From Candidatus Nomurabacteria bacterium (GTDB taxonomy: Bacteria > Patescibacteriota > Minisyncoccia > Phycocordibacterales > UBA1006), in the NCBI GenBank assembly GCA_020632195.1, contig JACKGA010000001.1, positions 45,673 to 109,672 of the forward strand: DNA of 64,000 nt. The letters are read 5' to 3'. The translations under genes and the position numbers were made by a program. The notes beneath the pieces were generated by a model. It was given only the letters and a program-made list of their open reading frames with translations, was not told the origin of the DNA and did no database searches. Shown one piece after another: positions 1 to 64,000 of this stretch. Every line of letters begins with the position of its first letter. Positions within the stretch are counted from its first letter, which is position 1.

Positions 1-316
1 GGCGGTCAGCATGTCGCCGCATCATATACACCCCCAGTGCGTGGAAGGTTTTAATTAAAGGAAATGCATAGGGTTCAGTATCTCCCTGCTGATGAAGCAA
101 GTGTTCAATGCGTTCACGCATCTCGGCAGCAGCCTTGTTCGTAAAGGTCACCGCCAAAATTGATGACGGATCATGGCCTTGCTGTACCAAATAAGCAATA
201 CGGTGAGTCAGTGTCCGTGTCTTGCCTGTCCCCGCACCTGCCACAATCAAAAGCGGCCCATTGATATGCTGGACCGCTTTTTGTTGTTCTTTGTTGAGAG
301 AGGAAATGAGATCCAT
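1..316 (-). CDS. UvrD/PcrA-family DNA helicase, N-terminal fragment (continues beyond the left window edge)
   Basis: Minus-strand translation from the ATG at 316 reads [73 protein letters not shown], the superfamily 1 helicase motif I with Walker A GAGTGKT. It is absent from the ORF track because it runs off the window. Confidence 0.8.
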
Positions 317-347
317 AGGAGGATTTTAACATACAAACCTGATTCTG

Positions 348-375
348 TGTCATCCCCGCGGGGGCGTGGATCCAT
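348..375. repeat. Hairpin repeat copy a (TGTC ATCC-stem-loop-stem-GGAT CCA family)
   Basis: tgtcatccccgcgggggcgtggatcca: the conserved TGTCATCC and GGATCCA flanks around a GC stem, lying just upstream of the helicase start. Confidence 0.55.
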
Positions 376-402
376 GGTTCAACTTTCAGTATAAAATCAA
401 AA

Positions 403-822
403 TTAGCCGTCTATTCCTACTGTCACTAGCTCATCATTCTCAAAGTAAATTGTAAGCTGATGTCTGCCCTCGTCTTCCATCATATCGAAGGCTAAGTCCC
501 ACTCGATTGGAGGTTGTTCAAGGTTTAGTATATTTATAGCAACTAAGAGAAATTTTTTACTAAAGTCGTCTATCTTGAAGACCACATTTTCATCCCAATC
601 TTTAATATTTTCTTTAATTAAGTTTGCACTCTTTGCAACCAGATCTTGATAACCTCTCTGTATCTTTATATAGAAGTTTCTCTGTTTGTCCGTGGGTTTT
701 TTCTCAACCGCATCAATAAAATATTCGATATATTTATTCAAAGGTTCAAAAAATACCTCGCCTTCAAAATACTTTATTGCTGAATCCCAGTGTGCTGTCT
801 CTAACATAAGCTCACCAAACAC
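403..822 (-). CDS. hypothetical protein (139 aa)
   Basis: Intact ORF that is co-directional with its neighbours; I recognise no motif. Confidence 0.5.
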   Translation of the reverse strand: MFGELMLETAHWDSAIKYFEGEVFFEPLNKYIEYFIDAVEKKPTDKQRNFYIKIQRGYQDLVAKSANLIKENIKDWDENVVFKIDDFSKKFLLVAINILNLEQPPIEWDLAFDMMEDEGRHQLTIYFENDELVTVGIDG

Positions 823-904
823 ATCGTCTTTCAGGGTTTTCTTTTTGAGCCATCCGAATATAACTTAAATACTAACATAAAAGCGCCTTACGGCGCAGGA
901 GAGG

Positions 905-953
905 TGGATCCAAGATATTTTCTCCGCTTTGCTACGAAAATTCTAGGATGACA
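905..953. repeat. Hairpin repeat copy b (long-loop variant)
   Basis: tggatccaaga-[tattttctccgctttgctacgaaaat]-tctaggatgaca. The flanks TGG ATCC ... GGAT GACA are present and the loop carries the CTCCGCTTTGCTAC motif. The sequence is near-identical to the copy at 12275..12323. Confidence 0.65.
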
Positions 954-979
954 CAGATGAGAGTGTATACGCTTTCTTG

Positions 980-1315
980 CTACTCCATCTCATCCAATTG
1001 TTCCAAAAACAAACGCATTTCGTCGTTCATCAAGTATCCGAAATCAGGATACGTCTCGTCGAGGAAGGCGAGAAATTCTGGTAATGACATACTGTCGAGC
1101 TTTGCATTGAGATCAGCAACCACTGATTCTTCTTGGCTATCCATAAAACGCGCCAAAGCATTCTGGATCACGGTTTCTCCCATCATAGCGATGAGTTCCT
1201 CCTGATCTTCCTCGGGCATGTCTTCAATGTCTAAAACATCTACGAGATCATTTATAACATCAGTAATATTGATTTGTTCATCGAGAGGGTTTATGGGTTC
1301 CATAGGTGTAGTCAT
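980..1315 (-). CDS. hypothetical highly acidic protein (111 aa)
   Basis: Intact ORF very rich in Asp and Glu; no recognisable domain. Confidence 0.5.
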   Translation of the reverse strand: MTTPMEPINPLDEQINITDVINDLVDVLDIEDMPEEDQEELIAMMGETVIQNALARFMDSQEESVVADLNAKLDSMSLPEFLAFLDETYPDFGYLMNDEMRLFLEQLDEME

Positions 1316-1321
1316 TATACT

Positions 1322-1705
1322 CTATTGTCCCTTGCCAAGCATCTGTCCCGTAGCCTGGTCTGCGACGCGTTCGATAAAAGCTGTAATATGCTCTCCGGCA
1401 AAAGGCGTGGCATCGATAGAATTAGCAAGCCGTGCCACCAAATCGCGCAATGTCTGATACGTACCTTGTACCGTTCCCGTCATAAATTCTACAGCATCTC
1501 CTTTGTATTCATTGCCGATCTTTACAGGATCGAGATTCTTGAGGTGACGATACGCAGTATCGGTATACGGGTCCTCCTGCGCAGCAAGTTCAAAAGCGCG
1601 ACGATAGAGTCTTTCCAGAACGAGCTTGGTGGGGTTGGGAGCACTTTGGAGTGTCTGGGTAATCGTTGATGAGTTGACGGTATCCTTCTGAGTATTCATG
1701 GTCAC
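1322..1705 (-). CDS. hypothetical protein (127 aa)
   Basis: Intact ORF, 6 nt upstream of the 980..1315 gene and 32 nt downstream of the 1204-aa gene, consistent with one operon. Confidence 0.5.
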   Translation of the reverse strand: MTMNTQKDTVNSSTITQTLQSAPNPTKLVLERLYRRAFELAAQEDPYTDTAYRHLKNLDPVKIGNEYKGDAVEFMTGTVQGTYQTLRDLVARLANSIDATPFAGEHITAFIERVADQATGQMLGKGQ

Positions 1706-1737
1706 TAGTATATCATGACGATGTACGAAGCTCTAGG

Positions 1738-4700
1738 CTATGATCCGCCAAAAATATCTTTCATGGCTTTCCCGAGATTACGTCCCGCTTGCTGTCCTCC
1801 AGGAATCCTTCGAAAAATATCTTCTGGACCATCTACCATCACGCCTGATTGGTCGGCAACTGGCGTACTTTCACCAGGATTTCCCCCGAAGCTTATTTGG
1901 GTATCTTGAAGGACAGGACCATCTACTCCAATAGTTATGGTTGGTTTAATACTTGCATTCGGATTAGGAATCGTCCTCCCTCCTTTGAAAGTAGTGTTTG
2001 GATTCACATCGGCATGGTTATATGCAGAAGCATCAGGGCTTTTGTAGGTACTATAGCCTTGCCCCGCTTGTGCTACATTCTGGTCACCATAAAATTGCCC
2101 TTGATTATGGAGATATTGTGTCTGATCGAGATGATTGGTTGGCAATGGCCCGCCTGTTTTGATAACCGTTGTGTTGGGAATATTTTGTGGAGTCGCAGCA
2201 TCGAGTTCAGACTGTGGGTAGCGACTCATGTCGCCTTTACTTACGGGGTCTTGGTTAAGCTCGGGGACGCTCTGTGTATGGACACCATCACCCGTACTCC
2301 CTTTAAAATTTGGACCACTTGTATTTTGACCTATCGTCTGTGGCTGATACGTATGCCCCTGCGTAGGTTCTGCGATAGGAATATCGTGATGACTAGATGG
2401 TCCTGGTGTGATATCTACCACTGGTGGATTGGACTGGGGAGGCACTTGTACTTCTGCCACAGGAGGTTGCTGAAATACGGCCTCGTGAGAAACCACAGGA
2501 TCAACATCTACTGGAGTGATAGACTTATGACCAATCACCTCAACTTCAGGGAGCGTTCCGCCATCAATCGTAGCAATAGGAGCGGGACGGTTAAAATCTG
2601 GACGCATGTCGCGCATGTCTGCACGCGAGAGATCAGGTCCTGATGAGGTCAAACTGTGAGCAGTCATACCTCCACCCATAGCCCCCAACATCGTCAGGAT
2701 CAAACGTGCTCGCCAACGACGCACATCTCCACGCTGGATGCGTTCTACTTCTCGCTGGAAGGTAAGGCTATCGATTTCTTTATGAGCGAACTGTTTACTG
2801 AGCTGCTCGATACGACTACGTCCCTCAGCTTTTTGAGCATCCTCTTCAAATTTCATTTTTTTCTGAGTTGCAACGGCAGCTTTGTAATACATATCCTCAT
2901 CAGGATGATAGTCTTTTTCCTTGGTGCGAGCCATATATTCACGATCTTTCAAAGCCCAATCCTGTGCTTTTTGTTTTGCTTTCTGTTGCTGTAAACGAAT
3001 CAATTCCTCGTCATGAAGGTTCATGTTTATTTGGGTGCGTGACTCATTTCCAATGAGATTTTTGATTGATTCATTTTTAGTTACCAAGTTGGCGAAACGA
3101 CTACTTGCGAGACGTCGCGTAATCATGCCGCCAGCAAAGCCACCAAGGTACCCTGGGATATTCAACCCAAACAAAGCTGCGGAAGTCGTATACATCCCCG
3201 CAACCGCAAGCCATGCACCCCCTTGTTTGATCAGACGTGCTTTTTTAGGGTCTTCTTTTTCGAGTTTTGCAAATTTTGCTTGAAGAGTATTCTCGATTTT
3301 GCCATACCAGGTCTCGGCACGCTGTTGACGTAGGGTTTCGCTCCGTACTTCACGCGCAATTCTCTGTTGGTCATAGATAGCGGTAATCCCTACATAACGA
3401 TTTTTGAGTCGTTCGGCTACTTCTTTTTTACGATCTTCGCTCCATCCTTCTTTGTCTTTCAGAAGATGCATGTAGTAATTATTTTTTTCTTGCCCTGCTT
3501 CACGGCGGTATTTTTGATACGCTTCCATGGTTTTGGGAGACATATCTTGCTGTTCGAGCTTGTCGCCTTCCCCACGCCCAAACCAAATACGATTCTTCAA
3601 GCGATGAAAAAAGCCTTGCTGTTGTACTTCTTCTTTGTATTTGGCACGGAAGTCTTCACGTAGTGCTTGCGTACGCTCATGGATATTTTTGTCTTCAAAA
3701 CGCTGTGGCACGGTGAAAGAAATACGTCCTTCTTGAATCAGTCCGCTCAATTCATCATTGATATCAACACGGGTCCGTCTCCCGCCAAAAGAAACCCACA
3801 TGCCATCATCAGACATGGATTCGATTGCGAACTCCTGTCCACGGTAATTCATAACCGGCTTTTCCCCTGCTTTAAATGCATCGCGTACGACAACAGTATC
3901 AGTGGTAGTCAGGTTTTCTGTAACAATCTTTTTGTCTTCAGTAGTTTGAGGCGCTAGTTCTTTTTCTTGCATATCAATTTCTTGTACTTGATTTTCCTCA
4001 AAATGTGGATTCACCGAGCCCACGTGTTCAAGCTTATCTTTCGATATTGCATACGTACGATTACTTCCTGCGGGAGCAACGTTCACAAATCCTTTTTCGA
4101 CATCATCACGATTACCTTCGTAGAGAAGATTCCCCTTTTCGTCTTTAAAAACACGTTGTACGCGTGCAATCTTGTCTGAACCAATAGCATATGTTGGTCC
4201 CGTACCGTCAATAGACTGGACACTCGTATTGCCTTCTTCCATATCATCTCGTGGTACTTCCACCAAGCCGGTATTCTTTTCAAGATGGCGAAAATGCCGA
4301 GGTTCGAGGTTGCTAGAAGGAGAAGGAATGTTTTCTTTTTTATTTTCCACATCTTCTTTGCTCTCGTGTTCTTGTTGGGAGAGATTGCTTCCTATTCCGC
4401 CAAAATCAAGGTCACCTGGTCCAGCCGAGACCCATTCTGGCTGTTCGTAGTCTAGAGGTTGGCTGTCTTCTTGCCCCCCTTCGACAAGACTTTCTTCCTG
4501 AGACAGCGAAGTATTTTCTTTATTTTTCTGTAATTCTTTTTGGATTTTCAACTTGAGCTCCCGCTGGTGCCGTAAGAAATCAGCATCATTATTGATATAG
4601 TTGAGATCTGTTTGAGCAGAATCATACACGGTTTTGGCTGTTGTTTGCTCTTGTGCTTGTGGATGGCTTTCATTCTGATCGGTATTCACACCCAAAGAAG

Positions 4701-5352
4701 CATCATAGAGTGCCCCCATAAGCTTCTGTGCTGCTTGGTCATCAGCTTTTTCTTTTGATTTTTGATATGTTTCATATGCTGACGATGGTACATACTCGGC
4801 GCTTTGCTTTTCAGCATTTTTTTGAGACCATTGCAGACCCTTTTTTGGAAGTGTTCCTGTATAAGATTTATATCCTTTTGGAACTTTGGGCTGCGTATCA
4901 TTCTCTTGTGTCATCTTTTCATTAAATCTCTTCTGAGGAAAATCAGCTGCGAGATTTTCTCCTTGTTGACGAGCAACATAGCCGAGAATAGAGTTCAGAG
5001 AGACTTCGCCCGCGCGAGTCGTTTTGATCCCCGCTTTGTCTTTGAGAAATTGAGTAAGGATTGGTCGATCTTCTTTTGAGAGAATATTTTTAGACTCCAC
5101 AAACTCACGCCACTGACCAAACGTGGGCTTTTGGTGGTATCGCCCATATTGTTCCATGAACTCTTGAAATGCTTTATCAATTTTCTTGAAAGCTTCAGGC
5201 GGGGTTTTGCGATTAGTATCTTTTAATTCTAAATTTGTATTGGTAGATTGCTCTCTATGAGAAGGTTCTGGGTCATCTCCTAAAATAGTAGAAAAAACTT
5301 TTTTAATTTCTTCCTGATTTTTTGAATTGTTTATAGCGTCGCCAAGATTCAT
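1738..5352 (-). CDS. large hypothetical membrane protein (1204 aa, two predicted transmembrane segments, Q/N/T/P-rich, coiled-coil)
   Basis: Uninterrupted 3.6-kb ORF. Hydrophobic segments GGAWLAVAGMYTTSAALFGLNIPGYLGGFAGGMIT and WRARLILTMLGAMGGGMTAHSL. The C-terminal region is Gly/Pro/Asn/Gln-rich and of low complexity. No catalytic motif recognised. Confidence 0.7.
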   Translation of the reverse strand: MNLGDAINNSKNQEEIKKVFSTILGDDPEPSHREQSTNTNLELKDTNRKTPPEAFKKIDKAFQEFMEQYGRYHQKPTFGQWREFVESKNILSKEDRPILTQFLKDKAGIKTTRAGEVSLNSILGYVARQQGENLAADFPQKRFNEKMTQENDTQPKVPKGYKSYTGTLPKKGLQWSQKNAEKQSAEYVPSSAYETYQKSKEKADDQAAQKLMGALYDASLGVNTDQNESHPQAQEQTTAKTVYDSAQTDLNYINNDADFLRHQRELKLKIQKELQKNKENTSLSQEESLVEGGQEDSQPLDYEQPEWVSAGPGDLDFGGIGSNLSQQEHESKEDVENKKENIPSPSSNLEPRHFRHLEKNTGLVEVPRDDMEEGNTSVQSIDGTGPTYAIGSDKIARVQRVFKDEKGNLLYEGNRDDVEKGFVNVAPAGSNRTYAISKDKLEHVGSVNPHFEENQVQEIDMQEKELAPQTTEDKKIVTENLTTTDTVVVRDAFKAGEKPVMNYRGQEFAIESMSDDGMWVSFGGRRTRVDINDELSGLIQEGRISFTVPQRFEDKNIHERTQALREDFRAKYKEEVQQQGFFHRLKNRIWFGRGEGDKLEQQDMSPKTMEAYQKYRREAGQEKNNYYMHLLKDKEGWSEDRKKEVAERLKNRYVGITAIYDQQRIAREVRSETLRQQRAETWYGKIENTLQAKFAKLEKEDPKKARLIKQGGAWLAVAGMYTTSAALFGLNIPGYLGGFAGGMITRRLASSRFANLVTKNESIKNLIGNESRTQINMNLHDEELIRLQQQKAKQKAQDWALKDREYMARTKEKDYHPDEDMYYKAAVATQKKMKFEEDAQKAEGRSRIEQLSKQFAHKEIDSLTFQREVERIQRGDVRRWRARLILTMLGAMGGGMTAHSLTSSGPDLSRADMRDMRPDFNRPAPIATIDGGTLPEVEVIGHKSITPVDVDPVVSHEAVFQQPPVAEVQVPPQSNPPVVDITPGPSSHHDIPIAEPTQGHTYQPQTIGQNTSGPNFKGSTGDGVHTQSVPELNQDPVSKGDMSRYPQSELDAATPQNIPNTTVIKTGGPLPTNHLDQTQYLHNQGQFYGDQNVAQAGQGYSTYKSPDASAYNHADVNPNTTFKGGRTIPNPNASIKPTITIGVDGPVLQDTQISFGGNPGESTPVADQSGVMVDGPEDIFRRIPGGQQAGRNLGKAMKDIFGGS

Positions 5353-5484
5353 ATCAACTATTATACCATAAAACTCCTTACCGGAATATGCTCTGGTGGA
5401 TCTCGTGTACTATTCAGATGTGCTGTCTCTCTTCCCGGCTCTCTGCAGGATCAAAATCTGAAGACATAGGCTGAGATTAGTTGA

Positions 5485-6873
5485 CTAATCAATACCCTGA
5501 TCTCGATATCTTTCAAAAAATTCATCAGTATGAAGAGCGGCGTCAGTCAGCGCTGTAGCAAGTTCTTTTGCGGGGATACGATACGTCTGCTTGGTACGAT
5601 CACTGATAAAAATGATTATTGCATCGTGGTCAGCGGTTGGCTGTTGAATACTCGTAATAATATAAGCGTCAGTATCTCCAGTAATCTTCATCCCTGGGGC
5701 AACCGTACTCTCATCAGTCAAAGCATATGATTCATGTGCAATAGCTTCTGCGCGTGAATGATGATAGTTGTCAATGATCTTCTGCATATCAGCGATATGA
5801 GCACTGCGCTGGCTGACATATTCGGGATAGCGCTCTTTCAAACTCTGGAATTGATTGAAAGCGGAAGTCATAATATTTGAATTTCCCGATGCCACCGCAC
5901 GCGTAAGATACTGCTCCGCAGCATCAAAGTACTTTTTATAGGTCGTCATGCGTTCTTCTCGATGAGCGTTGTGTTCGCGTTCTTCTTTATCAACCATGCT
6001 CTGTGCGGGGGCATACGTCTTGATGACGCCAGGTACATCATAGCGAGATGTGTGAGCAGATCCACCAAATACCGTATCGTAATCTTGTGTCAGTGCTTTA
6101 TCTTGGTCTTCTTCGACCTCTTCTTCTGCCTCACCGAGCTCTCCATTAAGCTGCTCGATGCGTTGGGTGTGAGAAAGATCGTCAAGACGAGGGGTCGTAT
6201 GGGGAATCTCCTTTTCCTGTTCTTCTTTGACAATACGATTAAAACGCTCCCACATATCATCGGCAGGGGTATTTTCTGACGAAGACGGGATGGCTATTTG
6301 GAGGCTTTCAGGAGATGCCTCTTGCTGTTGAGAGAAAGAAGAATGAGCCGCCAGAAGATCATCAAGAGATTGATGAATAGGTGGCGCAGGAGCAGCTTCA
6401 GGTTCCTGTGGGGGCTGAGCATCAGTATCGGCGAGCATCCTCATATCTTGAGAGGGTTCTTGTGGAGGCGCTGTGGGCGGTAGAGGTAGAGGTTTCGTGA
6501 TTGCAGACACGTCAGGAGCGGGAGGAGGAGTTATGAGTGGCTGTGGGGTGGAAGGTGGGGCGGGCGGAGGAGACACGGGAACGGGGGGAAGAGGAGTGCC
6601 CTCTTTCTCTTGTGTATCCTGAGTATGTCTTTCTGATTCTTTGTCTAAAATGTGAGTATCATCTTTCTGTCCCTCAAGCACATGCAAACACTCTTGCTTA
6701 TGTTTTTCATCAATTAAAAGTGAACCGATAATTTGCCGCGCAGTCTCTATCTGCCCCTGTTGCCAGAGTGTAGCTGCAGTATGGAGTGATGTTTCTTCAA
6801 TACTTCCAGGTAAAATACTCTCGGGGTGCTGTTGGATATATTCGCGTATGAGTGAAAGAGGGTCGGTATTCAT
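5485..6873 (-). CDS. hypothetical proline-rich protein (462 aa)
   Basis: Intact ORF with a PPVPVSPPPAPPSTPQPLITPPPAP tract and an acidic linker; no recognised domain. It heads a co-directional gene string. Confidence 0.6.
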   Translation of the reverse strand: MNTDPLSLIREYIQQHPESILPGSIEETSLHTAATLWQQGQIETARQIIGSLLIDEKHKQECLHVLEGQKDDTHILDKESERHTQDTQEKEGTPLPPVPVSPPPAPPSTPQPLITPPPAPDVSAITKPLPLPPTAPPQEPSQDMRMLADTDAQPPQEPEAAPAPPIHQSLDDLLAAHSSFSQQQEASPESLQIAIPSSSENTPADDMWERFNRIVKEEQEKEIPHTTPRLDDLSHTQRIEQLNGELGEAEEEVEEDQDKALTQDYDTVFGGSAHTSRYDVPGVIKTYAPAQSMVDKEEREHNAHREERMTTYKKYFDAAEQYLTRAVASGNSNIMTSAFNQFQSLKERYPEYVSQRSAHIADMQKIIDNYHHSRAEAIAHESYALTDESTVAPGMKITGDTDAYIITSIQQPTADHDAIIIFISDRTKQTYRIPAKELATALTDAALHTDEFFERYRDQGID

Positions 6874-7100
6874 ATGTACTCATTATATCAGAGTACTCCA
6901 GAGAAGGTAGTCTTACGGTATTCTGTATTCAGATAAAATTTGACACTATGTATCAAGTATTGAATAAAAAATGACTCTCTTGACCTCTGTTACATCAATG
7001 CTACCCTTTTAATGTACTGTTTTGGTTCCCACGGAAGAATGAATACATAATCTATGGCATCAGTAAAGCATTATATTATCTCCGTTGCTCCTCGGAACAA

Positions 7101-8252
7101 ATGGTCGGTAATCATAAATGTGCTTTCATTTGTAGGCTTATTTATCTTTCAACACAGGATCCCGAGGGCTCATTACCCCTATCTATCGCGGAGACATATC
7201 TTCTTATACTCATAACATTGGCAGTAAGTGCTGGTGGGTGGATGTTTGGTACACGCATTACTCAATCCTCAATCCTTCTGGGGACGCCTACTCATGGGCA
7301 GACAACAACATCAAAAACCATCGATACTCTCGATGCTCCTTCGCGTATTTCTTTTGACACACCGCAAGCTCTTGTACAAGCTGATACAAAACTTGCTCTG
7401 GTTGATGATGACTTTTCAGCCCTTACCCCAGCCCTTACCACGACTGGCGAGCTCCCTGAGTCGATAACTCCTACCGAAGAATTCGGCGTCAGTGATGAAA
7501 CTCGTTATGTCATTCGTGAAGGCGACACACTTGCAGATATTGCTGAGATTTTCGACATTTCTACTTCTACTATTAAATACAACAATCCTGATACTACCAA
7601 AGGCAAACTCAAAGCTGGTACTGAGTTGATCATCCCACCTATCGATGGTATTTCATACAAAATCCAAAAGGGTGATACTTTTAGCGGTATTGCGAAGAAG
7701 TTCGATGTAGCCGCAGATGATATTGCCGATTTCAACTATATTCTTGATCGTACCAGTGTTGTTGCCGGAACCACCCTCTTTATCCCAAATGGAAAACCTC
7801 TACCAGAAGCAAAAGTAACCATCAAAACATCTTCAGAAAAGACGACAACAGCGAGCGTGCCTTCAAACTATAGCTTTAGCGGATCTCTCGGTCGCCCTGT
7901 AAGCGGACCAATTACCAGTGGCTATGGAATGCGTAGTATGGGTATGCACCGAGGAATTGACTTCGGAGTACCAGTCGGAACTCCTATTCATGCGGCAGGA
8001 AGTGGTTATGTCAAAAAAGCAGCTGGGTCAGGATACAACGGTGGATTTGGTAAAATGGTAGTACTTGGCCATGGTGACTACGATACCCTCTATGCGCACA
8101 TGTCACGTGTCGCAGTGACTGCGGGTCAGTATGTCGAAAAAGGTCAGGTCATCGGATACTCAGGAAATACCGGCCGATCAACAGGCCCACACCTCCACCT
8201 CGAGGTACGTGTTGGTGGAAAACCAGTTAATCCTACTCCTTATTTGAAATAA
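7101..8252 (+). CDS. M23 family metallopeptidase with two LysM domains and an N-terminal membrane anchor
   Basis: Two LysM-like segments (YVIREGDTLADIAEIF... and YKIQKGDTFSGIAKKF...). The C-terminal M23 signature is GMHRGIDFGVPVGTPIHAAGSGYV ... GNTGRSTGPHLHLEV. The exact start is uncertain. Confidence 0.85.
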   Translation: MVGNHKCAFICRLIYLSTQDPEGSLPLSIAETYLLILITLAVSAGGWMFGTRITQSSILLGTPTHGQTTTSKTIDTLDAPSRISFDTPQALVQADTKLALVDDDFSALTPALTTTGELPESITPTEEFGVSDETRYVIREGDTLADIAEIFDISTSTIKYNNPDTTKGKLKAGTELIIPPIDGISYKIQKGDTFSGIAKKFDVAADDIADFNYILDRTSVVAGTTLFIPNGKPLPEAKVTIKTSSEKTTTASVPSNYSFSGSLGRPVSGPITSGYGMRSMGMHRGIDFGVPVGTPIHAAGSGYVKKAAGSGYNGGFGKMVVLGHGDYDTLYAHMSRVAVTAGQYVEKGQVIGYSGNTGRSTGPHLHLEVRVGGKPVNPTPYLK

Positions 8253-8257
8253 CGAAT

Positions 8258-8290
8258 AAACCAAAGCCCCGCAAGGGGCTTTGGTTTATT
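8258..8290 (+). terminator. Rho-independent terminator
   Basis: aaccaaagcccc-gcaa-ggggctttggtt followed by a T-run, immediately after the peptidase stop. Confidence 0.7.
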
Positions 8291-8347
8291 ATAAATAAAA
8301 TTGACATATTATTTATAATATGATACAATATCAAAAAACTTAAAAAC

Positions 8348-8764
8348 ATGAAAAAAGAAAACGAATTCTCAATCCCCAAAAGATCAGTATGGGCATTGAT
8401 ATGTACTCTTGTACTGGGAGTATTTATATACTTTCAAGCAAAGTATTACATAATTCCTGGGTTTCAGGAAATTTTTAATGAAAAAGACCCCACACTAGAA
8501 GCAGTCATGCGACTGATGTGGGTACCCATACTGGCGTACTGTATGATCTCTGCAGGTCTAGTATCCATCTTTAGTATATTTACGAAACTAAAAAAATATA
8601 AAGAGGAGGGGCTTATTGCTGGGCTTATTGCTGGGCTTATTGCTGGGCTTATTGGCGGGCTTACTTGGGGGCTTATTGGCGGGCTTACTTGGGGGCTTAT
8701 TGGCGGGCTTGTTATTGGGCTTGTTATTGGGCTTATTGCTGGGCTTATTGCTGAAAAAAATTAA
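8348..8764 (+). CDS. small membrane protein with a C-terminal (G-L-x-x)12 glycine-zipper repeat
   Basis: N-terminal transmembrane segments, then GLIAGLIAGLIAGLIGGLTWGLIGGLTWGLIGGLVIGLVIGLIAGLIA, encoded by twelve tandem 12-nt units. Confidence 0.55.
   Translation: MKKENEFSIPKRSVWALICTLVLGVFIYFQAKYYIIPGFQEIFNEKDPTLEAVMRLMWVPILAYCMISAGLVSIFSIFTKLKKYKEEGLIAGLIAGLIAGLIGGLTWGLIGGLTWGLIGGLVIGLVIGLIAGLIAEKN
8609..8752 (+). repeat. 12 x 12-nt in-frame tandem repeat (gggcttattgct and variants)
   Basis: Direct reading of the sequence: the units are gggcttattgct x3, gggcttattggc, gggcttacttgg, gggcttattggc, gggcttacttgg, gggcttattggc, gggcttgttatt x2 and gggcttattgct x2. Confidence 0.9.
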
Positions 8765-8854
8765 TGAGGGAAAAAAATATTGATGTGCCTTACGCTAATG
8801 TGTAGGGCACTTTTTCTTGCGCCAATCCTTCTTTCCATGTACACTCGCCTCCAT

Positions 8855-9925
8855 ATGAATATGAAAACACAACTTACAGAAAATAAAGACCAGGGAACCG
8901 TATCTATTGCTGGGACTCTTGCCTGGGATGATTTTGCGCCCCTAGAAAAGACCGCTCTAAAGAATCTTGGCGAAAAAGTCGAGATTGACGGCTTCCGTAA
9001 AGGAAATGTTCCTGCTGATATTTTGAAACAAAAAGTAGGCGATATGGCGCTCCTCGAAGAAATGGCGTCGCTCGCCCTCGTGCACGCATATCCTGATGCC
9101 CTACGCGAACATACGATCGATGCAATTGGTCGCCCCGATGTTGCTCTTACCAAAATTGCCCGTGGTGAAGATCTTGGTTTCACTATCACCACAGCAGTCA
9201 TGCCAAAAATTACTTTGAAAGACTATAAAAAAATAGCTGATGATGTAATGAAAAAGCAAAACAAAGCAGAAGTAACTGATGAAGAATTGGAACACTCTCT
9301 GATGCAGCTCCGCAAAATGCGCAAACAAAGCGAATTGGCCAAAGAGGCTGATGATCCTAAAAATGTCCCTAGTATCAAAGATATTGATGAGAAAGATGTT
9401 CCAGAACTCGACGAAGCCTATGTCAAAGAATTAGGCGATTTTGAAAGCATAGAAGATTTTAAAAATAAATTGAAAGCAAATATGCTTCAAGAAAAAGAGC
9501 AGCAAGCGCTCGAAAAACAACGTGTCGAAATCGTCGAGGCTCTCATCGAAAAAAGCGACGCCGTGATTCCTGATATCCTTGCGAATTTTGAATTAGAAAA
9601 ACTCATGATGCAAATGGAGCATGATATTAGTATGTCGGGCATGAGTTTTGATGATTACCTCAAAGCCATCAATAAGACGAAAGAGGAAGTTACCACAGAG
9701 ATGATGCCCGAAGCACAGAAAAGAAGTCATATGCAGCTGCTGATCAACTATATTGCCGATCAGGAAAACATTGAAGCTGATGCAAAAAAAGTCGAAGAAG
9801 AAATGGAAAAGATCAAAGCCATGTATCAAGATATGAAAGAGTTTGATGAAGATCGCGCTCGCGCATATGTGGAAGGTATGCTGATTAATCAGGGGGTATT
9901 TGAATTCCTTGAAGGAAAGAAATAA
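8855..9925 (+). CDS. tig: trigger factor-like chaperone (short form, 356 aa from the internal ATG)
   Basis: The N-terminal ribosome-binding signature VEIDGFRKGNVPADILKQKVG matches the trigger factor GFRKGKVP motif, and the protein has an acidic helical C-terminus. It is shorter than the canonical protein of about 430 aa, so the PPIase module may be reduced. It lies on the clpP side of the chromosome. Confidence 0.6.
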   Translation: MNMKTQLTENKDQGTVSIAGTLAWDDFAPLEKTALKNLGEKVEIDGFRKGNVPADILKQKVGDMALLEEMASLALVHAYPDALREHTIDAIGRPDVALTKIARGEDLGFTITTAVMPKITLKDYKKIADDVMKKQNKAEVTDEELEHSLMQLRKMRKQSELAKEADDPKNVPSIKDIDEKDVPELDEAYVKELGDFESIEDFKNKLKANMLQEKEQQALEKQRVEIVEALIEKSDAVIPDILANFELEKLMMQMEHDISMSGMSFDDYLKAINKTKEEVTTEMMPEAQKRSHMQLLINYIADQENIEADAKKVEEEMEKIKAMYQDMKEFDEDRARAYVEGMLINQGVFEFLEGKK

Positions 9926-9939
9926 AAGAATTAGGGAAT

Positions 9940-9972
9940 GTAAAAAACTGCTCGCAAGAGTGGTTTTTTATT
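9940..9972 (+). terminator. imperfect Rho-independent terminator after tig
   Basis: aaaaaactgctc-gcaa-gagtggtttttt: a 6-of-8 bp stem followed by a T-run. Confidence 0.4.
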
Positions 9973-9997
9973 ATTTAATAAGTATTAAATTTTAGGC

Positions 9998-10012
9998 AGA
10001 TTTGTGTATAAT
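9998..10012 (+). promoter_or_regulatory. candidate extended -10 promoter element (TGTGTATAAT)
   Basis: tttgtgtataatg lies about 50 nt upstream of the 10063 ORF. Confidence 0.3.
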
Positions 10013-10062
10013 GAATGCGTAACAGTCGAGTTGCGTATATATGAGTGTTATAGAAAATAATT

Positions 10063-10419
10063 ATGGAAAAGTTGAAACCCAAAGCATACATTTTAGATTG
10101 GACAGTTAATGATTATTCAAGTCTGCTTGAGATACTAACTGAACAAGCTATTGATTTTGATATTGAACAGGGGACAAGGAATCTTATTGTTAACATCCCA
10201 TTTACCCAGCTTGATCTTTTTTCTCGTATAATACAACAACAATTAAATAGTCCTGTTAATTATGTGGATATTCAATATCCTGAAATGAAACTAACCGTTA
10301 TCATATTTAAAAGTGAAGTATTTAAAATTAAAACTGAAGAACAAAACAAGGAAATTAAGAAATGGGCTATAAATAATGGACTTCCAGTCCAACAAGCAGA
10401 CTGGGGAGTATCTTTTTAA
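10063..10419 (+). CDS. hypothetical protein (118 aa), low-GC
   Basis: Intact ORF that is markedly AT-richer than the flanking tig and clpP genes. Confidence 0.5.
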   Translation: MEKLKPKAYILDWTVNDYSSLLEILTEQAIDFDIEQGTRNLIVNIPFTQLDLFSRIIQQQLNSPVNYVDIQYPEMKLTVIIFKSEVFKIKTEEQNKEIKKWAINNGLPVQQADWGVSF

Positions 10420-10567
10420 GAACCATAATTACATCCTATAACAGACAATATATGCTCCGCTTCGCTACGGTCTTCGACAAATCTATCACTGCGTGATAGA
10501 CTTCATATATCGTCGGAACGTTGTCGGAAATGATTTTTACCCCTTTTTAATTATTCACGTTTTCAAA

Positions 10568-11095
10568 ATGAGCAACAAAAATTCTATAGATCAAATTAAT
10601 GTTTGTATTCCAGTTGTTTCTGCAATTGTAGAAAGAATTAGAAATGGAGAAAAAGAAATTTTAATCCAAACAAGATGGAAACCAGAAAGAGATCCAGAGT
10701 ATTCAGGAACTATAGAAATACCTGCTGGCTGGATAGATCGTTATGAAAATGTTTACGATGCTTTAAGAAGAGAGGTTTTAGAAGAAACTGGTTTGAAAGT
10801 TACGAAGATAAAACCTGAAACTAAAACAAAACTATATTCTCCAAAAAATGATTTAAATTTTGCTTTTGTTCCTTTTTGCTGTCAACAACAATTGAAAGGT
10901 GGCAAACCTTGGGTTGGTTTTGTTTTTGTATGTGAAGTTGAAGATAAAGAACCAAAGCATCAAGAAGAAGAAACAAGAGATGTTCGTTGGATTAAAATTT
11001 CGGAATTTAAGAAAATATTTGCAGAAACCCCAGAAAAAATATTCACATTACAGCTCGGAGTATTAGAGTATTATTTTGAAAATCACGAGGGGTAA
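10568..11095 (+). CDS. NUDIX hydrolase
   Basis: Nudix box GWIDRYENVYDALRREVLEETGL, which fits G-x5-E-x7-REVxEExG. The start is taken at the internal ATG (MSNKNSIDQ). Confidence 0.75.
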   Translation: MSNKNSIDQINVCIPVVSAIVERIRNGEKEILIQTRWKPERDPEYSGTIEIPAGWIDRYENVYDALRREVLEETGLKVTKIKPETKTKLYSPKNDLNFAFVPFCCQQQLKGGKPWVGFVFVCEVEDKEPKHQEEETRDVRWIKISEFKKIFAETPEKIFTLQLGVLEYYFENHEG

Positions 11096-11389
11096 AAATC
11101 ACTCTCCGCTATCGCTCCTGCCTAAAGGCTCCGACAACAGCTGATATCCGTTCGCTACGCACATCCCGACCATATTGAATTAAATTTTAGTGGAATGGTC
11201 GGGACGTCAGATATCAGCGGACGTTATGTGTAACCATTTTTTTAACAATTTAATGATTTGCAGAGAGATTTTTAAATAAGGAATGAAATTTAATTTTTTT
11301 CTTTATAATAATGAGGGGAATAAAAGGAATTTCTCCGCTATTGCTCCGAAATGAATATATTTATAAATTTTTAATTATTATTAAATATT

Positions 11390-12046
11390 ATGAAACTACT
11401 TTTAACATCACAAGGATTTTCTAATGATTCAATTGTGAATGCTTTTATTGATTTAGTTGGGAAAAAACCGGAAGATACTCACTTGGTTTATGTTCCAACA
11501 TCAATTCATGGAGCTAGAGGTGATAAAAAATGGTTTGTGAGAAATATATCAAATGTTGCAAAATTAAATTTTAAAAAATTTGAGATAATCGATATTGCAG
11601 TTGTTGAAAAAGAAGTTTGGAAATCTAGTTTTGAAAATGCAGATGTGTTGTACTTTGAAGGTGGAAATGCGCAATTTCTTTTACAATGGCTAGAAAATAC
11701 AGGACTAGATAAAGAATTAGCCAAAATAATTGAGAATAAGGTTTATGTTGGTTCAAGTGCTGGATGTATTGTTTTAAGTAAAACTATTTGGGCTGCTTCA
11801 AACTATATTTTAGATTCAGAAATTAAAGATGTTCCAAAAGGATTGGGATTAGTTGATTTTTATTTTAGACCTCATTTTAATTCGGAAGATAAAGCAACTA
11901 TAAATAAAGATTCTCTTTCAGAAGTTTCTAAAAAGAATCTAAAAGAAATGATTTATACAATGGATGATAACTCAGCTTTAAAAGTTATAGATGATAAAAT
12001 CGAAGTAATCAGTGAAGGTGATTGGCTTGTTCTGAATGAGAAATAA
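11390..12046 (+). CDS. peptidase S51 (dipeptidase E-like) family protein
   Basis: YFEGGNAQFLLQWLENTGL ... VYVGSSAGCIV resembles the PepE/cyanophycinase class I amidotransferase-like fold with its Ser nucleophile in a G-S-S-A-G context. Confidence 0.6.
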   Translation: MKLLLTSQGFSNDSIVNAFIDLVGKKPEDTHLVYVPTSIHGARGDKKWFVRNISNVAKLNFKKFEIIDIAVVEKEVWKSSFENADVLYFEGGNAQFLLQWLENTGLDKELAKIIENKVYVGSSAGCIVLSKTIWAASNYILDSEIKDVPKGLGLVDFYFRPHFNSEDKATINKDSLSEVSKKNLKEMIYTMDDNSALKVIDDKIEVISEGDWLVLNEK

Positions 12047-12052
12047 TAAGGT

Positions 12053-12102
12053 GTTTCTATTTTTTCAATTCACCCCTAACCCCTCTTGAAAAAATAGAAA
12101 CG
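12053..12102 (+). terminator. 16-bp perfect inverted repeat hairpin after the peptidase gene
   Basis: gtttctattttttcaa ... ttgaaaaaatagaaac, followed by an A/T-rich run. Confidence 0.45.
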
Positions 12103-12160
12103 AAAAAAATTAAATTTTAGAATAATGATAAAATCTCTCTGCAAAAGAATAATAAGGATA

Positions 12161-12196
12161 AAAAAATGACCCTTTGAAATAAGGGTCATTTTTTAT
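12161..12196 (+). terminator. Rho-independent terminator (bidirectional character)
   Basis: aaaaaaatgaccctt-tgaaat-aagggtcattttttat. Confidence 0.55.
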
Positions 12197-12274
12197 GGAG
12201 ATCGGGGACCCAGAGTCTGACCACAGTTACCTCTCTGAAAAACAGTGTTTTGTCCATTCCGGTTAAAAATAACC

Positions 12275-12323
12275 TGGATCCCAGATATTTTCTCCACGTT
12301 GCTTTGAAAATTCTGGGATGACA
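12275..12323. repeat. Hairpin repeat copy c (long-loop variant)
   Basis: tggatcccaga-[tattttctccacgttgctttgaaaat]-tctgggatgaca, a near-duplicate of copy b at 905..953. Confidence 0.65.
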
Positions 12324-12595
12324 CATCTGGGAGAAGAATTTAAAAACCATATCTTCCCTGTGTAGGCAGAGATCCCGTACAACATAGCCACGTGATATAA
12401 TCCAAGCATATGCATTCAAACCTAGCAAAAAATATTCAAGAGAAATATATTGAATATACAGCTGATTGGATTTTATTTGAAGAAATAAAAAAGAAACACA
12501 ATCTCTCAAGCTTAATCATTTGATTCCCTTGCAATCTCTCTCCCCACCCTTACAATACAACCATTACTATTTCTGATTAATTTCTCTATAATTTT

Positions 12596-13168
12596 ATGCT
12601 TATTCCAACTGTTATTGAAAAAACCCATGAAGGCGAACGCGCGTACGATATTTATTCACGGCTTTTGAAGGATCGTATTATTTTCCTCGGCACTGCTATT
12701 GATAGTGATGTAGCGAATGCAGTGGTAGCCCAGCTTCTACACCTCCAGCAAGAAGACCCGAAAAAAGACATCGTTATGTATATCAATTCCCCTGGCGGAC
12801 ATGTGTCGGCAGGGATGGCGATCTACGATACGATGCAACACATTAGTTGTGATGTATCGACGATCTGTGTCGGTATGGCTGCATCTATGGGAGCTATTCT
12901 CCTTTCGGGCGGTACCAAAGGCAAGCGCTTCGTCCTTCCTCATTCGGAAGTGATGATCCACCAACCCCTAGGAGGCGCCGAGGGGCAAGCATCAGATATC
13001 GAAATCTCTGCTCGTAAAATTCTCCAAACCAAAGACATGCTCTATGATTTGCTCGCCAAGAATACCGGCCAAAAGAAAGCAAAAGTCGAACAAGACGGCG
13101 ACCGTGACTACTGGATGACCGCAAAAGAGGCGGTAGACTATGGCATTGTTGATAAAGTAGTTAAATAA
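12596..13168 (+). CDS. clpP: ATP-dependent Clp protease proteolytic subunit
   Basis: The N-terminus [32 protein letters not shown] and the catalytic-region signature [13 protein letters not shown] ... MIHQPLGG match ClpP. Confidence 0.95.
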
Positions 13169-13186
13169 ATCGCAAGAATTTTAAAT

Positions 13187-13220
13187 AAAAAAACCGCACC
13201 TAAAGGGTACGGTTTTTAAT
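13187..13220. terminator. bidirectional Rho-independent terminator between clpP and the convergent membrane-protein gene
   Basis: aaaaaaaccgcacc-taaag-ggtacggttttt, with one mismatch in the stem. Confidence 0.6.
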
Positions 13221-13227
13221 TTATTTT

Positions 13228-14067
13228 TTATTCCTCTGGATGCGGAGAATGATCTCCCAGAGTTGCTACACGATTCCAAATTGTTTTTCTTAAGACACCA
13301 GCACGGTAGCAGAGAAAATCTAAATATGTATATGGTTGATTATTGTTTTTTGCTTCATTTTTAAACTTACCATAGTCCTCAATGTGATCAATGTATAGAA
13401 TATAAAAGTATATTCCAATAACTGCTATAGCTATGATACCTACGAAAATAATGGTGTATATTATAGCGAATATTGAGGCAAAAGAAGCCACACCAATCAC
13501 CAATATTACAAACATGATGAGTTCTTTTCCTTCCCAGACATCATCCCTAAGAATAAATGCTGCAAGAAATACGAATCCAGCACAGATAGCTAGAAAATAA
13601 CCACAATAGCCTTTATCTTTCATTCGTTCTGTGTGATCCTCATAAGATACTGTTTCACGCTCTAAATGATAGACTCGTATCTGTCTTTCTATCTGAGGAA
13701 AGAAAGTAAAGAAGCCTTTCCGTTCAAGTTCAATTATCTTTTCATAAGATTTATCCCCATAGAGAATATCTTGGATCTCAGCTTTAAATGTTCTTCCGTC
13801 TGAATCAATCAAAATTTTTCGCTTATTACCTGTAGGCTCATATGGCACATATACATCATTGGTTTCGGGGTGTATGTACATAGGCTTTCCTATTTCTGAA
13901 GCTACAAACTCATAAGCTACCCCAGCCTTATAATCATAGACCCATTTTATTTCTCCAACTTCGTACTGCGCTGGTTGGGATTCGTTTAGATTTGCCTGAG
14001 AGCTTGAGACTTGCGCTCTTCCTACTAGAAAAGGAATCAACATGATCAAGAATATTATTTTTTTCAT
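13228..14067 (-). CDS. hypothetical membrane protein with signal peptide (279 aa)
   Basis: N-terminal MKKIIFLIMLIPFLVGRAQ, followed further in by hydrophobic helices. Confidence 0.6.
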   Translation of the reverse strand: MKKIIFLIMLIPFLVGRAQVSSSQANLNESQPAQYEVGEIKWVYDYKAGVAYEFVASEIGKPMYIHPETNDVYVPYEPTGNKRKILIDSDGRTFKAEIQDILYGDKSYEKIIELERKGFFTFFPQIERQIRVYHLERETVSYEDHTERMKDKGYCGYFLAICAGFVFLAAFILRDDVWEGKELIMFVILVIGVASFASIFAIIYTIIFVGIIAIAVIGIYFYILYIDHIEDYGKFKNEAKNNNQPYTYLDFLCYRAGVLRKTIWNRVATLGDHSPHPEE

Positions 14068-14348
14068 AGTTATAAGTTTTAAATTTTAAAATATTTCTGT
14101 CAAATATACTACCAGAAAGAGCCCTGTCAATAGCTCAAAAAAGAAATAGTAAAACGAGGGAACATTTTGTTTCCTTTTTTATTCCCCTACTTCTGTATTT
14201 CTGCTATATTGGATATATCAGATTGGTTGCTAAGGAAGTTACACTGAAGACAAACTGAGGTTACTATTATTTGATCTAATCCACATCCGCGGTTGTTATG
14301 GAAACAATAGAATATTCTGTAATATTCCGACTGGATGATTTCTGACCT

Positions 14349-15833
14349 ATGGCATTCATATGGGCAATACTGGGTATTGTGATTGGGGCAATACTCGGAG
14401 CGCTAGGGCGCATGATGTATACCCAAAATAAGAAAAAGTCGCTTGAGCTCGATATCAAGAAACTTACTCTCGATGCAAAAGAAGAAGCACAGCAGATTAT
14501 CGACAAAGCCGAAAAGAAAGCAGATGAACTGCGTCATGAAGGAAAAGAAAAGGAAGACCGTCTTGTCAAAAAAGAAGAATTCCTTGATTCTCGCCAAAGA
14601 GACCTTGATAAAGAGCGTGAAAAAATTGAAGCGACCAAAAACCAAATTGAAATTGAAAAAGAAAAAGCTGAGCAATTAATAACAGAACAACAAGCTAAGC
14701 TTGAAGCAGTTGCTGGACTCTCTACTGATGAAGCAAAAGCTCAACTGGTACATACCATCGAAAGTCAATTTGAGGAGGATTTAGTTATTCGTCTACGAAA
14801 AATGGAAGAAACGAATACTGAAAAGCTCGAAGAGCGTGCCAAAGATATCCTGACGACATCGATCAATCGCCTCTCTTCATCGGTAACACAAGATGTCAGC
14901 ACAACTACCATTTCCATCCCTAATGACGACATGAAAGGAAAAATCATTGGGAAAGAAGGGAAAAACGTTCGCGCATTTGAACGCGCAGCTGGTGTTGAAG
15001 TGATTATTGATGATACACCAGGCGCCGTGACTCTTTCGAGTTTCGACCCGATTCGTCGTCAGGTGGCTCGTGTCGCACTCGAAAACCTCTTGATCGATGG
15101 ACGCATTCAACCAGCCAAGATTGAAGAGTTCGTTGAGCAAGCTCAAAAAGACATCAATCAGATCATAAAGAAAAAGGGAGAATGGGCCGTACACGAAGTG
15201 GGCGTCTTTAATTTTGACCCACGCCTTGTCTCAATCATTGGACGTCTGTATTTCCGCTATAGTTATGGCCAAAATGTACTCCAACACTCCGTAGAAATGG
15301 CGCATCTTGCGGGAATGCTTGCCGAAGAGGTTGGTGCTGATGTAACTATTGCCAAGGCAGGTGCGCTCGTACACGATATTGGGAAGGCGCTTGATCATGA
15401 AATCCAGGGTACCCATATCGAAATTGGTATCCGTATTTTGCGCAAATTCGGTGTTGATGAGCGTATTATCGATGCTATGAAATCTCACCATGATGACTAT
15501 CCGCATGCATCACTTGAGGCATCAATTGTCCAGACAGCCGATATTATTTCAGGGTCTCGTCCAGGAGCGCGTCGTGATAGCCTCGAAAACTATCTCAAGC
15601 GCCTCGCTGAGCTTGAAGCAGTCGCAACAAGCTTCCCCGGTATCGACAAGGCCTATGCTTTGTCTGCCGGACGTGAAATTCGTGTCTTTGTAAATCCGAC
15701 GGCAGTAAATGATCTCGAAGCTCATCAAGTAGCCCGCGACATGGCAAGCAAGATCGAACAGGAGCTCAAATACCCAGGAGAAATCAAAGTGCATGTTATC
15801 CGAGAAAATCGCGTAGTGACCTTTGCGCGATAG
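14349..15833 (+). CDS. rny: ribonuclease Y
   Basis: N-terminal transmembrane helix, a K/E-rich coiled coil, a KH domain (GKIIGKEGKNVRAFERAAGVEVIIDD) and an HD domain (LVHDIGKALDHE). Confidence 0.95.
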   Translation: MAFIWAILGIVIGAILGALGRMMYTQNKKKSLELDIKKLTLDAKEEAQQIIDKAEKKADELRHEGKEKEDRLVKKEEFLDSRQRDLDKEREKIEATKNQIEIEKEKAEQLITEQQAKLEAVAGLSTDEAKAQLVHTIESQFEEDLVIRLRKMEETNTEKLEERAKDILTTSINRLSSSVTQDVSTTTISIPNDDMKGKIIGKEGKNVRAFERAAGVEVIIDDTPGAVTLSSFDPIRRQVARVALENLLIDGRIQPAKIEEFVEQAQKDINQIIKKKGEWAVHEVGVFNFDPRLVSIIGRLYFRYSYGQNVLQHSVEMAHLAGMLAEEVGADVTIAKAGALVHDIGKALDHEIQGTHIEIGIRILRKFGVDERIIDAMKSHHDDYPHASLEASIVQTADIISGSRPGARRDSLENYLKRLAELEAVATSFPGIDKAYALSAGREIRVFVNPTAVNDLEAHQVARDMASKIEQELKYPGEIKVHVIRENRVVTFAR

Positions 15834-15870
15834 CCCCTACCGGACCTCTTCTGAAAATTGTTATTTTTCC

Positions 15871-15900
15871 TTGTATTTTAAGGTTTTTTTGTATTATAAT
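15871..15900 (+). promoter_or_regulatory. candidate sigma70-type promoter upstream of the HU gene
   Basis: ttgtat - 18 nt - tataat with an upstream TG (tgtattataat). Confidence 0.35.
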
Positions 15901-16020
15901 GTATACATTCATTTCATATTGTTGTGAAATGGGTTATGTACATTACTCATCTGTCTATGGTAACGGATACTTTGGTCGCGATATCCTTCCGAAGTATTCT
16001 CCTATTACCTATTAACTTCT

Positions 16021-16296
16021 ATGAAGAAAACAGACCTTATTGATATGGTTGCTGACATCACAGGCGGCACCAAAGTTATGGCTGGGCAAGTAGTTGAAGG
16101 TATCTTCGATACTATTGCCAGCGAAATGGCTAAAGGTGGCAAGGTAGATATTGCTGGTTTCGGTAAGTTCGAAGGTTCTATGCGCGCAGCTCGTACTGCT
16201 CGCAACCCTCGTACTGGCGAAATGGTAAAAGTTGCTGCTAAACGTGTTCCTAAGTTCAAGGCTGCAAAAGGCCTCAAAGACACCGTCGCTGGATAA
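16021..16296 (+). CDS. hup: DNA-binding protein HU
   Basis: MKKTDLIDMVA...GFGKFEGSMRAARTARNPRTGEMVKVAAKRVPKFKAAKGLKD, the canonical HU/IHF fold signature. Confidence 0.95.
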   Translation: MKKTDLIDMVADITGGTKVMAGQVVEGIFDTIASEMAKGGKVDIAGFGKFEGSMRAARTARNPRTGEMVKVAAKRVPKFKAAKGLKDTVAG

Positions 16297-16314
16297 TACC
16301 ACCGATTTCAGTAA

Positions 16315-16347
16315 ACAAAAAAACACCCGCATGGGTGTTTTTTTGTT
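16315..16347. terminator. bidirectional Rho-independent terminator
   Basis: aaaaaaacacccgc-atg-ggtgtttttttg. Confidence 0.75.
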
Positions 16348-17106
16348 CTATCTTTTAAAGAACGTCTTGAAAAAACTTATGATTGACCAAAACCATTTTT
16401 CTTCACTCTCTCCTAACTGTATATTCATACTCGAATCTTCTGAAATCTGCCCCGTCCAATAAGCTCCTCCAAAATCAATAATGTCTTCTCCATGCCATGC
16501 AAAAGACTCATCTTCCCCTGAGGTACTGAGGGACATGGTATATCTTCCTGTATTCTCTTTGGGGACTGGGATATATACATACACGTCAAAAGATTCATAG
16601 TAGGCACGTTCGGGAATATTGATTGAATCTATATCTATCCCATCTTTAAAAATATGCAAAATCGAAGTGCTCGATTTGTCTGCGTGGGCAAAACGATTTC
16701 TGCTCTGTACAGTAATCTTGCTGAAGATAAAGTTAGCCTCTTCTTTTTCAACAGAGGGGATATCCTCCCGAAATGAATCCAAAGAAAAGAAAGGCGGGTT
16801 GGTCTCAAAATATTTAGGGCCCTGCTCTGTTATCCAAAAATAAAGAATATGGTTTTTACTTTCTACCTCATCTACCCAATCTATATACATACCTGGCTCA
16901 CATTCACCACGCATATATGCCCATGTTTCACACTCACTTCCATCTGGAAAATGACACAGCCCAATATCGACGCTGTCCCCCAACGTCCCACCATTATCTA
17001 TACAGAAGATCGAGGATGGATTTGGCATTGCAGAGAGCCCTTGTGCACCTAAAACAAAGAAGAGTAGAACAAAAACAGCTGTGAAAGATTTTTTAATAAT
17101 TTTCAT
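16348..17106 (-). CDS. secreted protein with an N-terminal DUF333-like (putative hemolysin-like) Cys-rich module
   Basis: Signal peptide, then PSSIFCIDNGGTLGD...GLCHFPDGSECETWAYMRGEC, which resembles the DUF333 motif. Confidence 0.5.
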   Translation of the reverse strand: MKIIKKSFTAVFVLLFFVLGAQGLSAMPNPSSIFCIDNGGTLGDSVDIGLCHFPDGSECETWAYMRGECEPGMYIDWVDEVESKNHILYFWITEQGPKYFETNPPFFSLDSFREDIPSVEKEEANFIFSKITVQSRNRFAHADKSSTSILHIFKDGIDIDSINIPERAYYESFDVYVYIPVPKENTGRYTMSLSTSGEDESFAWHGEDIIDFGGAYWTGQISEDSSMNIQLGESEEKWFWSIISFFKTFFKR

Positions 17107-17137
17107 ATAGGGTTATATTAGCATGAAAATGCTGACA

Positions 17138-17168
17138 GAGAAAAACACCCCCAAGGGGTGTTTTTCTC
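17138..17168 (-). terminator. Rho-independent terminator downstream of csp
   Basis: gagaaaaacaccc-ccaa-ggggtgtttttctc. Confidence 0.7.
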
Positions 17169-17199
17169 ATATAGGTTAGTTCTCTAAAAAGAACTAAGA

Positions 17200-17400
17200 C
17201 TATACACGTTCTACGTTAACGGCAGTAAGACCTTTGTCATTCTCCTCAACGTCAAATTGAACAGCATCTCCTTCACGCAAATCATTGTAATGCGCGTTTG
17301 TAAGAGCTGATGCGTGAAAGAAAACATCTTTCTCAGCACCTTCCTGAGCGATAAAACCGAATCCTTTGTCGGTCAAACGCTTGATAGTTCCTGTTTGCAT
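17200..17400 (-). CDS. cspA: cold-shock protein (CspA family)
   Basis: MQTGTIKRLTDKGFGFIAQEGAEKDVFFHASAL: RNP1/RNP2 motifs of the cold-shock domain. Confidence 0.95.
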   Translation of the reverse strand: MQTGTIKRLTDKGFGFIAQEGAEKDVFFHASALTNAHYNDLREGDAVQFDVEENDKGLTAVNVERV

Positions 17401-17615
17401 ATTTCTTCAACTCGTATTTAAAAAATAAATATGAGTATTGGTTTCTTCGTAAGCGACTTTCTTCGAAAAACTTTTTAATAGTTGTCGCTCATGAGTTCTA
17501 AAAAGACACGATTGACACATCGGGGAGTATACCATGACAGTGGAGAAAAGCGAGGAAAATGAGGAACAAAAAAGCCCCGTTCACAGAACGAGGCTTTTTG
17601 AAAAAATGTCCACTT

Positions 17616-19442
17616 TTATTCTACTGTAACCGCCTTCGCGAGATTGCGAGGGCGATCAATGTCACGACCCAAGATGAGCGCTGTATTGTAGGCAAGCAGT
17701 TGTCCGACAATAGCATGAGGAATGACTCTTAGATCAGGATGAGTGTATTTCATAGTGATTGCTCTATCTGCCTGTTTGATAACCTCATCATCCTTTTCAT
17801 TACAGACAACAATAGTGTATGCCCCTCTACTTTTGATTTGCTGTAATTGATTCAGCATTTTATCTCTCAATTCTTCAGAAAGATTTGCAAGGAACACAAT
17901 ACATGGAACTCCTTCTTCTAAAAGGGCAAAGGTGCCGTGCTTCATTTCCCCTGCCGCAAAAGCTTCTGCATGCACATATGAAACTTCTTTAATTTTTAAA
18001 GCCGTCTCTTGCGCTACTGCAAAATCAAGCTCGCGCCCAATAACAAAAACCTTCTGTTGAGTTGCAAGGTACTGAGCAGCATGCTTGGTCTGATCTATTG
18101 CTAGGATATCAATAATTGAACGTGGAACGAACTCAAGAGCCGGTAGCCAGTCAATCTTTTTATCTGTCTTCTGAGCAAGTAAGGCGGTCCACATGTACAA
18201 AGTGGTCACCTGTGATGTAAAAGCTTTGGTGGATGCTACGCTCCTTTCGGGTCCTGCATGCAAAAGTGTCCCTCCCTCATTCATACGAACCATGGAAGAG
18301 CCAGCCGTATTGCAAATACCCAAAATAAGGGCACCCTTGCTACGAGCATATTTCAACCCAGCAATAGTATCTGCGGTTTCGCCACTTTGTGAAATGCCTA
18401 CCACTACATCCCGTGTAGTAATGAGTGGCTGCTTGGATGCAAACTCTGAGCCAATTTCTGCCCGAGAACGGATTCCTAAATATTTTTCAAATAAATAGGC
18501 TCCTACACACGCTGCATAGTAACTTGTACCGCACGCAAGAAATATGACTTGTTCGGCATCTATAAGCTGCTGAATGGCTTTTCTATTACCATACTCAAGT
18601 CCACCAAGGGTGATGCGCCTACCCTGAACTCGACCGCGCATAGTGGCATCAAGCGTTTCAGGCTGTTCCATAATCTCTTTGAGCATCCAATGCTCATATC
18701 CATTTTTATCAAGACTATCAATTACTTCGCGATCAAGAGGAAGTTTTGTTGGCACTTCTTCTTTTTGATCCTTGATACCATACAAAGAAACCTTATCTGG
18801 ATGTACCACCACAAGAGTTCTTTCCGAAACTTCCGCGTACTGAGTAACCTCAGAAGGAAATGCATCGGGGGTCGAGGCAACAAAATTCCCATGATCTGCA
18901 TATCCGATAATGAGTGGGCTCGTTTGAGTCACTGCATAGATAATATCTTCACCCGTAACACCAATAGCCAGCGCAAACGCTCCCTTTAATTTATTCACTA
19001 CCTCTATGATGGACTGACGTATATCAAGGCCAGTTGATCGATAATAATGAATCAAATGAGGGATCACTTCGGTATCAGTCTCTGAGGAAAATTTGTAACT
19101 ATGCTCAACCAGAAAAGATTTAATCTCTTTATAATTATCAATCTGGCCATTATGCACCACCCAGATATCCCCTGATGAGTGCGGGTGCGCATTCTCTTGG
19201 GTAGCATCTCCGTGGGTTGCCCACCGCGTATGTCCAATTCCACACGTATACTTATGATGTTCTTGAGAAATATACTGCTTGAGAACCGAAGCGCCCCCAA
19301 CAACACGCAAAAGTCTTGCATCTTTCTCGCCAATAAAGACAACTCCGCAAGAATCGTATCCTCGAGGCTCTAATTTCTCCAAGCCTGGGATCAAAATGTC
19401 TGTCGCTGGCTTAAATCCAGCGTAACCTATTATTCCACACAT
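17616..19442 (-). CDS. glmS: glutamine--fructose-6-phosphate aminotransferase (isomerising)
   Basis: N-terminal MCGIIGY with the Cys2 nucleophile, followed by two SIS domains; 608 aa. Confidence 0.95.
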   Translation of the reverse strand: MCGIIGYAGFKPATDILIPGLEKLEPRGYDSCGVVFIGEKDARLLRVVGGASVLKQYISQEHHKYTCGIGHTRWATHGDATQENAHPHSSGDIWVVHNGQIDNYKEIKSFLVEHSYKFSSETDTEVIPHLIHYYRSTGLDIRQSIIEVVNKLKGAFALAIGVTGEDIIYAVTQTSPLIIGYADHGNFVASTPDAFPSEVTQYAEVSERTLVVVHPDKVSLYGIKDQKEEVPTKLPLDREVIDSLDKNGYEHWMLKEIMEQPETLDATMRGRVQGRRITLGGLEYGNRKAIQQLIDAEQVIFLACGTSYYAACVGAYLFEKYLGIRSRAEIGSEFASKQPLITTRDVVVGISQSGETADTIAGLKYARSKGALILGICNTAGSSMVRMNEGGTLLHAGPERSVASTKAFTSQVTTLYMWTALLAQKTDKKIDWLPALEFVPRSIIDILAIDQTKHAAQYLATQQKVFVIGRELDFAVAQETALKIKEVSYVHAEAFAAGEMKHGTFALLEEGVPCIVFLANLSEELRDKMLNQLQQIKSRGAYTIVVCNEKDDEVIKQADRAITMKYTHPDLRVIPHAIVGQLLAYNTALILGRDIDRPRNLAKAVTVE

Positions 19443-19588
19443 AATTATTTTGTTTTTTAGTTTTTAAAAAATTGTTTCACTTTTGAGTATAAAGTACTCA
19501 TGGAAAGAGTCAATTGGCAAATATGCTCATAAATATTGCAACTCCTCCACCCTTCTGCTAGTATGCATGTGCTGCCGAAAAAGCACTT

Positions 19589-19660
19589 GCGGGTGTAGTT
19601 TAGTGGTAGAATACCTGCCTTCCAAGCAGGGGACGGGAGTTCGATTCTCCCCACCCGCAC
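19589..19660 (+). tRNA. tRNA-Gly (anticodon TCC)
   Basis: gcgggtg tagtttagtggtagaat acctgc CTTCCAA gcaggg gacg ggagttcgattctcc cacccgc a folds as a cloverleaf with a TTCGATT T-loop. CCA is not encoded. Confidence 0.9.
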
Positions 19661-19665
19661 ACGAG

Positions 19666-19694
19666 AAAAAGCCCTTAGAAATAAGGGCTTTTTC
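19666..19694 (+). terminator. Rho-independent terminator after tRNA-Gly
   Basis: aaaaagccctt-agaaat-aagggctttttc. Confidence 0.7.
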
Positions 19695-19715
19695 TTATAT
19701 AGGTGAGGAGAAGTT

Positions 19716-20261
19716 TTAAGCCTGGAAATTAGAAACAATATAATTTACAGCATCAGTGAGAGTTTTTGCGGTATATAGCGCATCTTCCGAAACGACATCT
19801 TTATTGGTAGCAGTTTTAACCAAGATGCCACCTTTGCAACCTGCTCTGAGTGCGGCCGTAATATCTGATTGATTATCTCCAACCATATAGACGCTGCCTA
19901 TATCTAGATTGAAGTCCTTAGCAGCATCTAGCAACATGTTTGGCCCAGGCTTACGCCAATCTGAAGCGTCAGGCTTATTCATTTCTCCATTCATATAGGT
20001 TTTGAGAATATTAATTCCACTTTTTTCAAGTTCTTTCACAATGATGTCTTGAATTTTCCAAAACTCTTCTTCACTAAGTCGACCCTCCTCAATGCCAGCT
20101 TGATTGGTAATTATGACAATTGAAAAACCATTCTCTGCTAAAACTGATAGCGCGCTCACACTATCTTCAAAAAACTCAATCTTTTCAATTTTGTCTATTC
20201 GATAATCTTCTGGATCACGAACCAGCACACCATCTCTATCAAAAAATACTACTTTATTCAT
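19716..20261 (-). CDS. HAD-IIIA family phosphatase (GmhB / histidinol-phosphatase-like)
   Basis: FFDRDGVL motif I, ITNQ motif II, RKPGPNML and GDNQSDITAALRAG motif IV. Confidence 0.75.
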   Translation of the reverse strand: MNKVVFFDRDGVLVRDPEDYRIDKIEKIEFFEDSVSALSVLAENGFSIVIITNQAGIEEGRLSEEEFWKIQDIIVKELEKSGINILKTYMNGEMNKPDASDWRKPGPNMLLDAAKDFNLDIGSVYMVGDNQSDITAALRAGCKGGILVKTATNKDVVSEDALYTAKTLTDAVNYIVSNFQA

Positions 20262-20300
20262 ACATCAATTATATCAACTTTCTAATATATTTGTTCGAAC

Positions 20301-20816
20301 TCACCTTGTATTATCACAAAGAAACACAGGAATTGAATCATATTCAAACCCCTCTTCTTCAAGAAGAGCTAGGGCAACTAAACGGTGGAGTCCGTCTACA
20401 TGCTTGAGGGTCTCATTGATTACTGCAAGTGTGATAGTGCTGGTGAACCCATTTTTCTTAATTTGTTGTTTTAGATATTCAATATTGTCAACACAGCCCT
20501 GGCTATAGTCTTTTGGTCGGTTCTTGTACAAATTAACGACCTCGGAAAATGGTGTATCGAGAGTAATGAGGACTAGCTCATCTTCATTAAAAGGATCATG
20601 TCCATGTTGGGGTAAGAGAATATTTTGTATTTGATCTCTGGATAATTCTCCTTGGTACCAAGTGTCTCCATACACTTCACCTAGATGCTTTACGTAGTCA
20701 ATACTCCAACCATTACTCGTAGTAGCCCAGGCTGTGCCATCTTTCTGATTTTCTAAATCGGAAACTACCTCATTGATAGAAATCTTTTTTTCATTTGTAA
20801 GTTTTATTTTTACCAT
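20301..20816 (-). CDS. hypothetical protein with a C-terminal ParB/Srx-like motif
   Basis: KHVDGLHRLVALALL resembles the DGxHR core of ParB-like nuclease domains. The start is taken at the internal MVKIKL. Confidence 0.4.
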   Translation of the reverse strand: MVKIKLTNEKKISINEVVSDLENQKDGTAWATTSNGWSIDYVKHLGEVYGDTWYQGELSRDQIQNILLPQHGHDPFNEDELVLITLDTPFSEVVNLYKNRPKDYSQGCVDNIEYLKQQIKKNGFTSTITLAVINETLKHVDGLHRLVALALLEEEGFEYDSIPVFLCDNTR

Positions 20817-20817
20817 A

Positions 20818-21216
20818 TTATTTATTGTTAATTTGATATAAAGCAACTGTTGTCGCACACGCAACATTTAGAGAAGAAACAGATCCTCTCATTGGGAGCG
20901 AGAGTAGTAAGTCGGCAGAACTCTTTAAAAATGAACTTAATCCCACCGTTTCATTACCCACCAAAAGAATCGTGTGCTTGGGAAATTGATAATTCAATAA
21001 CTGCTGTTCTGACTTTGCAGATGTTCCAATTACCTGAGCTCCTTTTTGTTTCATTCCCAAAATCCATTCTGTAAACTCTTGGTTTGATCCAAAATGCTGA
21101 ACTGGTACAGAAAAACAAGCACCAATACTTGCCCGTATCGTCTTTGGGTCATGTATGTTTGTAGCATGTCCTAAGATAGAGCGAGCACGGGAAAATCTTC
21201 CCAAGTCTTGCAACAT
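20818..21216 (-). CDS. SPOUT (SpoU/TrmH-type) RNA methyltransferase, minimal form (132 aa)
   Basis: Motif II ILLVGNETVGLS and motif III LPMRGSVSSLNVACATTVALYQ. The N-terminal motif I is degenerate (IHDPKTIRASIGA). The 5' end collides with the opposing methyltransferase fragment. Confidence 0.55.
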   Translation of the reverse strand: MLQDLGRFSRARSILGHATNIHDPKTIRASIGACFSVPVQHFGSNQEFTEWILGMKQKGAQVIGTSAKSEQQLLNYQFPKHTILLVGNETVGLSSFLKSSADLLLSLPMRGSVSSLNVACATTVALYQINNK

Positions 21217-21784
21217 AATTTCTTCTGATGTGAAAAGTCTCCCCTATGAAGATGCTTTCTTTGACAAGGTAGTTATTAAAATGGGACTCCATGAAAACCC
21301 TTATATAGACCAGCAGGTTATCGTTAACGAATTTTTTCGTGTACTCAAGCCTGGGGGTAAGTTAATTATCTGGGAACTATATTTGAATGAAAAAACGCAA
21401 CCTATTTTCCAAAAAGTTATTCGTAAGAAAGATCAACTTGCAGGATTTACATCGCTTGTAAAAAAGCGCTATTTTCAAAGAAAAGATGAGATGAAGCATT
21501 TTCTTGATATGGCTGGGTTTATTGATTTTAGAGAGGTGTTTGTATTTAACCCAGCTTTACATACCAAGGTAAGACTTAATGAATTAGTATCACTCGAGAC
21601 AAAAGAAGGAGTGACTGATGTTAACTTACTTGAACTAGCACAATCACGTCTCAACGAACTGAACGAAACACTCCGTTCATTGACTGATGAAGAAAAGGAA
21701 GTTATCGGCATGAAGGACCTTGGCGAAGATATTCTCATTCACAACATTGAGAAGGGTATTGTCACAGCCATGAAACCCAAATAA
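21155..21784 (+). pseudogene. class I SAM-dependent methyltransferase lacking the N-terminal SAM-binding motif I (5'-truncated)
   Basis: The region from post-I to motif III is present (LPYEDAFFDKVV...RVLKPGGKLII), but there is no GxGxG segment, and an in-frame stop sits 57 nt upstream of the first ATG. The 5' end overlaps the SPOUT gene on the opposite strand by 62 nt. Confidence 0.4.
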
Positions 21785-21812
21785 TTATGGAAACTATTCC
21801 GCGTCATGCACT

Positions 21813-21848
21813 AACAAGAACCCTATTTCGTGTAGGGTTCTTGTTGTA
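21813..21848 (+). terminator. hairpin terminator
   Basis: acaagaaccct-atttcgtgt-agggttcttgt. Confidence 0.45.
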
Positions 21849-21884
21849 TGGGTGGAGGGAAATCGAGGAGTAATCGAACTACTG

Positions 21885-22604
21885 CTATTTCTCATTCCAT
21901 ATTACCTCAAAAATCTTCTTAAAAGAATCTGCAATTATTTGATTGATAATAAGCACCCCTACTGGATTTTTCTGATTGAATTGAATAAGAGAAATGCGAT
22001 TGCTATAAATATTTAATTCAATCCCTAGATCATTCAAGCCTTCAACAAATTTCATTTCTCTTAATAAATCCCTTTCTCTTTGGGTATCGTCAACTCCTTT
22101 CTTTGATCGAGCGAGAATACTTTTTACATGAATATTGTGGTTTATACGCTCTGGAAAGTACTCTGTCTCCATAAAATCACCCATAGTTTCATATGCTTTG
22201 TCGTAATCAGTAATAGCATAGATAATTCCTCTCTTGTTATTCCGCCAACTATCATGATAGAGATTTTTTACAGCACTATTCCCTGTAAAATACCGCACTT
22301 CTGGTTTAGTCAGTACATCCTTCTTATTCAATGCGAAATTATCCAACTGACCCAGACTATCCTCTAGTTGTTTAATTTGCTCTATCTTCCACTTCTTGTA
22401 TTCCTCAAAGCTAATTGAAGAAAAAAGGTCGCCCGTTTCAGATTTGCTCCGTATCACTAAGCCTTTGCGTTCTAGGCTTTCGAGCGGTCGATATAATGCC
22501 GTCCTTGATATGTTTGTTTCTTTTGCAAGGCTACTTACTTTGAGTGGAGTAGTTGCTTGAAAAAGTATCGTGATAATTTTTGTCTCTACAGAATCTAAAA
22601 TCAT
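21885..22604 (-). CDS. TrmB-like winged-helix transcriptional regulator
   Basis: N-terminal wHTH VSSLAKETNISRTALYRPLESLERKGLV plus a C-terminal effector-type domain of about 150 aa. Two further paralogous regulators are in the window. Confidence 0.55.
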   Translation of the reverse strand: MILDSVETKIITILFQATTPLKVSSLAKETNISRTALYRPLESLERKGLVIRSKSETGDLFSSISFEEYKKWKIEQIKQLEDSLGQLDNFALNKKDVLTKPEVRYFTGNSAVKNLYHDSWRNNKRGIIYAITDYDKAYETMGDFMETEYFPERINHNIHVKSILARSKKGVDDTQRERDLLREMKFVEGLNDLGIELNIYSNRISLIQFNQKNPVGVLIINQIIADSFKKIFEVIWNEK

Positions 22605-22721
22605 AAAGCAAGTATTACCTTTTACTTTTTTGTTGTCAAGTTGTCACAACATATTTACTAATACGAGCATCTTTGTAATTATAGAAATTGAATACATTTG
22701 ATCATCAAAAAATAAATTATT

Positions 22722-23072
22722 ATGGACATACAACATTATTTACAGAAAAAGAATCTTTCTCCTATTGTTTCAGTTGAAGGAAACGGGATTATTCCCCTTT
22801 CTAAGGAGCAATATGAAGAGATAAGACCAATCACAACGGCACAGACGAGGTTGAAACCTGGGCAACGCACAAAAGCTCACGTGCATAAGGAGACTTCTTT
22901 CTATTTAGTGAAAGGACTAGCATTAGAGCTTTATAAAAATGTGGTTGAATTGCCTCAGCAAGCACTGGTGATAATCAAGCCAGGAGTAGAACACCCGTGG
23001 ATTGCTCATACGAGTGGAGAAGTGTGTGATGTTCCAGCGAATTTCGTACATAAACCTCACATAGTTCTATAA
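22722..23072 (+). CDS. cupin-fold protein
   Basis: KAHVHKETSFYLVKG...IIKPGVEHPW resembles the two-His cupin motif pattern. Confidence 0.5.
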   Translation: MDIQHYLQKKNLSPIVSVEGNGIIPLSKEQYEEIRPITTAQTRLKPGQRTKAHVHKETSFYLVKGLALELYKNVVELPQQALVIIKPGVEHPWIAHTSGEVCDVPANFVHKPHIVL

Positions 23073-23090
23073 AATAGAAAACCCTACGTA

Positions 23091-23122
23091 CAAAACCATC
23101 ACAATAATGTGATGGTTTTTGT
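23091..23122 (+). terminator. Rho-independent terminator
   Basis: caaaaccatcac-aataa-tgtgatggtttttg. Confidence 0.7.
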
Positions 23123-23227
23123 ATGGGAATACTGTGGGATGGGTATTGTGTAGTTTTTTTGTGAAAAATTAAGCAAAAAAAATACGCAACTAGGGATTTC
23201 TCTAGTTGCGATTTTAATTTTTAAGTT

Positions 23228-23452
23228 TTAAAAAACTTCTTTTCTTGGTGGGCTAAATCTTGGCAGATAAATACCGAAATAACCCATAATTGCAGTAAGT
23301 ACACCTCCTACTAAAATAAGTAGAAAAGATGTTCCGAATAGCTTCCAAGTGATTTCTTGATTGCCTTGGTGAGCAAGAGCAACGGTAGCCATTCCTGTAA
23401 TAAAGAAAAGTAGGAAAAGTAACAGAAATGTTATTAAGAATATCTTTTTCAT
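23228..23452 (-). CDS. small membrane protein (74 aa)
   Basis: Two hydrophobic helices. It begins MKKIF, as does the upstream neighbour. Confidence 0.4.
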   Translation of the reverse strand: MKKIFLITFLLLFLLFFITGMATVALAHQGNQEITWKLFGTSFLLILVGGVLTAIMGYFGIYLPRFSPPRKEVF

Positions 23453-23458
23453 CTGTAT

Positions 23459-23776
23459 TTATTTTTTGGTTTTAAATTCGTGATAACTCACATCTCTTTT
23501 ATCTATAATCTGGAAGATATGATATAGCAATCTTTTTCTAAAACAGATTATAAAAGCTAAAGAAGAGATGGAGGAAAAGATAGCAACCCACGAAGAGAGC
23601 AAGCTATTTCCGTCTAAATAGTTATTTGGAAGTACATAATGCTCACCGTTCGTGATAATCAAACTGGCAAAAACAAGAAATGCAAAAGCTAGAGCTACAA
23701 ACAAGACGGTAAAAATTGCTGCAGTCAGCACAAAAGCGTTTTCTTCGCTTAATTTTTTGTTGAATATTTTTTTCAT
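23459..23776 (-). CDS. small membrane protein (105 aa)
   Basis: Two to three hydrophobic helices; tandem with the 74-aa ORF. Confidence 0.45.
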   Translation of the reverse strand: MKKIFNKKLSEENAFVLTAAIFTVLFVALAFAFLVFASLIITNGEHYVLPNNYLDGNSLLSSWVAIFSSISSLAFIICFRKRLLYHIFQIIDKRDVSYHEFKTKK

Positions 23777-23974
23777 ATTTAAAAGAATTTTATTACTTCA
23801 AACTTATCATGTTCACTTGACAAAGTCAACTCTATTCTATGTATTTAAAAAGATTTATATGTTTTCAATGTCGCTGTTTGGATAATGTTCCACATTCTGC
23901 ACAGACATAGAAATCTTCTTTTATGTAGGGTTTTTTCTTATACGCGTGGAGGAAAATTTAGGGCAAATCGAACT

Positions 23975-24012
23975 TAAGTAAAAAAGCACCTCGAACAAAA
24001 TGTGTTCGAGGG
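23975..24012 (-). terminator. Rho-independent terminator downstream of the NUDIX gene
   Basis: On the minus strand the cctcgaac/gttcgagg stem is followed by tgctttttt. Confidence 0.55.
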
Positions 24013-24018
24013 CTTGTG

Positions 24019-24483
24019 TTAAATATTTTCAAGTGTATGACGATGACCGTCTGGAAGATTGAAGTTTTCAAGTTCTTCTCTTGTCAGCCAAATAGCTTCG
24101 TGACGTTCTTTTTCCTCTTGTGAGACTTCAACTTGTTCTTCATCAATCAGTTCAAAGAGAAAACATTTGAAATGGGCAAGACGATTAACTTTTTTACCTC
24201 CGTGGTAAAAAAGAGCGTCATATGGAGGTAATTCCTTAATAAGTGATAGATTTACGTATCCTGTTTCCTCTTTAACTTCTTCTCTTGAGGCTTGTTCTGG
24301 TGTTTGCCCCTCTTCAATGCCTCCCGTTATAAATGTTTCCCAATCGAGTTTTTTCCAGCGCAATGCTAAATACTTTTGATTTTTAGGGTTTCTAACAATA
24401 ACGGTCACAGCATCACGTTCTATCGTTTCAACATCCTCACGTGGTGCGTCTTTTCCTTTGTCTATAAACTTTGGTATATTCAT
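24019..24483 (-). CDS. NUDIX hydrolase
   Basis: Nudix box GGIEEGQTPEQASREEVKEETGY. Confidence 0.8.
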   Translation of the reverse strand: MNIPKFIDKGKDAPREDVETIERDAVTVIVRNPKNQKYLALRWKKLDWETFITGGIEEGQTPEQASREEVKEETGYVNLSLIKELPPYDALFYHGGKKVNRLAHFKCFLFELIDEEQVEVSQEEKERHEAIWLTREELENFNLPDGHRHTLENI

Positions 24484-24648
24484 ATTTTTAATTTGAAATC
24501 ATTTTAACACAAAAAAATAAAGCTGTTTAATATTTTCTTCCAAAATATCTGTTCGAATCGTATCCCAAAGATTGCACATAAAAACATAAAGACTACCCCT
24601 TCGGAGGTAATTTTTAATTAAAAAAAATTTTGATATACTAACTACCAT

Positions 24649-25185
24649 ATGAAACATGCCAAAAAAATACAATCTATCCTGCCTTATATACTAGCAACGC
24701 TGGTTGCTGGTCTTGGAATTGGCTTACTCTTAGCGCTCCTTTTCTTCCCCAAGCCAGCCAAATCTCCTATTTTCCCAGCATTTTCGCCAGAGATTGCACA
24801 GGGAGAGACGTCTGGGTCCCATATGAATATGGCACAGGATCACGATCACGGGGCCTATGACTTCCAGGGCGATATAGACGATGCCCCATCTTTTACCCTC
24901 GAAGCTGAGCGTGACTCTATGAGCGGTATCAATCTGCATATAGTGACACACAACTTCACCTTCACGCCTGAGGTTGTGAATGAGGATCCGGTCGAAAATA
25001 CTGGGCATGCTCACCTTTATATCAACGGCACCAAATTTGGACGTGTTTATAGCGAGTGGTTCTATATCCCCCAATATTTTCTTAATGATGAGGGATTTAA
25101 TACGCTCTGCGTAACACTCAATGCGAATAATCATGATGAATACATGGTCGCTGGGAAGCCCTTGTATACCTGCATCGAACGATAG
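24649..25185 (+). CDS. membrane-anchored His-rich protein (178 aa)
   Basis: N-terminal transmembrane segment, then an extracytoplasmic domain with an HMNMAQDHDHGAYD cluster, possibly metal-binding. Confidence 0.5.
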   Translation: MKHAKKIQSILPYILATLVAGLGIGLLLALLFFPKPAKSPIFPAFSPEIAQGETSGSHMNMAQDHDHGAYDFQGDIDDAPSFTLEAERDSMSGINLHIVTHNFTFTPEVVNEDPVENTGHAHLYINGTKFGRVYSEWFYIPQYFLNDEGFNTLCVTLNANNHDEYMVAGKPLYTCIER

Positions 25186-25444
25186 ATGATATACTAAAAA
25201 ATGTATGTTTAGTATTGATAGTATTGTATTCTTTGTATTACTCGCTGATAGCCTCGTGGCTAACATTATTGCTTGGTTTGGCTCTCGTTGGTATCTTGAT
25301 CATTTTCAGATTATGTCTCGCTGGCTTCCTCTTACCAAGGCATGGTCACTCGGCTATTTTCTCATCGTGTTGTGGGTAGGAAGTATTTTGTTGCGCGCAG
25401 GAGCTTTTTAACATTATTCATGCTATTTTTTATTTTCTCTATCT

Positions 25445-25915
25445 ATGTCAAAGAAAAAAACAAATCAACTCGTCCCTATTATTGTTGCTGTTCTGGCTGT
25501 CTTTCTCGTAGCGGTTATCTTGGTCATGCTGCTGCTAAATAAATCACCCCAACAACTATCACTTGAGCAGGCTGAGCCCGTTCTTGAACTCATGCGAGAG
25601 CGCTTCCCCGATTCGCCAATTTACGAACATATCACTGATCCTACAAGTATTGTCCTTGTTGCAAATCCCAATGGGCTTGCCTGTAATGCGGCGCGCACGT
25701 TTATTACCGAACTTGATTACCCCTACTATCTCTATCAAATCAATGAAGAAGATTATTTGGAAGATATTACCAATCAAGATGATGAATCCTGCCCGATTGA
25801 TGAAGATAACCTTGCTGGATTGAACGCCTACCCCACTATTTTTATAAAAGATACCGTCTTTATCGGCTTCAACAAGAAGGTCAAAAAACAAATCCTTGAG
25901 ATGATCAAATCGTAA
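25445..25915 (+). CDS. membrane-anchored hypothetical protein with a thioredoxin-fold-like C-terminus
   Basis: N-terminal transmembrane segment. VLVANPNGLACNAAR ... AYPTIFIKDTVFIGFNKKVKKQILEMI resembles a glutaredoxin-like fold in which the CxxC is reduced to CNAA. Confidence 0.45.
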   Translation: MSKKKTNQLVPIIVAVLAVFLVAVILVMLLLNKSPQQLSLEQAEPVLELMRERFPDSPIYEHITDPTSIVLVANPNGLACNAARTFITELDYPYYLYQINEEDYLEDITNQDDESCPIDEDNLAGLNAYPTIFIKDTVFIGFNKKVKKQILEMIKS

Positions 25916-25940
25916 AGGATACACAGTATATCTTTGTACG

Positions 25941-25967
25941 AAAAATACCCCGTCAGGGGTATTTTTC
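25941..25967. terminator. bidirectional Rho-independent terminator
   Basis: aaaatacccc-gtca-ggggtattttt, between convergent genes. Confidence 0.75.
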
Positions 25968-25999
25968 TATAGGAAGCTGTCTGAACAAATGCTCTCAAT

Positions 26000-26425
26000 T
26001 TATTTTTTCAAAGCATCACGGATTTCAGTCAAAAGTTCAACTTCGCTCGGGCCTGTTGGTTCTTCTTTTACCGGCTTTTCTTTTTTCATTTTATTAATCG
26101 TTTTTACAACAAAAAACAGTGCCAAAGAAACAAGCAAAAAGGCAATAATTGCATTGATAAAGAGACCATAGCCTAAAGCGACTCCTCCAGCTTCACGAAC
26201 AGCAGCAATCGAAGTCATGTCGACACCCGTCATCACTTCTGGCTTTACCAATACCACAAAAAGATTTGAAAAGTCTGGAACACGAAAGATTCCTGAGATA
26301 AGTGGCATAATCATATCATCTACCAATGATTTCACGACAGTACCAAAGGCGGCACCAATAATGATACCTACCGCCATATCAATCATATTCCCTTTCACTG
26401 CAAATTCTTTAAATTCTTTCAACAT
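26000..26425 (-). CDS. mscL: large-conductance mechanosensitive channel
   Basis: MLKEFKEFAVKGNMIDMAVGIIIGAAFGTVVKSLVDDMIMP matches the MscL N-terminus and TM1. The track's two extra residues (MY) come from a TTG codon, not an ATG. Confidence 0.9.
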   Translation of the reverse strand: MLKEFKEFAVKGNMIDMAVGIIIGAAFGTVVKSLVDDMIMPLISGIFRVPDFSNLFVVLVKPEVMTGVDMTSIAAVREAGGVALGYGLFINAIIAFLLVSLALFFVVKTINKMKKEKPVKEEPTGPSEVELLTEIRDALKK

Positions 26426-26507
26426 ATACAAAAAATAAAAAATAATAATGAATATAGTATATCAATTCTATTGCAATACACACGAGCGTATTCCCCTATA
26501 GCTGATT

Positions 26508-27761
26508 TTATTCATACTGTGGGACAAACTCTCCTGCAGGAACCCATCGATCGGGTTCTCGAGTATTATCAATATTGCCTGTCCCGTTCCCGCCATTAGT
26601 GCCGGAACCGCCGTTGCTTGTATCAGTATCTTCTTGGTCTGGTTGGATATTGGCTACATCAGTCTCGGTGCTCGATGGGGTATATGAGGCAAAGTTAAAG
26701 GCATTGAAATCACTATGACATTCTGGGTCTTGTACATCTACAAGATTATCACCATCATTATCAATACCATCCCCACAACTGTTACCATTGAGGCTCGTCG
26801 TGCTTGACCCGCTTCCACTAGTATTTGTGGTCGTGGTCGTGGTAGTAGTCGTCCCACCAGAAGAAGTATTTGATGATGTGTTCGTGGTGGTACCACTTGA
26901 TGATGCCCCACTAGTCGTAATAGGTGAACCAACCACATAACTCCCACGTCGTTTTTGAAATTCGATCGGAATGGTATAGAGTGTATTCATTTCAGGAATA
27001 GCATTTGCACGCTGAAGTGTAATATATCCATACTTTTTGGCAGGCCAGAACTGATAATCATGAACAATGGCTTGGAAAACGGTAAACTCATCACCATCAA
27101 TTTCCTGCTGAGCAATGGCTGCGCCATAAGCTACGAGATTATCTTTTTTGTCATATACCTGCACAGGAAATTGGCCATTTTCATCATACCAATAGCCACG
27201 CGCCTTCCCAATCACTTGAAATGGTGGTGCGACAACTTGTTCATACAATGGCTGCGAGACGACAATATCGGCGATATTTTGAGTCTGTGAAAAATATGAA
27301 TGACTGCCTCGGCGCCCAAAAAATACGATAATGAAAATAAAAGCAGCAAGCGCAAGGAGCAGGAATCCAATAATCAAAGAACGAAACTGGCGCCGATCCA
27401 TACCACCATGGTGAGTCTTATATTCGGCTGGAGTTGGTGGATAATAGACATGCTCAGGTTGATAGAAAAAAGTCTCAGCTTTACCATCCTGGGACGGGAG
27501 CACATATGGTTGCTGAGCTTGCGGCATAGGCTGCTGCATACCAAAAGAAGAAGATGGTTGTTGCTGAACCAGAGGTTGAGAGATGGGAGAGGGTTGCCCA
27601 GCAGGTGGAGCATATCTCGAGTCGGGAGCAATCGAAGCTGCCTGCGGAGCTACGGAAGCAGAAGAAGCCTGTTCGCCATCAACTACCGCATCCTCGGGAA
27701 GGAATGGCGTGTAGTCATTTTTATTTGGGCTTTGACCATCAGAAGCGCGGAATGTTTGCAT
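26508..27761 (-). CDS. hypothetical single-pass membrane protein with Pro/Gln-rich N-terminus and Ser/Thr-rich extracellular stalk (417 aa)
   Basis: Transmembrane segment LIIGFLLLALAAFIFIIVFF, a poly-Thr/Ser linker and a CGDGIDNDGDNLVDVQDPEC calcium-binding-like motif. Confidence 0.6.
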   Translation of the reverse strand: MQTFRASDGQSPNKNDYTPFLPEDAVVDGEQASSASVAPQAASIAPDSRYAPPAGQPSPISQPLVQQQPSSSFGMQQPMPQAQQPYVLPSQDGKAETFFYQPEHVYYPPTPAEYKTHHGGMDRRQFRSLIIGFLLLALAAFIFIIVFFGRRGSHSYFSQTQNIADIVVSQPLYEQVVAPPFQVIGKARGYWYDENGQFPVQVYDKKDNLVAYGAAIAQQEIDGDEFTVFQAIVHDYQFWPAKKYGYITLQRANAIPEMNTLYTIPIEFQKRRGSYVVGSPITTSGASSSGTTTNTSSNTSSGGTTTTTTTTTNTSGSGSSTTSLNGNSCGDGIDNDGDNLVDVQDPECHSDFNAFNFASYTPSSTETDVANIQPDQEDTDTSNGGSGTNGGNGTGNIDNTREPDRWVPAGEFVPQYE

Positions 27762-27909
27762 GACACTTATTATACCTTGTGTACGATAGTTGGGGCAAGA
27801 AAAAACTATATTTAAAAATCCTCTCGATGCGACTCTTGTCTCGCCCCCTTGGGGACTGCATAAAAAAAGAGCCTCGAATCCTATCGGGTCCGAGACTACT
27901 TTTTATAGG

Positions 27910-27982
27910 TGCCCCCGGAAGGGCTCGAACCTTCGACCGTCAGCTTAAAAGGCTGCTGCTCTACCAGCTGAGCTACAAGGGC
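27910..27982 (-). tRNA. tRNA-Lys (anticodon TTT)
   Basis: The minus-strand sequence gcccttg ta gctcagctggtagagc a gcagc CTTTTAA gctga cggtc gaaggttcgagcccttc cgggggc a folds as a cloverleaf. The acceptor stem has two G-U pairs, there is one mismatch at positions 27-43, and the T-loop is TTCGAGC. Confidence 0.85.
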
Positions 27983-27996
27983 ATGAAATCTGGTGT

Positions 27997-28096
27997 ATAT
28001 CGCATATGTAGTTTCTTCATGGTTTGGACAGCCTTTTCTGAAAAGGCGTTCGTGTGTCCACCGGACACACTCACCTCTCCCAGTGAAACTACAAAA
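27997..28096. other. structured ~100-nt element flanked by 14-nt direct repeats (candidate small RNA or MITE-like insertion)
   Basis: The direct repeat gcatgaaatctggt occurs at 27981..27994 and 28098..28111. Inside, an outer stem tgtagtttc/gaaactaca encloses the hairpins gcctttt-ctg-aaaaggc and gtgtgtcc-acc-ggacacac. Confidence 0.35.
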
Positions 28097-28215
28097 GCAT
28101 GAAATCTGGTACCTCTATGAATTTTCTCAAACCAGATACTCATTATTTCTTTAGTAAAAAATATTACTAAAACACGCGTCACTATACCAACAAATATGAT
28201 AATATCAAGGCATCT

Positions 28216-28695
28216 ATGGAAATCCATCTTGTCCTCAACAATCTGCGTAGCGTCTACAATACGGGATCATTATTCCGCACCGCTGATGCGGCGGGCGTTG
28301 TTCATATACACCTTGTCGGCACAACGCCCGCCCCAACCGACCGTTTTGGTCGCATACGCAAAGACTTTCACAAAACAGCCCTTGGCGCCGAGGCAATAGT
28401 ACCGTGGACATATCACAGAGATTTTGCTTCGTGCGTAGATGAATTGCAGAAAAAAAATATTTCTATTATTGCCATCGAGCAAGATGAAAAATCAATCCCG
28501 TATACCCGCATTCCTTTAGAGGTGCCACTGGCGCTTGTCGTTGGCAACGAGCCAGAAGGATTCTCTCCTGAAGATTTGGCTCTCTGCGATACTGTTGCCG
28601 AGATCCCTCAGTATGGAGAAAAAGAATCACTCAATGTCGCCATTGCAGCGGGGATAGTATTGTTTGATGTGGTGAGGAGAATGAGAGGTGTATAA
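28216..28695 (+). CDS. SPOUT (TrmH/TrmL-like) RNA 2'-O-methyltransferase
   Basis: Motif I LVLNNLRSVYNTGSLFRTADAAGV, motif II LALVVGNEPEGFS, motif III SLNVAIAAGIVLFDV. Confidence 0.85.
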   Translation: MEIHLVLNNLRSVYNTGSLFRTADAAGVVHIHLVGTTPAPTDRFGRIRKDFHKTALGAEAIVPWTYHRDFASCVDELQKKNISIIAIEQDEKSIPYTRIPLEVPLALVVGNEPEGFSPEDLALCDTVAEIPQYGEKESLNVAIAAGIVLFDVVRRMRGV

Positions 28696-28697
28696 TA

Positions 28698-29522
28698 CTA
28701 CCAAAGCTCAAATGCATCGACATCCTCCTTTGGTATATACATATCTTTTGCAATTTTTTTACGAAGCATTTGTGCTTTCTCTTTATTGTGCTCGAGAGAA
28801 AATGTTGCTCGAGAAACCAGGGTGAGAAAATGGATCATTTTTTCTGAGAACGCAATATCAGAACCACCCTCTTCAAACATCTTCTGGATAACTTCTTCGT
28901 CGGACTTGCGCAACTTGGTAATACTTACCAAATCGCCGATAACAAAAACATGAGAACGGGTATCTCCTGAAATGAATGTTTTTTCTACATGGACATACGT
29001 ATGTTTCATCTCCCGAGCAAGTTTTTTATCCAAAGGTGTATCCCCCGCGACGGCATAATACACATGCCTCTGATTATCTTTAAAATACTGATAAAAATCT
29101 TTTTCACTTTCTTGACGCTCTGGGGCAAAAGGCCAAATAGCATGCGGCGCCGACATAAATACCGGCTCCTGAGGATGATCTTCGAGGAGCTGAAAAACCA
29201 CATGTTTCCAAAATGCATCCAGGTGAGATAGGTTACTGAAAACCCAGCGTAGCGATTCACCTTCTCCCAAGTCAAAGGCCGCCTGCGACGGCAATATTTT
29301 TTGGAGGCGCAAAAGCCACTCTTGGCTTACAAATAATTTCTGACTATTTTTGATAAGCACTTCTTGCTCGAGGAGTTTTTTTATTACTTTATGTACGGCT
29401 TGAATAGATATTTTTTCATGTTTGGCTATATCTTCATATATCCCCTTGGCACTCATGCCTGGAGTCTGAAGGAGCTTTTCTATTACCAAATCTTGTGTTG
29501 TGGGACTTTTTGTAGCAAGCAT
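28698..29522 (-). CDS. TrmB-like winged-helix transcriptional regulator (paralog)
   Basis: N-terminal HTH MSAKGIYEDIAKHEKISIQAVHKVIKKLLEQEVL, with a C-terminal domain of the same architecture as the 21885 and 60555 genes. Confidence 0.5.
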   Translation of the reverse strand: MLATKSPTTQDLVIEKLLQTPGMSAKGIYEDIAKHEKISIQAVHKVIKKLLEQEVLIKNSQKLFVSQEWLLRLQKILPSQAAFDLGEGESLRWVFSNLSHLDAFWKHVVFQLLEDHPQEPVFMSAPHAIWPFAPERQESEKDFYQYFKDNQRHVYYAVAGDTPLDKKLAREMKHTYVHVEKTFISGDTRSHVFVIGDLVSITKLRKSDEEVIQKMFEEGGSDIAFSEKMIHFLTLVSRATFSLEHNKEKAQMLRKKIAKDMYIPKEDVDAFELW

Positions 29523-29592
29523 ACATGTTTAATATTAAACTTTTTATTTAAAAAGTAAAGGTATTTACAATATTTTTTTATAATGTCAAGTA

Positions 29593-30300
29593 TTGATGCT
29601 ATTATTCCAATATATGAATACTAACAACACAGCATATACAAAAGAACAAAGTGTCGCGTTCACAGACGCAATCGCAATGGAGACAAAGGCTCATAATCTT
29701 ATGGTTAAAGAAGTGATGAACCAAGCACCACATGGAACACTTCTAGACCTGGGTTGTGGTGATGGTTATTTATTTAAAGAATATAAAAAAATGGGATTTA
29801 AAAATATGATAGGACTAGATGCCTCGCTAGATATTCTTTCAATTGCAAAAGAAAAGCATTCAGATGTTACCTTTATTCATTCTATTCTACCAAATATTAA
29901 TCTCCCTACTGCGTCAATTGATACCCTGGTTTCTATGTATGCAGTGCAAAATATACAGCCTAAAGATATGCAGAAATTCTACCAAGAGTGTTATAGGGTT
30001 CTTAAGCCAGGTGGAACTCTTACTATTTTCACAAAATCACCTATACAGCAATTTTTGAAAAAAATAGAAGATCAGGGGGAAAAAGCAAATTATTTCACTA
30101 GCGAAATGGTTTCTATAAAAATTCTTGATGGAGCACTTACGGTGACTGAGCCTTCTCATACACTGACTGATTATCTATCTCTCGTAGACTGTGGTTTTAC
30201 ATTGACCTCTTTTTCAGAAAATAGCGAGTTCCCTGCATCGCGCAAAATTATGGGAGATGATTACCCGACTTTCATTATATTCTCCGCAACCAAAAAATAA
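29593..30300 (+). CDS. class I SAM-dependent methyltransferase
   Basis: Motif I LLDLGCGDGY, motif II at GLDAS, motif post-II/III RVLKPGGTLTIF. Confidence 0.8.
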   Translation: MMLLFQYMNTNNTAYTKEQSVAFTDAIAMETKAHNLMVKEVMNQAPHGTLLDLGCGDGYLFKEYKKMGFKNMIGLDASLDILSIAKEKHSDVTFIHSILPNINLPTASIDTLVSMYAVQNIQPKDMQKFYQECYRVLKPGGTLTIFTKSPIQQFLKKIEDQGEKANYFTSEMVSIKILDGALTVTEPSHTLTDYLSLVDCGFTLTSFSENSEFPASRKIMGDDYPTFIIFSATKK

Positions 30301-30305
30301 TCAAT

Positions 30306-30839
30306 ATGAATATAGCAATTTTTGGATCTGCCTTATCAGACCCCGAACAAAAAAATATTACTCTTGCATCACATATGGGGAGGGAAGTCGCCAAGCGAAA
30401 GCACACACTCGTGACGGGCGGTTGCGTGGGAATACCATCATATGCAATTGCTGAAGCCTTCAACAATAATGGCGAAACCCATGGGTACTTTCCCGTACAC
30501 AAGGAGGAAGAGATCCATAATCTGGCACATATCTACAACAACGATACGTCTGAAAACTATACCCAAAAAATATTTCTACGTGGATTCTCAAAAAGGAGCA
30601 TCGCTATGATAGAAAACGTGGATGCGGTCATTATCATCAATGGACGCATGGGAACCCTCAGCGAGTTTGCGATGGCCATCGAGGAAGGATTGCCTATTGT
30701 CGTTATGAATGGTTCTGGTGGCATTACTGACCATATCAAAGAAATACTTGCAATGACGGGGCGATCCGATTATGAAAAAATATTTTTTACTGACTCGGCC
30801 ACCTTAGCCATTGACTGGATTGAGTCCTCGCAAAATTAA
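30306..30839 (+). CDS. LOG family / Rossmann-fold nucleotide-binding protein (TIGR00725-like)
   Basis: LVTGGCVGIPS and IIINGRMGTLSEFAMAIEEGLPIV match the GGxGxMG ... PGGxGTxxE pattern of the LOG/YvdD fold. Confidence 0.6.
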   Translation: MNIAIFGSALSDPEQKNITLASHMGREVAKRKHTLVTGGCVGIPSYAIAEAFNNNGETHGYFPVHKEEEIHNLAHIYNNDTSENYTQKIFLRGFSKRSIAMIENVDAVIIINGRMGTLSEFAMAIEEGLPIVVMNGSGGITDHIKEILAMTGRSDYEKIFFTDSATLAIDWIESSQN

Positions 30840-30863
30840 AACCACCCTCTCGGGTGGTTTTAA
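30837..30863. terminator. bidirectional Rho-independent terminator
   Basis: aaaaccaccc-tctc-gggtggtttt. Confidence 0.75.
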
Positions 30864-30864
30864 T

Positions 30865-31488
30865 TTATTTCTTCTTTGTTGTTTTTTTGGGAGCTGGTTT
30901 CTTGGGAGTAGCTTTCTTTTTTGTTGCAGTTGCTTTTTTAGGAGTTGTCTTCTTTTTTGCTGGGGTCTTCTTTGTTGATTTTGGAGATGATTTCTTAGGA
31001 GAAGACTTTTCCTTTGCTGGTGCTTCAATCATAAGTTTTGGCATCGTGATTGTGAGAATCCCATCTTTTACTTCACCGATTGCAGCATCCACATCAATAA
31101 AGTCTGGCAAAGGGATCGTCCGTTCAAAAGAACCAAAATGGCGTTCATAGCTGTAGTAACCTTCATCTTCAGCCTCGTCTTCGTAGTTGGCTACGCCAGC
31201 AATATATACATGGTCTTCGCCTATTTCGATATCGAGCGCCTCTGGGTCGACCCCAGGCACATCAGCCTTTAAAACAATATTCTTACCCGTATCTTTGAGA
31301 TCCACTTGTGGAAATACCAATCCCATGCGTGCCTTGGCATTATCGATGACATCGGCAGTGCGACTTGGTAAATCCCATTGTTCGAACATATCCCATGAGT
31401 CCTGAATCGCATCAGAAACAAGATTGTGTAGGGCTCCACGTAGCGACACCATATTGCGTTCAAAATTTGAAAGTTCATTATTATCCAT
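30865..31488 (-). CDS. Hsp20/alpha-crystallin small heat-shock protein with a Lys/Pro-rich C-terminal tail
   Basis: Alpha-crystallin domain VDLKDTGKNIVLKADVPGVDPEALDIEIGEDHVYIAG...GILTITMPK, followed by about 55 aa of SPKKSSPKSTKKTPAKKKTTPKKATATKKKATPKKPAPKKTTKKK. Confidence 0.85.
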   Translation of the reverse strand: MDNNELSNFERNMVSLRGALHNLVSDAIQDSWDMFEQWDLPSRTADVIDNAKARMGLVFPQVDLKDTGKNIVLKADVPGVDPEALDIEIGEDHVYIAGVANYEDEAEDEGYYSYERHFGSFERTIPLPDFIDVDAAIGEVKDGILTITMPKLMIEAPAKEKSSPKKSSPKSTKKTPAKKKTTPKKATATKKKATPKKPAPKKTTKKK

Positions 31489-32002
31489 ATGAAAAAATAA
31501 GTTATATCTTGATTAATATAAAGGGTAGTATACCAAAAATTTTATGCCTACGTTACTATTTGCATCTCTGTGTTTTCTATGTCCCAATGATTTTCCCCAG
31601 CCTTCATGATTTGCACATGTTGTACACATATGTATATAATGGAGGGGAACGTTATAGCAAACATTTGTAAAAAGTATTTTCAACTGTTTAAACCCATGGC
31701 ACCGGGTAAAAGGTGCGAAATCTTGTAACACAGATTGTAAAAAGAACCTTGCGGGATGTTGCCTATAACACGTTTCAAAATGATCACCTTCGAGTGGACC
31801 CCGAAGATACGTGAATCAAAGCTGAGTATTTTTTCAAACATGAAAGAATATTGTGCTTTGATTCGCGTTGTGTATCTTATTTTTGAACGATAATGTTCTT
31901 TCTTTAGTTCTTTTCACATCTTTTGAAAATAAAATATATTGCACACGCTAATTTAACTTTTTTAGCAGTCATATTTTTCTTTTTTGACTGCAAACATATA
32001 AA

Positions 32003-32035
32003 GCTGTTTCTCTTTCGAGGAGCAGCTTATTTTTT
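32003..32035 (+). terminator. orphan plus-strand hairpin terminator in the long hsp20-holA intergenic region
   Basis: aagctg-tttctctttcgaggag-cagctt followed by attttttatat. No plus-strand CDS lies upstream. Confidence 0.35.
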
Positions 32036-32061
32036 ATATAAAATATAAAAAAGGATTGATA

Positions 32062-32751
32062 CTACGACGCAAGTTTCAACAAAAACTCTTCGAAACGATT
32101 TTCAAGCCCTCCATCAAATCCATAGTGATAGATATCAAGAAGCTCTTGAGATTTACGTATCAGATCCGTGCCTGGATATTTCGCTAGTGCTGCCTTGGCT
32201 TTATCTGCTACAAAAGGCTTGAGCCCATGATTCTGAGGGGACGCCTGGACGAGGAGCATATTTTTCATCTGCCACCAAGCGGTCCCGATCATCTGCTGAA
32301 GGGTGAACCCATCTGCTACCAAGCGCTGATAGGTAAGCCAGGCATTTTTTGGATTACGGTCACGAATGTCATTGGCAAGTGAAAAAATAGCATTATTTTT
32401 TTCTTTATCTTTTTTAAAGATACGTACCTCGCAGTAATCCTCACCGATAGTTTTGGTGATTTTCTGTATCTGGGGAGCGGTAAGGCTCTCTTCGATACAC
32501 ATGATTGGAGCATGAGTATGCTGAGCAAGAGCTTCAGAAACACCATTTTTTGTAAGATATCCATGCAGGATATATGCGCGCTCTTCTCCAAAAAGAGTTT
32601 GGTGAGAGATTGTGTTCATGATCTCGTATTCAGAAGTTTCATCAGAAAAAAAAGAAAGTATTTCGTATTCTTTTTGCTGCCAACGTATGCGCTGTTGTGC
32701 AAGCGCATGCATCCGTGCAGTATAGTCATTTCCAATAAAGATATGAATCAT
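32062..32751 (-). CDS. holA: DNA polymerase III delta subunit-like protein (short)
   Basis: N-terminus MIHIFIGNDYTARMHAL and middle/C-terminal helical segments (FSLANDIRDRNPKNAWLTYQRLVADG..., LLDIYHYGFDGGLENRFEEFLL) match the delta subunit. It is shorter than the canonical protein, hence the uncertainty. Confidence 0.5.
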   Translation of the reverse strand: MIHIFIGNDYTARMHALAQQRIRWQQKEYEILSFFSDETSEYEIMNTISHQTLFGEERAYILHGYLTKNGVSEALAQHTHAPIMCIEESLTAPQIQKITKTIGEDYCEVRIFKKDKEKNNAIFSLANDIRDRNPKNAWLTYQRLVADGFTLQQMIGTAWWQMKNMLLVQASPQNHGLKPFVADKAKAALAKYPGTDLIRKSQELLDIYHYGFDGGLENRFEEFLLKLAS

Positions 32752-32842
32752 GGATATTATTTTAACACGCCTCACCACGAGGAGCGAAAGCAATACGTGC
32801 ATAGTGCTCGAAGGGGCGCTGTGTATTCTCTATATTCAAATA

Positions 32843-33364
32843 TTATAGCCACATGGGGACTTCCTTACGATACTCAGCGTAGTTAGCAAAGTGTCCCATC
32901 AAAATTTCTTCTTCTTTTGGAATAATGAGAAACGTAAATACAAGAAAAAGCACCAAGGCAACAATAAACATAATAATTGAATTAAGAATCAACCCAAGCC
33001 CAACCACAAGAAAAAGAAAAGAAACATACTTGGGGTGACGCGTAAAAGTATACGGCCCTGCTCCCAGCATTTTACATACATGATCTTCTTCGTCGTGATA
33101 ATAGCAGGTCGCACGACTTTCATTCCCCCAAAAAAGAAGCACAGGGGCTACCAAAAGCAAAAACCATCCGAGTGCAATAGCGCGCAAGGTATGGTGGGTA
33201 AATTCCAAAGGAAAGAAAATATTCAGCACGATACCAATAATAATACCTACAAGAAAAATAAGTGGAGAATATGAGATCAGTTGTGTCAGCGAAGAAAGAT
33301 GTCGAAACGTCATACGAGGAGAAAACTGCACAAACACATATGCATTGCTTTCATAATACCCCAA
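32843..33364 (-). CDS. isoprenylcysteine carboxyl methyltransferase (ICMT)/phospholipid methyltransferase family membrane protein
   Basis: Multi-pass transmembrane protein with GPYTFTRHPKYVSFLFLVVGLGLILNS near the C-terminus. Confidence 0.75.
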   Translation of the reverse strand: MGYYESNAYVFVQFSPRMTFRHLSSLTQLISYSPLIFLVGIIIGIVLNIFFPLEFTHHTLRAIALGWFLLLVAPVLLFWGNESRATCYYHDEEDHVCKMLGAGPYTFTRHPKYVSFLFLVVGLGLILNSIIMFIVALVLFLVFTFLIIPKEEEILMGHFANYAEYRKEVPMWL

Positions 33365-33440
33365 GACGGCCGTCTGTCAAAGAAGAATTTCATGATATAA
33401 TAGTATCCATTATTCGAAAGGGATTTTTTAATATATTTAT

Positions 33441-33710
33441 ATGGGAATTTTTGATTCACTCAAAGGAATGTTGGGAGGAACTACTGAAAAAGTAATGAAC
33501 ACTGCAAAAAATGCTGCTGATGATATGATTGATTCTGTCGGTGACAAAGTCGAAGCGGCAACAGGCCTTGGGGGCAAAATGATTGATAACTTGCAAGACA
33601 AGGCGAAAGACCTCGCCCACGATGCAATAGAAAAAGCTGCTGATACGCTCGGCGATGCTGCTGATGCATTGGGCAAAAAGGCAGATGAAATGGAAGAAGA
33701 AAACAAATAA
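33441..33710 (+). CDS. small alpha-helical hypothetical protein (89 aa; stress-protein-like low complexity)
   Basis: Repetitive A/D/K-rich helical sequence. An intrinsic terminator follows immediately. Confidence 0.5.
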   Translation: MGIFDSLKGMLGGTTEKVMNTAKNAADDMIDSVGDKVEAATGLGGKMIDNLQDKAKDLAHDAIEKAADTLGDAADALGKKADEMEEENK

Positions 33711-33725
33711 TTTCTTTCAACAAAG

Positions 33726-33755
33726 AAACTCCCAACTGAAAAGTGGGAGTTTTTA
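33726..33755 (+). terminator. Rho-independent terminator
   Basis: aaactccca-actgaaaag-tgggagttttt. Confidence 0.65.
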
Positions 33756-33884
33756 TGTGCTTTCAAGCTCTGTTGTACGCCACAACACGAACCCTGCTCT
33801 GTGTGTCATCCCAGATAGAGCGACGAGATACGATGAGCGAAAGCCTGAGAGCCATCATTAGTTATATTTCTGACTTAGAATGAA

Positions 33885-33995
33885 GAACCCCGATGCAGAG
33901 CAGTCGGGGTATCTTTTTGGGTTCGCTCATTGCTCACTCTATGTTTTATTCCGAGGCAGAGCCTCGGGGAATATCACCGAGAAGATTGAAGATGA
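33885..33995. repeat. ~105-nt structured repeat, copy X1
   Basis: About 85 percent identical to 47655..47765. It contains the hairpins ccccga-tgcagagcag-tcgggg, ccgagg-cagag-cctcgg and ctcgg-ggaatatcac-cgag. Confidence 0.7.
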
Positions 33996-34017
33996 ACGTA
34001 CTCTAGAAAATTTAAAA

Positions 34018-34044
34018 TGGATCCCTGTTTTCGCAGGGATGACA
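34018..34044. repeat. Hairpin repeat copy e
   Basis: tggatccctg-ttttcg-cagggatgaca, directly downstream of the polA stop. Confidence 0.65.
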
Positions 34045-34074
34045 CAGATGAGAGTTTCGTGTATACGACTTACT

Positions 34075-36483
34075 CTACTTAACCTCGAACCAATTTTTTC
34101 CTACACCATAATCAACCTTGATCGGCAATGCGGGAGTAATATCGATCCAATCTTGGTCGAATGCGGATTGCATAAGCTTCACCAACTCTGGAACGACTTC
34201 TTCTATCTTTTCATCTTTGATTTCAAAAACAATTTCATCATGGACCTGCATGACCATCTTTACCTCCGTTTCAAGTTTATGCTTGGTAATCCATTGATCG
34301 ATTTGATGCATGACAAGCTTGATCAGGTCTGCCTCGGTCCCCTGGATTGGAGCATTGATCGCCATGCGTTCTGCCATAGCACGAATGAAGGGGAGCTTTG
34401 AGGTAATATTACTAAAAAATCGCTTACGGCCAAACATCGTTTCGGTATAACCATGCGTGCGGGCAAATTCTTTGGTATCTTCGAGATACTTGGTAATCGC
34501 AGGAAACTGTTCAAAATAGGCATTGTAAAAAGATTGAGCTTCTTTGCGATCAGTGCCAAGCTGTTTTTGCAAAGCAGTCACTCCCATACCGTAGAGCATG
34601 CCAAAGTTGATAATTTTTGCCCGGCGACGTTGTTCATAATCGATATCTTCTGGATTCACCCCAAACACGCGCGCTGCAACCGCCGCATGAATATCTCCCC
34701 CCTCATTAAAAACACGGGTCATGTATTCATCCTGTGAGAGCATCGCTGCAATACGTAATTCAATTTGCGAGTAATCACAAGCTACGAGTGAGTATCCAGG
34801 AGCTGCGATAAATGCCTTTCGAATCACACGTCCCTGCTCTGATCGAATTGGAATATTCTGTAAGTTTGGATTTTGGGAGGCAAAGCGCCCAGTCACCGTC
34901 CCATCTTGCAAGAGTTCAGAATGGAGCCGTCCATCATCACCGATATGGTCTGCAAGAGGTTCCAGATAGGTCGAGACGAGCTTGTGGAGCTCGCGATACT
35001 CAAGGAGATCTTTGATAATCGCGTGCTCATCGTAGAGCTTTTCGAGAATTGACTCTTTGGTCGAGTACCCGCCCGCTTTTGTTTTTTTAACACCTTTCGT
35101 TGGCAGTCCAAGCTCTTCAAAAAGCACTTCGGATAGTTGCTGGGTCGATCGTACATTGAATTCGTGTCCTGCATGGGTATGGATTTTTTGCTCGAGCTTT
35201 TCGAGAGTTTTTGAATATTCCTGCGCCAAATCAGAAAGTACTTTTCTATCGATCATGACGCCCGTCTCTTGTATTTTCTTCATCAGTGGAAGAAGTGGTT
35301 CTTCAATCTTCGTAAAGACTTTCAACAGATTCATTTCTGTGAGTTTTTTTACCAGTGCTTTTTCTGCTTCCTCTGCGGTAGTCACTCCCATGTGCTCAAA
35401 TACTTCTTCTGCGGTTGGGTGCGTGGTTTCGGGATTCATTACCCATAGCATAACTCCCAAGCGACGGGCTGTGTCTGGACTAAGAGCGTCGGCTGGTTGA
35501 GCCGACGCGGCTTCTTCTGATTGGCCATCGGCAGCCGCGCCGGCTCCCTGTGTAGACTCAGCAAACAACCCTTCAATCCGTGGAACGAGGCTACGGAATT
35601 GATACCGTCGACACATTTCTAATAGGCGGTCTTTGTTCAGCGAATCAATCCAAGTGTCAGAAGGAAATGAGTAGGTTATGGGAGCATCGAGACGAATCGT
35701 CGCGAGCCCTTTAGAAAAAAGAGCCTCCGCCTCATGTTCTTCCAAAAGCTTCACAATGCGTTCTTTTACGCCGTCATCGATGAGCTGTTGTCGATTGGTA
35801 TGAATATGTTCGTAGAGGTTCTCAAGTGATCCATAGAGCACGAGTAGTTGCGTAGCTGTTTTCTCACCAATACCTTTTATTCCAATAATATTATCTGAAG
35901 TATCTCCCCGCAAGCCTTTGTAATCTGTGAGAAGTTCTGGCCCAAAACCAAAACGATCCATGACCGCTTGTTCGTTGTAAATGATGGTATCCTTTATCCC
36001 TTTCCGCAACGTAAAGACACGCACACGATCGCCAGTGATCAACTGCATCAAATCCATATCACCTGTTGCAATAACGATATCAATATCTTGATACTCTTTA
36101 TGTGAAATAACTTGCTCTACAATCGTCCCCACCATATCATCAGCCTCAAATCCTGGAGCGTCAAAAATAGGGATATTGAAAGCTTCGCATACCCCACGCG
36201 ATGATTGCAGTTGATGCTTGAGCGCATCTTCAGTTTCTTTGCGTCCACCTTTATAGTCGGCATACGCTTCATGACGAAAAGTCTTGCCGGGCAGATCATA
36301 GGCAGCCGCGATATAGTCAGGCTTGAATTCTTTTACAACACCCAACAGCATGGTAATCAGACCGAACAAAGCACCTGTTGGCTCTCCATCGGCATTAGAA
36401 AAGTCGGGAAGCGCGTGATACGCACGGTGAATAATCGCGTGAGCATCTAGAAGCACAAGGGTTTCATGAGATGTTTTCTTCAT
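34075..36483 (-). CDS. polA: DNA polymerase I (compact, ~802 aa)
   Basis: The 5'-3' exonuclease N-terminus is MKKTSHETLVLLDAHAIIHRAYHALP. Family A polymerase motifs include RRRAKIINFGMLYGMG and QVHDEIVFE. The start is taken at the internal ATG. Confidence 0.95.
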   Translation of the reverse strand: MKKTSHETLVLLDAHAIIHRAYHALPDFSNADGEPTGALFGLITMLLGVVKEFKPDYIAAAYDLPGKTFRHEAYADYKGGRKETEDALKHQLQSSRGVCEAFNIPIFDAPGFEADDMVGTIVEQVISHKEYQDIDIVIATGDMDLMQLITGDRVRVFTLRKGIKDTIIYNEQAVMDRFGFGPELLTDYKGLRGDTSDNIIGIKGIGEKTATQLLVLYGSLENLYEHIHTNRQQLIDDGVKERIVKLLEEHEAEALFSKGLATIRLDAPITYSFPSDTWIDSLNKDRLLEMCRRYQFRSLVPRIEGLFAESTQGAGAAADGQSEEAASAQPADALSPDTARRLGVMLWVMNPETTHPTAEEVFEHMGVTTAEEAEKALVKKLTEMNLLKVFTKIEEPLLPLMKKIQETGVMIDRKVLSDLAQEYSKTLEKLEQKIHTHAGHEFNVRSTQQLSEVLFEELGLPTKGVKKTKAGGYSTKESILEKLYDEHAIIKDLLEYRELHKLVSTYLEPLADHIGDDGRLHSELLQDGTVTGRFASQNPNLQNIPIRSEQGRVIRKAFIAAPGYSLVACDYSQIELRIAAMLSQDEYMTRVFNEGGDIHAAVAARVFGVNPEDIDYEQRRRAKIINFGMLYGMGVTALQKQLGTDRKEAQSFYNAYFEQFPAITKYLEDTKEFARTHGYTETMFGRKRFFSNITSKLPFIRAMAERMAINAPIQGTEADLIKLVMHQIDQWITKHKLETEVKMVMQVHDEIVFEIKDEKIEEVVPELVKLMQSAFDQDWIDITPALPIKVDYGVGKNWFEVK

Positions 36484-36595
36484 AAAATAATTGTAACACA
36501 CCTACGTATTAAATAATCTGATTTTTGGCAACAAATTTTTTTAAACGCCCCCTCGCCAAACCTAAATGAGCTCAGTGTTTCACAAAAAATAATTA

Positions 36596-38011
36596 TTATG
36601 CTGTTTCATTCATGATCCTAATTACAAATTCTTTTTTTAGGGTCATGAAGAATACAGAGATATTTAAAGTATTTAGACTAGAGTCATCACTTTGATCCAG
36701 TACTTCGAGAGCTTTTTCGTACATCTCTTCAGTAAATTCACTCTGGTAATCCCAAATACCAAGTTGTTCCAGCTCATAGATGGCACCACGTTTATATGCC
36801 TGAATTTCAGTAGGGTCAGAATAATACTCTCGTGCTTTTAAAAGCGCTTCGCTATTGATTTCAGAAGTTCCTGACTGGACTTGTATTTGTAAATTATCCC
36901 AAAATACATTATTGATACCCTCTTGATAGAGTGACAGGGCGTGGGGAGTAATCAAATTTTGAGATACTAATGTTTCCTCGTTTCCAAAAAGATCATCGAC
37001 ATCAACAGATTCATGATCAAATTCATGGGCCGCTACCCCCTCATAGTCTAAAGTCTTTTCATAAGGTAAATGGGTTACCCCCTCTGTTGGGAATCGAACT
37101 GCTTCATTATTAACCCAGGAGCCGCCCTGTCCTTCCGTGGGGTTATAATATGCGAACGCACCATCATCTGAGTCCTCTAGAATGTCCTGATTCATATCAA
37201 GCTGATAGGTTTTATCAGACAAATTTAAAAGTCGCTTTTGGCTATAGAATGTTTCCATCCCAACCATATTCGATTGCGCCAACTCATTGGCTAAACGTGC
37301 TTGATAGGCAGGAGTCATGATCTGATCCTTTGACCAAGCACGCACATCATCATATTGTTTTTTTATCATCTGGTATTCTTCCAAAGCATCAGGCCACAGA
37401 TCAGGGGTTTCATAAAGTTTCTGCCTGGATGGAATATCATTACCCAATGTATACATAGGATCTATTATATTGACCTCTTGCTTGTTCCACGCTGGGGAGT
37501 TGCTCATGAAATCGTAAGTGTCTTCTATACGTTTTTCTCTAACAGGTGCAAAAACAGGTGAGCCAAACTCACCAACAACCTCGTGGTAGAAATTTTTCGA
37601 ATTTTTTGTCATATCCGACCAGCTGGTGGAAATATCTTCAGAAGAGGTTGGTTGTTCTGGTGCAAGACTATTTTGACCAAAACTAGCAGTAGCTACGAAG
37701 AACATGGTCGTGAATACTACTCGCTTGGCAAGAGCATTGTAGTATTGCGTCAGGCTATGCGCCATATTATCAAAATGCCCTTTCAAGATTCCGATTTCTT
37801 GGCACTGCTGACGACTATATGTATCCTGATATATTTCAGCCCCCAGCATTCTAGACGTGAAGCCCTCAGCGCGCTTCTCAAGAGAACGGCTGAATACCTC
37901 AAGTGTTTCATCTTGCGATCTCGCAAGCTCCACTCCTTCTATCGATACCTCTGTGGCTTCTTGGGTATGAGTTTCTTTAGTCTGATATTGTTCGGATATA
38001 TTATTTTTCAT
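36596..38011 (-). CDS. hypothetical membrane-anchored protein with a large extracytoplasmic domain (471 aa); contains an HEFDH motif
   Basis: A cytoplasmic region of about 100 aa, the transmembrane segment VVFTTMFFVATASF, then an acidic domain of about 350 aa. VAAHEFDHES is HExxH-like, but the downstream context is atypical for a zincin. Confidence 0.6.
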   Translation of the reverse strand: MKNNISEQYQTKETHTQEATEVSIEGVELARSQDETLEVFSRSLEKRAEGFTSRMLGAEIYQDTYSRQQCQEIGILKGHFDNMAHSLTQYYNALAKRVVFTTMFFVATASFGQNSLAPEQPTSSEDISTSWSDMTKNSKNFYHEVVGEFGSPVFAPVREKRIEDTYDFMSNSPAWNKQEVNIIDPMYTLGNDIPSRQKLYETPDLWPDALEEYQMIKKQYDDVRAWSKDQIMTPAYQARLANELAQSNMVGMETFYSQKRLLNLSDKTYQLDMNQDILEDSDDGAFAYYNPTEGQGGSWVNNEAVRFPTEGVTHLPYEKTLDYEGVAAHEFDHESVDVDDLFGNEETLVSQNLITPHALSLYQEGINNVFWDNLQIQVQSGTSEINSEALLKAREYYSDPTEIQAYKRGAIYELEQLGIWDYQSEFTEEMYEKALEVLDQSDDSSLNTLNISVFFMTLKKEFVIRIMNETA

Positions 38012-38195
38012 ACGTACGAGGTGTCTCTGTATATGAATCTTGAATATTTATATAGAGGTTTTTAATTTTTTCCTGATCATATGCTTCTGTTTTTTTATGA
38101 AGAATATCCCTGTATCTCTTTTCTAGGAGTGTTAGATTTTGTGAAAATTCTTCTTCTAACTGGGCTAGAAATTGAATCATGTGTGTTTTTTTCAT
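38001..38195 (-). CDS. small hypothetical protein (64 aa)
   Basis: It overlaps the start of the 471-aa gene by 11 nt, which suggests translational coupling. Confidence 0.4.
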   Translation of the reverse strand: MKKTHMIQFLAQLEEEFSQNLTLLEKRYRDILHKKTEAYDQEKIKNLYINIQDSYTETPRTYEK

Positions 38196-38310
38196 AAAAA
38201 AATTATATCATAGAAAAACAAAAAACCCTCCCGCCTGCCTTTGCCGACAAATAGGGGGTTTTACGTTTTTTTGGCATGGAGCCATAATAGCACTAATCCC
38301 CTCTCTGCTG

Positions 38311-38337
38311 TGTCATCCCCGCGTAGGCGGGGACCCA
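38311..38337. repeat. Hairpin repeat copy f
   Basis: tgtcatccccgc-gtag-gcggggaccca, in the divergent intergenic region. Confidence 0.6.
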
Positions 38338-38408
38338 TCTCAATGTTTCCACTATCTCCTTTTTTGTCAGTCTGAATTTATTTTAGGATATATGATAAAA
38401 TTAAACAC

Positions 38409-39113
38409 GTGTTTAAGCCTCTAGAAAATTTCCAATCCAACCGAAACCCGAAGGAGATTATTCTGCGTGCCCTCAAAGAATCAGAGCAATATAAGATTAC
38501 TCCAGAAGATAAAAATGAGTATGGGGAACTTTTGGCATACCCAAATGGCCCAAAATCAAATCTTGAAAACGAACTTCATTGGAAAATGGTACGAACTGAG
38601 GCTTTTAAGGAGTGGTTTGGAGACTGGCAAAATAAACCAGATGAAGCGAGTAGAGTTATAGATAATAATGGAGAACCACTTATCGTTTATCATTCCTCTC
38701 ATGATTCATTTGATGAGTTTGATCCTCAAAAAAGTCAGTATTTTTTGACGCTTGGAAAAGGTTCTTATTTTACCCCCGATCCCTCTTTATCAGAAATATA
38801 TGGAGATAAAAGATATACATGTTTTTTAAATATTAAAAATAATATTTACAAACAAAAAGAGCGCTCGGCTCTTCAGAATGGACTAAGGAATGTATATTAT
38901 TCTCTTATTCGACCTAAAGAATCGGGCTTCATCGAGCCACACGATGAAAGTGAAATTCCAGAGAGAAAACTTTTTGGAGAAGTAAGTCAAGTTTGTGTGC
39001 TTCATAAAGAAGATATTGCGATCATACCAAGTGACATTGAGCATCCTATGGAAAAATATCGCGAAAAGATTGATGGTCACTTTAGAGAAAATGGATCAAG
39101 TCCTAATCTCTAA
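38409..39113 (+). CDS. hypothetical protein with PARP-like (H-Y-E class) ADP-ribosyltransferase-fold motifs
   Basis: EPLIVYHSSHDSFDEF resembles the PARP hydrophobic-H-G-S strand, TLGKGSYFTPDPSLSEIYG resembles the GKGIYFA Tyr motif, and an acidic residue sits in FGEVSQVCVLHKED. The ORF is intact, has lower GC than its neighbours, and is bounded by a hairpin repeat and a terminator. Confidence 0.55.
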   Translation: MFKPLENFQSNRNPKEIILRALKESEQYKITPEDKNEYGELLAYPNGPKSNLENELHWKMVRTEAFKEWFGDWQNKPDEASRVIDNNGEPLIVYHSSHDSFDEFDPQKSQYFLTLGKGSYFTPDPSLSEIYGDKRYTCFLNIKNNIYKQKERSALQNGLRNVYYSLIRPKESGFIEPHDESEIPERKLFGEVSQVCVLHKEDIAIIPSDIEHPMEKYREKIDGHFRENGSSPNL

Positions 39114-39124
39114 CATAAAAAACA

Positions 39125-39150
39125 AAAAACCCTCGCGGGTTTTTTGTTTT
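39125..39150. terminator. bidirectional Rho-independent terminator
   Basis: aaaaaaccctcgc-gggttttttg. Confidence 0.7.
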
Positions 39151-39178
39151 TCTAATACATGAGAATAAGTACGGATAC

Positions 39179-39829
39179 TTATTTCTTCTTAATATCCATA
39201 TCAAGAAGCGTAAACAACCACATCCCAACAATAGAACCAACGATAGGGCCAAGAATATACATTGCATTGAAGTGTCCTACGGCCAAACCAACAGCTGGGT
39301 TAAGAACTCCCGCAGAGCCAATCATCAGCGCTACCAAAAGCCCCATAAAAAGTGATGCTCCGATGATGAATCCAGAAGCACCTTTTTCATTGCGTCCATA
39401 CACCACTGATGCAATCCCAAAGGTAAAGATTACCATACCGATTGCTTCTGCAAGTCCAACACGAATAGTGTTTTCTACGGTTGGAGCAACTTGTGCAAAA
39501 AATGCACCAAGTCCTGGCTCTGGAGCGAACCCAGCAGCAATAGCAAGAGCAACACCAGCACCAGCAAATTGTGCAGCTAGGTAGACAAGAGCATCTTTCC
39601 AATCAATTTTATTGATAAGAAATGCACCAATAGTAACCCCTGGGTTAATATGTGTCCCTGAAATATGACCAATCGTATAGACGAAAAGAGTAAGCGTAAG
39701 CCCCGCAAACAAGGCTACAAGAAGTCCTGGGATACCTGACATCAGTGACATCAAAACTACTAAAGAAAGGATGAGTGTCCCAAACATTTCGGCACCAAAC
39801 TTTTGGATAAATGGAAGAGCTTTTTTCAT
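39179..39829 (-). CDS. aquaporin/MIP family channel
   Basis: Six transmembrane segments, with a first half-helix motif SGTHINPGVT (an NPG variant of NPA) and a second NPAVGLAVG. Confidence 0.9.
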   Translation of the reverse strand: MKKALPFIQKFGAEMFGTLILSLVVLMSLMSGIPGLLVALFAGLTLTLFVYTIGHISGTHINPGVTIGAFLINKIDWKDALVYLAAQFAGAGVALAIAAGFAPEPGLGAFFAQVAPTVENTIRVGLAEAIGMVIFTFGIASVVYGRNEKGASGFIIGASLFMGLLVALMIGSAGVLNPAVGLAVGHFNAMYILGPIVGSIVGMWLFTLLDMDIKKK

Positions 39830-39993
39830 AAATAAAAATTTTGAGGTTCAAAGATTTGTAGCCATCATAGAAAGGACAACCCACAAACCAAAATTCCCTG
39901 CATTAAAATACTAACAATTAATAAATAGTAATGGACGGGACTATTATACCGCACTACAACAAAACGCAAAATGTATTCTTGGATGCTCCACTT

Positions 39994-40971
39994 CTAGATG
40001 AGCCCCAAAATCTTTGCCATAAATACGAGATAGATAAGAAGCATCATAACCCCCTCCCACAGCCTCACCTTGTTATCGGCGGTTACTGCAAAAGCGGTAA
40101 ATGTAGCAAGTGCCAAAAATGGCAGCCCGATCGCAAACGTTGTAGGATCGATATCGAGATTGCCAAAAAATGCCGGGATACTTGTCACGAGGGCAATATT
40201 GAAAATATTTGACCCAAAGACATTACCAATAGCCATCCCATGATTGCCAAGTTTAATAGCCGAAAGTGACGTAAGGATTTCGGGAAGCGAAGTACCAATT
40301 GCCACAACCGAGATAGTCAACACGGAAGAAGAAATACCAAAGAGATCCGAAAGTGTGAGCAAGCTATCGATAAAATATTTTGCAGATACAGCAATCAGTC
40401 CCATGGAAAGAATAATAAGCCCGCTATATTTCACAATCTTTAGAATTTTTATTCTAGAACCTTCGCCATCGTATTCTTCTTTTATTGCTTCCATCTCATC
40501 GGCGTCTTTTTTTTCTGGTTTTGAGGTGATGTTGTACACCATGAAAATGACAAAAAAGAGGAAGAGAAAAATGCCTTCTTGCCATGTCACTACTTTATCC
40601 ATCGCAAAAAAAAGCAAAAGGCCCGCCGAGGTAACAAAAAATGGCAAATCAATATCAATCAGCGAAGTGCTGACCTTGAGGGTTCGTGCTGCGAGTGCCC
40701 CAATCCCAAGGATCAAAAGCGCATTGGCAATATTTGAACCAATCACATTATCAATAACAAAGGTTGTTTGCCCTGTCCCAATCACTGCGTACAGCGAAGA
40801 AACAAGCTCGGGAAGTGAGGTCCCTACCGCCACGATCGTAGCACCAATAATAAAGGAACTCATCCCAAAGAGGAGTCCAAGTTTTTCACTATATTCAGTA
40901 AAATGATCGGCACTTTTTACCAGAACATAAAGTGAGCCAATAAAGGCAATAATCCATACAGCTATTTGCAT
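39994..40971 (-). CDS. CaCA family sodium/calcium exchanger (YrbG-like)
   Basis: Two alpha-repeats, each containing GTSLPEL/GTSLPEI, within a multi-pass membrane protein. Confidence 0.9.
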   Translation of the reverse strand: MQIAVWIIAFIGSLYVLVKSADHFTEYSEKLGLLFGMSSFIIGATIVAVGTSLPELVSSLYAVIGTGQTTFVIDNVIGSNIANALLILGIGALAARTLKVSTSLIDIDLPFFVTSAGLLLFFAMDKVVTWQEGIFLFLFFVIFMVYNITSKPEKKDADEMEAIKEEYDGEGSRIKILKIVKYSGLIILSMGLIAVSAKYFIDSLLTLSDLFGISSSVLTISVVAIGTSLPEILTSLSAIKLGNHGMAIGNVFGSNIFNIALVTSIPAFFGNLDIDPTTFAIGLPFLALATFTAFAVTADNKVRLWEGVMMLLIYLVFMAKILGLI

Positions 40972-41065
40972 ATAGCGATCAGTGTAGTGGAATCAAGAGA
41001 GAAGAGCAAGATACTTGACTCTCTGGTGAAAAATAGTATTTTGAAATAAACAAATTTAAAAAATC

Positions 41066-41992
41066 ATGGAAAAATTAAACATATCGACACTCGATTTCAA
41101 TCACTGGGCGAAGGGAGATCATCAAGAAAAACAGTTATTTCTGAGTTATCTTAGAAGATCATTGCAAGAGCCGGGATTCTTCTTTCTAGACAATCACGGC
41201 ATGGACCAAAAAATCCTAGACGTGAGTGAATCAAAAGCACGGAGTTTTTTCACTCAGATAAGAGAAGAGGAGCGCCTAGGGTATACATATGCTCATCTTC
41301 ATCATCAGATTGGGTATACTCCCAGCGGAGTAGAAAAAGGTGAATTTGCCAAAATTGCTGATACCAAAAAGTTTTGGCAGACGAACCCTAATTATAGTAT
41401 ACCAATAGTGAAAGAAATACCTGGATTTAACCAATTAACCCTTCAGTCTTATTATGAATTTGAAAAAATTTATACTGAACTGATGAAAGCAGTCGCAATG
41501 ACTCTGGAATTGCCAGCAACGTATTTTTCAGACCATATCGGCAATAGTGTGATGAGGGATATTTTTTACCCAGCACACCAGAATCCCGTGGTAGATGACG
41601 GAATGGTTGCCGAGGGAGGGAATGCTTTGGGCATGTGTGCATCTATGCACACGGATATAAATTTCCTGACATTGCTCGAAGCCAAAGAAAAAGGGCTACA
41701 ACTATGGCATGAGGGGAGATGGATGGATATCACTATCACAAAACCAGGATTGATCATTGTAAATTGTGGTGACATGTTACAGCATGTAACTGCGGGGTAC
41801 TATGTGTCTGGGATGCATCGCGTGGTGTGTCAGCCCAACACCCCACGTTACGCGCGACCCTTTTTCGGTCATTTGAAATCCGGGACAAGTATTGTGCCGC
41901 TCTCTCAATTCAGAGATTTTGATGCAAAACGGTTTCGATTTAAAACAACCGATGAATATTTGAATTTCAGACTCAATCAAATTGGCGTCTAA
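41066..41992 (+). CDS. 2-oxoglutarate/Fe(II)-dependent oxygenase superfamily protein
   Basis: H-x-D facial triad in MHTDINFLTLL, distal His in GMHRVV, and the RxS-like segment RPFFGHLKSGTS. Confidence 0.75.
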   Translation: MEKLNISTLDFNHWAKGDHQEKQLFLSYLRRSLQEPGFFFLDNHGMDQKILDVSESKARSFFTQIREEERLGYTYAHLHHQIGYTPSGVEKGEFAKIADTKKFWQTNPNYSIPIVKEIPGFNQLTLQSYYEFEKIYTELMKAVAMTLELPATYFSDHIGNSVMRDIFYPAHQNPVVDDGMVAEGGNALGMCASMHTDINFLTLLEAKEKGLQLWHEGRWMDITITKPGLIIVNCGDMLQHVTAGYYVSGMHRVVCQPNTPRYARPFFGHLKSGTSIVPLSQFRDFDAKRFRFKTTDEYLNFRLNQIGV

Positions 41993-42043
41993 AAGATGAT
42001 AGAAAGAAAATAGAAATAAAAGCCTACACCATTGTGTAGGCTT

Positions 42044-42493
42044 TTACTCTTCAAAAATAATTTCTCGGTCATCTCCATGCTGAAGAATACGGATCTTTAA
42101 CCAATCTTTTTGGTCACGATCTGCTACCTGTTCGGGCCATTCAATCATGATAAGGTTTCGGGGGTCAGAAAAAATCTCATCGAACTTCAGGATTGCAAGC
42201 TCTTGCCATGAGGTCAGCCGGTATGCATCGATATGGATCAGTTGCTTCCAAGGAAAACGAGAGTTGGTAATTTGATAAAACTTCGCAAGAACAAATGTCG
42301 GGCTTATCACTGTTTCAGAAATATCGAGATGGTGTGCCAGCGTCTTGGTCAAAGCAGTTTTGCCAGCCCCTAAATTTCCTGACAGCGCACATACCGTCGC
42401 ACGATGGTGTTGCATAGAAGCTACAAGTTTTTCTAAAATCTCTCCAGCTATTCGATTGGTGTCATCGAGGGAATGTGACGTGTACGTTTGCAT
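42044..42493 (-). CDS. tsaE: tRNA threonylcarbamoyladenosine biosynthesis protein TsaE
   Basis: Walker A GNLGAGKTALTK, SPTFVL and HIDAYRL motifs of the YjeE family. Confidence 0.85.
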   Translation of the reverse strand: MQTYTSHSLDDTNRIAGEILEKLVASMQHHRATVCALSGNLGAGKTALTKTLAHHLDISETVISPTFVLAKFYQITNSRFPWKQLIHIDAYRLTSWQELAILKFDEIFSDPRNLIMIEWPEQVADRDQKDWLKIRILQHGDDREIIFEE

Positions 42494-42511
42494 AGGGATA
42501 ATTTTACCATA

Positions 42512-42541
42512 ACAAAACCCCGCTTTCGCGAGGTTTTGTTA
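42512..42541 (-). terminator. Rho-independent terminator downstream of the large surface-protein gene
   Basis: acaaaaccccgc-tttc-gcgaggttttgt. Confidence 0.6.
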
Positions 42542-42555
42542 TAGTTTTTTAGAAC

Positions 42556-45336
42556 TTAGTTCTGTGATCCATCAAACGGAGCTGGGCGATACACTGTATA
42601 GTCTGGTGTATTGACTGCCTGTGGGGCAGCAGCATGTGCTTGTGGAAGGTTAGCCGGTGCCTGAGCTACAGGAGCTGGGGCATACATTGGCTGTACTGGG
42701 TGCATAGGCTGCATAGGCGCTGCAGGCATCATGTATTGTGGTTGGTGATACATAGGAGCCTGTGCGTATGCTGGCGCATATGCGTATCCATATGATGATC
42801 CTTCGGCACGCTTACCCTGTACATAGAAGTAACGAGCAGCGAGGAGAAGGAGAGCGAGGAGAAGAAGCGTAAGCAACCATCCCCATACACTCGTAAAGAA
42901 TCCTGAGAGAAATGCTGATGCAGATCCGAATCCGATAGCAGCATCATATACTTGGTCGAAGTCGAATTCGATAGCGGTGTCCTGAATACCATTACCGACA
43001 CCGTCACCACCGAGGTTTGCTTCTACGACGACTGCCTGTCCAATATTCGCACCTGGGCGTACACGAACAGTAATCATCATATCTCCCTTTTCTTCTGATT
43101 CAATATCACCAAGATCAATGATCACTGAATGTTCTGTTTTACCTGTATACGTACCACGAGTTGTTGAAAGAAATTCAAGTTCTTTTGCAAGTTTTACATC
43201 AAGGATTGCATCTTCGAAGTCTTGCTTACAGAGGTTTTCCCATTCAACTTCATATACCAATGTCTGTCCGCGGGTTACTCCTTCAACATTGTTGGTAAGG
43301 TTCAAAGCAATACATCCGAGACCAGAACCTGCTTCAAGAGTATTTGAGGTAATCGTTGTAGCAGTATTGGTGTTTACACGAGTAACGGTAGAGGTATTTG
43401 ATGAAACCGTAGAGATCACACGTCCAGGAGTACGGAATGATTCAAAGTCTCCGTATACTGGGATGCCGTTACAGTATCCGACAGCTCGTACATAGTAGGT
43501 CACTCCTGGAGTCAATCCAGAAATTGATTCACGCATGATTCCACTATTGTTTCCACGTGTGACAATACCTGTCGAAACATTCATATTTGAAGTACTGGTT
43601 CCTATCAAGAATTGAGTAGAGAAAGCGCTACAACCATTTGCATTGTATCCAGCGTTCAAAACAGCTGAAGTACCAGTCACTGATGATTCAGGAAGGGTTA
43701 CCACGATAGGATTTACTACTGAGTCAACACCATTGTTTCCTGGCTGGTCGATAGTCACAACTTGGTAGTCAGTATCAGTAACAAATTTTTCTACATCACC
43801 ACATTCCAATGTATCGTCATTATTTTCATCTTCGTACTCAACACAGATACGGAAGTAGTATGTTTCATTCGTATCAAGTCCAGTAACCGTTTTGCGGTAA
43901 TCTTCGTCACCATCAAGGTCGCTGTCAACTCTTACTTTACGGATGTCTTGCCCATCGTTGTCAACATCGCTATAGGTGTCGAAATCATTATCAACATCTT
44001 CAATGTCATTCTTGTTCTGTCCGTATACAAAGAATACAACACCGTTATCAAAGTCATTCATGTCTACTGAACCATTAAGTTTTGCAGAGTCTTCATCAAC
44101 ATCCTCGGCATCATCAGTATCAGCTTTTGGTTCATCATTATTATTGTGAGAACCAGAACTTACATCTACGGATACGTTATCACTTGCTGAAAGACCATAG
44201 TTGTTGGTACAAGTAATTTCAAAATTAGTATCTTCATTAAGTGAATAGGTGTCACTATTGCTTGATGTATAAATACCTGTTTTTCCATCGAAGTAACTCA
44301 AGTTTGGAGTTGCATCATAGATACAGTGATCAGCATTAGTAATTGTCCATGTCACTACTACATTGTCTCCTTCCTGAATAGTACTATCGTTCACAGTAAT
44401 ATCTACCGTTGGCGCAGTGCCCTGATTTCCTCCATTGCTTGTTACGGTAAGCTGGTGAGTATCCTGTACTGGCGTACCATCAAGTCCGATACAATTTGCA
44501 GTAAAGCTATAGGTACCAGCAGAAAGAACATATGAAGATGAGCCAGTAGTTCCAGAGTTGTTGTTCCATTGAGAAACAGTAGGAGAAGAAGTGAAAGTAC
44601 AAGTCGAAACATCATTAGAATTCCAAGAAACATTTGCAGAAGTACCTGCAGGCACTGTAGATGTCCCAGAGACATTTACTGATGGGTTGTAGGTAGGAGC
44701 AGGCGTGTCATTACCGATCTTGAAAATAGCAGTAATGTATACGTAATCACCAATACCGATAGGCTGATTGATATTTTGTCCTGAGCTACCAAACATAGCA
44801 GTGCTGGTAGAGAATGTCCCACTATCTACAGCATTCCCATTATCATAATATACTTCATGATATCGAATATAACTCACAGTCTGGTCTATTCCAGAAATAT
44901 CAAAACCAACTCCGTCATATTCTGTAGAACCTCCATTGTCAGAAAGAGTAACTCCAAAGTCTACTCCTGACTGTGCTGTAGAAGAATTAGGGTTAAAACC
45001 GGTCACCTTAAAGTTTGGACTGGTCATTACTTGGTTACCAATATTCTTCAGTTTGATACGTAGGTTGATAGTATCTCCGGCATTGGCAGTAATATCATTT
45101 TTATTCCAACACAATTCGTATTGGGAATTTGATACAACACCGTATCCACTCGTGTGGTTACCGATTTGGGCCAGAGCACATTCATTAGATGAGTTACCGG
45201 CATCTTGGTTATAACCCAAAGAGCCATTGGCAAACTGTCCCGCTGCAAATGCAGTCGAAACAGAAACCATAGCAATCGCAACGACAGCAAAGGCTGCAAC
45301 AGCGATATATGAGATTGTTTTCATAACGTTTTTCAT
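42556..45336 (-). CDS. large cell-surface protein (926 aa) with signal peptide, repeated beta-rich domains, C-terminal transmembrane anchor and Tyr/Pro/Ala-rich cytoplasmic tail
   Basis: N-terminal MKNVMKTISYIAVAAFAVVAIAMVSVSTAFA and multiple T/S/N-rich Ig-like segments. The C-terminal transmembrane segment FFTSVWGWLLTLLLLALLLLAA is followed by YGYAYAPAYAQAPMYHQPQYMMPAAPMQPMHPVQPMYAPAP. Confidence 0.7.
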   Translation of the reverse strand: MKNVMKTISYIAVAAFAVVAIAMVSVSTAFAAGQFANGSLGYNQDAGNSSNECALAQIGNHTSGYGVVSNSQYELCWNKNDITANAGDTINLRIKLKNIGNQVMTSPNFKVTGFNPNSSTAQSGVDFGVTLSDNGGSTEYDGVGFDISGIDQTVSYIRYHEVYYDNGNAVDSGTFSTSTAMFGSSGQNINQPIGIGDYVYITAIFKIGNDTPAPTYNPSVNVSGTSTVPAGTSANVSWNSNDVSTCTFTSSPTVSQWNNNSGTTGSSSYVLSAGTYSFTANCIGLDGTPVQDTHQLTVTSNGGNQGTAPTVDITVNDSTIQEGDNVVVTWTITNADHCIYDATPNLSYFDGKTGIYTSSNSDTYSLNEDTNFEITCTNNYGLSASDNVSVDVSSGSHNNNDEPKADTDDAEDVDEDSAKLNGSVDMNDFDNGVVFFVYGQNKNDIEDVDNDFDTYSDVDNDGQDIRKVRVDSDLDGDEDYRKTVTGLDTNETYYFRICVEYEDENNDDTLECGDVEKFVTDTDYQVVTIDQPGNNGVDSVVNPIVVTLPESSVTGTSAVLNAGYNANGCSAFSTQFLIGTSTSNMNVSTGIVTRGNNSGIMRESISGLTPGVTYYVRAVGYCNGIPVYGDFESFRTPGRVISTVSSNTSTVTRVNTNTATTITSNTLEAGSGLGCIALNLTNNVEGVTRGQTLVYEVEWENLCKQDFEDAILDVKLAKELEFLSTTRGTYTGKTEHSVIIDLGDIESEEKGDMMITVRVRPGANIGQAVVVEANLGGDGVGNGIQDTAIEFDFDQVYDAAIGFGSASAFLSGFFTSVWGWLLTLLLLALLLLAARYFYVQGKRAEGSSYGYAYAPAYAQAPMYHQPQYMMPAAPMQPMHPVQPMYAPAPVAQAPANLPQAHAAAPQAVNTPDYTVYRPAPFDGSQN

Positions 45337-45837
45337 AATAATGTATAAAAATAATAATTTGGAATAATGATGTTAATTAAACGACTTATTTCTTAATTAA
45401 CACAGTAATTATAGCACAATGGTATAAAAATGTCAAGCATTTAGCAAGACCCTCACCGGCCGAGTTGGCCAGCGTTATACGATGCTCTGATTCCTGTATC
45501 AACTAAACGTCTCCCTCACAACATAGTGGAGAGTGGTGTATATACGTCAATTATGCGCTTTTCTTTCGTAAAGATATGAGAGAATAGCGTAGTATCGCTT
45601 ATTTATAACGAATACAACCACATTTTCTTACAGAACGCAAGTGTTTTTCTTTATTTGTTAAAAAATTTTCCTCGCATCCGCGAGAACATTCCCCTTTCGT
45701 TCGAGATTCGATCAGAAAAATGATCAAATGCCGAATAAAGAGTGGGATCACCAACAGGGATCCCAACTTTAAAACTTTTTACATAACCCAGGGTATCTAC
45801 TCTCATATGATATGATTTCGATACCCTATAAATAACC

Positions 45838-46698
45838 CTACTCCCCAAAGCTTCCGGAAACCCCGCCAGCGCTAGAGCCGGCGCCCTGGCTTCCGGAAAC
45901 CCCACCATTTTCTCCTGAACCATATGATCCAGGTACTCCACCACCATTTGTTGGCGTGTAAATAGTAGGTTGAGGGTTCGAACCACCTTGCGGTACGTAT
46001 ACCGTGTTGGTGGTTTTTCCCCAATCTTTGGAGATTAGTCCTGAGACTACTCCTCCAACAATTGGGCCGACCCAAGATCCAGCGGCAGCCCATTTCTGGG
46101 CTTTGTTGGCGCCTTGTGGTTGTGTTTGTACATAAATCACTTGCGGCTGAGTCGACTGGGTTTCAGGTGTTTTTTTGGCCTGAAACAGATCTATCTTTGG
46201 AAGCGGTTTGATATCGCTTCCGCAGCCACAATCCGCTGGGGCTGGAGCTGGGGTTTCAGTAAATCTTTTTCCCAAATTGATACAGAAATTTGTACCAATC
46301 TTGAAAGAAACCTTGCTCCAGCTTTCATCTTGCGAAAGCCGGTATTCAAAAATTCTTATACCGGCATTTAGATAGCCGGCAGAAAAAATTATTCCGTCCT
46401 TAACCCCATGGTTAAGGATTTTTTCCCCAGCCTGTACGCTTCTGATGCGTACATTTTGAGAAATATTTGGCGACCCTACTGCAGCCACCAATCTACTCCA
46501 TTCCGCCTGTCCAATTTCTTGGATCAGTGCAGTCTGGGTAGACTGCGGCATGCCACCTACCCATGCTTTAAAAGCGCGAATAGTGTCACCATTGTTTGCA
46601 TTCAGCAAATCCCAGCCCCATGGGTTAAATTCCCCAGAAGCTTTAGAATTTAAGAAAAAAAACAATGTACATACGATTAAAAAATTTATTTTTTTCAT
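45838..46698 (-). CDS. secreted Gly-rich hypothetical protein, paralog A
   Basis: Signal peptide. It shares FKAW, AGYLNAGIR, KIGTNFCINLGKR and a C-terminal GGGVPGS...G-rich tail with the 48685..49752 gene. Confidence 0.6.
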   Translation of the reverse strand: MKKINFLIVCTLFFFLNSKASGEFNPWGWDLLNANNGDTIRAFKAWVGGMPQSTQTALIQEIGQAEWSRLVAAVGSPNISQNVRIRSVQAGEKILNHGVKDGIIFSAGYLNAGIRIFEYRLSQDESWSKVSFKIGTNFCINLGKRFTETPAPAPADCGCGSDIKPLPKIDLFQAKKTPETQSTQPQVIYVQTQPQGANKAQKWAAAGSWVGPIVGGVVSGLISKDWGKTTNTVYVPQGGSNPQPTIYTPTNGGGVPGSYGSGENGGVSGSQGAGSSAGGVSGSFGE

Positions 46699-46953
46699 GA
46701 TTTTATGTTTTTGTGCCCATTTCTGAGCGATTTTTAGAATAAAAACATGACCCCTCGCGGATCATGTCCGGCGAATTGGGGTAAAAAACTACTTTTTTAA
46801 CCTTGATTCTCCACTATTATAACATACTCTTTGACAAAAAGCAAGTCTTATTGTATAAATATCTCTAGAAAACCCAAAAATCAACCTGGTTTCTTGTCGT
46901 CTTGAGCTTTACCATCGCTCGTTCTGGTGTCTCATACACTGATAATACGAGCT

Positions 46954-46978
46954 TTGTCCTCCTGAACGTGTTTCAGAA
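46954..46978. repeat. Hairpin repeat copy k1 (degenerate) / first unit of a 2-copy direct repeat
   Basis: ttgtcctcctgaa-cgtgt-ttcagaat. Its 25-nt core is identical to 47006..47030. Confidence 0.55.
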
Positions 46979-47005
46979 TTTAAGTATCCTCTCATCATCT
47001 ACTCT

Positions 47006-47034
47006 TTGTCCTCCTGAACGTGTTTCAGGATCCA
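47006..47034. repeat. Hairpin repeat copy k2
   Basis: ttgtcctcctgaa-cgtgt-ttcaggatcca. Confidence 0.6.
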
Positions 47035-47124
47035 TGGTACTACAGATATTCTCGTGTCTATTGGGAATTCAGCTCATGGTATGAAATATCTTTTCTATCT
47101 CTTTGTTGAACTCTCTTGGATCTC

Positions 47125-47151
47125 TGGATCCCGATTGTCATCGGGATGACA
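47125..47151. repeat. Hairpin repeat copy g
   Basis: tggatcccga-ttgtca-tcgggatgaca. Confidence 0.65.
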
Positions 47152-47205
47152 AGCATTTGTTTGTTTTTAATTGGGTGTTTATAATCCTTCTATTATATTT
47201 ATGTT

Positions 47206-47614
47206 TGTCATCCTGACGCATGTCAGGATCCATACAACTCCAAAGATAATTTGATATACTAGGAATATTACCCATTATTGAAGACTGTGTAATATGAATC
47301 ATAGAGAATACTATGTATACATTATGTGCAACAAAGCTCGTGGCACCTTGTATATAGGCGTTACAAACAATATAGAAGTGCGCGTGCAACAACATCAACA
47401 AGGAAAAGGCAGTGTCTTTACTGCAAAATACCAACTCTATAGACTTGTATATTATGAATCCTTTCAATACATTGATCAGGCAATTATGAGAGAGAAGCAG
47501 CTTAAAAATTGGAGAAGACAATGGAAGATTAATCTTATCGAAGAATATAATCCAATATGGCGAGATCTCAGCTATGAATGGTTTTATGGATCCTGAAATA
47601 AATTCAGGATGACA
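47206..47614 (+). mobile_element. candidate compact mobile cassette: GIY-YIG nuclease gene flanked by 27-bp inverted hairpin repeats
   Basis: The left end is tgtcatcctgacgcatgtcaggatcca (47206..47232). The right end is tggatcctgaaataaattcaggatgaca (47587..47614). Its reverse complement matches the left end except in the loop. The ORF's stop codon lies inside the right repeat. Confidence 0.45.
47294..47596 (+). CDS. GIY-YIG nuclease superfamily protein (100 aa; COG2827/UPF0213-like)
   Basis: MNHREYYVYIMCNKARGTLYIGVTNNIEVRVQQHQQGKG...: GIY-YIG core (YVYIM..GTLYIGVTNN), conserved Arg, His-Gln-x-Gly and a distal Glu/Asn. The terminal codons gga tcc tga sit inside the hairpin repeat. Confidence 0.8.
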   Translation: MNHREYYVYIMCNKARGTLYIGVTNNIEVRVQQHQQGKGSVFTAKYQLYRLVYYESFQYIDQAIMREKQLKNWRRQWKINLIEEYNPIWRDLSYEWFYGS

Positions 47615-47654
47615 AATGAGAAGAATAATGTGTATTCCAAAATATACAGTAAGA

Positions 47655-47765
47655 CTGGAGAAACAACCTCGATGCAAAGCAGTCGAGGTATATTATTGAG
47701 TTCTCTACTTGCTCACTTCTTGTTTTATTCCGAGGCAGAGACTCGAGGAATATCATCGAGAAGAT
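47655..47765. repeat. ~105-nt structured repeat, copy X2
   Basis: Aligns base-for-base with 33885..33995, with compensatory stem changes (cctcga...tcgagg versus ccccga...tcgggg). Confidence 0.7.
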
Positions 47766-47796
47766 TAAACATAAGCTAAAAGCATAAAGTAAAAAA

Positions 47797-47830
47797 TAAC
47801 CAACAAAAAACACCCAGCAACATGTGGGTG
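47797..47830 (-). terminator. Rho-independent terminator downstream of the Tyr/Asn-rich secreted protein gene
   Basis: Minus strand: acaccca-catgttgc-tgggtgt followed by tttttgtt. Confidence 0.55.
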
Positions 47831-47856
47831 TATTTGGCAGGTAAGAAATGACCAAA

Positions 47857-48432
47857 CTATTTTAGCGAAATCCACTCGAGCGGACACCACTGCCTATTCT
47901 GCTGATACCAGCGATCATAGGTGGGACGCGTATTGAATGCAAAACTCGCCTGTAAAAAAAATTTTGCCCCGTTTACCACAATGGTGGCCTTAGGGTTAGA
48001 TCCTCCCATATAGTAGCCCTGATTACCATAGTAGTAATGATACGGGCTGTAATATCGGTAGCCATACTGTTGGTTGTAGTATGGATACACAATATACGGT
48101 GCAACAGGCACTACATTCGTATTACTATTGTTATTGTTGTTGTAATAGTAATAGTTATTTGTAGTTGTGCTTGGAGTCACTGCTTGATTCCCAGGATTAT
48201 AATAAACATCATCATAATGTTTATTATCTCCATGTGAATCGTCAGAAGACTCTTCATCTTCTCGCCCCGGGCAATCCCAACAATCCTCTACAGAATAATC
48301 ATCCACAGTGGGAGGATTAGTCGTAGGAATAGATATCGTAGATGCTACTGGAATTCCATTAGCATTATACGAAACCTGTGCTTGGGCAATTCCTGCGCAC
48401 AGTAAAAATAATACAAAAAATATATATCTCAT
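47857..48432 (-). CDS. secreted Tyr/Asn-rich low-complexity protein (191 aa)
   Basis: Signal peptide MRYIFFVLFLLCAGIAQAQ, then YYYYNNNNNSN and YYSPYHYYYGNQGYY tracts. Confidence 0.5.
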   Translation of the reverse strand: MRYIFFVLFLLCAGIAQAQVSYNANGIPVASTISIPTTNPPTVDDYSVEDCWDCPGREDEESSDDSHGDNKHYDDVYYNPGNQAVTPSTTTNNYYYYNNNNNSNTNVVPVAPYIVYPYYNQQYGYRYYSPYHYYYGNQGYYMGGSNPKATIVVNGAKFFLQASFAFNTRPTYDRWYQQNRQWCPLEWISLK

Positions 48433-48563
48433 GTCTCATTGGTTTTTAGTTGTTAAAATAAAAAATATCATGAATATTAAACCATACTTTGATTAAAAAA
48501 GCAAGTTTTTAGAAAGGTCCGACCATCGATATCCCTAGAACTAGGTTTCGTATGGGGCGATTC

Positions 48564-48590
48564 TGGATCCCCGTTTTCACGGGGATGACA
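48564..48590. repeat. Hairpin repeat copy j
   Basis: tggatccccg-ttttca-cggggatgaca. Confidence 0.65.
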
Positions 48591-48684
48591 GGGGTTTGGG
48601 TTTACTATAAGAATCAAGTTTTTGCACAAACAAAAATACAGGCCCCAAAAGGTTCCTGTATTTTAGATGTAATTGTCAAAAATT

Positions 48685-49752
48685 TTACTGAATATGTACC
48701 TTTACTTTTGGCAACATATTTTGAAAAAATTTCCCGTCACCAATGGTTGTTGTAATCCCAACAGTAAAACCTACTGTTGGTTTATACACCTGGTTTTGGC
48801 TTATATTTATCTCTTCCGCTTGGGGTTCGATAAACATAATTGATGTTGTGTTCGTTGGCGTCATTGTGGGTTGGGTTGTTGCATTTATTGGTGCTCCGTC
48901 CCATTTTCCACCGCCAAAACTACCTGGAGTACCACCAGTTTCATCAGCAAAAGTTCCGCCATCCTCCGATCCTGGAACTCCTCCGCCTCCAGTATTGACC
49001 ACAACAGGCGGTTGTGGGTCCCCTGTAGGAGTGGTTGTTGTAGTAGTAGATTTTGATTTGCCTTTTATTTGGGTCAAACCATAAATACCAGCGCCAAGGA
49101 CTCCAGCCCCGCCAATTCCCGCAAAAGTATAGCCGATGATTTTTCCGGCTTTGCCTTTTGTCTTGTAATTGGTTGTCCCATTATTGCCACCTTGGTCAAA
49201 ATCCCACGACTCTACCTTGATCTCAGGTTCATCGGTGGAATAATCTGCCGGTGGATTAACAATACTGGGCTTGTTATTACCATTACAGCAACAACAGTTG
49301 TTCGGCTGTTGATTATACTCATACCCATTCGGGTTTGAGGGCTGTTTTGGTGATTGTGGAATATCCTTTTTTAAAGGATTAAAACACCAATTGTCGCCCA
49401 GTTTTGCAATTGGGATCGCAACGGTGTTGTTATCCATCGCCCACCAAATACACTCTGTCCCAGCAATAAGCTGAGACGAGTATGTATAACCTTCTTCCCT
49501 GATACCGTGATTCAGGTATCCTGCCGGAGCAGGTCCTACACTGAATACACCACGGCCGGCTTTGATATCATCCCAGGCTGGGCCTAGGATTTTGCGATAT
49601 CCAGCATCAACTTTAGCTGGGCACATTTTCGCCCAAGCTTTGAATTCGGTAATCGGGTCTTTCCCCGGGGTTTTTCCCCTTTTGTAAAATTCCTGTGCTG
49701 ACACTGATGCGAAAGCCAAGAATGTAATCATTAGAAAAAATATATTTTTCAT
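48685..49752 (-). CDS. secreted Gly-rich hypothetical protein, paralog B
   Basis: Signal peptide. The motifs FKAW, AGYLNHGIR, KLGDNWCFNPLKK and GGGGVPGS are shared with paralog A. It also has a CCCC cluster. Confidence 0.6.
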   Translation of the reverse strand: MKNIFFLMITFLAFASVSAQEFYKRGKTPGKDPITEFKAWAKMCPAKVDAGYRKILGPAWDDIKAGRGVFSVGPAPAGYLNHGIREEGYTYSSQLIAGTECIWWAMDNNTVAIPIAKLGDNWCFNPLKKDIPQSPKQPSNPNGYEYNQQPNNCCCCNGNNKPSIVNPPADYSTDEPEIKVESWDFDQGGNNGTTNYKTKGKAGKIIGYTFAGIGGAGVLGAGIYGLTQIKGKSKSTTTTTTPTGDPQPPVVVNTGGGGVPGSEDGGTFADETGGTPGSFGGGKWDGAPINATTQPTMTPTNTTSIMFIEPQAEEINISQNQVYKPTVGFTVGITTTIGDGKFFQNMLPKVKVHIQ

Positions 49753-49789
49753 TTGAATCTCCTTTTTTGTTTAAAATTTAAAAAATTGT

Positions 49790-50383
49790 TTAGTTTTCGC
49801 GAATAGTTTCGCCTTGGATTGTGGTTTCTTTGAGATTTTTTTGTTTCTCTTTAGAATCCACTTCGTGCTGGGCGACCCAATTCAGAGTAATGGCCCCTAA
49901 TTTGATAAAGGTAACTTTTTGGGTTTCTTTATCATAGTAGCCGTAGAATTTATACTCCTTGGTTGAGGAGTATGCACTGGGCTTCCAGGCAAGAATAATC
50001 TCTTCCCCTTCATCTTCAGCCCACAAAATCAACAGTAATCCATCTTGTTCACCATAGAAAACGCCAGAAGTCCCAGCGCATAGCGCAACTGAGGTTACCT
50101 CTTGTTTTTTCTCCTCTACATACACACCGTCAACGTATTTTTTTGCTCCGGGTGTAGTTTTGGTGATCTTAAAGCCAATATTGGCTGACGGAATGTACTC
50201 GATTTTATTCAAGTATCCGTCATGGAAAGTTTTGTCCGCCACTGTGAATGCACGGTAGCCCGGCATTTTGGCATACTTGTTGGGCGGGCATTTCTTTTGG
50301 TCGCCCGTCACTTGAGTACTTTTACAATTTGTTAAAGAAAACAAAATGAAAGACACGAATGAAAATAATACTAATTTTTTCAT
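49790..50383 (-). CDS. hypothetical lipoprotein
   Basis: MKKLVLFSFVSFILFSLTNC: a signal peptide with an L-T-N-C lipobox. The start is taken at this ATG and not at the upstream track start. Confidence 0.55.
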   Translation of the reverse strand: MKKLVLFSFVSFILFSLTNCKSTQVTGDQKKCPPNKYAKMPGYRAFTVADKTFHDGYLNKIEYIPSANIGFKITKTTPGAKKYVDGVYVEEKKQEVTSVALCAGTSGVFYGEQDGLLLILWAEDEGEEIILAWKPSAYSSTKEYKFYGYYDKETQKVTFIKLGAITLNWVAQHEVDSKEKQKNLKETTIQGETIREN

Positions 50384-50566
50384 GATAATAATTTTTTTTA
50401 GTTTACAAATAAATAAAAAGCCCGACACCCCGGGCAACGGGATGTTGAGTTGTTTTTTATTTTTTAACTCATTTGCGCAGAGTATAACATAGCATGCTTG
50501 ACTTGTAAAGTCTTTTTTGCTATAATTGTGGAGAAATAAAATTTAAAAAACAAAAAAATTATTATT

Positions 50567-51055
50567 ATGAAAAAAGTATTTATTATATTAGGCGGATTAT
50601 TTTTATTAACTTTTTCATCTTGTCAAAAAGATGAGGATACTCGCCCAACACAGTTGGACGAGGAGTATATTAATAAAAATGTTTTTTTCAGTATTAGTAA
50701 AAATACTGATGAAACAAATAATGATCCAAACGTACCACTACCCCAGTGGCTAGGTACCGCAGTGGTGTGGGATATGGCACAAGAACCAAAGACTCTTCGC
50801 CTGACTGGCGATCTTTGGTATCCAACCGAGACAGGAGAAGCTGTCTACGAGTTGGATGTAATCTTGTATCCAGAAGATTTTTCATCGTCTAAAAACCATT
50901 TGAAATGGACGAAGACGAATGATGATTTAAATCCCAAAGCCTATCTAGACGGCTCAAATCGTCTACAAGGAAGCTGGGAAGATTTCCAGGCTGTAATTAG
51001 CTGGAAAAATGGTAGCCAAAAAATTAAAAATTTAAAGCTAGAAGTTCTAAACTAG
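50567..51055 (+). CDS. hypothetical lipoprotein
   Basis: MKKVFIILGGLFLLTFSSC: a signal peptide with an F-S-S-C lipobox. Low GC. Confidence 0.55.
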   Translation: MKKVFIILGGLFLLTFSSCQKDEDTRPTQLDEEYINKNVFFSISKNTDETNNDPNVPLPQWLGTAVVWDMAQEPKTLRLTGDLWYPTETGEAVYELDVILYPEDFSSSKNHLKWTKTNDDLNPKAYLDGSNRLQGSWEDFQAVISWKNGSQKIKNLKLEVLN

Positions 51056-51078
51056 AATTTCAGCTTTAAACATACAAG

Positions 51079-51112
51079 AAAAACCCTCGCGCGTTCGCAG
51101 GGTTTTCTTTTT
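51079..51112. terminator. bidirectional Rho-independent terminator
   Basis: aaccctcgcgcg-ttcg-cagggttttcttttt. Confidence 0.65.
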
Positions 51113-51147
51113 GTCTTATTTTTATCTGTATCCTCATGACACATACG

Positions 51148-53307
51148 TTACGCCTTTTTTAATCGTTCGATATTTTTGCGTATCATTTCCAGCTGCTGTG
51201 CAACGCCTTCGCTTGGCTTATCCTGCTGATGCTCACGCAGATCAGCAAGGTCGTTCATGAGAAGATCAATCTCAGCCTCGACGCGTTGCTCATTGGTCTG
51301 CTGGAGAAAAAGATCATGCAGGGGGTTTTTCTTGAGCAACTCAATGATGGTACTTTGCACTTGGGTAATTTTTTGGGCGATGCCTTGTTCGGGATTATTC
51401 CGCTGGTGGTCTTCGAGCATTTTGAGATAATCAACGAGAAGATCAAGCTCCTGCGCGGGGAGAGATTTTTCGGGGTCGGAACTCTTTGGCGGAGCAACTG
51501 CTGGAAGAGGGCTTGCTACTGTGGGGGCGTCTTCTTTGTGGGCAGAGAGGTCATCCTCAGTAGTCGCCGAGCTCTGGTGTGTCACGCCTTCTATGCCGAG
51601 CTCTTCGGCAACGTCTGCGGTAAGATCAACCACGCGCTCGACTTCTTCGTAGGATGTTTTCCCTTGTAAAATTTTGACTACACCATCTTCTGCCATCGTG
51701 AGGATGCCCTGATGCTGAGCTGCACGCTTGACCTGTCGATCCGAAGGATTTTTATCCAAGAGATCCTTGATTACATCATCGATCAAAATCGCTTCGAAAA
51801 CACCCATACGACCTTTGTAGCCTGATTCTGATTTTTCATCAGGGATGGGTTCATAGACCCACATTTCGTCCATATCGTAGGAAAGACCAAAGCGCCCGGG
51901 AATATCCTTGTCGTTGCTTTGGGCTTTTTTCAAAACAGCACGCATGACTTTTTCTTGTTCGGGAGTTGCTTTTACTTTCTTTTTCGCATCGGTAAGGTTA
52001 CGCACCAAACGCTGAGAAAGGGCAACACTCATCGATTGCCCGAGGACTGATGGATTGATTTTGAGACCGAGCAAACGTGGCACTGCTCCTGACGCGTCGT
52101 TGGTGTGAAGCGTAGAAAGGACCAAGTGTCCCGTTTGTGATGCCTGCATAGCAGCAAGGGCGGTTTCATTGTCGCGGATCTCTCCGACAAGAATAATATC
52201 AGGGTCCTGACGCATCGCGGCACGCAACCCCGCCTCAAAATCATAGTGCTGCGCATGATCTACCTGGGTCTGATGAATACCTTCGAGGTGATATTCGATT
52301 GGGTCTTCAATCGTAAGGATCTTGATCTCGGGGTTATAGACGTACTTGAGCAATGAATAGAGCGTGGTCGTTTTCCCCGAACCTGTCGGCCCCGTATTGA
52401 GGATAAGTCCGTGAGGCTTTTCTACTTCGCGCTTAAGAATATCCAAAAGATACGGCTCGATACCGAGTTGCTCAAGCCCTACATTGATACCCGCTGGGTC
52501 GAGAATACGCATCACGACACCCTCGCCGTATGGGCCTGGCACGGTCGAAACACGAATCTCAATTTCGACATTATTAAAATCGATCGTAAAACGTCCATCT
52601 TGGGCGCTTTTGGTTAGGTTGAGTTTCATTCCTGACAAAATCTTGATACGCGACATGATCTGCTTGTATGTGCGATGATCAAAATGCAAAATATCTTGAA
52701 GCATACCGTCCTGACGATACCGCAAACGCACTTCCTCATCCTGAGGTTCGATATGTACATCGGAAGATTTGGTCGCAATCGCCGCTCCCATGATAATCTC
52801 CATCAATCGTGATGTTCGTTTGTTTTCCTCTTCATCGGCAACCGTGTCAAAAAGTTTTTTGATATCATCATTGGTCTTTACCTGATCGACAATGGCTTGC
52901 AACGCGTCTTGAGAAATATCAATAAAGCTCCCATGTGAGCTGTGGGTCATGCGCAGATCATCATATCGCGACCATGCTTTTTCGAGGCTATTTTGTGAAA
53001 CGAGATAGAGGGTAACTTTATAGCCTGCCTTCGTTAATTCTTGAACCAGTCCATCAAGTTCATCAGATGACTCATGCAGCGTGGCAAGGGAAAGATCTTG
53101 TCCCACCAAGTGAAATCCTGCAACCGACAGCGCTTTGGCACGATCTTCATCGACCAGCGCCAATGCATCGGTGGATAGCGACATACCATCGAGATTTACA
53201 TAAGGCATGCTGATTTTTTGTGCACGCAATTGTACCGTTTCTTCTTCCTCTTTGATACGCAAAGATTTGAGGTCTTTTTGTAGTTGTGTGTCGTCGAATT
53301 GAAGCAT
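51148..53307 (-). CDS. pilB: type IV pilus / type II secretion assembly ATPase (PilB/GspE family) with ~170-aa C-terminal extension
   Basis: GspE N-terminal domain, Walker A LILNTGPTGSGKTTTLYSLL, Asp box, Walker B and His box. The start is taken at the internal ATG (MLQFDD). The C-terminal extension contains two copies of a ~30-aa helical repeat. Confidence 0.9.
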   Translation of the reverse strand: MLQFDDTQLQKDLKSLRIKEEEETVQLRAQKISMPYVNLDGMSLSTDALALVDEDRAKALSVAGFHLVGQDLSLATLHESSDELDGLVQELTKAGYKVTLYLVSQNSLEKAWSRYDDLRMTHSSHGSFIDISQDALQAIVDQVKTNDDIKKLFDTVADEEENKRTSRLMEIIMGAAIATKSSDVHIEPQDEEVRLRYRQDGMLQDILHFDHRTYKQIMSRIKILSGMKLNLTKSAQDGRFTIDFNNVEIEIRVSTVPGPYGEGVVMRILDPAGINVGLEQLGIEPYLLDILKREVEKPHGLILNTGPTGSGKTTTLYSLLKYVYNPEIKILTIEDPIEYHLEGIHQTQVDHAQHYDFEAGLRAAMRQDPDIILVGEIRDNETALAAMQASQTGHLVLSTLHTNDASGAVPRLLGLKINPSVLGQSMSVALSQRLVRNLTDAKKKVKATPEQEKVMRAVLKKAQSNDKDIPGRFGLSYDMDEMWVYEPIPDEKSESGYKGRMGVFEAILIDDVIKDLLDKNPSDRQVKRAAQHQGILTMAEDGVVKILQGKTSYEEVERVVDLTADVAEELGIEGVTHQSSATTEDDLSAHKEDAPTVASPLPAVAPPKSSDPEKSLPAQELDLLVDYLKMLEDHQRNNPEQGIAQKITQVQSTIIELLKKNPLHDLFLQQTNEQRVEAEIDLLMNDLADLREHQQDKPSEGVAQQLEMIRKNIERLKKA

Positions 53308-53481
53308 GAAAAAGATTGGCAACCAGAAAAAAATTGGCTCGTATCCTCTAGTAGTATACCCGCAGAAATACAAAATAACCAGACACTTCTATAGAGAAAA
53401 GAGTAACTATCGAGACAACAAAAAAACCCTTACGGGTATTTTGATATATCTTCTGCTTGACCGCATAAATCTCCTAGTAGT

Positions 53482-53503
53482 CCTTTTTGCCAGCTGGCAA
53501 AAA
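53482..53503. promoter_or_regulatory. perfect 22-bp palindrome (candidate operator or bidirectional hairpin)
   Basis: ctttttgccagctggcaaaaag, in the 575-nt intergenic region between pilB and the downstream module. Confidence 0.3.
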
Positions 53504-53882
53504 GTCGAGTACAACGATAAGTAATGCCCCAGTAACTCCTTCCGAAGACGGTAACCAGGAAACCCTTTCGCAACACCTATGCTCCGCATAACGGAGCGAC
53601 ACCTAAGAGATTTATATGGTCAAGTTGTAAAAGATATTATGTAGCGAAGTCGAAAACTTCGACAACGAGGAATACTATAGCGCGTTTACACATTGACAGC
53701 AAGTCCTTAATTGTGAATAAACTGTGTATAGCTCTCTTCCACTGATTGACGAGAAATGATCTGCAATCAACTACATCGTATTCGTATCCCCATACCTTTA
53801 ACTACCCCAAAAGAGATACCAGGGTATTATAGCATATAGAAATATTATGTCAACTATTTTTATGACGCTTATGGGGAAAAGC

Positions 53883-54443
53883 TTACATTTTTGGCGGCTC
53901 ATCAATAAGTCGATACATAATATTGTGAATAATACGCGACAGAGGAAGTGCTTGTTGGTGGGCTTGTTCAGACAGTTGATCGAATAATTGTTTGGGCATG
54001 GTCAAATCAACGCGCTGATGCAGTCCCAGGGCAAAGATACGCACCCACCCTTGTATATGCAAGCAAAAGTCAGTACGGTCATGATAATAGCGCACTTGCA
54101 CCCATGGGTATGCAGCCAGCTCTAGTACGGCCCCATACTTCCGGTATCGATCTTGTATCAAAAGCAAAAGCGGACGCTCTCGTGCAATAATTTTTTGTAG
54201 AAGCAAGCCAAAATAGACGCTTTCTTGAGCATAGTCAAAGATATAAAGATGATTATCCTCTTTTATAGGCTGTGGGGTTATGGTGGATTTCTCTCGCTGG
54301 TACGAAGACATATTTTCAAGTCGCCAGAGAGTAAACTGCTGGCGAAGTGCCCACTCGATACTCTTGCGCACCCATCTAAAGATGGAGTTGGGGCTCCGTC
54401 GAGTAGTAAGAAAAAAGAGATGTGTTTGAGGGGGTTTATTCAT
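53883..54443 (-). CDS. hypothetical protein (186 aa)
   Basis: Intact ORF, 17 nt downstream of the NDT-like gene; no motif recognised. Confidence 0.5.
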   Translation of the reverse strand: MNKPPQTHLFFLTTRRSPNSIFRWVRKSIEWALRQQFTLWRLENMSSYQREKSTITPQPIKEDNHLYIFDYAQESVYFGLLLQKIIARERPLLLLIQDRYRKYGAVLELAAYPWVQVRYYHDRTDFCLHIQGWVRIFALGLHQRVDLTMPKQLFDQLSEQAHQQALPLSRIIHNIMYRLIDEPPKM

Positions 54444-54460
54444 ATATAGCGTAGGTAGTT

Positions 54461-55030
54461 CTACTTATCGCGAGAACTAAGATATTGGTTAATATATTTT
54501 TTAAGTATGTTGTTGATTGATACTCGCTCGTGTGTAGCTGCGCGTTGTATGTTTCGGTAAAGGAGGGTATCCAGATATACCGTGGTGCGATGCAGCGACG
54601 TGCGAATCGAGTCAATAAAATCTCGAATACCTGCGCAGGCTTCATCGGGGTGTAGATAATCTATAGAAGTAAGGTTGTGTGCTTGCCTCAGCAACAAAAA
54701 AATTTCACGCACAGGGCGTGAAAAAGAGAGGTCAGATAAAAGCAGGGTTGGTTTTTTATTGAGCAGGGCATATACGATCTGTTGCCCGAGTCCTGTTGAT
54801 GGATACGAGAGGTCAAAAATAACCCCATCAGCAGTATCAATAGCGCGAAGTACATCTTGGGAGAGACTCGCTTGTGTAGGATGGGTCCCCTGATCAATTT
54901 GTGACAAGGCTGTTTCTACCCAGTCACGAGAAAGCGTGGCTCCTTGGTCCCGAATACAACCTACAAAGGTAAGGTAGGTTTGTTTTTGAGCTGTGAGATG
55001 AGAAAAAGGGCACGCAAAATAAATACGCAT
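54461..55030 (-). CDS. nucleoside 2-deoxyribosyltransferase-like (NDT/Rossmann-like) protein with Gln in place of the catalytic Glu
   Basis: MRIYFACPFS aligns with the IYLAGPFF N-terminus of NDT. ADGVIFDL and STGLGQQIVYALLNKKPTLLL align with the DSGTAFEIGYA region, with E replaced by Q. The start is taken at the internal ATG. Confidence 0.4.
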   Translation of the reverse strand: MRIYFACPFSHLTAQKQTYLTFVGCIRDQGATLSRDWVETALSQIDQGTHPTQASLSQDVLRAIDTADGVIFDLSYPSTGLGQQIVYALLNKKPTLLLSDLSFSRPVREIFLLLRQAHNLTSIDYLHPDEACAGIRDFIDSIRTSLHRTTVYLDTLLYRNIQRAATHERVSINNILKKYINQYLSSRDK

Positions 55031-55243
55031 ACGAATGACGTCAGGCTCTTTTGAAAAAAACAAAAGAAAGAATGACAAAAAGTGAATAATTCAAAAAATA
55101 TAAAATTGGAAGAACAGTCTTCAGGTGATCTTCATAAGTATATGTGTGAGATCTTTTCAAAAACTATACCACCTGTAAATATGTGTTACAATACATGTGC
55201 GATTAGATATATACAGGTTATTCACAGCCTTTTACCTTTTTCC

Positions 55244-56182
55244 ATGACTAAAACACACCAAACACTTGACCAAGAACTACGCCCTACCGCATGGGAGGAT
55301 TATATTGGGCAAGAGCTCATCAAAAAAAACCTACATATTCTTATCACGGCGGCCGGACAACGCAACCAACCGCCCGAGCACATGCTTTTTTATGGCCCGC
55401 CAGGACTGGGCAAGACAACACTTGCTCACCTTATCGCACACGAAACAGGCACGGCAATGAAAATTACCTCTGGCCCTGCTATTGAAAAAGTAGGAGATTT
55501 GGCAAGTATTCTGACAAACCTCAACACAGGAGATATTCTTTTTATCGACGAAATTCATCGATTGAATAAAATGGTAGAAGAGGTACTGTATCCTGCTATG
55601 GAATCGGGAGTATTGGATATTATTATCGGCAAAGGGCCATCTGCTAGGACCGTCCAGCTCGACTTACCGCCCTTTACCCTTATTGCCGCAACCACGCGCA
55701 TTGCGCTTCTGTCGGCGCCACTACGTAGTCGCTTTTCTGGTGGAGTACATCGTCTAGAAATGTATTCTGATGAAGAAATCCAAAAAATCGCCCAGCGCTC
55801 TGCCGACATTCTTGGCATGACACCAGATGCCGATGCGCTGATCGAGATTGCCAAACGAGCACGCTCGACGCCACGTACTGCCAACTATTTCCTCAAACGT
55901 ATTCGTGACTATGCGCAAGTACACGACACGCCAGTAACGCATCAGGTCGTCATTGATGCGCTAGAGCTCCTCGGTATTGATGAACAAGGACTCACTACGA
56001 TCGACCGCATGTATCTCGAGGTGTTGCGCGACAAATTTGGCGGCGGACCTACCGGGCTCAAAACACTTGCCGCAGCGATCAACGAGGATGAGAATACGCT
56101 CGAAGATGTCATTGAGCCGTATCTCCTGCGATTGGGCTTAATCGAAAAAACATCGCGCGGAAGGATGATAGTAGAAAAATAA
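55244..56182 (+). CDS. ruvB: Holliday junction branch migration ATPase RuvB
   Basis: LRPTAWEDYIGQE, Walker A GPPGLGKTTLA, Walker B ILFIDEIHRL, sensor motifs and a winged-helix C-terminus. The start is taken at the internal ATG (MTKTHQTL). Confidence 0.95.
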   Translation: MTKTHQTLDQELRPTAWEDYIGQELIKKNLHILITAAGQRNQPPEHMLFYGPPGLGKTTLAHLIAHETGTAMKITSGPAIEKVGDLASILTNLNTGDILFIDEIHRLNKMVEEVLYPAMESGVLDIIIGKGPSARTVQLDLPPFTLIAATTRIALLSAPLRSRFSGGVHRLEMYSDEEIQKIAQRSADILGMTPDADALIEIAKRARSTPRTANYFLKRIRDYAQVHDTPVTHQVVIDALELLGIDEQGLTTIDRMYLEVLRDKFGGGPTGLKTLAAAINEDENTLEDVIEPYLLRLGLIEKTSRGRMIVEK

Positions 56183-56424
56183 CCAAAGCAAAAACCGAAA
56201 TCAAACATGATTCCGGTTTTTTAGCATCTCTTTCCCGTCAAATAATGTGGCGTAATGAGAGCTTTACGATATTTAATCGAAAAGACTATGTGATAGTGAG
56301 TATTATACGTTGAGTGGTTTGCTGACTTGTTGACCATGGCTCAAGTATATATGAAAACCTTAGGTTTTCATTCTTTCCGAAGAAGAAACCCCTTGGCAAG
56401 CCAAGGGGAATTTTAGGATTTAAA

Positions 56425-56703
56425 TTATTGATGCCTGGTTTTAAACCCAAGAGTTTTTCTATCTTTCCCAAAAGTCATACCTTGGGTTTCCTGGAAAAAA
56501 GTATTTTGAATTTCTTGGATATCTTCCTGTGAAAAATTACCATCTTTCAAAAAATTTCCTATATTCCTCTTTAGAAATTCTCCCTTGAGTAATCCATTAT
56601 TAAAAGCATCTAAAATTGCCCATTTGGCAAGCTTGTAGGCAAGTTGGTTTTCTTCATCGTTAAGATCGGAAAAGTCTTTAAACGTTCCATTTTCATAAAA
56701 CAT
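56425..56703 (-). CDS. hypothetical protein (92 aa)
   Basis: Intact ORF between ruvB and the yebC-like gene; no motif recognised. Confidence 0.4.
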   Translation of the reverse strand: MFYENGTFKDFSDLNDEENQLAYKLAKWAILDAFNNGLLKGEFLKRNIGNFLKDGNFSQEDIQEIQNTFFQETQGMTFGKDRKTLGFKTRHQ

Positions 56704-56810
56704 AATTTATAATTTTAGTTCATGGAAAATATATGATATATGTCAATATCTTGCAACATTTCTCAGCTTATCCTATTCTAACTTTATATTTATCATTCAG
56801 TATTATACCT

Positions 56811-57332
56811 ATGGGATCATCACACAAAAAACAAGGGAAAATTGCCGACAATAATGCTAAAAAGGCAAAATTATTTGGAAAAATTGTAAAACTTATCCAA
56901 GTCGAAGCAAAGCGTTGTAGTGGCGACGAAACTGACCCTGCTTTGCGTACTGTTGTTGAGAAAGCCCGCAAGGCAAATGTACCCAAAGAAACGATCGAGC
57001 GCGCGATCAAAAAAGCTTCTGAAGTAGGAGATCTTTCATCTATGCTCTATGAAGGCTATGGCCCTGCCGGCGTGGGGCTTATCATTACCGCGCTGACCGA
57101 AAATACCAATCGTACGAGCCCAGAGATTAAACATTTATTAAGTAAAAATGGCGCCTCACTCGGTGCGCCCGGATCTGTAGCATGGAACTTTACCAAAAAC
57201 CCAGAAACAGGCGACTGGGAGCCCAACACGACAGTAGACCTTTCATCTGAAGATCAAGACGCACTTTCCGAACTCATCGAACTTTTGGAAGACCATGATG
57301 ATGTACAAGATGTGTATACAAGTGCGAAGTAA
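56811..57332 (+). CDS. YebC/PmpR family protein (short, 173 aa)
   Basis: GKIADNNAKKAKLFGKIVKLIQVEAK ... YEGYGPAGVGLIITALTENTNRTSPEIKHLLSKNGASLGAPGSVAWNF is co-linear with YebC. The start is taken at the internal ATG (MGSSHKK). Confidence 0.8.
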   Translation: MGSSHKKQGKIADNNAKKAKLFGKIVKLIQVEAKRCSGDETDPALRTVVEKARKANVPKETIERAIKKASEVGDLSSMLYEGYGPAGVGLIITALTENTNRTSPEIKHLLSKNGASLGAPGSVAWNFTKNPETGDWEPNTTVDLSSEDQDALSELIELLEDHDDVQDVYTSAK

Positions 57333-57384
57333 AAGTTCCCAATATCTCGACCTTTGGGTCGTGGTAAGAATTCGCCCTATGAAT

Positions 57385-57420
57385 TCCAAAGAATACCCCT
57401 ACGGCTCTGCCTCGGGGATT
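57385..57420. repeat. partial reverse-orientation copy of the X repeat
   Basis: ggctctgcctcgg is the reverse complement of the ccgaggcagagcc core of X1 and X2, and a gaattcgccctatgaattc hairpin lies adjacent. Confidence 0.4.
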
Positions 57421-57514
57421 CTTTATTTGAGATACAGGTTTTGTTTTCATTACTGATTGCACGACCATCTTAAGTACTCTTCCCCTATTACCCCCTTGCC
57501 TTTATACTACTGAC

Positions 57515-58018
57515 ATGACCATTATCATCTCAATCGACCCAGGATACGACCGCTGTGGTATCGCCATTATCAAAAAAGAAATAAAAGAGGAGTTGCTTTT
57601 TTCCGAGTGTTTCATTACCGATCGAGAGCAAGAACTTACCGATCGCGTATATGCTGTCGGGCAGGAAATTGAACGTATTATAAAAAAATTCAAACCCACT
57701 GTCATGGCTATCGAGAACGTCTATTTTCAAAACAATCAAAAAACCATTATCGGGGTTTCGGAAGTAAAAGGGGTGTGCAAATATCTTGCCAAAAACGTGG
57801 GGCTGGAGGTTTATGAATACACTCCGCTACAAATCAAAACTGCCATAACCGGCAATGGTAAAGCAACCAAAAAACAGGTAGCGTGGATGGTCCCTAAACT
57901 CATCGCCTATGACCCTGCACAACGAGCCAAGGAGCTTGGCGGAGCATCATCAGGGATTGATGACGAGATTGATGCTATTGCAGTGGGGCTTACCTATTTT
58001 GCCTATCAAAAAAAATAA
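57515..58018 (+). CDS. ruvC: crossover junction endodeoxyribonuclease RuvC
   Basis: IISIDPGYDRCGIAII matches the ILGIDPG catalytic-Asp motif. Further along are AIENVYF and DAIAVGLTY motifs. Confidence 0.9.
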   Translation: MTIIISIDPGYDRCGIAIIKKEIKEELLFSECFITDREQELTDRVYAVGQEIERIIKKFKPTVMAIENVYFQNNQKTIIGVSEVKGVCKYLAKNVGLEVYEYTPLQIKTAITGNGKATKKQVAWMVPKLIAYDPAQRAKELGGASSGIDDEIDAIAVGLTYFAYQKK

Positions 58019-58099
58019 TCCACATTTCAGGCTTGTCAGATTTTTTGGTATTTGCTATTAATACCAGTATATCAATTTAGTATTTTGAAGCTCATATCT

Positions 58100-58294
58100 A
58101 TGTTTCACGACGAAGAAGAAGTAATGCTTGATCTCTACGACGAAGAAGACGAGGAAGACGGACCTCTTATGGACGAGTTCGGAAATCTTCTCGACCCTGA
58201 TGAAGTATCTGAGGATGAAGAAGATACTGAAGAGGAAGAAGAGATACCTTTGATCGACGCCGATGAATTGTCAGAAGAAGACACCGAAGCCTAA
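58100..58294 (+). CDS. small extremely acidic protein (64 aa)
   Basis: MFHDEEEVMLDLYDEEDEEDGPLMDEF...: more than half the residues are Asp or Glu. A terminator follows. Confidence 0.4.
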   Translation: MFHDEEEVMLDLYDEEDEEDGPLMDEFGNLLDPDEVSEDEEDTEEEEEIPLIDADELSEEDTEA

Positions 58295-58296
58295 GT

Positions 58297-58325
58297 AAAA
58301 ACCTGCCAATATGGCAGGTTTTTAC
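58297..58325. terminator. bidirectional Rho-independent terminator
   Basis: aaaaacctgcc-aatat-ggcaggttttt. Confidence 0.75.
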
Positions 58326-58342
58326 TCTCTTTCTTTAAGAAA

Positions 58343-59575
58343 TTAGTTATGAGGTTTTTCTTCTTGAGCTTCTTTAACAACTTTAATCTTCAAAAATCGC
58401 TTCTTGCCAATCTTCAACGAGCAGTCCTCACGAGCGAGACTTTCGGGGTCAATGAGTTTCTTTTCTTCGAGTTTGCCGTAGATTTTGATGGCGCCACTTT
58501 CTACTAAGCGTCGGAATTCTGTTCGTGATTTTACTAATCCTTCTTTCATGAGAATATCTACCAAAGGCATCTTGATTTTCACTTGGATAGTCTTGGTGTT
58601 GTCTGGAATACCACCTTTTTCAAAGGCTTCTTGCCAGCCTTTTTCAGCCTCTGTCGCTGCACCAGCGCTGTGATACATGGTGACAATTTCTCGTGCGAGG
58701 CGCATTTTGATATCTTTTGGGTTGGTTCCTTGATCGAGCTGATATTGAAGTTCGGTAATCTCAGACAAAGGAACACGAGTCATTAAAACAAAATATTTGA
58801 TAATAAATTCATCTTTCATCGACATAATTTTCCCAAACATATTTTCTGGGGAATCCATCAAATTGACTGTATTGCCCCAACTCGAGCTCATCTTGCGCCC
58901 GTCGAGCCCCTCTACCAACGGTCCCATAACAATCGATTGTGGTCGTTGTCCGAAATATTCCTGCATGGTGCGTCCTGCAAGCAAATTAAAACGCTGGTCC
59001 GTCCCGCCAAGCTCAACGTCTGCCTTTATCGCCACCGAATCGTATCCTTGCATAATCGGATACAAAACTTCGCGCAACGATACACGCCTGCCTTCTTCCA
59101 AACGACGACGGATATTATCCCGCTGGATGAACTGATTGACCGAGAAAATATCAGCGTGTTCGCCAATCTGGTTGTAGTCGAGATCTTTCAGCCACTCGCT
59201 GTTGAATCTGAATTCGGTTTTTTCCATGTCGAGAAGTTTACCGATTTGCTCCTTGTACGTTTCGAGGTTTTTTTTGATGGTTTCATGTGTCAACATGGGG
59301 CGTTCTGCATCCTTGTCAGAGGTATCACCGATCACCGCAGTAAAATCACCTACGATCAGGACAATGGTATGTCCAAGTTCTTGAAAATCACGCAATTTGA
59401 GGAGCTGTACGGCACGACCAAGGTGGAGATTGGGGCTCGTGGGGTCTGTCCCAAATTTTACCCGTAGTGGCACTCCTGAAGTGAGTGCTTTCTCGAGCTC
59501 TTCGCGACCAATCACTTCATCAACCCCGCGATTGAGGAGTTCTTGGATTTTTTTCGGGTCTGTATTTATTTCCAT
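58343..59575 (-). CDS. tyrS: tyrosine--tRNA ligase
   Basis: HIGH-class motif PTSPNLHLGR, KMSKS-class motif KMSSSWGN and a C-terminal S4 domain. Confidence 0.95.
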   Translation of the reverse strand: MEINTDPKKIQELLNRGVDEVIGREELEKALTSGVPLRVKFGTDPTSPNLHLGRAVQLLKLRDFQELGHTIVLIVGDFTAVIGDTSDKDAERPMLTHETIKKNLETYKEQIGKLLDMEKTEFRFNSEWLKDLDYNQIGEHADIFSVNQFIQRDNIRRRLEEGRRVSLREVLYPIMQGYDSVAIKADVELGGTDQRFNLLAGRTMQEYFGQRPQSIVMGPLVEGLDGRKMSSSWGNTVNLMDSPENMFGKIMSMKDEFIIKYFVLMTRVPLSEITELQYQLDQGTNPKDIKMRLAREIVTMYHSAGAATEAEKGWQEAFEKGGIPDNTKTIQVKIKMPLVDILMKEGLVKSRTEFRRLVESGAIKIYGKLEEKKLIDPESLAREDCSLKIGKKRFLKIKVVKEAQEEKPHN

Positions 59576-59657
59576 ATGTTAGGAGTGTAGCAGAAGGCGA
59601 GGAGGAGGTAAATGAAAACCCCAAACAAAAGTTCGGGGTATTTTTCAGATACATTCA

Positions 59658-60410
59658 TCAAAAATATTCAATCGTATCTACAACCTCTGGCAGATCTTTC
59701 GGCTCCGCGTTAAAAATTTGGTATCTAATGATATCTTCGATTTTTAATGTGGCCCTCCACAACCCACCTGATTCAAGAACATATTTTTTAAGAGGCGGAA
59801 TAACCTCTCTAATTTGCTTCCGGCTTCCTTGAATAGTCAAAACCCTGTATACACCATCATGTTTGGGTGATAATGTTCCATACATACCCATTTCATATAG
59901 CATATCTATAGCGCGCGAATCTGAGATTTCATCATGAAAGGTCAGATGTAGTTCTGATTCACGAAATCCTTCCTCTAGAGTTAATTTTCTTCGTTTTACC
60001 AAAAATGGTTTTGGTAAGGACAAAAATGGCTTAAAGTTTAAAAGCTCATCCATGGGAATATATTCACCCTCAAGATATCCTTTAAAGCCAGTTGTTCCTG
60101 CTTTCTTGCAAACAGATTCCCACAATTCTGCAAATATTTTCTTTTCGCTAGTCTTTATTGTCGCATGCTCAAATGGCTCAAAATGGACTCTATTTGGGTC
60201 ATGCTCATGAAGAAAATTAGCCTCAAAACCGCCTAAGTCTTTCCAGTGTTTAATAAAATCTTGTGGCGTAGCGGTGTGTGAGTCTGAATGAATGTGAAAA
60301 GTGTGGGGCGATACTTTTTCCTTTTCTTCTATCCATTGATTTGCCAGCCAAACTTGGTTGGGGGTTAATTTTTTAACTTCTTCTTGTGTTATTTTTTCAA
60401 AATTTTTCAT
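59658..60410 (-). CDS. hypothetical protein (250 aa)
   Basis: Intact ORF; no motif recognised. Confidence 0.5.
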   Translation of the reverse strand: MKNFEKITQEEVKKLTPNQVWLANQWIEEKEKVSPHTFHIHSDSHTATPQDFIKHWKDLGGFEANFLHEHDPNRVHFEPFEHATIKTSEKKIFAELWESVCKKAGTTGFKGYLEGEYIPMDELLNFKPFLSLPKPFLVKRRKLTLEEGFRESELHLTFHDEISDSRAIDMLYEMGMYGTLSPKHDGVYRVLTIQGSRKQIREVIPPLKKYVLESGGLWRATLKIEDIIRYQIFNAEPKDLPEVVDTIEYF

Positions 60411-60554
60411 TTCGTTTACTTTTTTTATTTAACAAATATTTATCTACACTATCTAGCATGTATATTTGTTTGTCATATTTGTCGACAAATAATTATTTTC
60501 TTTCTTTTTTTATTGATATATAATATATTTATGTTGTCTAAAGAATCGACAAAT

Positions 60555-61295
60555 ATGGAAGAATTACAAAAACTCTTACAAACTATTGGCCTCTCTGAGT
60601 ATGAGACACTCGTCTACACCACTGGTCTCCAACTAGGGCCAACCAGTGTCTTGAAGCTTGCGCAGGTTTCTGGAGTAAAGCGAACCACTATTTATTCTAT
60701 AATCGAGTCTTTGAAGCAACGCGGACTAATGCGTATTGATGTGCGTGGTTTTAAAAAAGAATATGCCGTGGAAAGTCCTGAAAAAATTAGTAGCCTCATT
60801 GATTCGTTTAAAAACTCTTTTGAAAAACAACTGCCTCAATTAATGGGTGTGTATAATCTCGGTGGAAAACAAAGCACTATTAAATATTATGATACGCCCG
60901 AATCAATCAAAAATGTATATCTCGACCTTATTCGTGACATCAGGCTGGGGGATGATTATTTAATTATTTCTAGCCTCGAGAAGTTTCTCGATCAAGATAA
61001 AAAGTTCTATCAAGATTTTATAGAGAAGCGGGCTCAACTACCTATCCATATTCGTGTACTTCATCAGGATTCTCCAACCGCTCGTGAACATAAAAAATTC
61101 GAGAGAAATTACAACGAGAGCGTGCGTATTCTTCCCCTCGAAACACAACTCGAGACTAATATTGTAATCACCCCGCAGCGCCTTGTTATCCAGGAGCTGA
61201 AAGATCCTATGATTGCAATTGTTATAGAGAATGATTCTATAATTAAAAGCCACAAGCAATTATTTGAAATACTTTGGAAAAGCATAGAAAAATAA
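60555..61295 (+). CDS. TrmB-like winged-helix transcriptional regulator (paralog)
   Basis: MEELQKLLQTIGLSEYETLVYTTGLQLGPTSVLKLAQVSGVKRTTIYSIIESLKQRGL is a TrmB-type N-terminal domain. The start is taken at the internal ATG. Confidence 0.6.
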   Translation: MEELQKLLQTIGLSEYETLVYTTGLQLGPTSVLKLAQVSGVKRTTIYSIIESLKQRGLMRIDVRGFKKEYAVESPEKISSLIDSFKNSFEKQLPQLMGVYNLGGKQSTIKYYDTPESIKNVYLDLIRDIRLGDDYLIISSLEKFLDQDKKFYQDFIEKRAQLPIHIRVLHQDSPTAREHKKFERNYNESVRILPLETQLETNIVITPQRLVIQELKDPMIAIVIENDSIIKSHKQLFEILWKSIEK

Positions 61296-61320
61296 CACCA
61301 ATACTGTATACTTTACCTAT

Positions 61321-64000
61321 ATGAATTTTTGGCGACGAATACTCCGCGGTATTGATCTGTGGATCGAAAAACAACTTGATAAAAATGACACGGTGAACCC
61401 CCGCACGCGCGACTGGCATCCGCCACACACCATTATCCATGATGTACGCGTCCGAGAAACAAGAAAAAAGAAACAAGAAAGGGATGAGGAACCCGTGTTT
61501 GATGACGAGATGGTGGATGAAAGTCCTCAAAGCGCCCACCCGAACCCCAACATGCATCGAGATATTGATGGGGATGGCATCATAGATGGTGTCCGCGATA
61601 CGCTCGAATCAGGCATTGCATCTCTTGGGCAACACTGGTCAAAGGTAAAAAATTATACATCAAGTATGGTAAAGAAAAAAACAAAACTATCACGCAAAAA
61701 ACTCCTCTTGTGGCTTTTTGGGGGAGTGGTTATTTTCTTCTTGCTCATGGTAGGAATCTTGTTATTGTATGTTGCCTTTTTGAAGATTCCAACCTTCGAT
61801 GAATTCATCGATAGAGAAATCGCCAGCTCCACAAAAATCTATGATCAAACGGGCGAAATATTACTTTTTGATGTTCACGAAGGGGTAAGTCGAACCGTTG
61901 TCCCCCTGGAAGAAATTTCACCTGATATTATCAATGCCCTTATTGCTATTGAGGATGACCAGTTTTATCAACACCATGGGATTGATGTGAAAGCAACCTT
62001 CCGCGCTATTCTCTATACAGGACTTTCAAAAATTGGGCTGCGAAAGGGTGGCACCCAGGGGGGCTCGACACTCACCCAACAAGTTTTGAAAAATACCCTT
62101 TTGACCTCGGAGCGTACCTTCAAACGAAAAATGAAGGAGTGGTTTTTGGCGGTACGCCTTGAGCGCATGCTCACCAAAGATGAAATTCTTGAAAATTATC
62201 TCAATGAGTCACCCTACGGGGGAAGTATGTATGGCGTCGAAACTGCTGCCCAGGCCTTTTTTGGCAAACACGCATCTGAAGTCACCATTGCCGAGGCGGC
62301 CTATCTTGCGGCTATTCCAAATGCCCCTACATACTATTCGCCATATGGAAACCATGAAGATCGCCTTGAGAATCGTAAAAATACGGTTCTACGTCGTATG
62401 CGCCAATTTGACTTTATTACCGAAGCCCAATACCAAGAAGCCCTTGCTGAAAAAGTTGAGTTTCGCCCACGTGAAGAGGGCTTTGCAAAAGCAATTCATT
62501 TTGTTGAATATGTGCGCCAAGAACTGGTCAAACAATATGGCGAAGATATGGTCGACAATGGGGGGTTGCGTGTGATTACCACGCTCAACTATGATCTACA
62601 GAAAAAAGCTGAGGAGGTTGTCGCGAAGCACGCACTTCTCAATGAAGAACAATATAGTGGTTCAAATATGGCCCTCGTGTCTATAGACCCAGCAACGGGC
62701 GGTATTCTGGCAATGGTTGGATCTCGTGGATACTCTGATCCTGATATTGATGGTAAGTTCAATGTGGCGACAGCATATCGCCAGCCAGGTTCTTCTTTTA
62801 AGCCATTTATCTATGCGACCGCTTTAGCAATGGGATATACCGATAAAACAATTCTCTTTGATGTGCAAACACAATTCACGAGCCACTGTACTGCGAACCA
62901 ACCAAGCAACGGCGATTGTTATCGTCCAAATAATCACGATCAGAAATTCCTCGGCCCCATGACCATGAGGAACGCGCTTGCACAATCGCGCAACATTCCT
63001 GCGGTCAAAATGCTGTACTTGGTCGGTATTCAAAATGCTCTAAATACGGCAAAAGTAATGGGTATTACTGGGCTCAAGAATGCTAGTTATTATGGACTCA
63101 CGCTGGTGCTGGGCGGTGGTGAGGTGCGCCTTGTGGATATGACAAGCGCCTATGGTGTCTTTGCTAATGATGGAGTACGTGTGCCCCATACGCCTATTTT
63201 AGAAGTGTATAATCAGGAAGGGGAGCAAATCTATCAGTATAGGCCCGCAGGAGAGCGCGTTATTGATGAGCAGGCGGCACGAACCATTTCAGACATTCTC
63301 GCAGATGACGATGCTCGTGCGCCCCTTTTTGGCTATTCTTCAGCGCTCAACTTTGGCGGGCAGTATGATGTCGCCGGAAAAACGGGTACTACGAACGACA
63401 AACGTGATGGGTGGCTTATCGGTTATAGCCCAAGCATTGCTACAGGTATATGGACAGGAAATAATGATAATACCCCCATGACCAAGGGGTCGACCGTAGC
63501 AGCTCCTGCATGGGATGAGTATATGACCTATGCACTCACCCGGGTGCCAAACCGTCGTTTTATCCCACCGACGCCAGTTGATGAATCTGGACTCAAACCA
63601 ATCCTACGTGGTGTGTGGCAGGGAAATGAAACACTCGTGGTGGATACCGTATCAGGCAAGCTTGCAACCGAACTGACCCCACCAGAAACACGAGCTGAAA
63701 TAATTATGCCCGACGCCCACAATATTCTTCACTGGGTTAATCCATCTAACCCCCGCGGACCAGCGCCCAACCCACCCTCAGATAGACAGTACAACAACTG
63801 GGAAGCCGGTGTACAATCGTGGCTGGTGACCCACCCTATTGATCTGGGAGGGCTTGGGGTAGACCAGCTCGTCGTGCTTCTTGGCGCCCTCAACACACAA
63901 GAAGAGGGCTCTGGGCTTCCTTATGATGATGTACACACCCCCGAAAACCAACCCATCATTACCAGTATTAGCATCACCCCAAGCAACCCTGATCGCTTCG
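61321..64000 (+). CDS. class A penicillin-binding protein (PBP1A-type transglycosylase/transpeptidase), 3'-partial at the window edge
   Basis: Open frame to the end of the window. Glycosyltransferase motifs EDDQFYQHHGID, GGSTLTQQ and RKMKEW. Transpeptidase motifs GSSFKP (SxxK), SRN and KTGT. A transmembrane segment follows a cytoplasmic N-terminal extension of about 95 aa. Confidence 0.9.
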   Translation, partial: MNFWRRILRGIDLWIEKQLDKNDTVNPRTRDWHPPHTIIHDVRVRETRKKKQERDEEPVFDDEMVDESPQSAHPNPNMHRDIDGDGIIDGVRDTLESGIASLGQHWSKVKNYTSSMVKKKTKLSRKKLLLWLFGGVVIFFLLMVGILLLYVAFLKIPTFDEFIDREIASSTKIYDQTGEILLFDVHEGVSRTVVPLEEISPDIINALIAIEDDQFYQHHGIDVKATFRAILYTGLSKIGLRKGGTQGGSTLTQQVLKNTLLTSERTFKRKMKEWFLAVRLERMLTKDEILENYLNESPYGGSMYGVETAAQAFFGKHASEVTIAEAAYLAAIPNAPTYYSPYGNHEDRLENRKNTVLRRMRQFDFITEAQYQEALAEKVEFRPREEGFAKAIHFVEYVRQELVKQYGEDMVDNGGLRVITTLNYDLQKKAEEVVAKHALLNEEQYSGSNMALVSIDPATGGILAMVGSRGYSDPDIDGKFNVATAYRQPGSSFKPFIYATALAMGYTDKTILFDVQTQFTSHCTANQPSNGDCYRPNNHDQKFLGPMTMRNALAQSRNIPAVKMLYLVGIQNALNTAKVMGITGLKNASYYGLTLVLGGGEVRLVDMTSAYGVFANDGVRVPHTPILEVYNQEGEQIYQYRPAGERVIDEQAARTISDILADDDARAPLFGYSSALNFGGQYDVAGKTGTTNDKRDGWLIGYSPSIATGIWTGNNDNTPMTKGSTVAAPAWDEYMTYALTRVPNRRFIPPTPVDESGLKPILRGVWQGNETLVVDTVSGKLATELTPPETRAEIIMPDAHNILHWVNPSNPRGPAPNPPSDRQYNNWEAGVQSWLVTHPIDLGGLGVDQLVVLLGALNTQEEGSGLPYDDVHTPENQPIITSISITPSNPDRF

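Follow-up and report, generated by a model that had tools for sequence, protein, structure and literature searches.

The closest described counterpart of the locus studied here is the Ssn/SRM system. According to the accessible text of Chenal et al. (Nat Commun 2025; PMC11893778), Ssn proteins are single-domain GIY-YIG nucleases of ~94 aa that belong to CDD cd10448. In Neisseria, the dRS3 repeats are part of the NTS, an oriented hairpin of 28 nt (CGTCATTCCCGCGMAVGCGGGAATCYRG), and NTS-like hairpins, termed Ssn-related motifs (SRM), are reported to flank ssnA homologues in many phyla, on at least one side in 71% and on both sides in 42% (PMC11893778). SsnA binds the hairpin solely as ssDNA and in one orientation, and cleaves a few nucleotides 5' of it; binding and cleavage restricted to ssDNA were demonstrated for four homologues from Neisseria and Wolbachia, while duplex DNA was not cut. 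Cleavage is lost in the SsnA variants Y6A, Y17A and E64A, and the activity of N. meningitidis SsnA is also lost when the stem sequence is altered with the structure preserved (PMC11893778). In N. meningitidis, SsnA reduces transformation by NTS-bearing DNA, and NTS clusters adjoin surface-protein genes in Neisseria; a role of Ssn proteins in modulating transformation is shown in this genus only (PMC11893778). The authors liken the NTS-ssnA-NTS arrangement to insertion sequences, to IS200/IS605 and to REP-associated transposases. A literature search found no later Ssn paper.

The repeats themselves resemble a second described class. The CGTC REPs defined by Di Nocera, De Gregorio and Rocco in 2013 (PMC3733652) consist of a CGTC or TGTC head, a stem of 8-9 bp that starts with AT, a loop of 4-5 nt and a CCA tail. 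They occur predominantly as head-to-head dimers and apparently lack a dedicated transposase (PMC3733652).

The window, i.e. the whole 64-kb stretch of Candidatus Nomurabacteria DNA that was analysed, contains one ssn gene. Together with a conserved leader it is enclosed by two hairpins, and these four features make up the cassette:

47206-47232, + strand: left hairpin, putative SRM or TGTC-tagged REP, 27 nt, TGTC-ATCCTGAC-gcat-GTCAGGAT-CCA, 8-bp stem, head outward (left)
47253-47287, + strand: conserved 5' leader within the cassette, with G-N-TATACT at 47253-47260 and TGAAGACTG at 47279-47287
47294-47596, + strand: ssn gene for a 100-aa single-domain GIY-YIG nuclease with the predicted catalytic residues Y9, Y20 and E67 (Pfam; SsnA alignment)
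47587-47614, - strand: right hairpin, 28 nt, TGTC-ATCCTGAA-tttat-TTCAGGAT-CCA, inverted relative to the left one, head outward (right)

An earlier note on this DNA had proposed a GIY-YIG gene between inverted hairpins, and both the sequence and the Pfam match confirm this arrangement. The novelty that it saw in the association of a GIY-YIG gene with a palindrome family is lost, as the Ssn/SRM system was published in 2025 (PMC11893778): the pairing of gene and hairpin found here is the published one, and the locus is a further example of it, in a Patescibacteria host. Judged from its sequence, the locus is very probably an Ssn/SRM module, in which the protein is an Ssn nuclease whose cognate SRMs are the TGTC-tagged REPs found at the cassette ends and dispersed elsewhere.

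The protein matches the Pfam family PF01541 (GIY-YIG) over residues 6-80 with E=1.4e-17, so that 75 of its 100 residues are covered, and it has no second domain. An identical public protein (P0001) is named 'GIY-YIG nuclease family protein [Candidatus Nomurabacteria bacterium]', and more than 8000 homologues are detectable. A search of NCBIfam gave no specific model, the lone match being sub-threshold TIGR01453 (group-I-intron endonuclease), which reaches 17.9 bits where the cut-off is 56. No solved Ssn structure was found by sequence search; only UPF0213 entries were detectable, namely PDB 1zg2 (E=7e-7) and 1ywl (E=6e-4). For the comparison with SsnA, the N. gonorrhoeae orthologue of 94 aa (L088:1519-1803) was used in place of the N. 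meningitidis protein CAX49033.1. This orthologue was recovered from a chromosome that is filed as a plasmid in PLSDB, and it carries Y6/Y17/E64 as well as canonical NTS flanks. BLASTP aligned it to the window protein with 48% identity over 90 aa (E=2e-27), spanning SsnA residues 5-91 of 94, and in a tblastn search of 7.3 Gb the N. gonorrhoeae SsnA match appeared at E=1e-17. Residues Y9, Y20 and E67 of the window protein align with Y6, Y17 and E64 of SsnA, and the spacings of 11 and 47 residues are identical. Operationally, Ssn proteins are delimited in PMC11893778 by a BLASTP match to Neisseria SsnA with E<1e-10 and a coverage of at least 75%. The window protein is a single-domain protein of less than 150 aa, it matches with E<1e-10 at a coverage of at least 75%, it has the Y/Y/E residues, and its gene has an NTS-type hairpin within 500 bp on either side.

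Because the open reading frame terminates with GGA TCC TGA, the ssn stop codon (TGA at 47594-47596) falls within the right hairpin, in its 5' arm, an overlap that had already been pointed out and that we confirm. On the other side of the gene, 61 nt separate the 3' end of the left hairpin from the ssn ATG. Both leader blocks in this interval, G-N-TATACT and TGAAGACTG, are invariant across an alignment of three cassettes (see below). The latter sits 7-15 nt 5' of the ATG, while G-N-TATACT looks like an extended -10 element and may thus be part of a putative promoter. A consensus promoter scan yielded TTGATA-16-CATTAT at 47251-47278, the number of such matches being not above chance.

Additional hairpin copies, and a direct repeat that contains two of them, are present elsewhere in the window:

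348-374, + strand: solo hairpin copy with one stem mismatch, TGTC-ATCCCCGC-gggg-GCGTGGAT-CCA, ~30 nt past the stop of ORF 403-822(-)
34018-34044, - strand: solo hairpin copy, stem ATCCCTG, loop of 6 nt, ~30 nt past the stop of gene 34075-36501(-)
38311-38338, + strand: solo hairpin copy, TGTC-ATCCCCGC-gtag-GCGGGGAC-CCA, intergenic, between divergent genes
46952-46976 and 47004-47028: exact 25-nt direct repeat with a spacing of 52 nt, read directly from the sequence
46955-46979, + strand: degenerate hairpin copy in the first 25-nt repeat unit, head TGTC, first stem base C, 3' arm TTCAGAAT
47007-47034, + strand: degenerate hairpin copy in the second 25-nt repeat unit, TGTC-CTCCTGAA-cgtgt-TTCAGGAT-CCA
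47125-47151, - strand: extra hairpin copy, stem ATCCCGAT, from motif search, structural scan and fold
48564-48590, - strand: solo hairpin copy, stem ATCCCCGT, intergenic, ~95 nt past the stop of gene 48685-49752(-), fold of -9.8 kcal/mol (z=-4.0)

This brings the total to about nine copies, six with exact flanks and three degenerate ones (38311-38338, 46955-46979 and 47007-47034). Six instances of the outer frame GGATCC-N10-18-GGATGACA are present in the 64-kb window, at 348-373, 34019-34044, 47126-47151, 47206-47231, 47588-47614 and 48565-48590, compared to 0.00 expected from 100 dinucleotide shuffles. A TGTC head, an 8-bp stem initiated by A-T, a loop of 4-5 nt and a CCA tail are all present in the copies at 47206, 47587, 47125 and 48564. 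Among the copies the inner four stem positions vary with complementarity being kept (CTGAC/GTCAG, CCGAT/ATCGG, CTGAA/TTCAG, CCCGT/ACGGG); the inner stems are CCTGAC and CCTGAA in the flanking copies, and CCCGAT, CCCCGT, CCCTG and CCCCGC in the solo copies. DNA folding produced hairpins of 7-8 bp with z between -2.5 and -4.1 in every copy save the imperfect one at 348 (z ~0); for the left and right cassette hairpins, -7.6 kcal/mol (z=-4.05) and -6.2 kcal/mol (z=-3.7) were obtained. The copy at 47125-47151 and the left cassette hairpin form a head-to-head dimer, their heads being 54 nt apart. A tandem-repeat finder run on 46700-47900 did not report the 25-nt repeat with its 52-nt spacing.

Solo copies, which the earlier note had described as scattered through the window, do exist, but since six of the nine hairpins fall within 1.7 kb at the gene (46955-48590), the distribution is clustered rather than scattered. 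Likewise, the GC content of the cassette is lower than the window mean (~0.35 vs 0.41), as had been stated, but that of the neighbouring intergenic DNA is no higher (0.33-0.39), which leaves this claim weak. Most window copies cluster amid genes for signal-peptide proteins, a setting that recalls the NTS clusters beside surface-protein genes reported for Neisseria (PMC11893778).

The published SRM search string, HGTCWYN(0-2)YYVSBRHN(0-5)WNVSBRGN(0-2)RNCYNB (PMC11893778), matches only two places in the window, 38311-38338, which is also the most NTS-like copy by sequence, and 48563-48590; neither of them flanks ssn. The flanking hairpins fail the string because their stems have T/A at the V/S positions, where G/C is demanded. 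As the accessible text of PMC11893778 accepts members without the string (42% both-sided), it appears to be an under-sensitive heuristic rather than a defining property of the family.

To describe the association of gene and hairpin beyond the window, 397 loci encoding homologues were collected from species-representative genomes; the best 80 of these 397 were taken, and flanks were scored for 79. Proteins from the best 80 of the 397 loci share 48-65% identity with the window protein and come from Bacteroidota, Alpha- and Gammaproteobacteria, Patescibacteria, Acidobacteriota, Calditrichota, Fibrobacteria, Chloroflexi and others. Hairpins were defined structurally as GTC followed by a stem of 7-12 bp (at most one mismatch) and a loop of 3-8 nt, and both-sided occurrence was counted within 500 bp. 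A hairpin with its head outward was found 5' of the gene in 59, 3' of it in 64 and on both sides in 55 of these 79 best loci. In contrast, no both-sided case was observed in shuffled flanks (0/79, 20 replicates) or in real DNA 2-2.5 kb away (0/61). We therefore conclude that the association of gene and hairpin is real, general and local to the gene; further GIY-YIG genes with inverted hairpins of the same type, for which the earlier note had suggested a search, are indeed found in relatives. The SRM string, by comparison, detects hairpins on both sides in 8/79 of the best relatives. In the 79 best loci the left hairpin ends at a median of 26 nt from the start codon, and in 24 of them (30%) stop codon and right hairpin overlap in one of two fixed registers, using either the TGA of GGATCCTGA, which is the type found in the window, or the TGA of GGATGAC. 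Among the 55 both-sided loci, no more than 13 have the same 5' arm in the left and the right stem. Inner stems are most commonly CCTGAA (32) and GCTGAA (19) among the relatives of the window protein.

The comparison with close relatives defines the extent of the cassette. In the closest ones, P0003 (79% protein identity) and P0004 (72%), the neighbouring genes differ from those in the window, and the alignment of the three cassettes shows homology that sets in at TTGTCATCC and ceases at GGATGACAAA, with unrelated flanks. Homology hence starts within ~3 nt of the left TGTC head and ends at the right head. Equally sharp edges at the hairpin heads are seen in the pairs L034/L037 (85%) and L009/L042 (78%). 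Several close pairs (78-85% identity) are located in different contexts, and L062 and L077 are two copies within one MAG. At the same time, ssn synteny is conserved across genera of Erythrobacteraceae, in two Flavobacterium genomes and in two Hyphomicrobium genomes. These patterns in the sequences suggest that the cassette behaves as a unit of inheritance or transfer, and they are consistent with an element that was once mobile and is now largely domesticated; the module probably descends from such a once-mobile element.

Whether the cassette is still a transposon is a separate matter, as this concerns its biological role and is compatible with membership in the Ssn family. According to this first alternative, the cassette is an autonomous transposable element, active now or until recently, whose GIY-YIG nuclease mobilises both the cassette and the solo hairpins in a manner similar to RAYT/REPIN. 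The parallel to RAYT and REP sequences drawn in the earlier note is sound and is also found in PMC11893778, whose authors raise the idea of a transposon as well. The confinement of homology between the hairpin heads, the unrelated flanks and neighbours, the recurrence of these edges in two further pairs, the different contexts of close pairs including the two copies in one MAG, and the distribution of 50-65% identical relatives over many phyla (best 80 of 397) all argue in its favour. In addition, the cassette boundaries coincide with the cut position reported for Ssn, a few nucleotides 5' of the head (PMC11893778). Sharp boundaries in three independent comparisons are compatible with a GIY-YIG transposon; they do not by themselves demonstrate movement or its mechanism.

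Other observations point in the opposite direction. The gene is present as a single copy in the window, and multi-copy identical cassettes were not found. No target-site duplication is visible at the cassette (left flank ...TTATGTT, right flank AATGAGA...). Neither an empty nor a polymorphic site, for which the earlier note had suggested a comparison of alleles, was obtained: the exact look-up of two neighbouring proteins returned the same organism alone, with Logan contigs breaking at the hairpins. The phage database contained only weak, partial and non-Ssn GIY-YIG matches at 35-40%, and a pattern scan of IMG/VR gave no relatives. The synteny in Erythrobacteraceae, Flavobacterium and Hyphomicrobium is what a domesticated gene with vertical inheritance would show. 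Moreover, GIY-YIG enzymes hydrolyse DNA, and to our knowledge none is known to join strands. Finally, with inverted hairpins a single strand would be cut at one end only, unlike in IS200/IS605, a geometry that precludes excision from a single strand. Of the 'mobile element' proposed earlier, the discrete boundaries in unrelated contexts thus stand, while empty sites, target duplications and identical multiple copies are missing and several lineages retain synteny. An active or recently active transposon therefore seems doubtful to us. Similarly, we regard it as unlikely that the cassette is a true mobile element with ends set by the Ssn cut sites, i.e. a GIY-YIG-driven prokaryotic DNA transposon and a driver of CGTC-REP proliferation. 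If true, it would be a DNA transposon with a GIY-YIG hydrolase in place of a DDE, HUH, serine or tyrosine enzyme.

GIY-YIG is a classic fold of homing endonucleases, and the gene could alternatively have spread as a free-standing homing endonuclease, with the SRM being nicked and recombinational repair placing a copy of the gene in SRM dimers or clusters, so that the flanking hairpins would be target remnants or homology arms. Apart from the fold, the position of the cassette within an SRM cluster, with its left end being part of a head-to-head dimer, agrees with this scenario, and the low number of loci with an identical 5' arm (13/55) is expected if the two sides stem from different prior repeats. 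However, the window protein is a single domain of 100 aa that lacks an added DNA-binding domain and is not set in an intron or intein, its TIGR01453 score is far from the cut-off (17.9 vs 56 bits), and the phage matches are partial. A homology of ~27 bp is short for recombinational repair, and the unit includes a conserved leader that separates the left hairpin from the ATG. As the characterised Ssn enzymes also leave duplex DNA uncut (PMC11893778), spread by homing appears quite improbable. The remaining alternative, that the hairpins are ordinary terminators or mRNA-stabilising REPs placed around a GIY-YIG gene by coincidence, fits the location of solo copies 30-95 nt past stop codons and the preference of REPs for sites downstream of coding regions (PMC3733652), but is effectively refuted by the flank survey and its controls (55/79 vs 0/79 shuffled and 0/61 distal) with recurrence across phyla, by the missing T-run after the hairpins, by their absence from the terminator-like sites found in the window, and by the left copy, which precedes the gene, head outward, and so does not occupy a terminator position.

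For the preferred reading of the locus as an Ssn/SRM module, a mode of action can be proposed from the characterised enzymes. If the window protein acts like its four homologues from Neisseria and Wolbachia, it would ignore duplex DNA and RNA, and would bind a hairpin when its strand is single-stranded or extruded, for instance during transformation uptake, replication or repair. Recognition would involve the 5' head (T/C)GTC, the stem and the C after the stem, and hydrolysis would occur a few nucleotides 5' of the head, with Mg2+ and an active site formed by Y9, Y20 and E67. The predicted substrate is only the TGTC...GGATCCA strand. Because one strand would be cleavable and the hairpins are inverted with their heads out, the predicted cuts lie just outside each cassette end and on opposite strands; for the same reason of inversion, any one single strand would offer one cleavable cassette end. 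Both the ssDNA specificity and the cut position of the window protein are what we infer from its homologues. Since the inner stems of the solo copies differ and N. meningitidis SsnA depends on the stem sequence (PMC11893778), the enzyme may not cut every copy in the window. The cellular role would most likely be the processing or restriction of SRM-bearing ssDNA, as in N. meningitidis, and such activity would therefore modulate recombination near SRM-flanked genes.

As the biology of the system has already been published, the locus adds little beyond four points: a Patescibacteria Ssn/SRM pair with a distinct stem, the under-detection by the search string, the boundaries at the hairpin heads and the stop codon in the right hairpin. 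The distinct stem makes the protein a candidate for a new ssDNA cleavage specificity in the toolbox proposed in PMC11893778. The published SRM string under-detects the CCTGA-stem class, which is dominant among the relatives of the window protein. The boundaries at the heads and the stop codon in the right hairpin bear on the mobility of the module, past or present, and on a mobiliser of CGTC REPs. That these modules might be mobile elements driven by a GIY-YIG enzyme is the point of wider interest, and one that the literature raises as well.

Among the known systems, we know of no reported hairpin association for the UPF0213/YhbQ proteins, and literature searches on YhbQ/UPF0213/COG2827 and on GIY-YIG proteins in connection with RAYT/REP found nothing relevant. 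Like the window protein, they are stand-alone GIY-YIG domains of ~100 aa (PDB 1zg2, 1ywl), but their similarity to it is far below that of SsnA, and PMC11893778 places them in a separate CDD subfamily. With IS200/IS605 and its TnpA 'peel and paste' mechanism, the locus has in common the small size of the element and an enzyme that recognises ssDNA hairpins near the ends and cuts at a distance. The hairpins of IS200/IS605 are on the same strand, however, and its HUH enzyme cuts and rejoins, whereas the window protein lacks an HUH domain and belongs to the GIY-YIG enzymes without known joining activity, and the window hairpins are inverted, which puts the substrates on opposite strands. RAYT/REPIN systems likewise combine a single-copy nuclease gene with inverted dispersed hairpins on either side, as well as largely vertical inheritance with occasional relocation. 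They differ by their HUH (Y1) tyrosine transposase and GTAG head; the Pfam match in the window is GIY-YIG and not Y1_Tnp, i.e. a hydrolase for which no covalent intermediate is expected, and the head is of the CGTC/TGTC type, here TGTC.

The similarity to CGTC REPs (PMC3733652) extends to the TGTC variant of the head, the 8-bp AT stem, the loop of 4 or 5 nt, the CCA tail, the head-to-head dimer and the intergenic location; a high genomic copy number is a mark of CGTC REPs, and the tally in the 64-kb window is nine, six of them in one cluster. The closest match is the Ssn/SRM system. The window differs from it, as described in PMC11893778, by its host, a Patescibacteria (Nomurabacteria) MAG, by the A/T-richer flanking stems CCTGAC and CCTGAA, which the SRM string misses, and by the stop codon inside the right hairpin, a feature without mention in the accessible text of that paper. 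Shared with Ssn/SRM are the GIY-YIG protein of ~94-100 aa, the inverted flanking hairpins, the (C/T)GTC head, the AT-initiated stem, the short loop and the CC(A) tail, together with further intergenic copies that cluster near genes for surface or secreted proteins (PMC11893778).

In the Logan assembly of SRR12358676, independent contigs from the organism of the window, L086 and L087, terminate at copies of the hairpin. One of them ends ~12 nt beyond the ssn stop codon, and a 1003-bp Logan contig covers roughly the interval from the right cassette hairpin (47587 copy) to the solo copy starting at 48564. These contig ends are consistent with the hairpin repeat interrupting short-read assembly. 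Elsewhere in the cluster, an exact 25-nt direct repeat, ctttgtcctcctgaacgtgtttcag, is present at 46952-46976 and 47004-47028, its two units spaced 52 nt apart. As each unit holds one degenerate hairpin copy, with C rather than A as the first stem base, the arrangement suggests that a decaying hairpin repeat was duplicated locally.

The closest well-assembled relative of the window ssn protein is P0003 (79% identity), from locus L081 (interval 4001-4320), where an in-frame TAG cuts the product to 89 aa. Beyond this TAG the frame stays open as far as the right hairpin, where GGATCCTGA contains the ancestral stop, so the gene in L081 appears to have been truncated, or to have become a pseudogene, recently. 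The left hairpin of the same cassette (3858-3935) carries a loop insertion of ~55 nt, and that of a related cassette, L085 (1727-1775), one of ~24 nt that is itself palindromic; the stem arms are kept in both, and a comparable long-loop form occurs in locus L058. Two ssn homologues per locus are found in L024 (3001-6005) and L076 (3001-3687), each homologue with separate flanking hairpins, and in L076 the two are directly adjacent. The ssnA gene is also present, with canonical NTS as flanks, on NZ_CP119140.1 (Neisseria gonorrhoeae, 2.17 Mb), a record that is entered as a plasmid in PLSDB and is evidently the chromosome.

Many other long perfect hairpins, with stems of 12-16 bp, lie at gene ends in the window:

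8254-8290, gene-end hairpin
12160-12194, gene-end hairpin
16313-16347, gene-end hairpin
17137-17168, gene-end hairpin
19663-19695, gene-end hairpin
25939-25967, gene-end hairpin
30832-30866, gene-end hairpin
39117-39151, gene-end hairpin
58293-58326, gene-end hairpin

The 5' arm of these hairpins is rich in A and the 3' arm is rich in T. They appear to be bidirectional intrinsic terminators and bear no relation to the SRM family.

The hairpin cluster is surrounded, between 45838 and 50437, by four minus-strand genes whose products have N-terminal signal peptides:

45838-46698, minus strand, signal-peptide protein gene
47857-48432, minus strand, signal-peptide protein gene
48685-49752, minus strand, signal-peptide protein gene
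49790-50437, minus strand, signal-peptide protein gene

The products of 45838-46698 and 48685-49752 are distantly paralogous, sharing 25% identity (E=0.003). The position of the cluster among signal-peptide protein genes is similar to that of the NTS clusters of Neisseria, which are reported to adjoin surface-protein genes.
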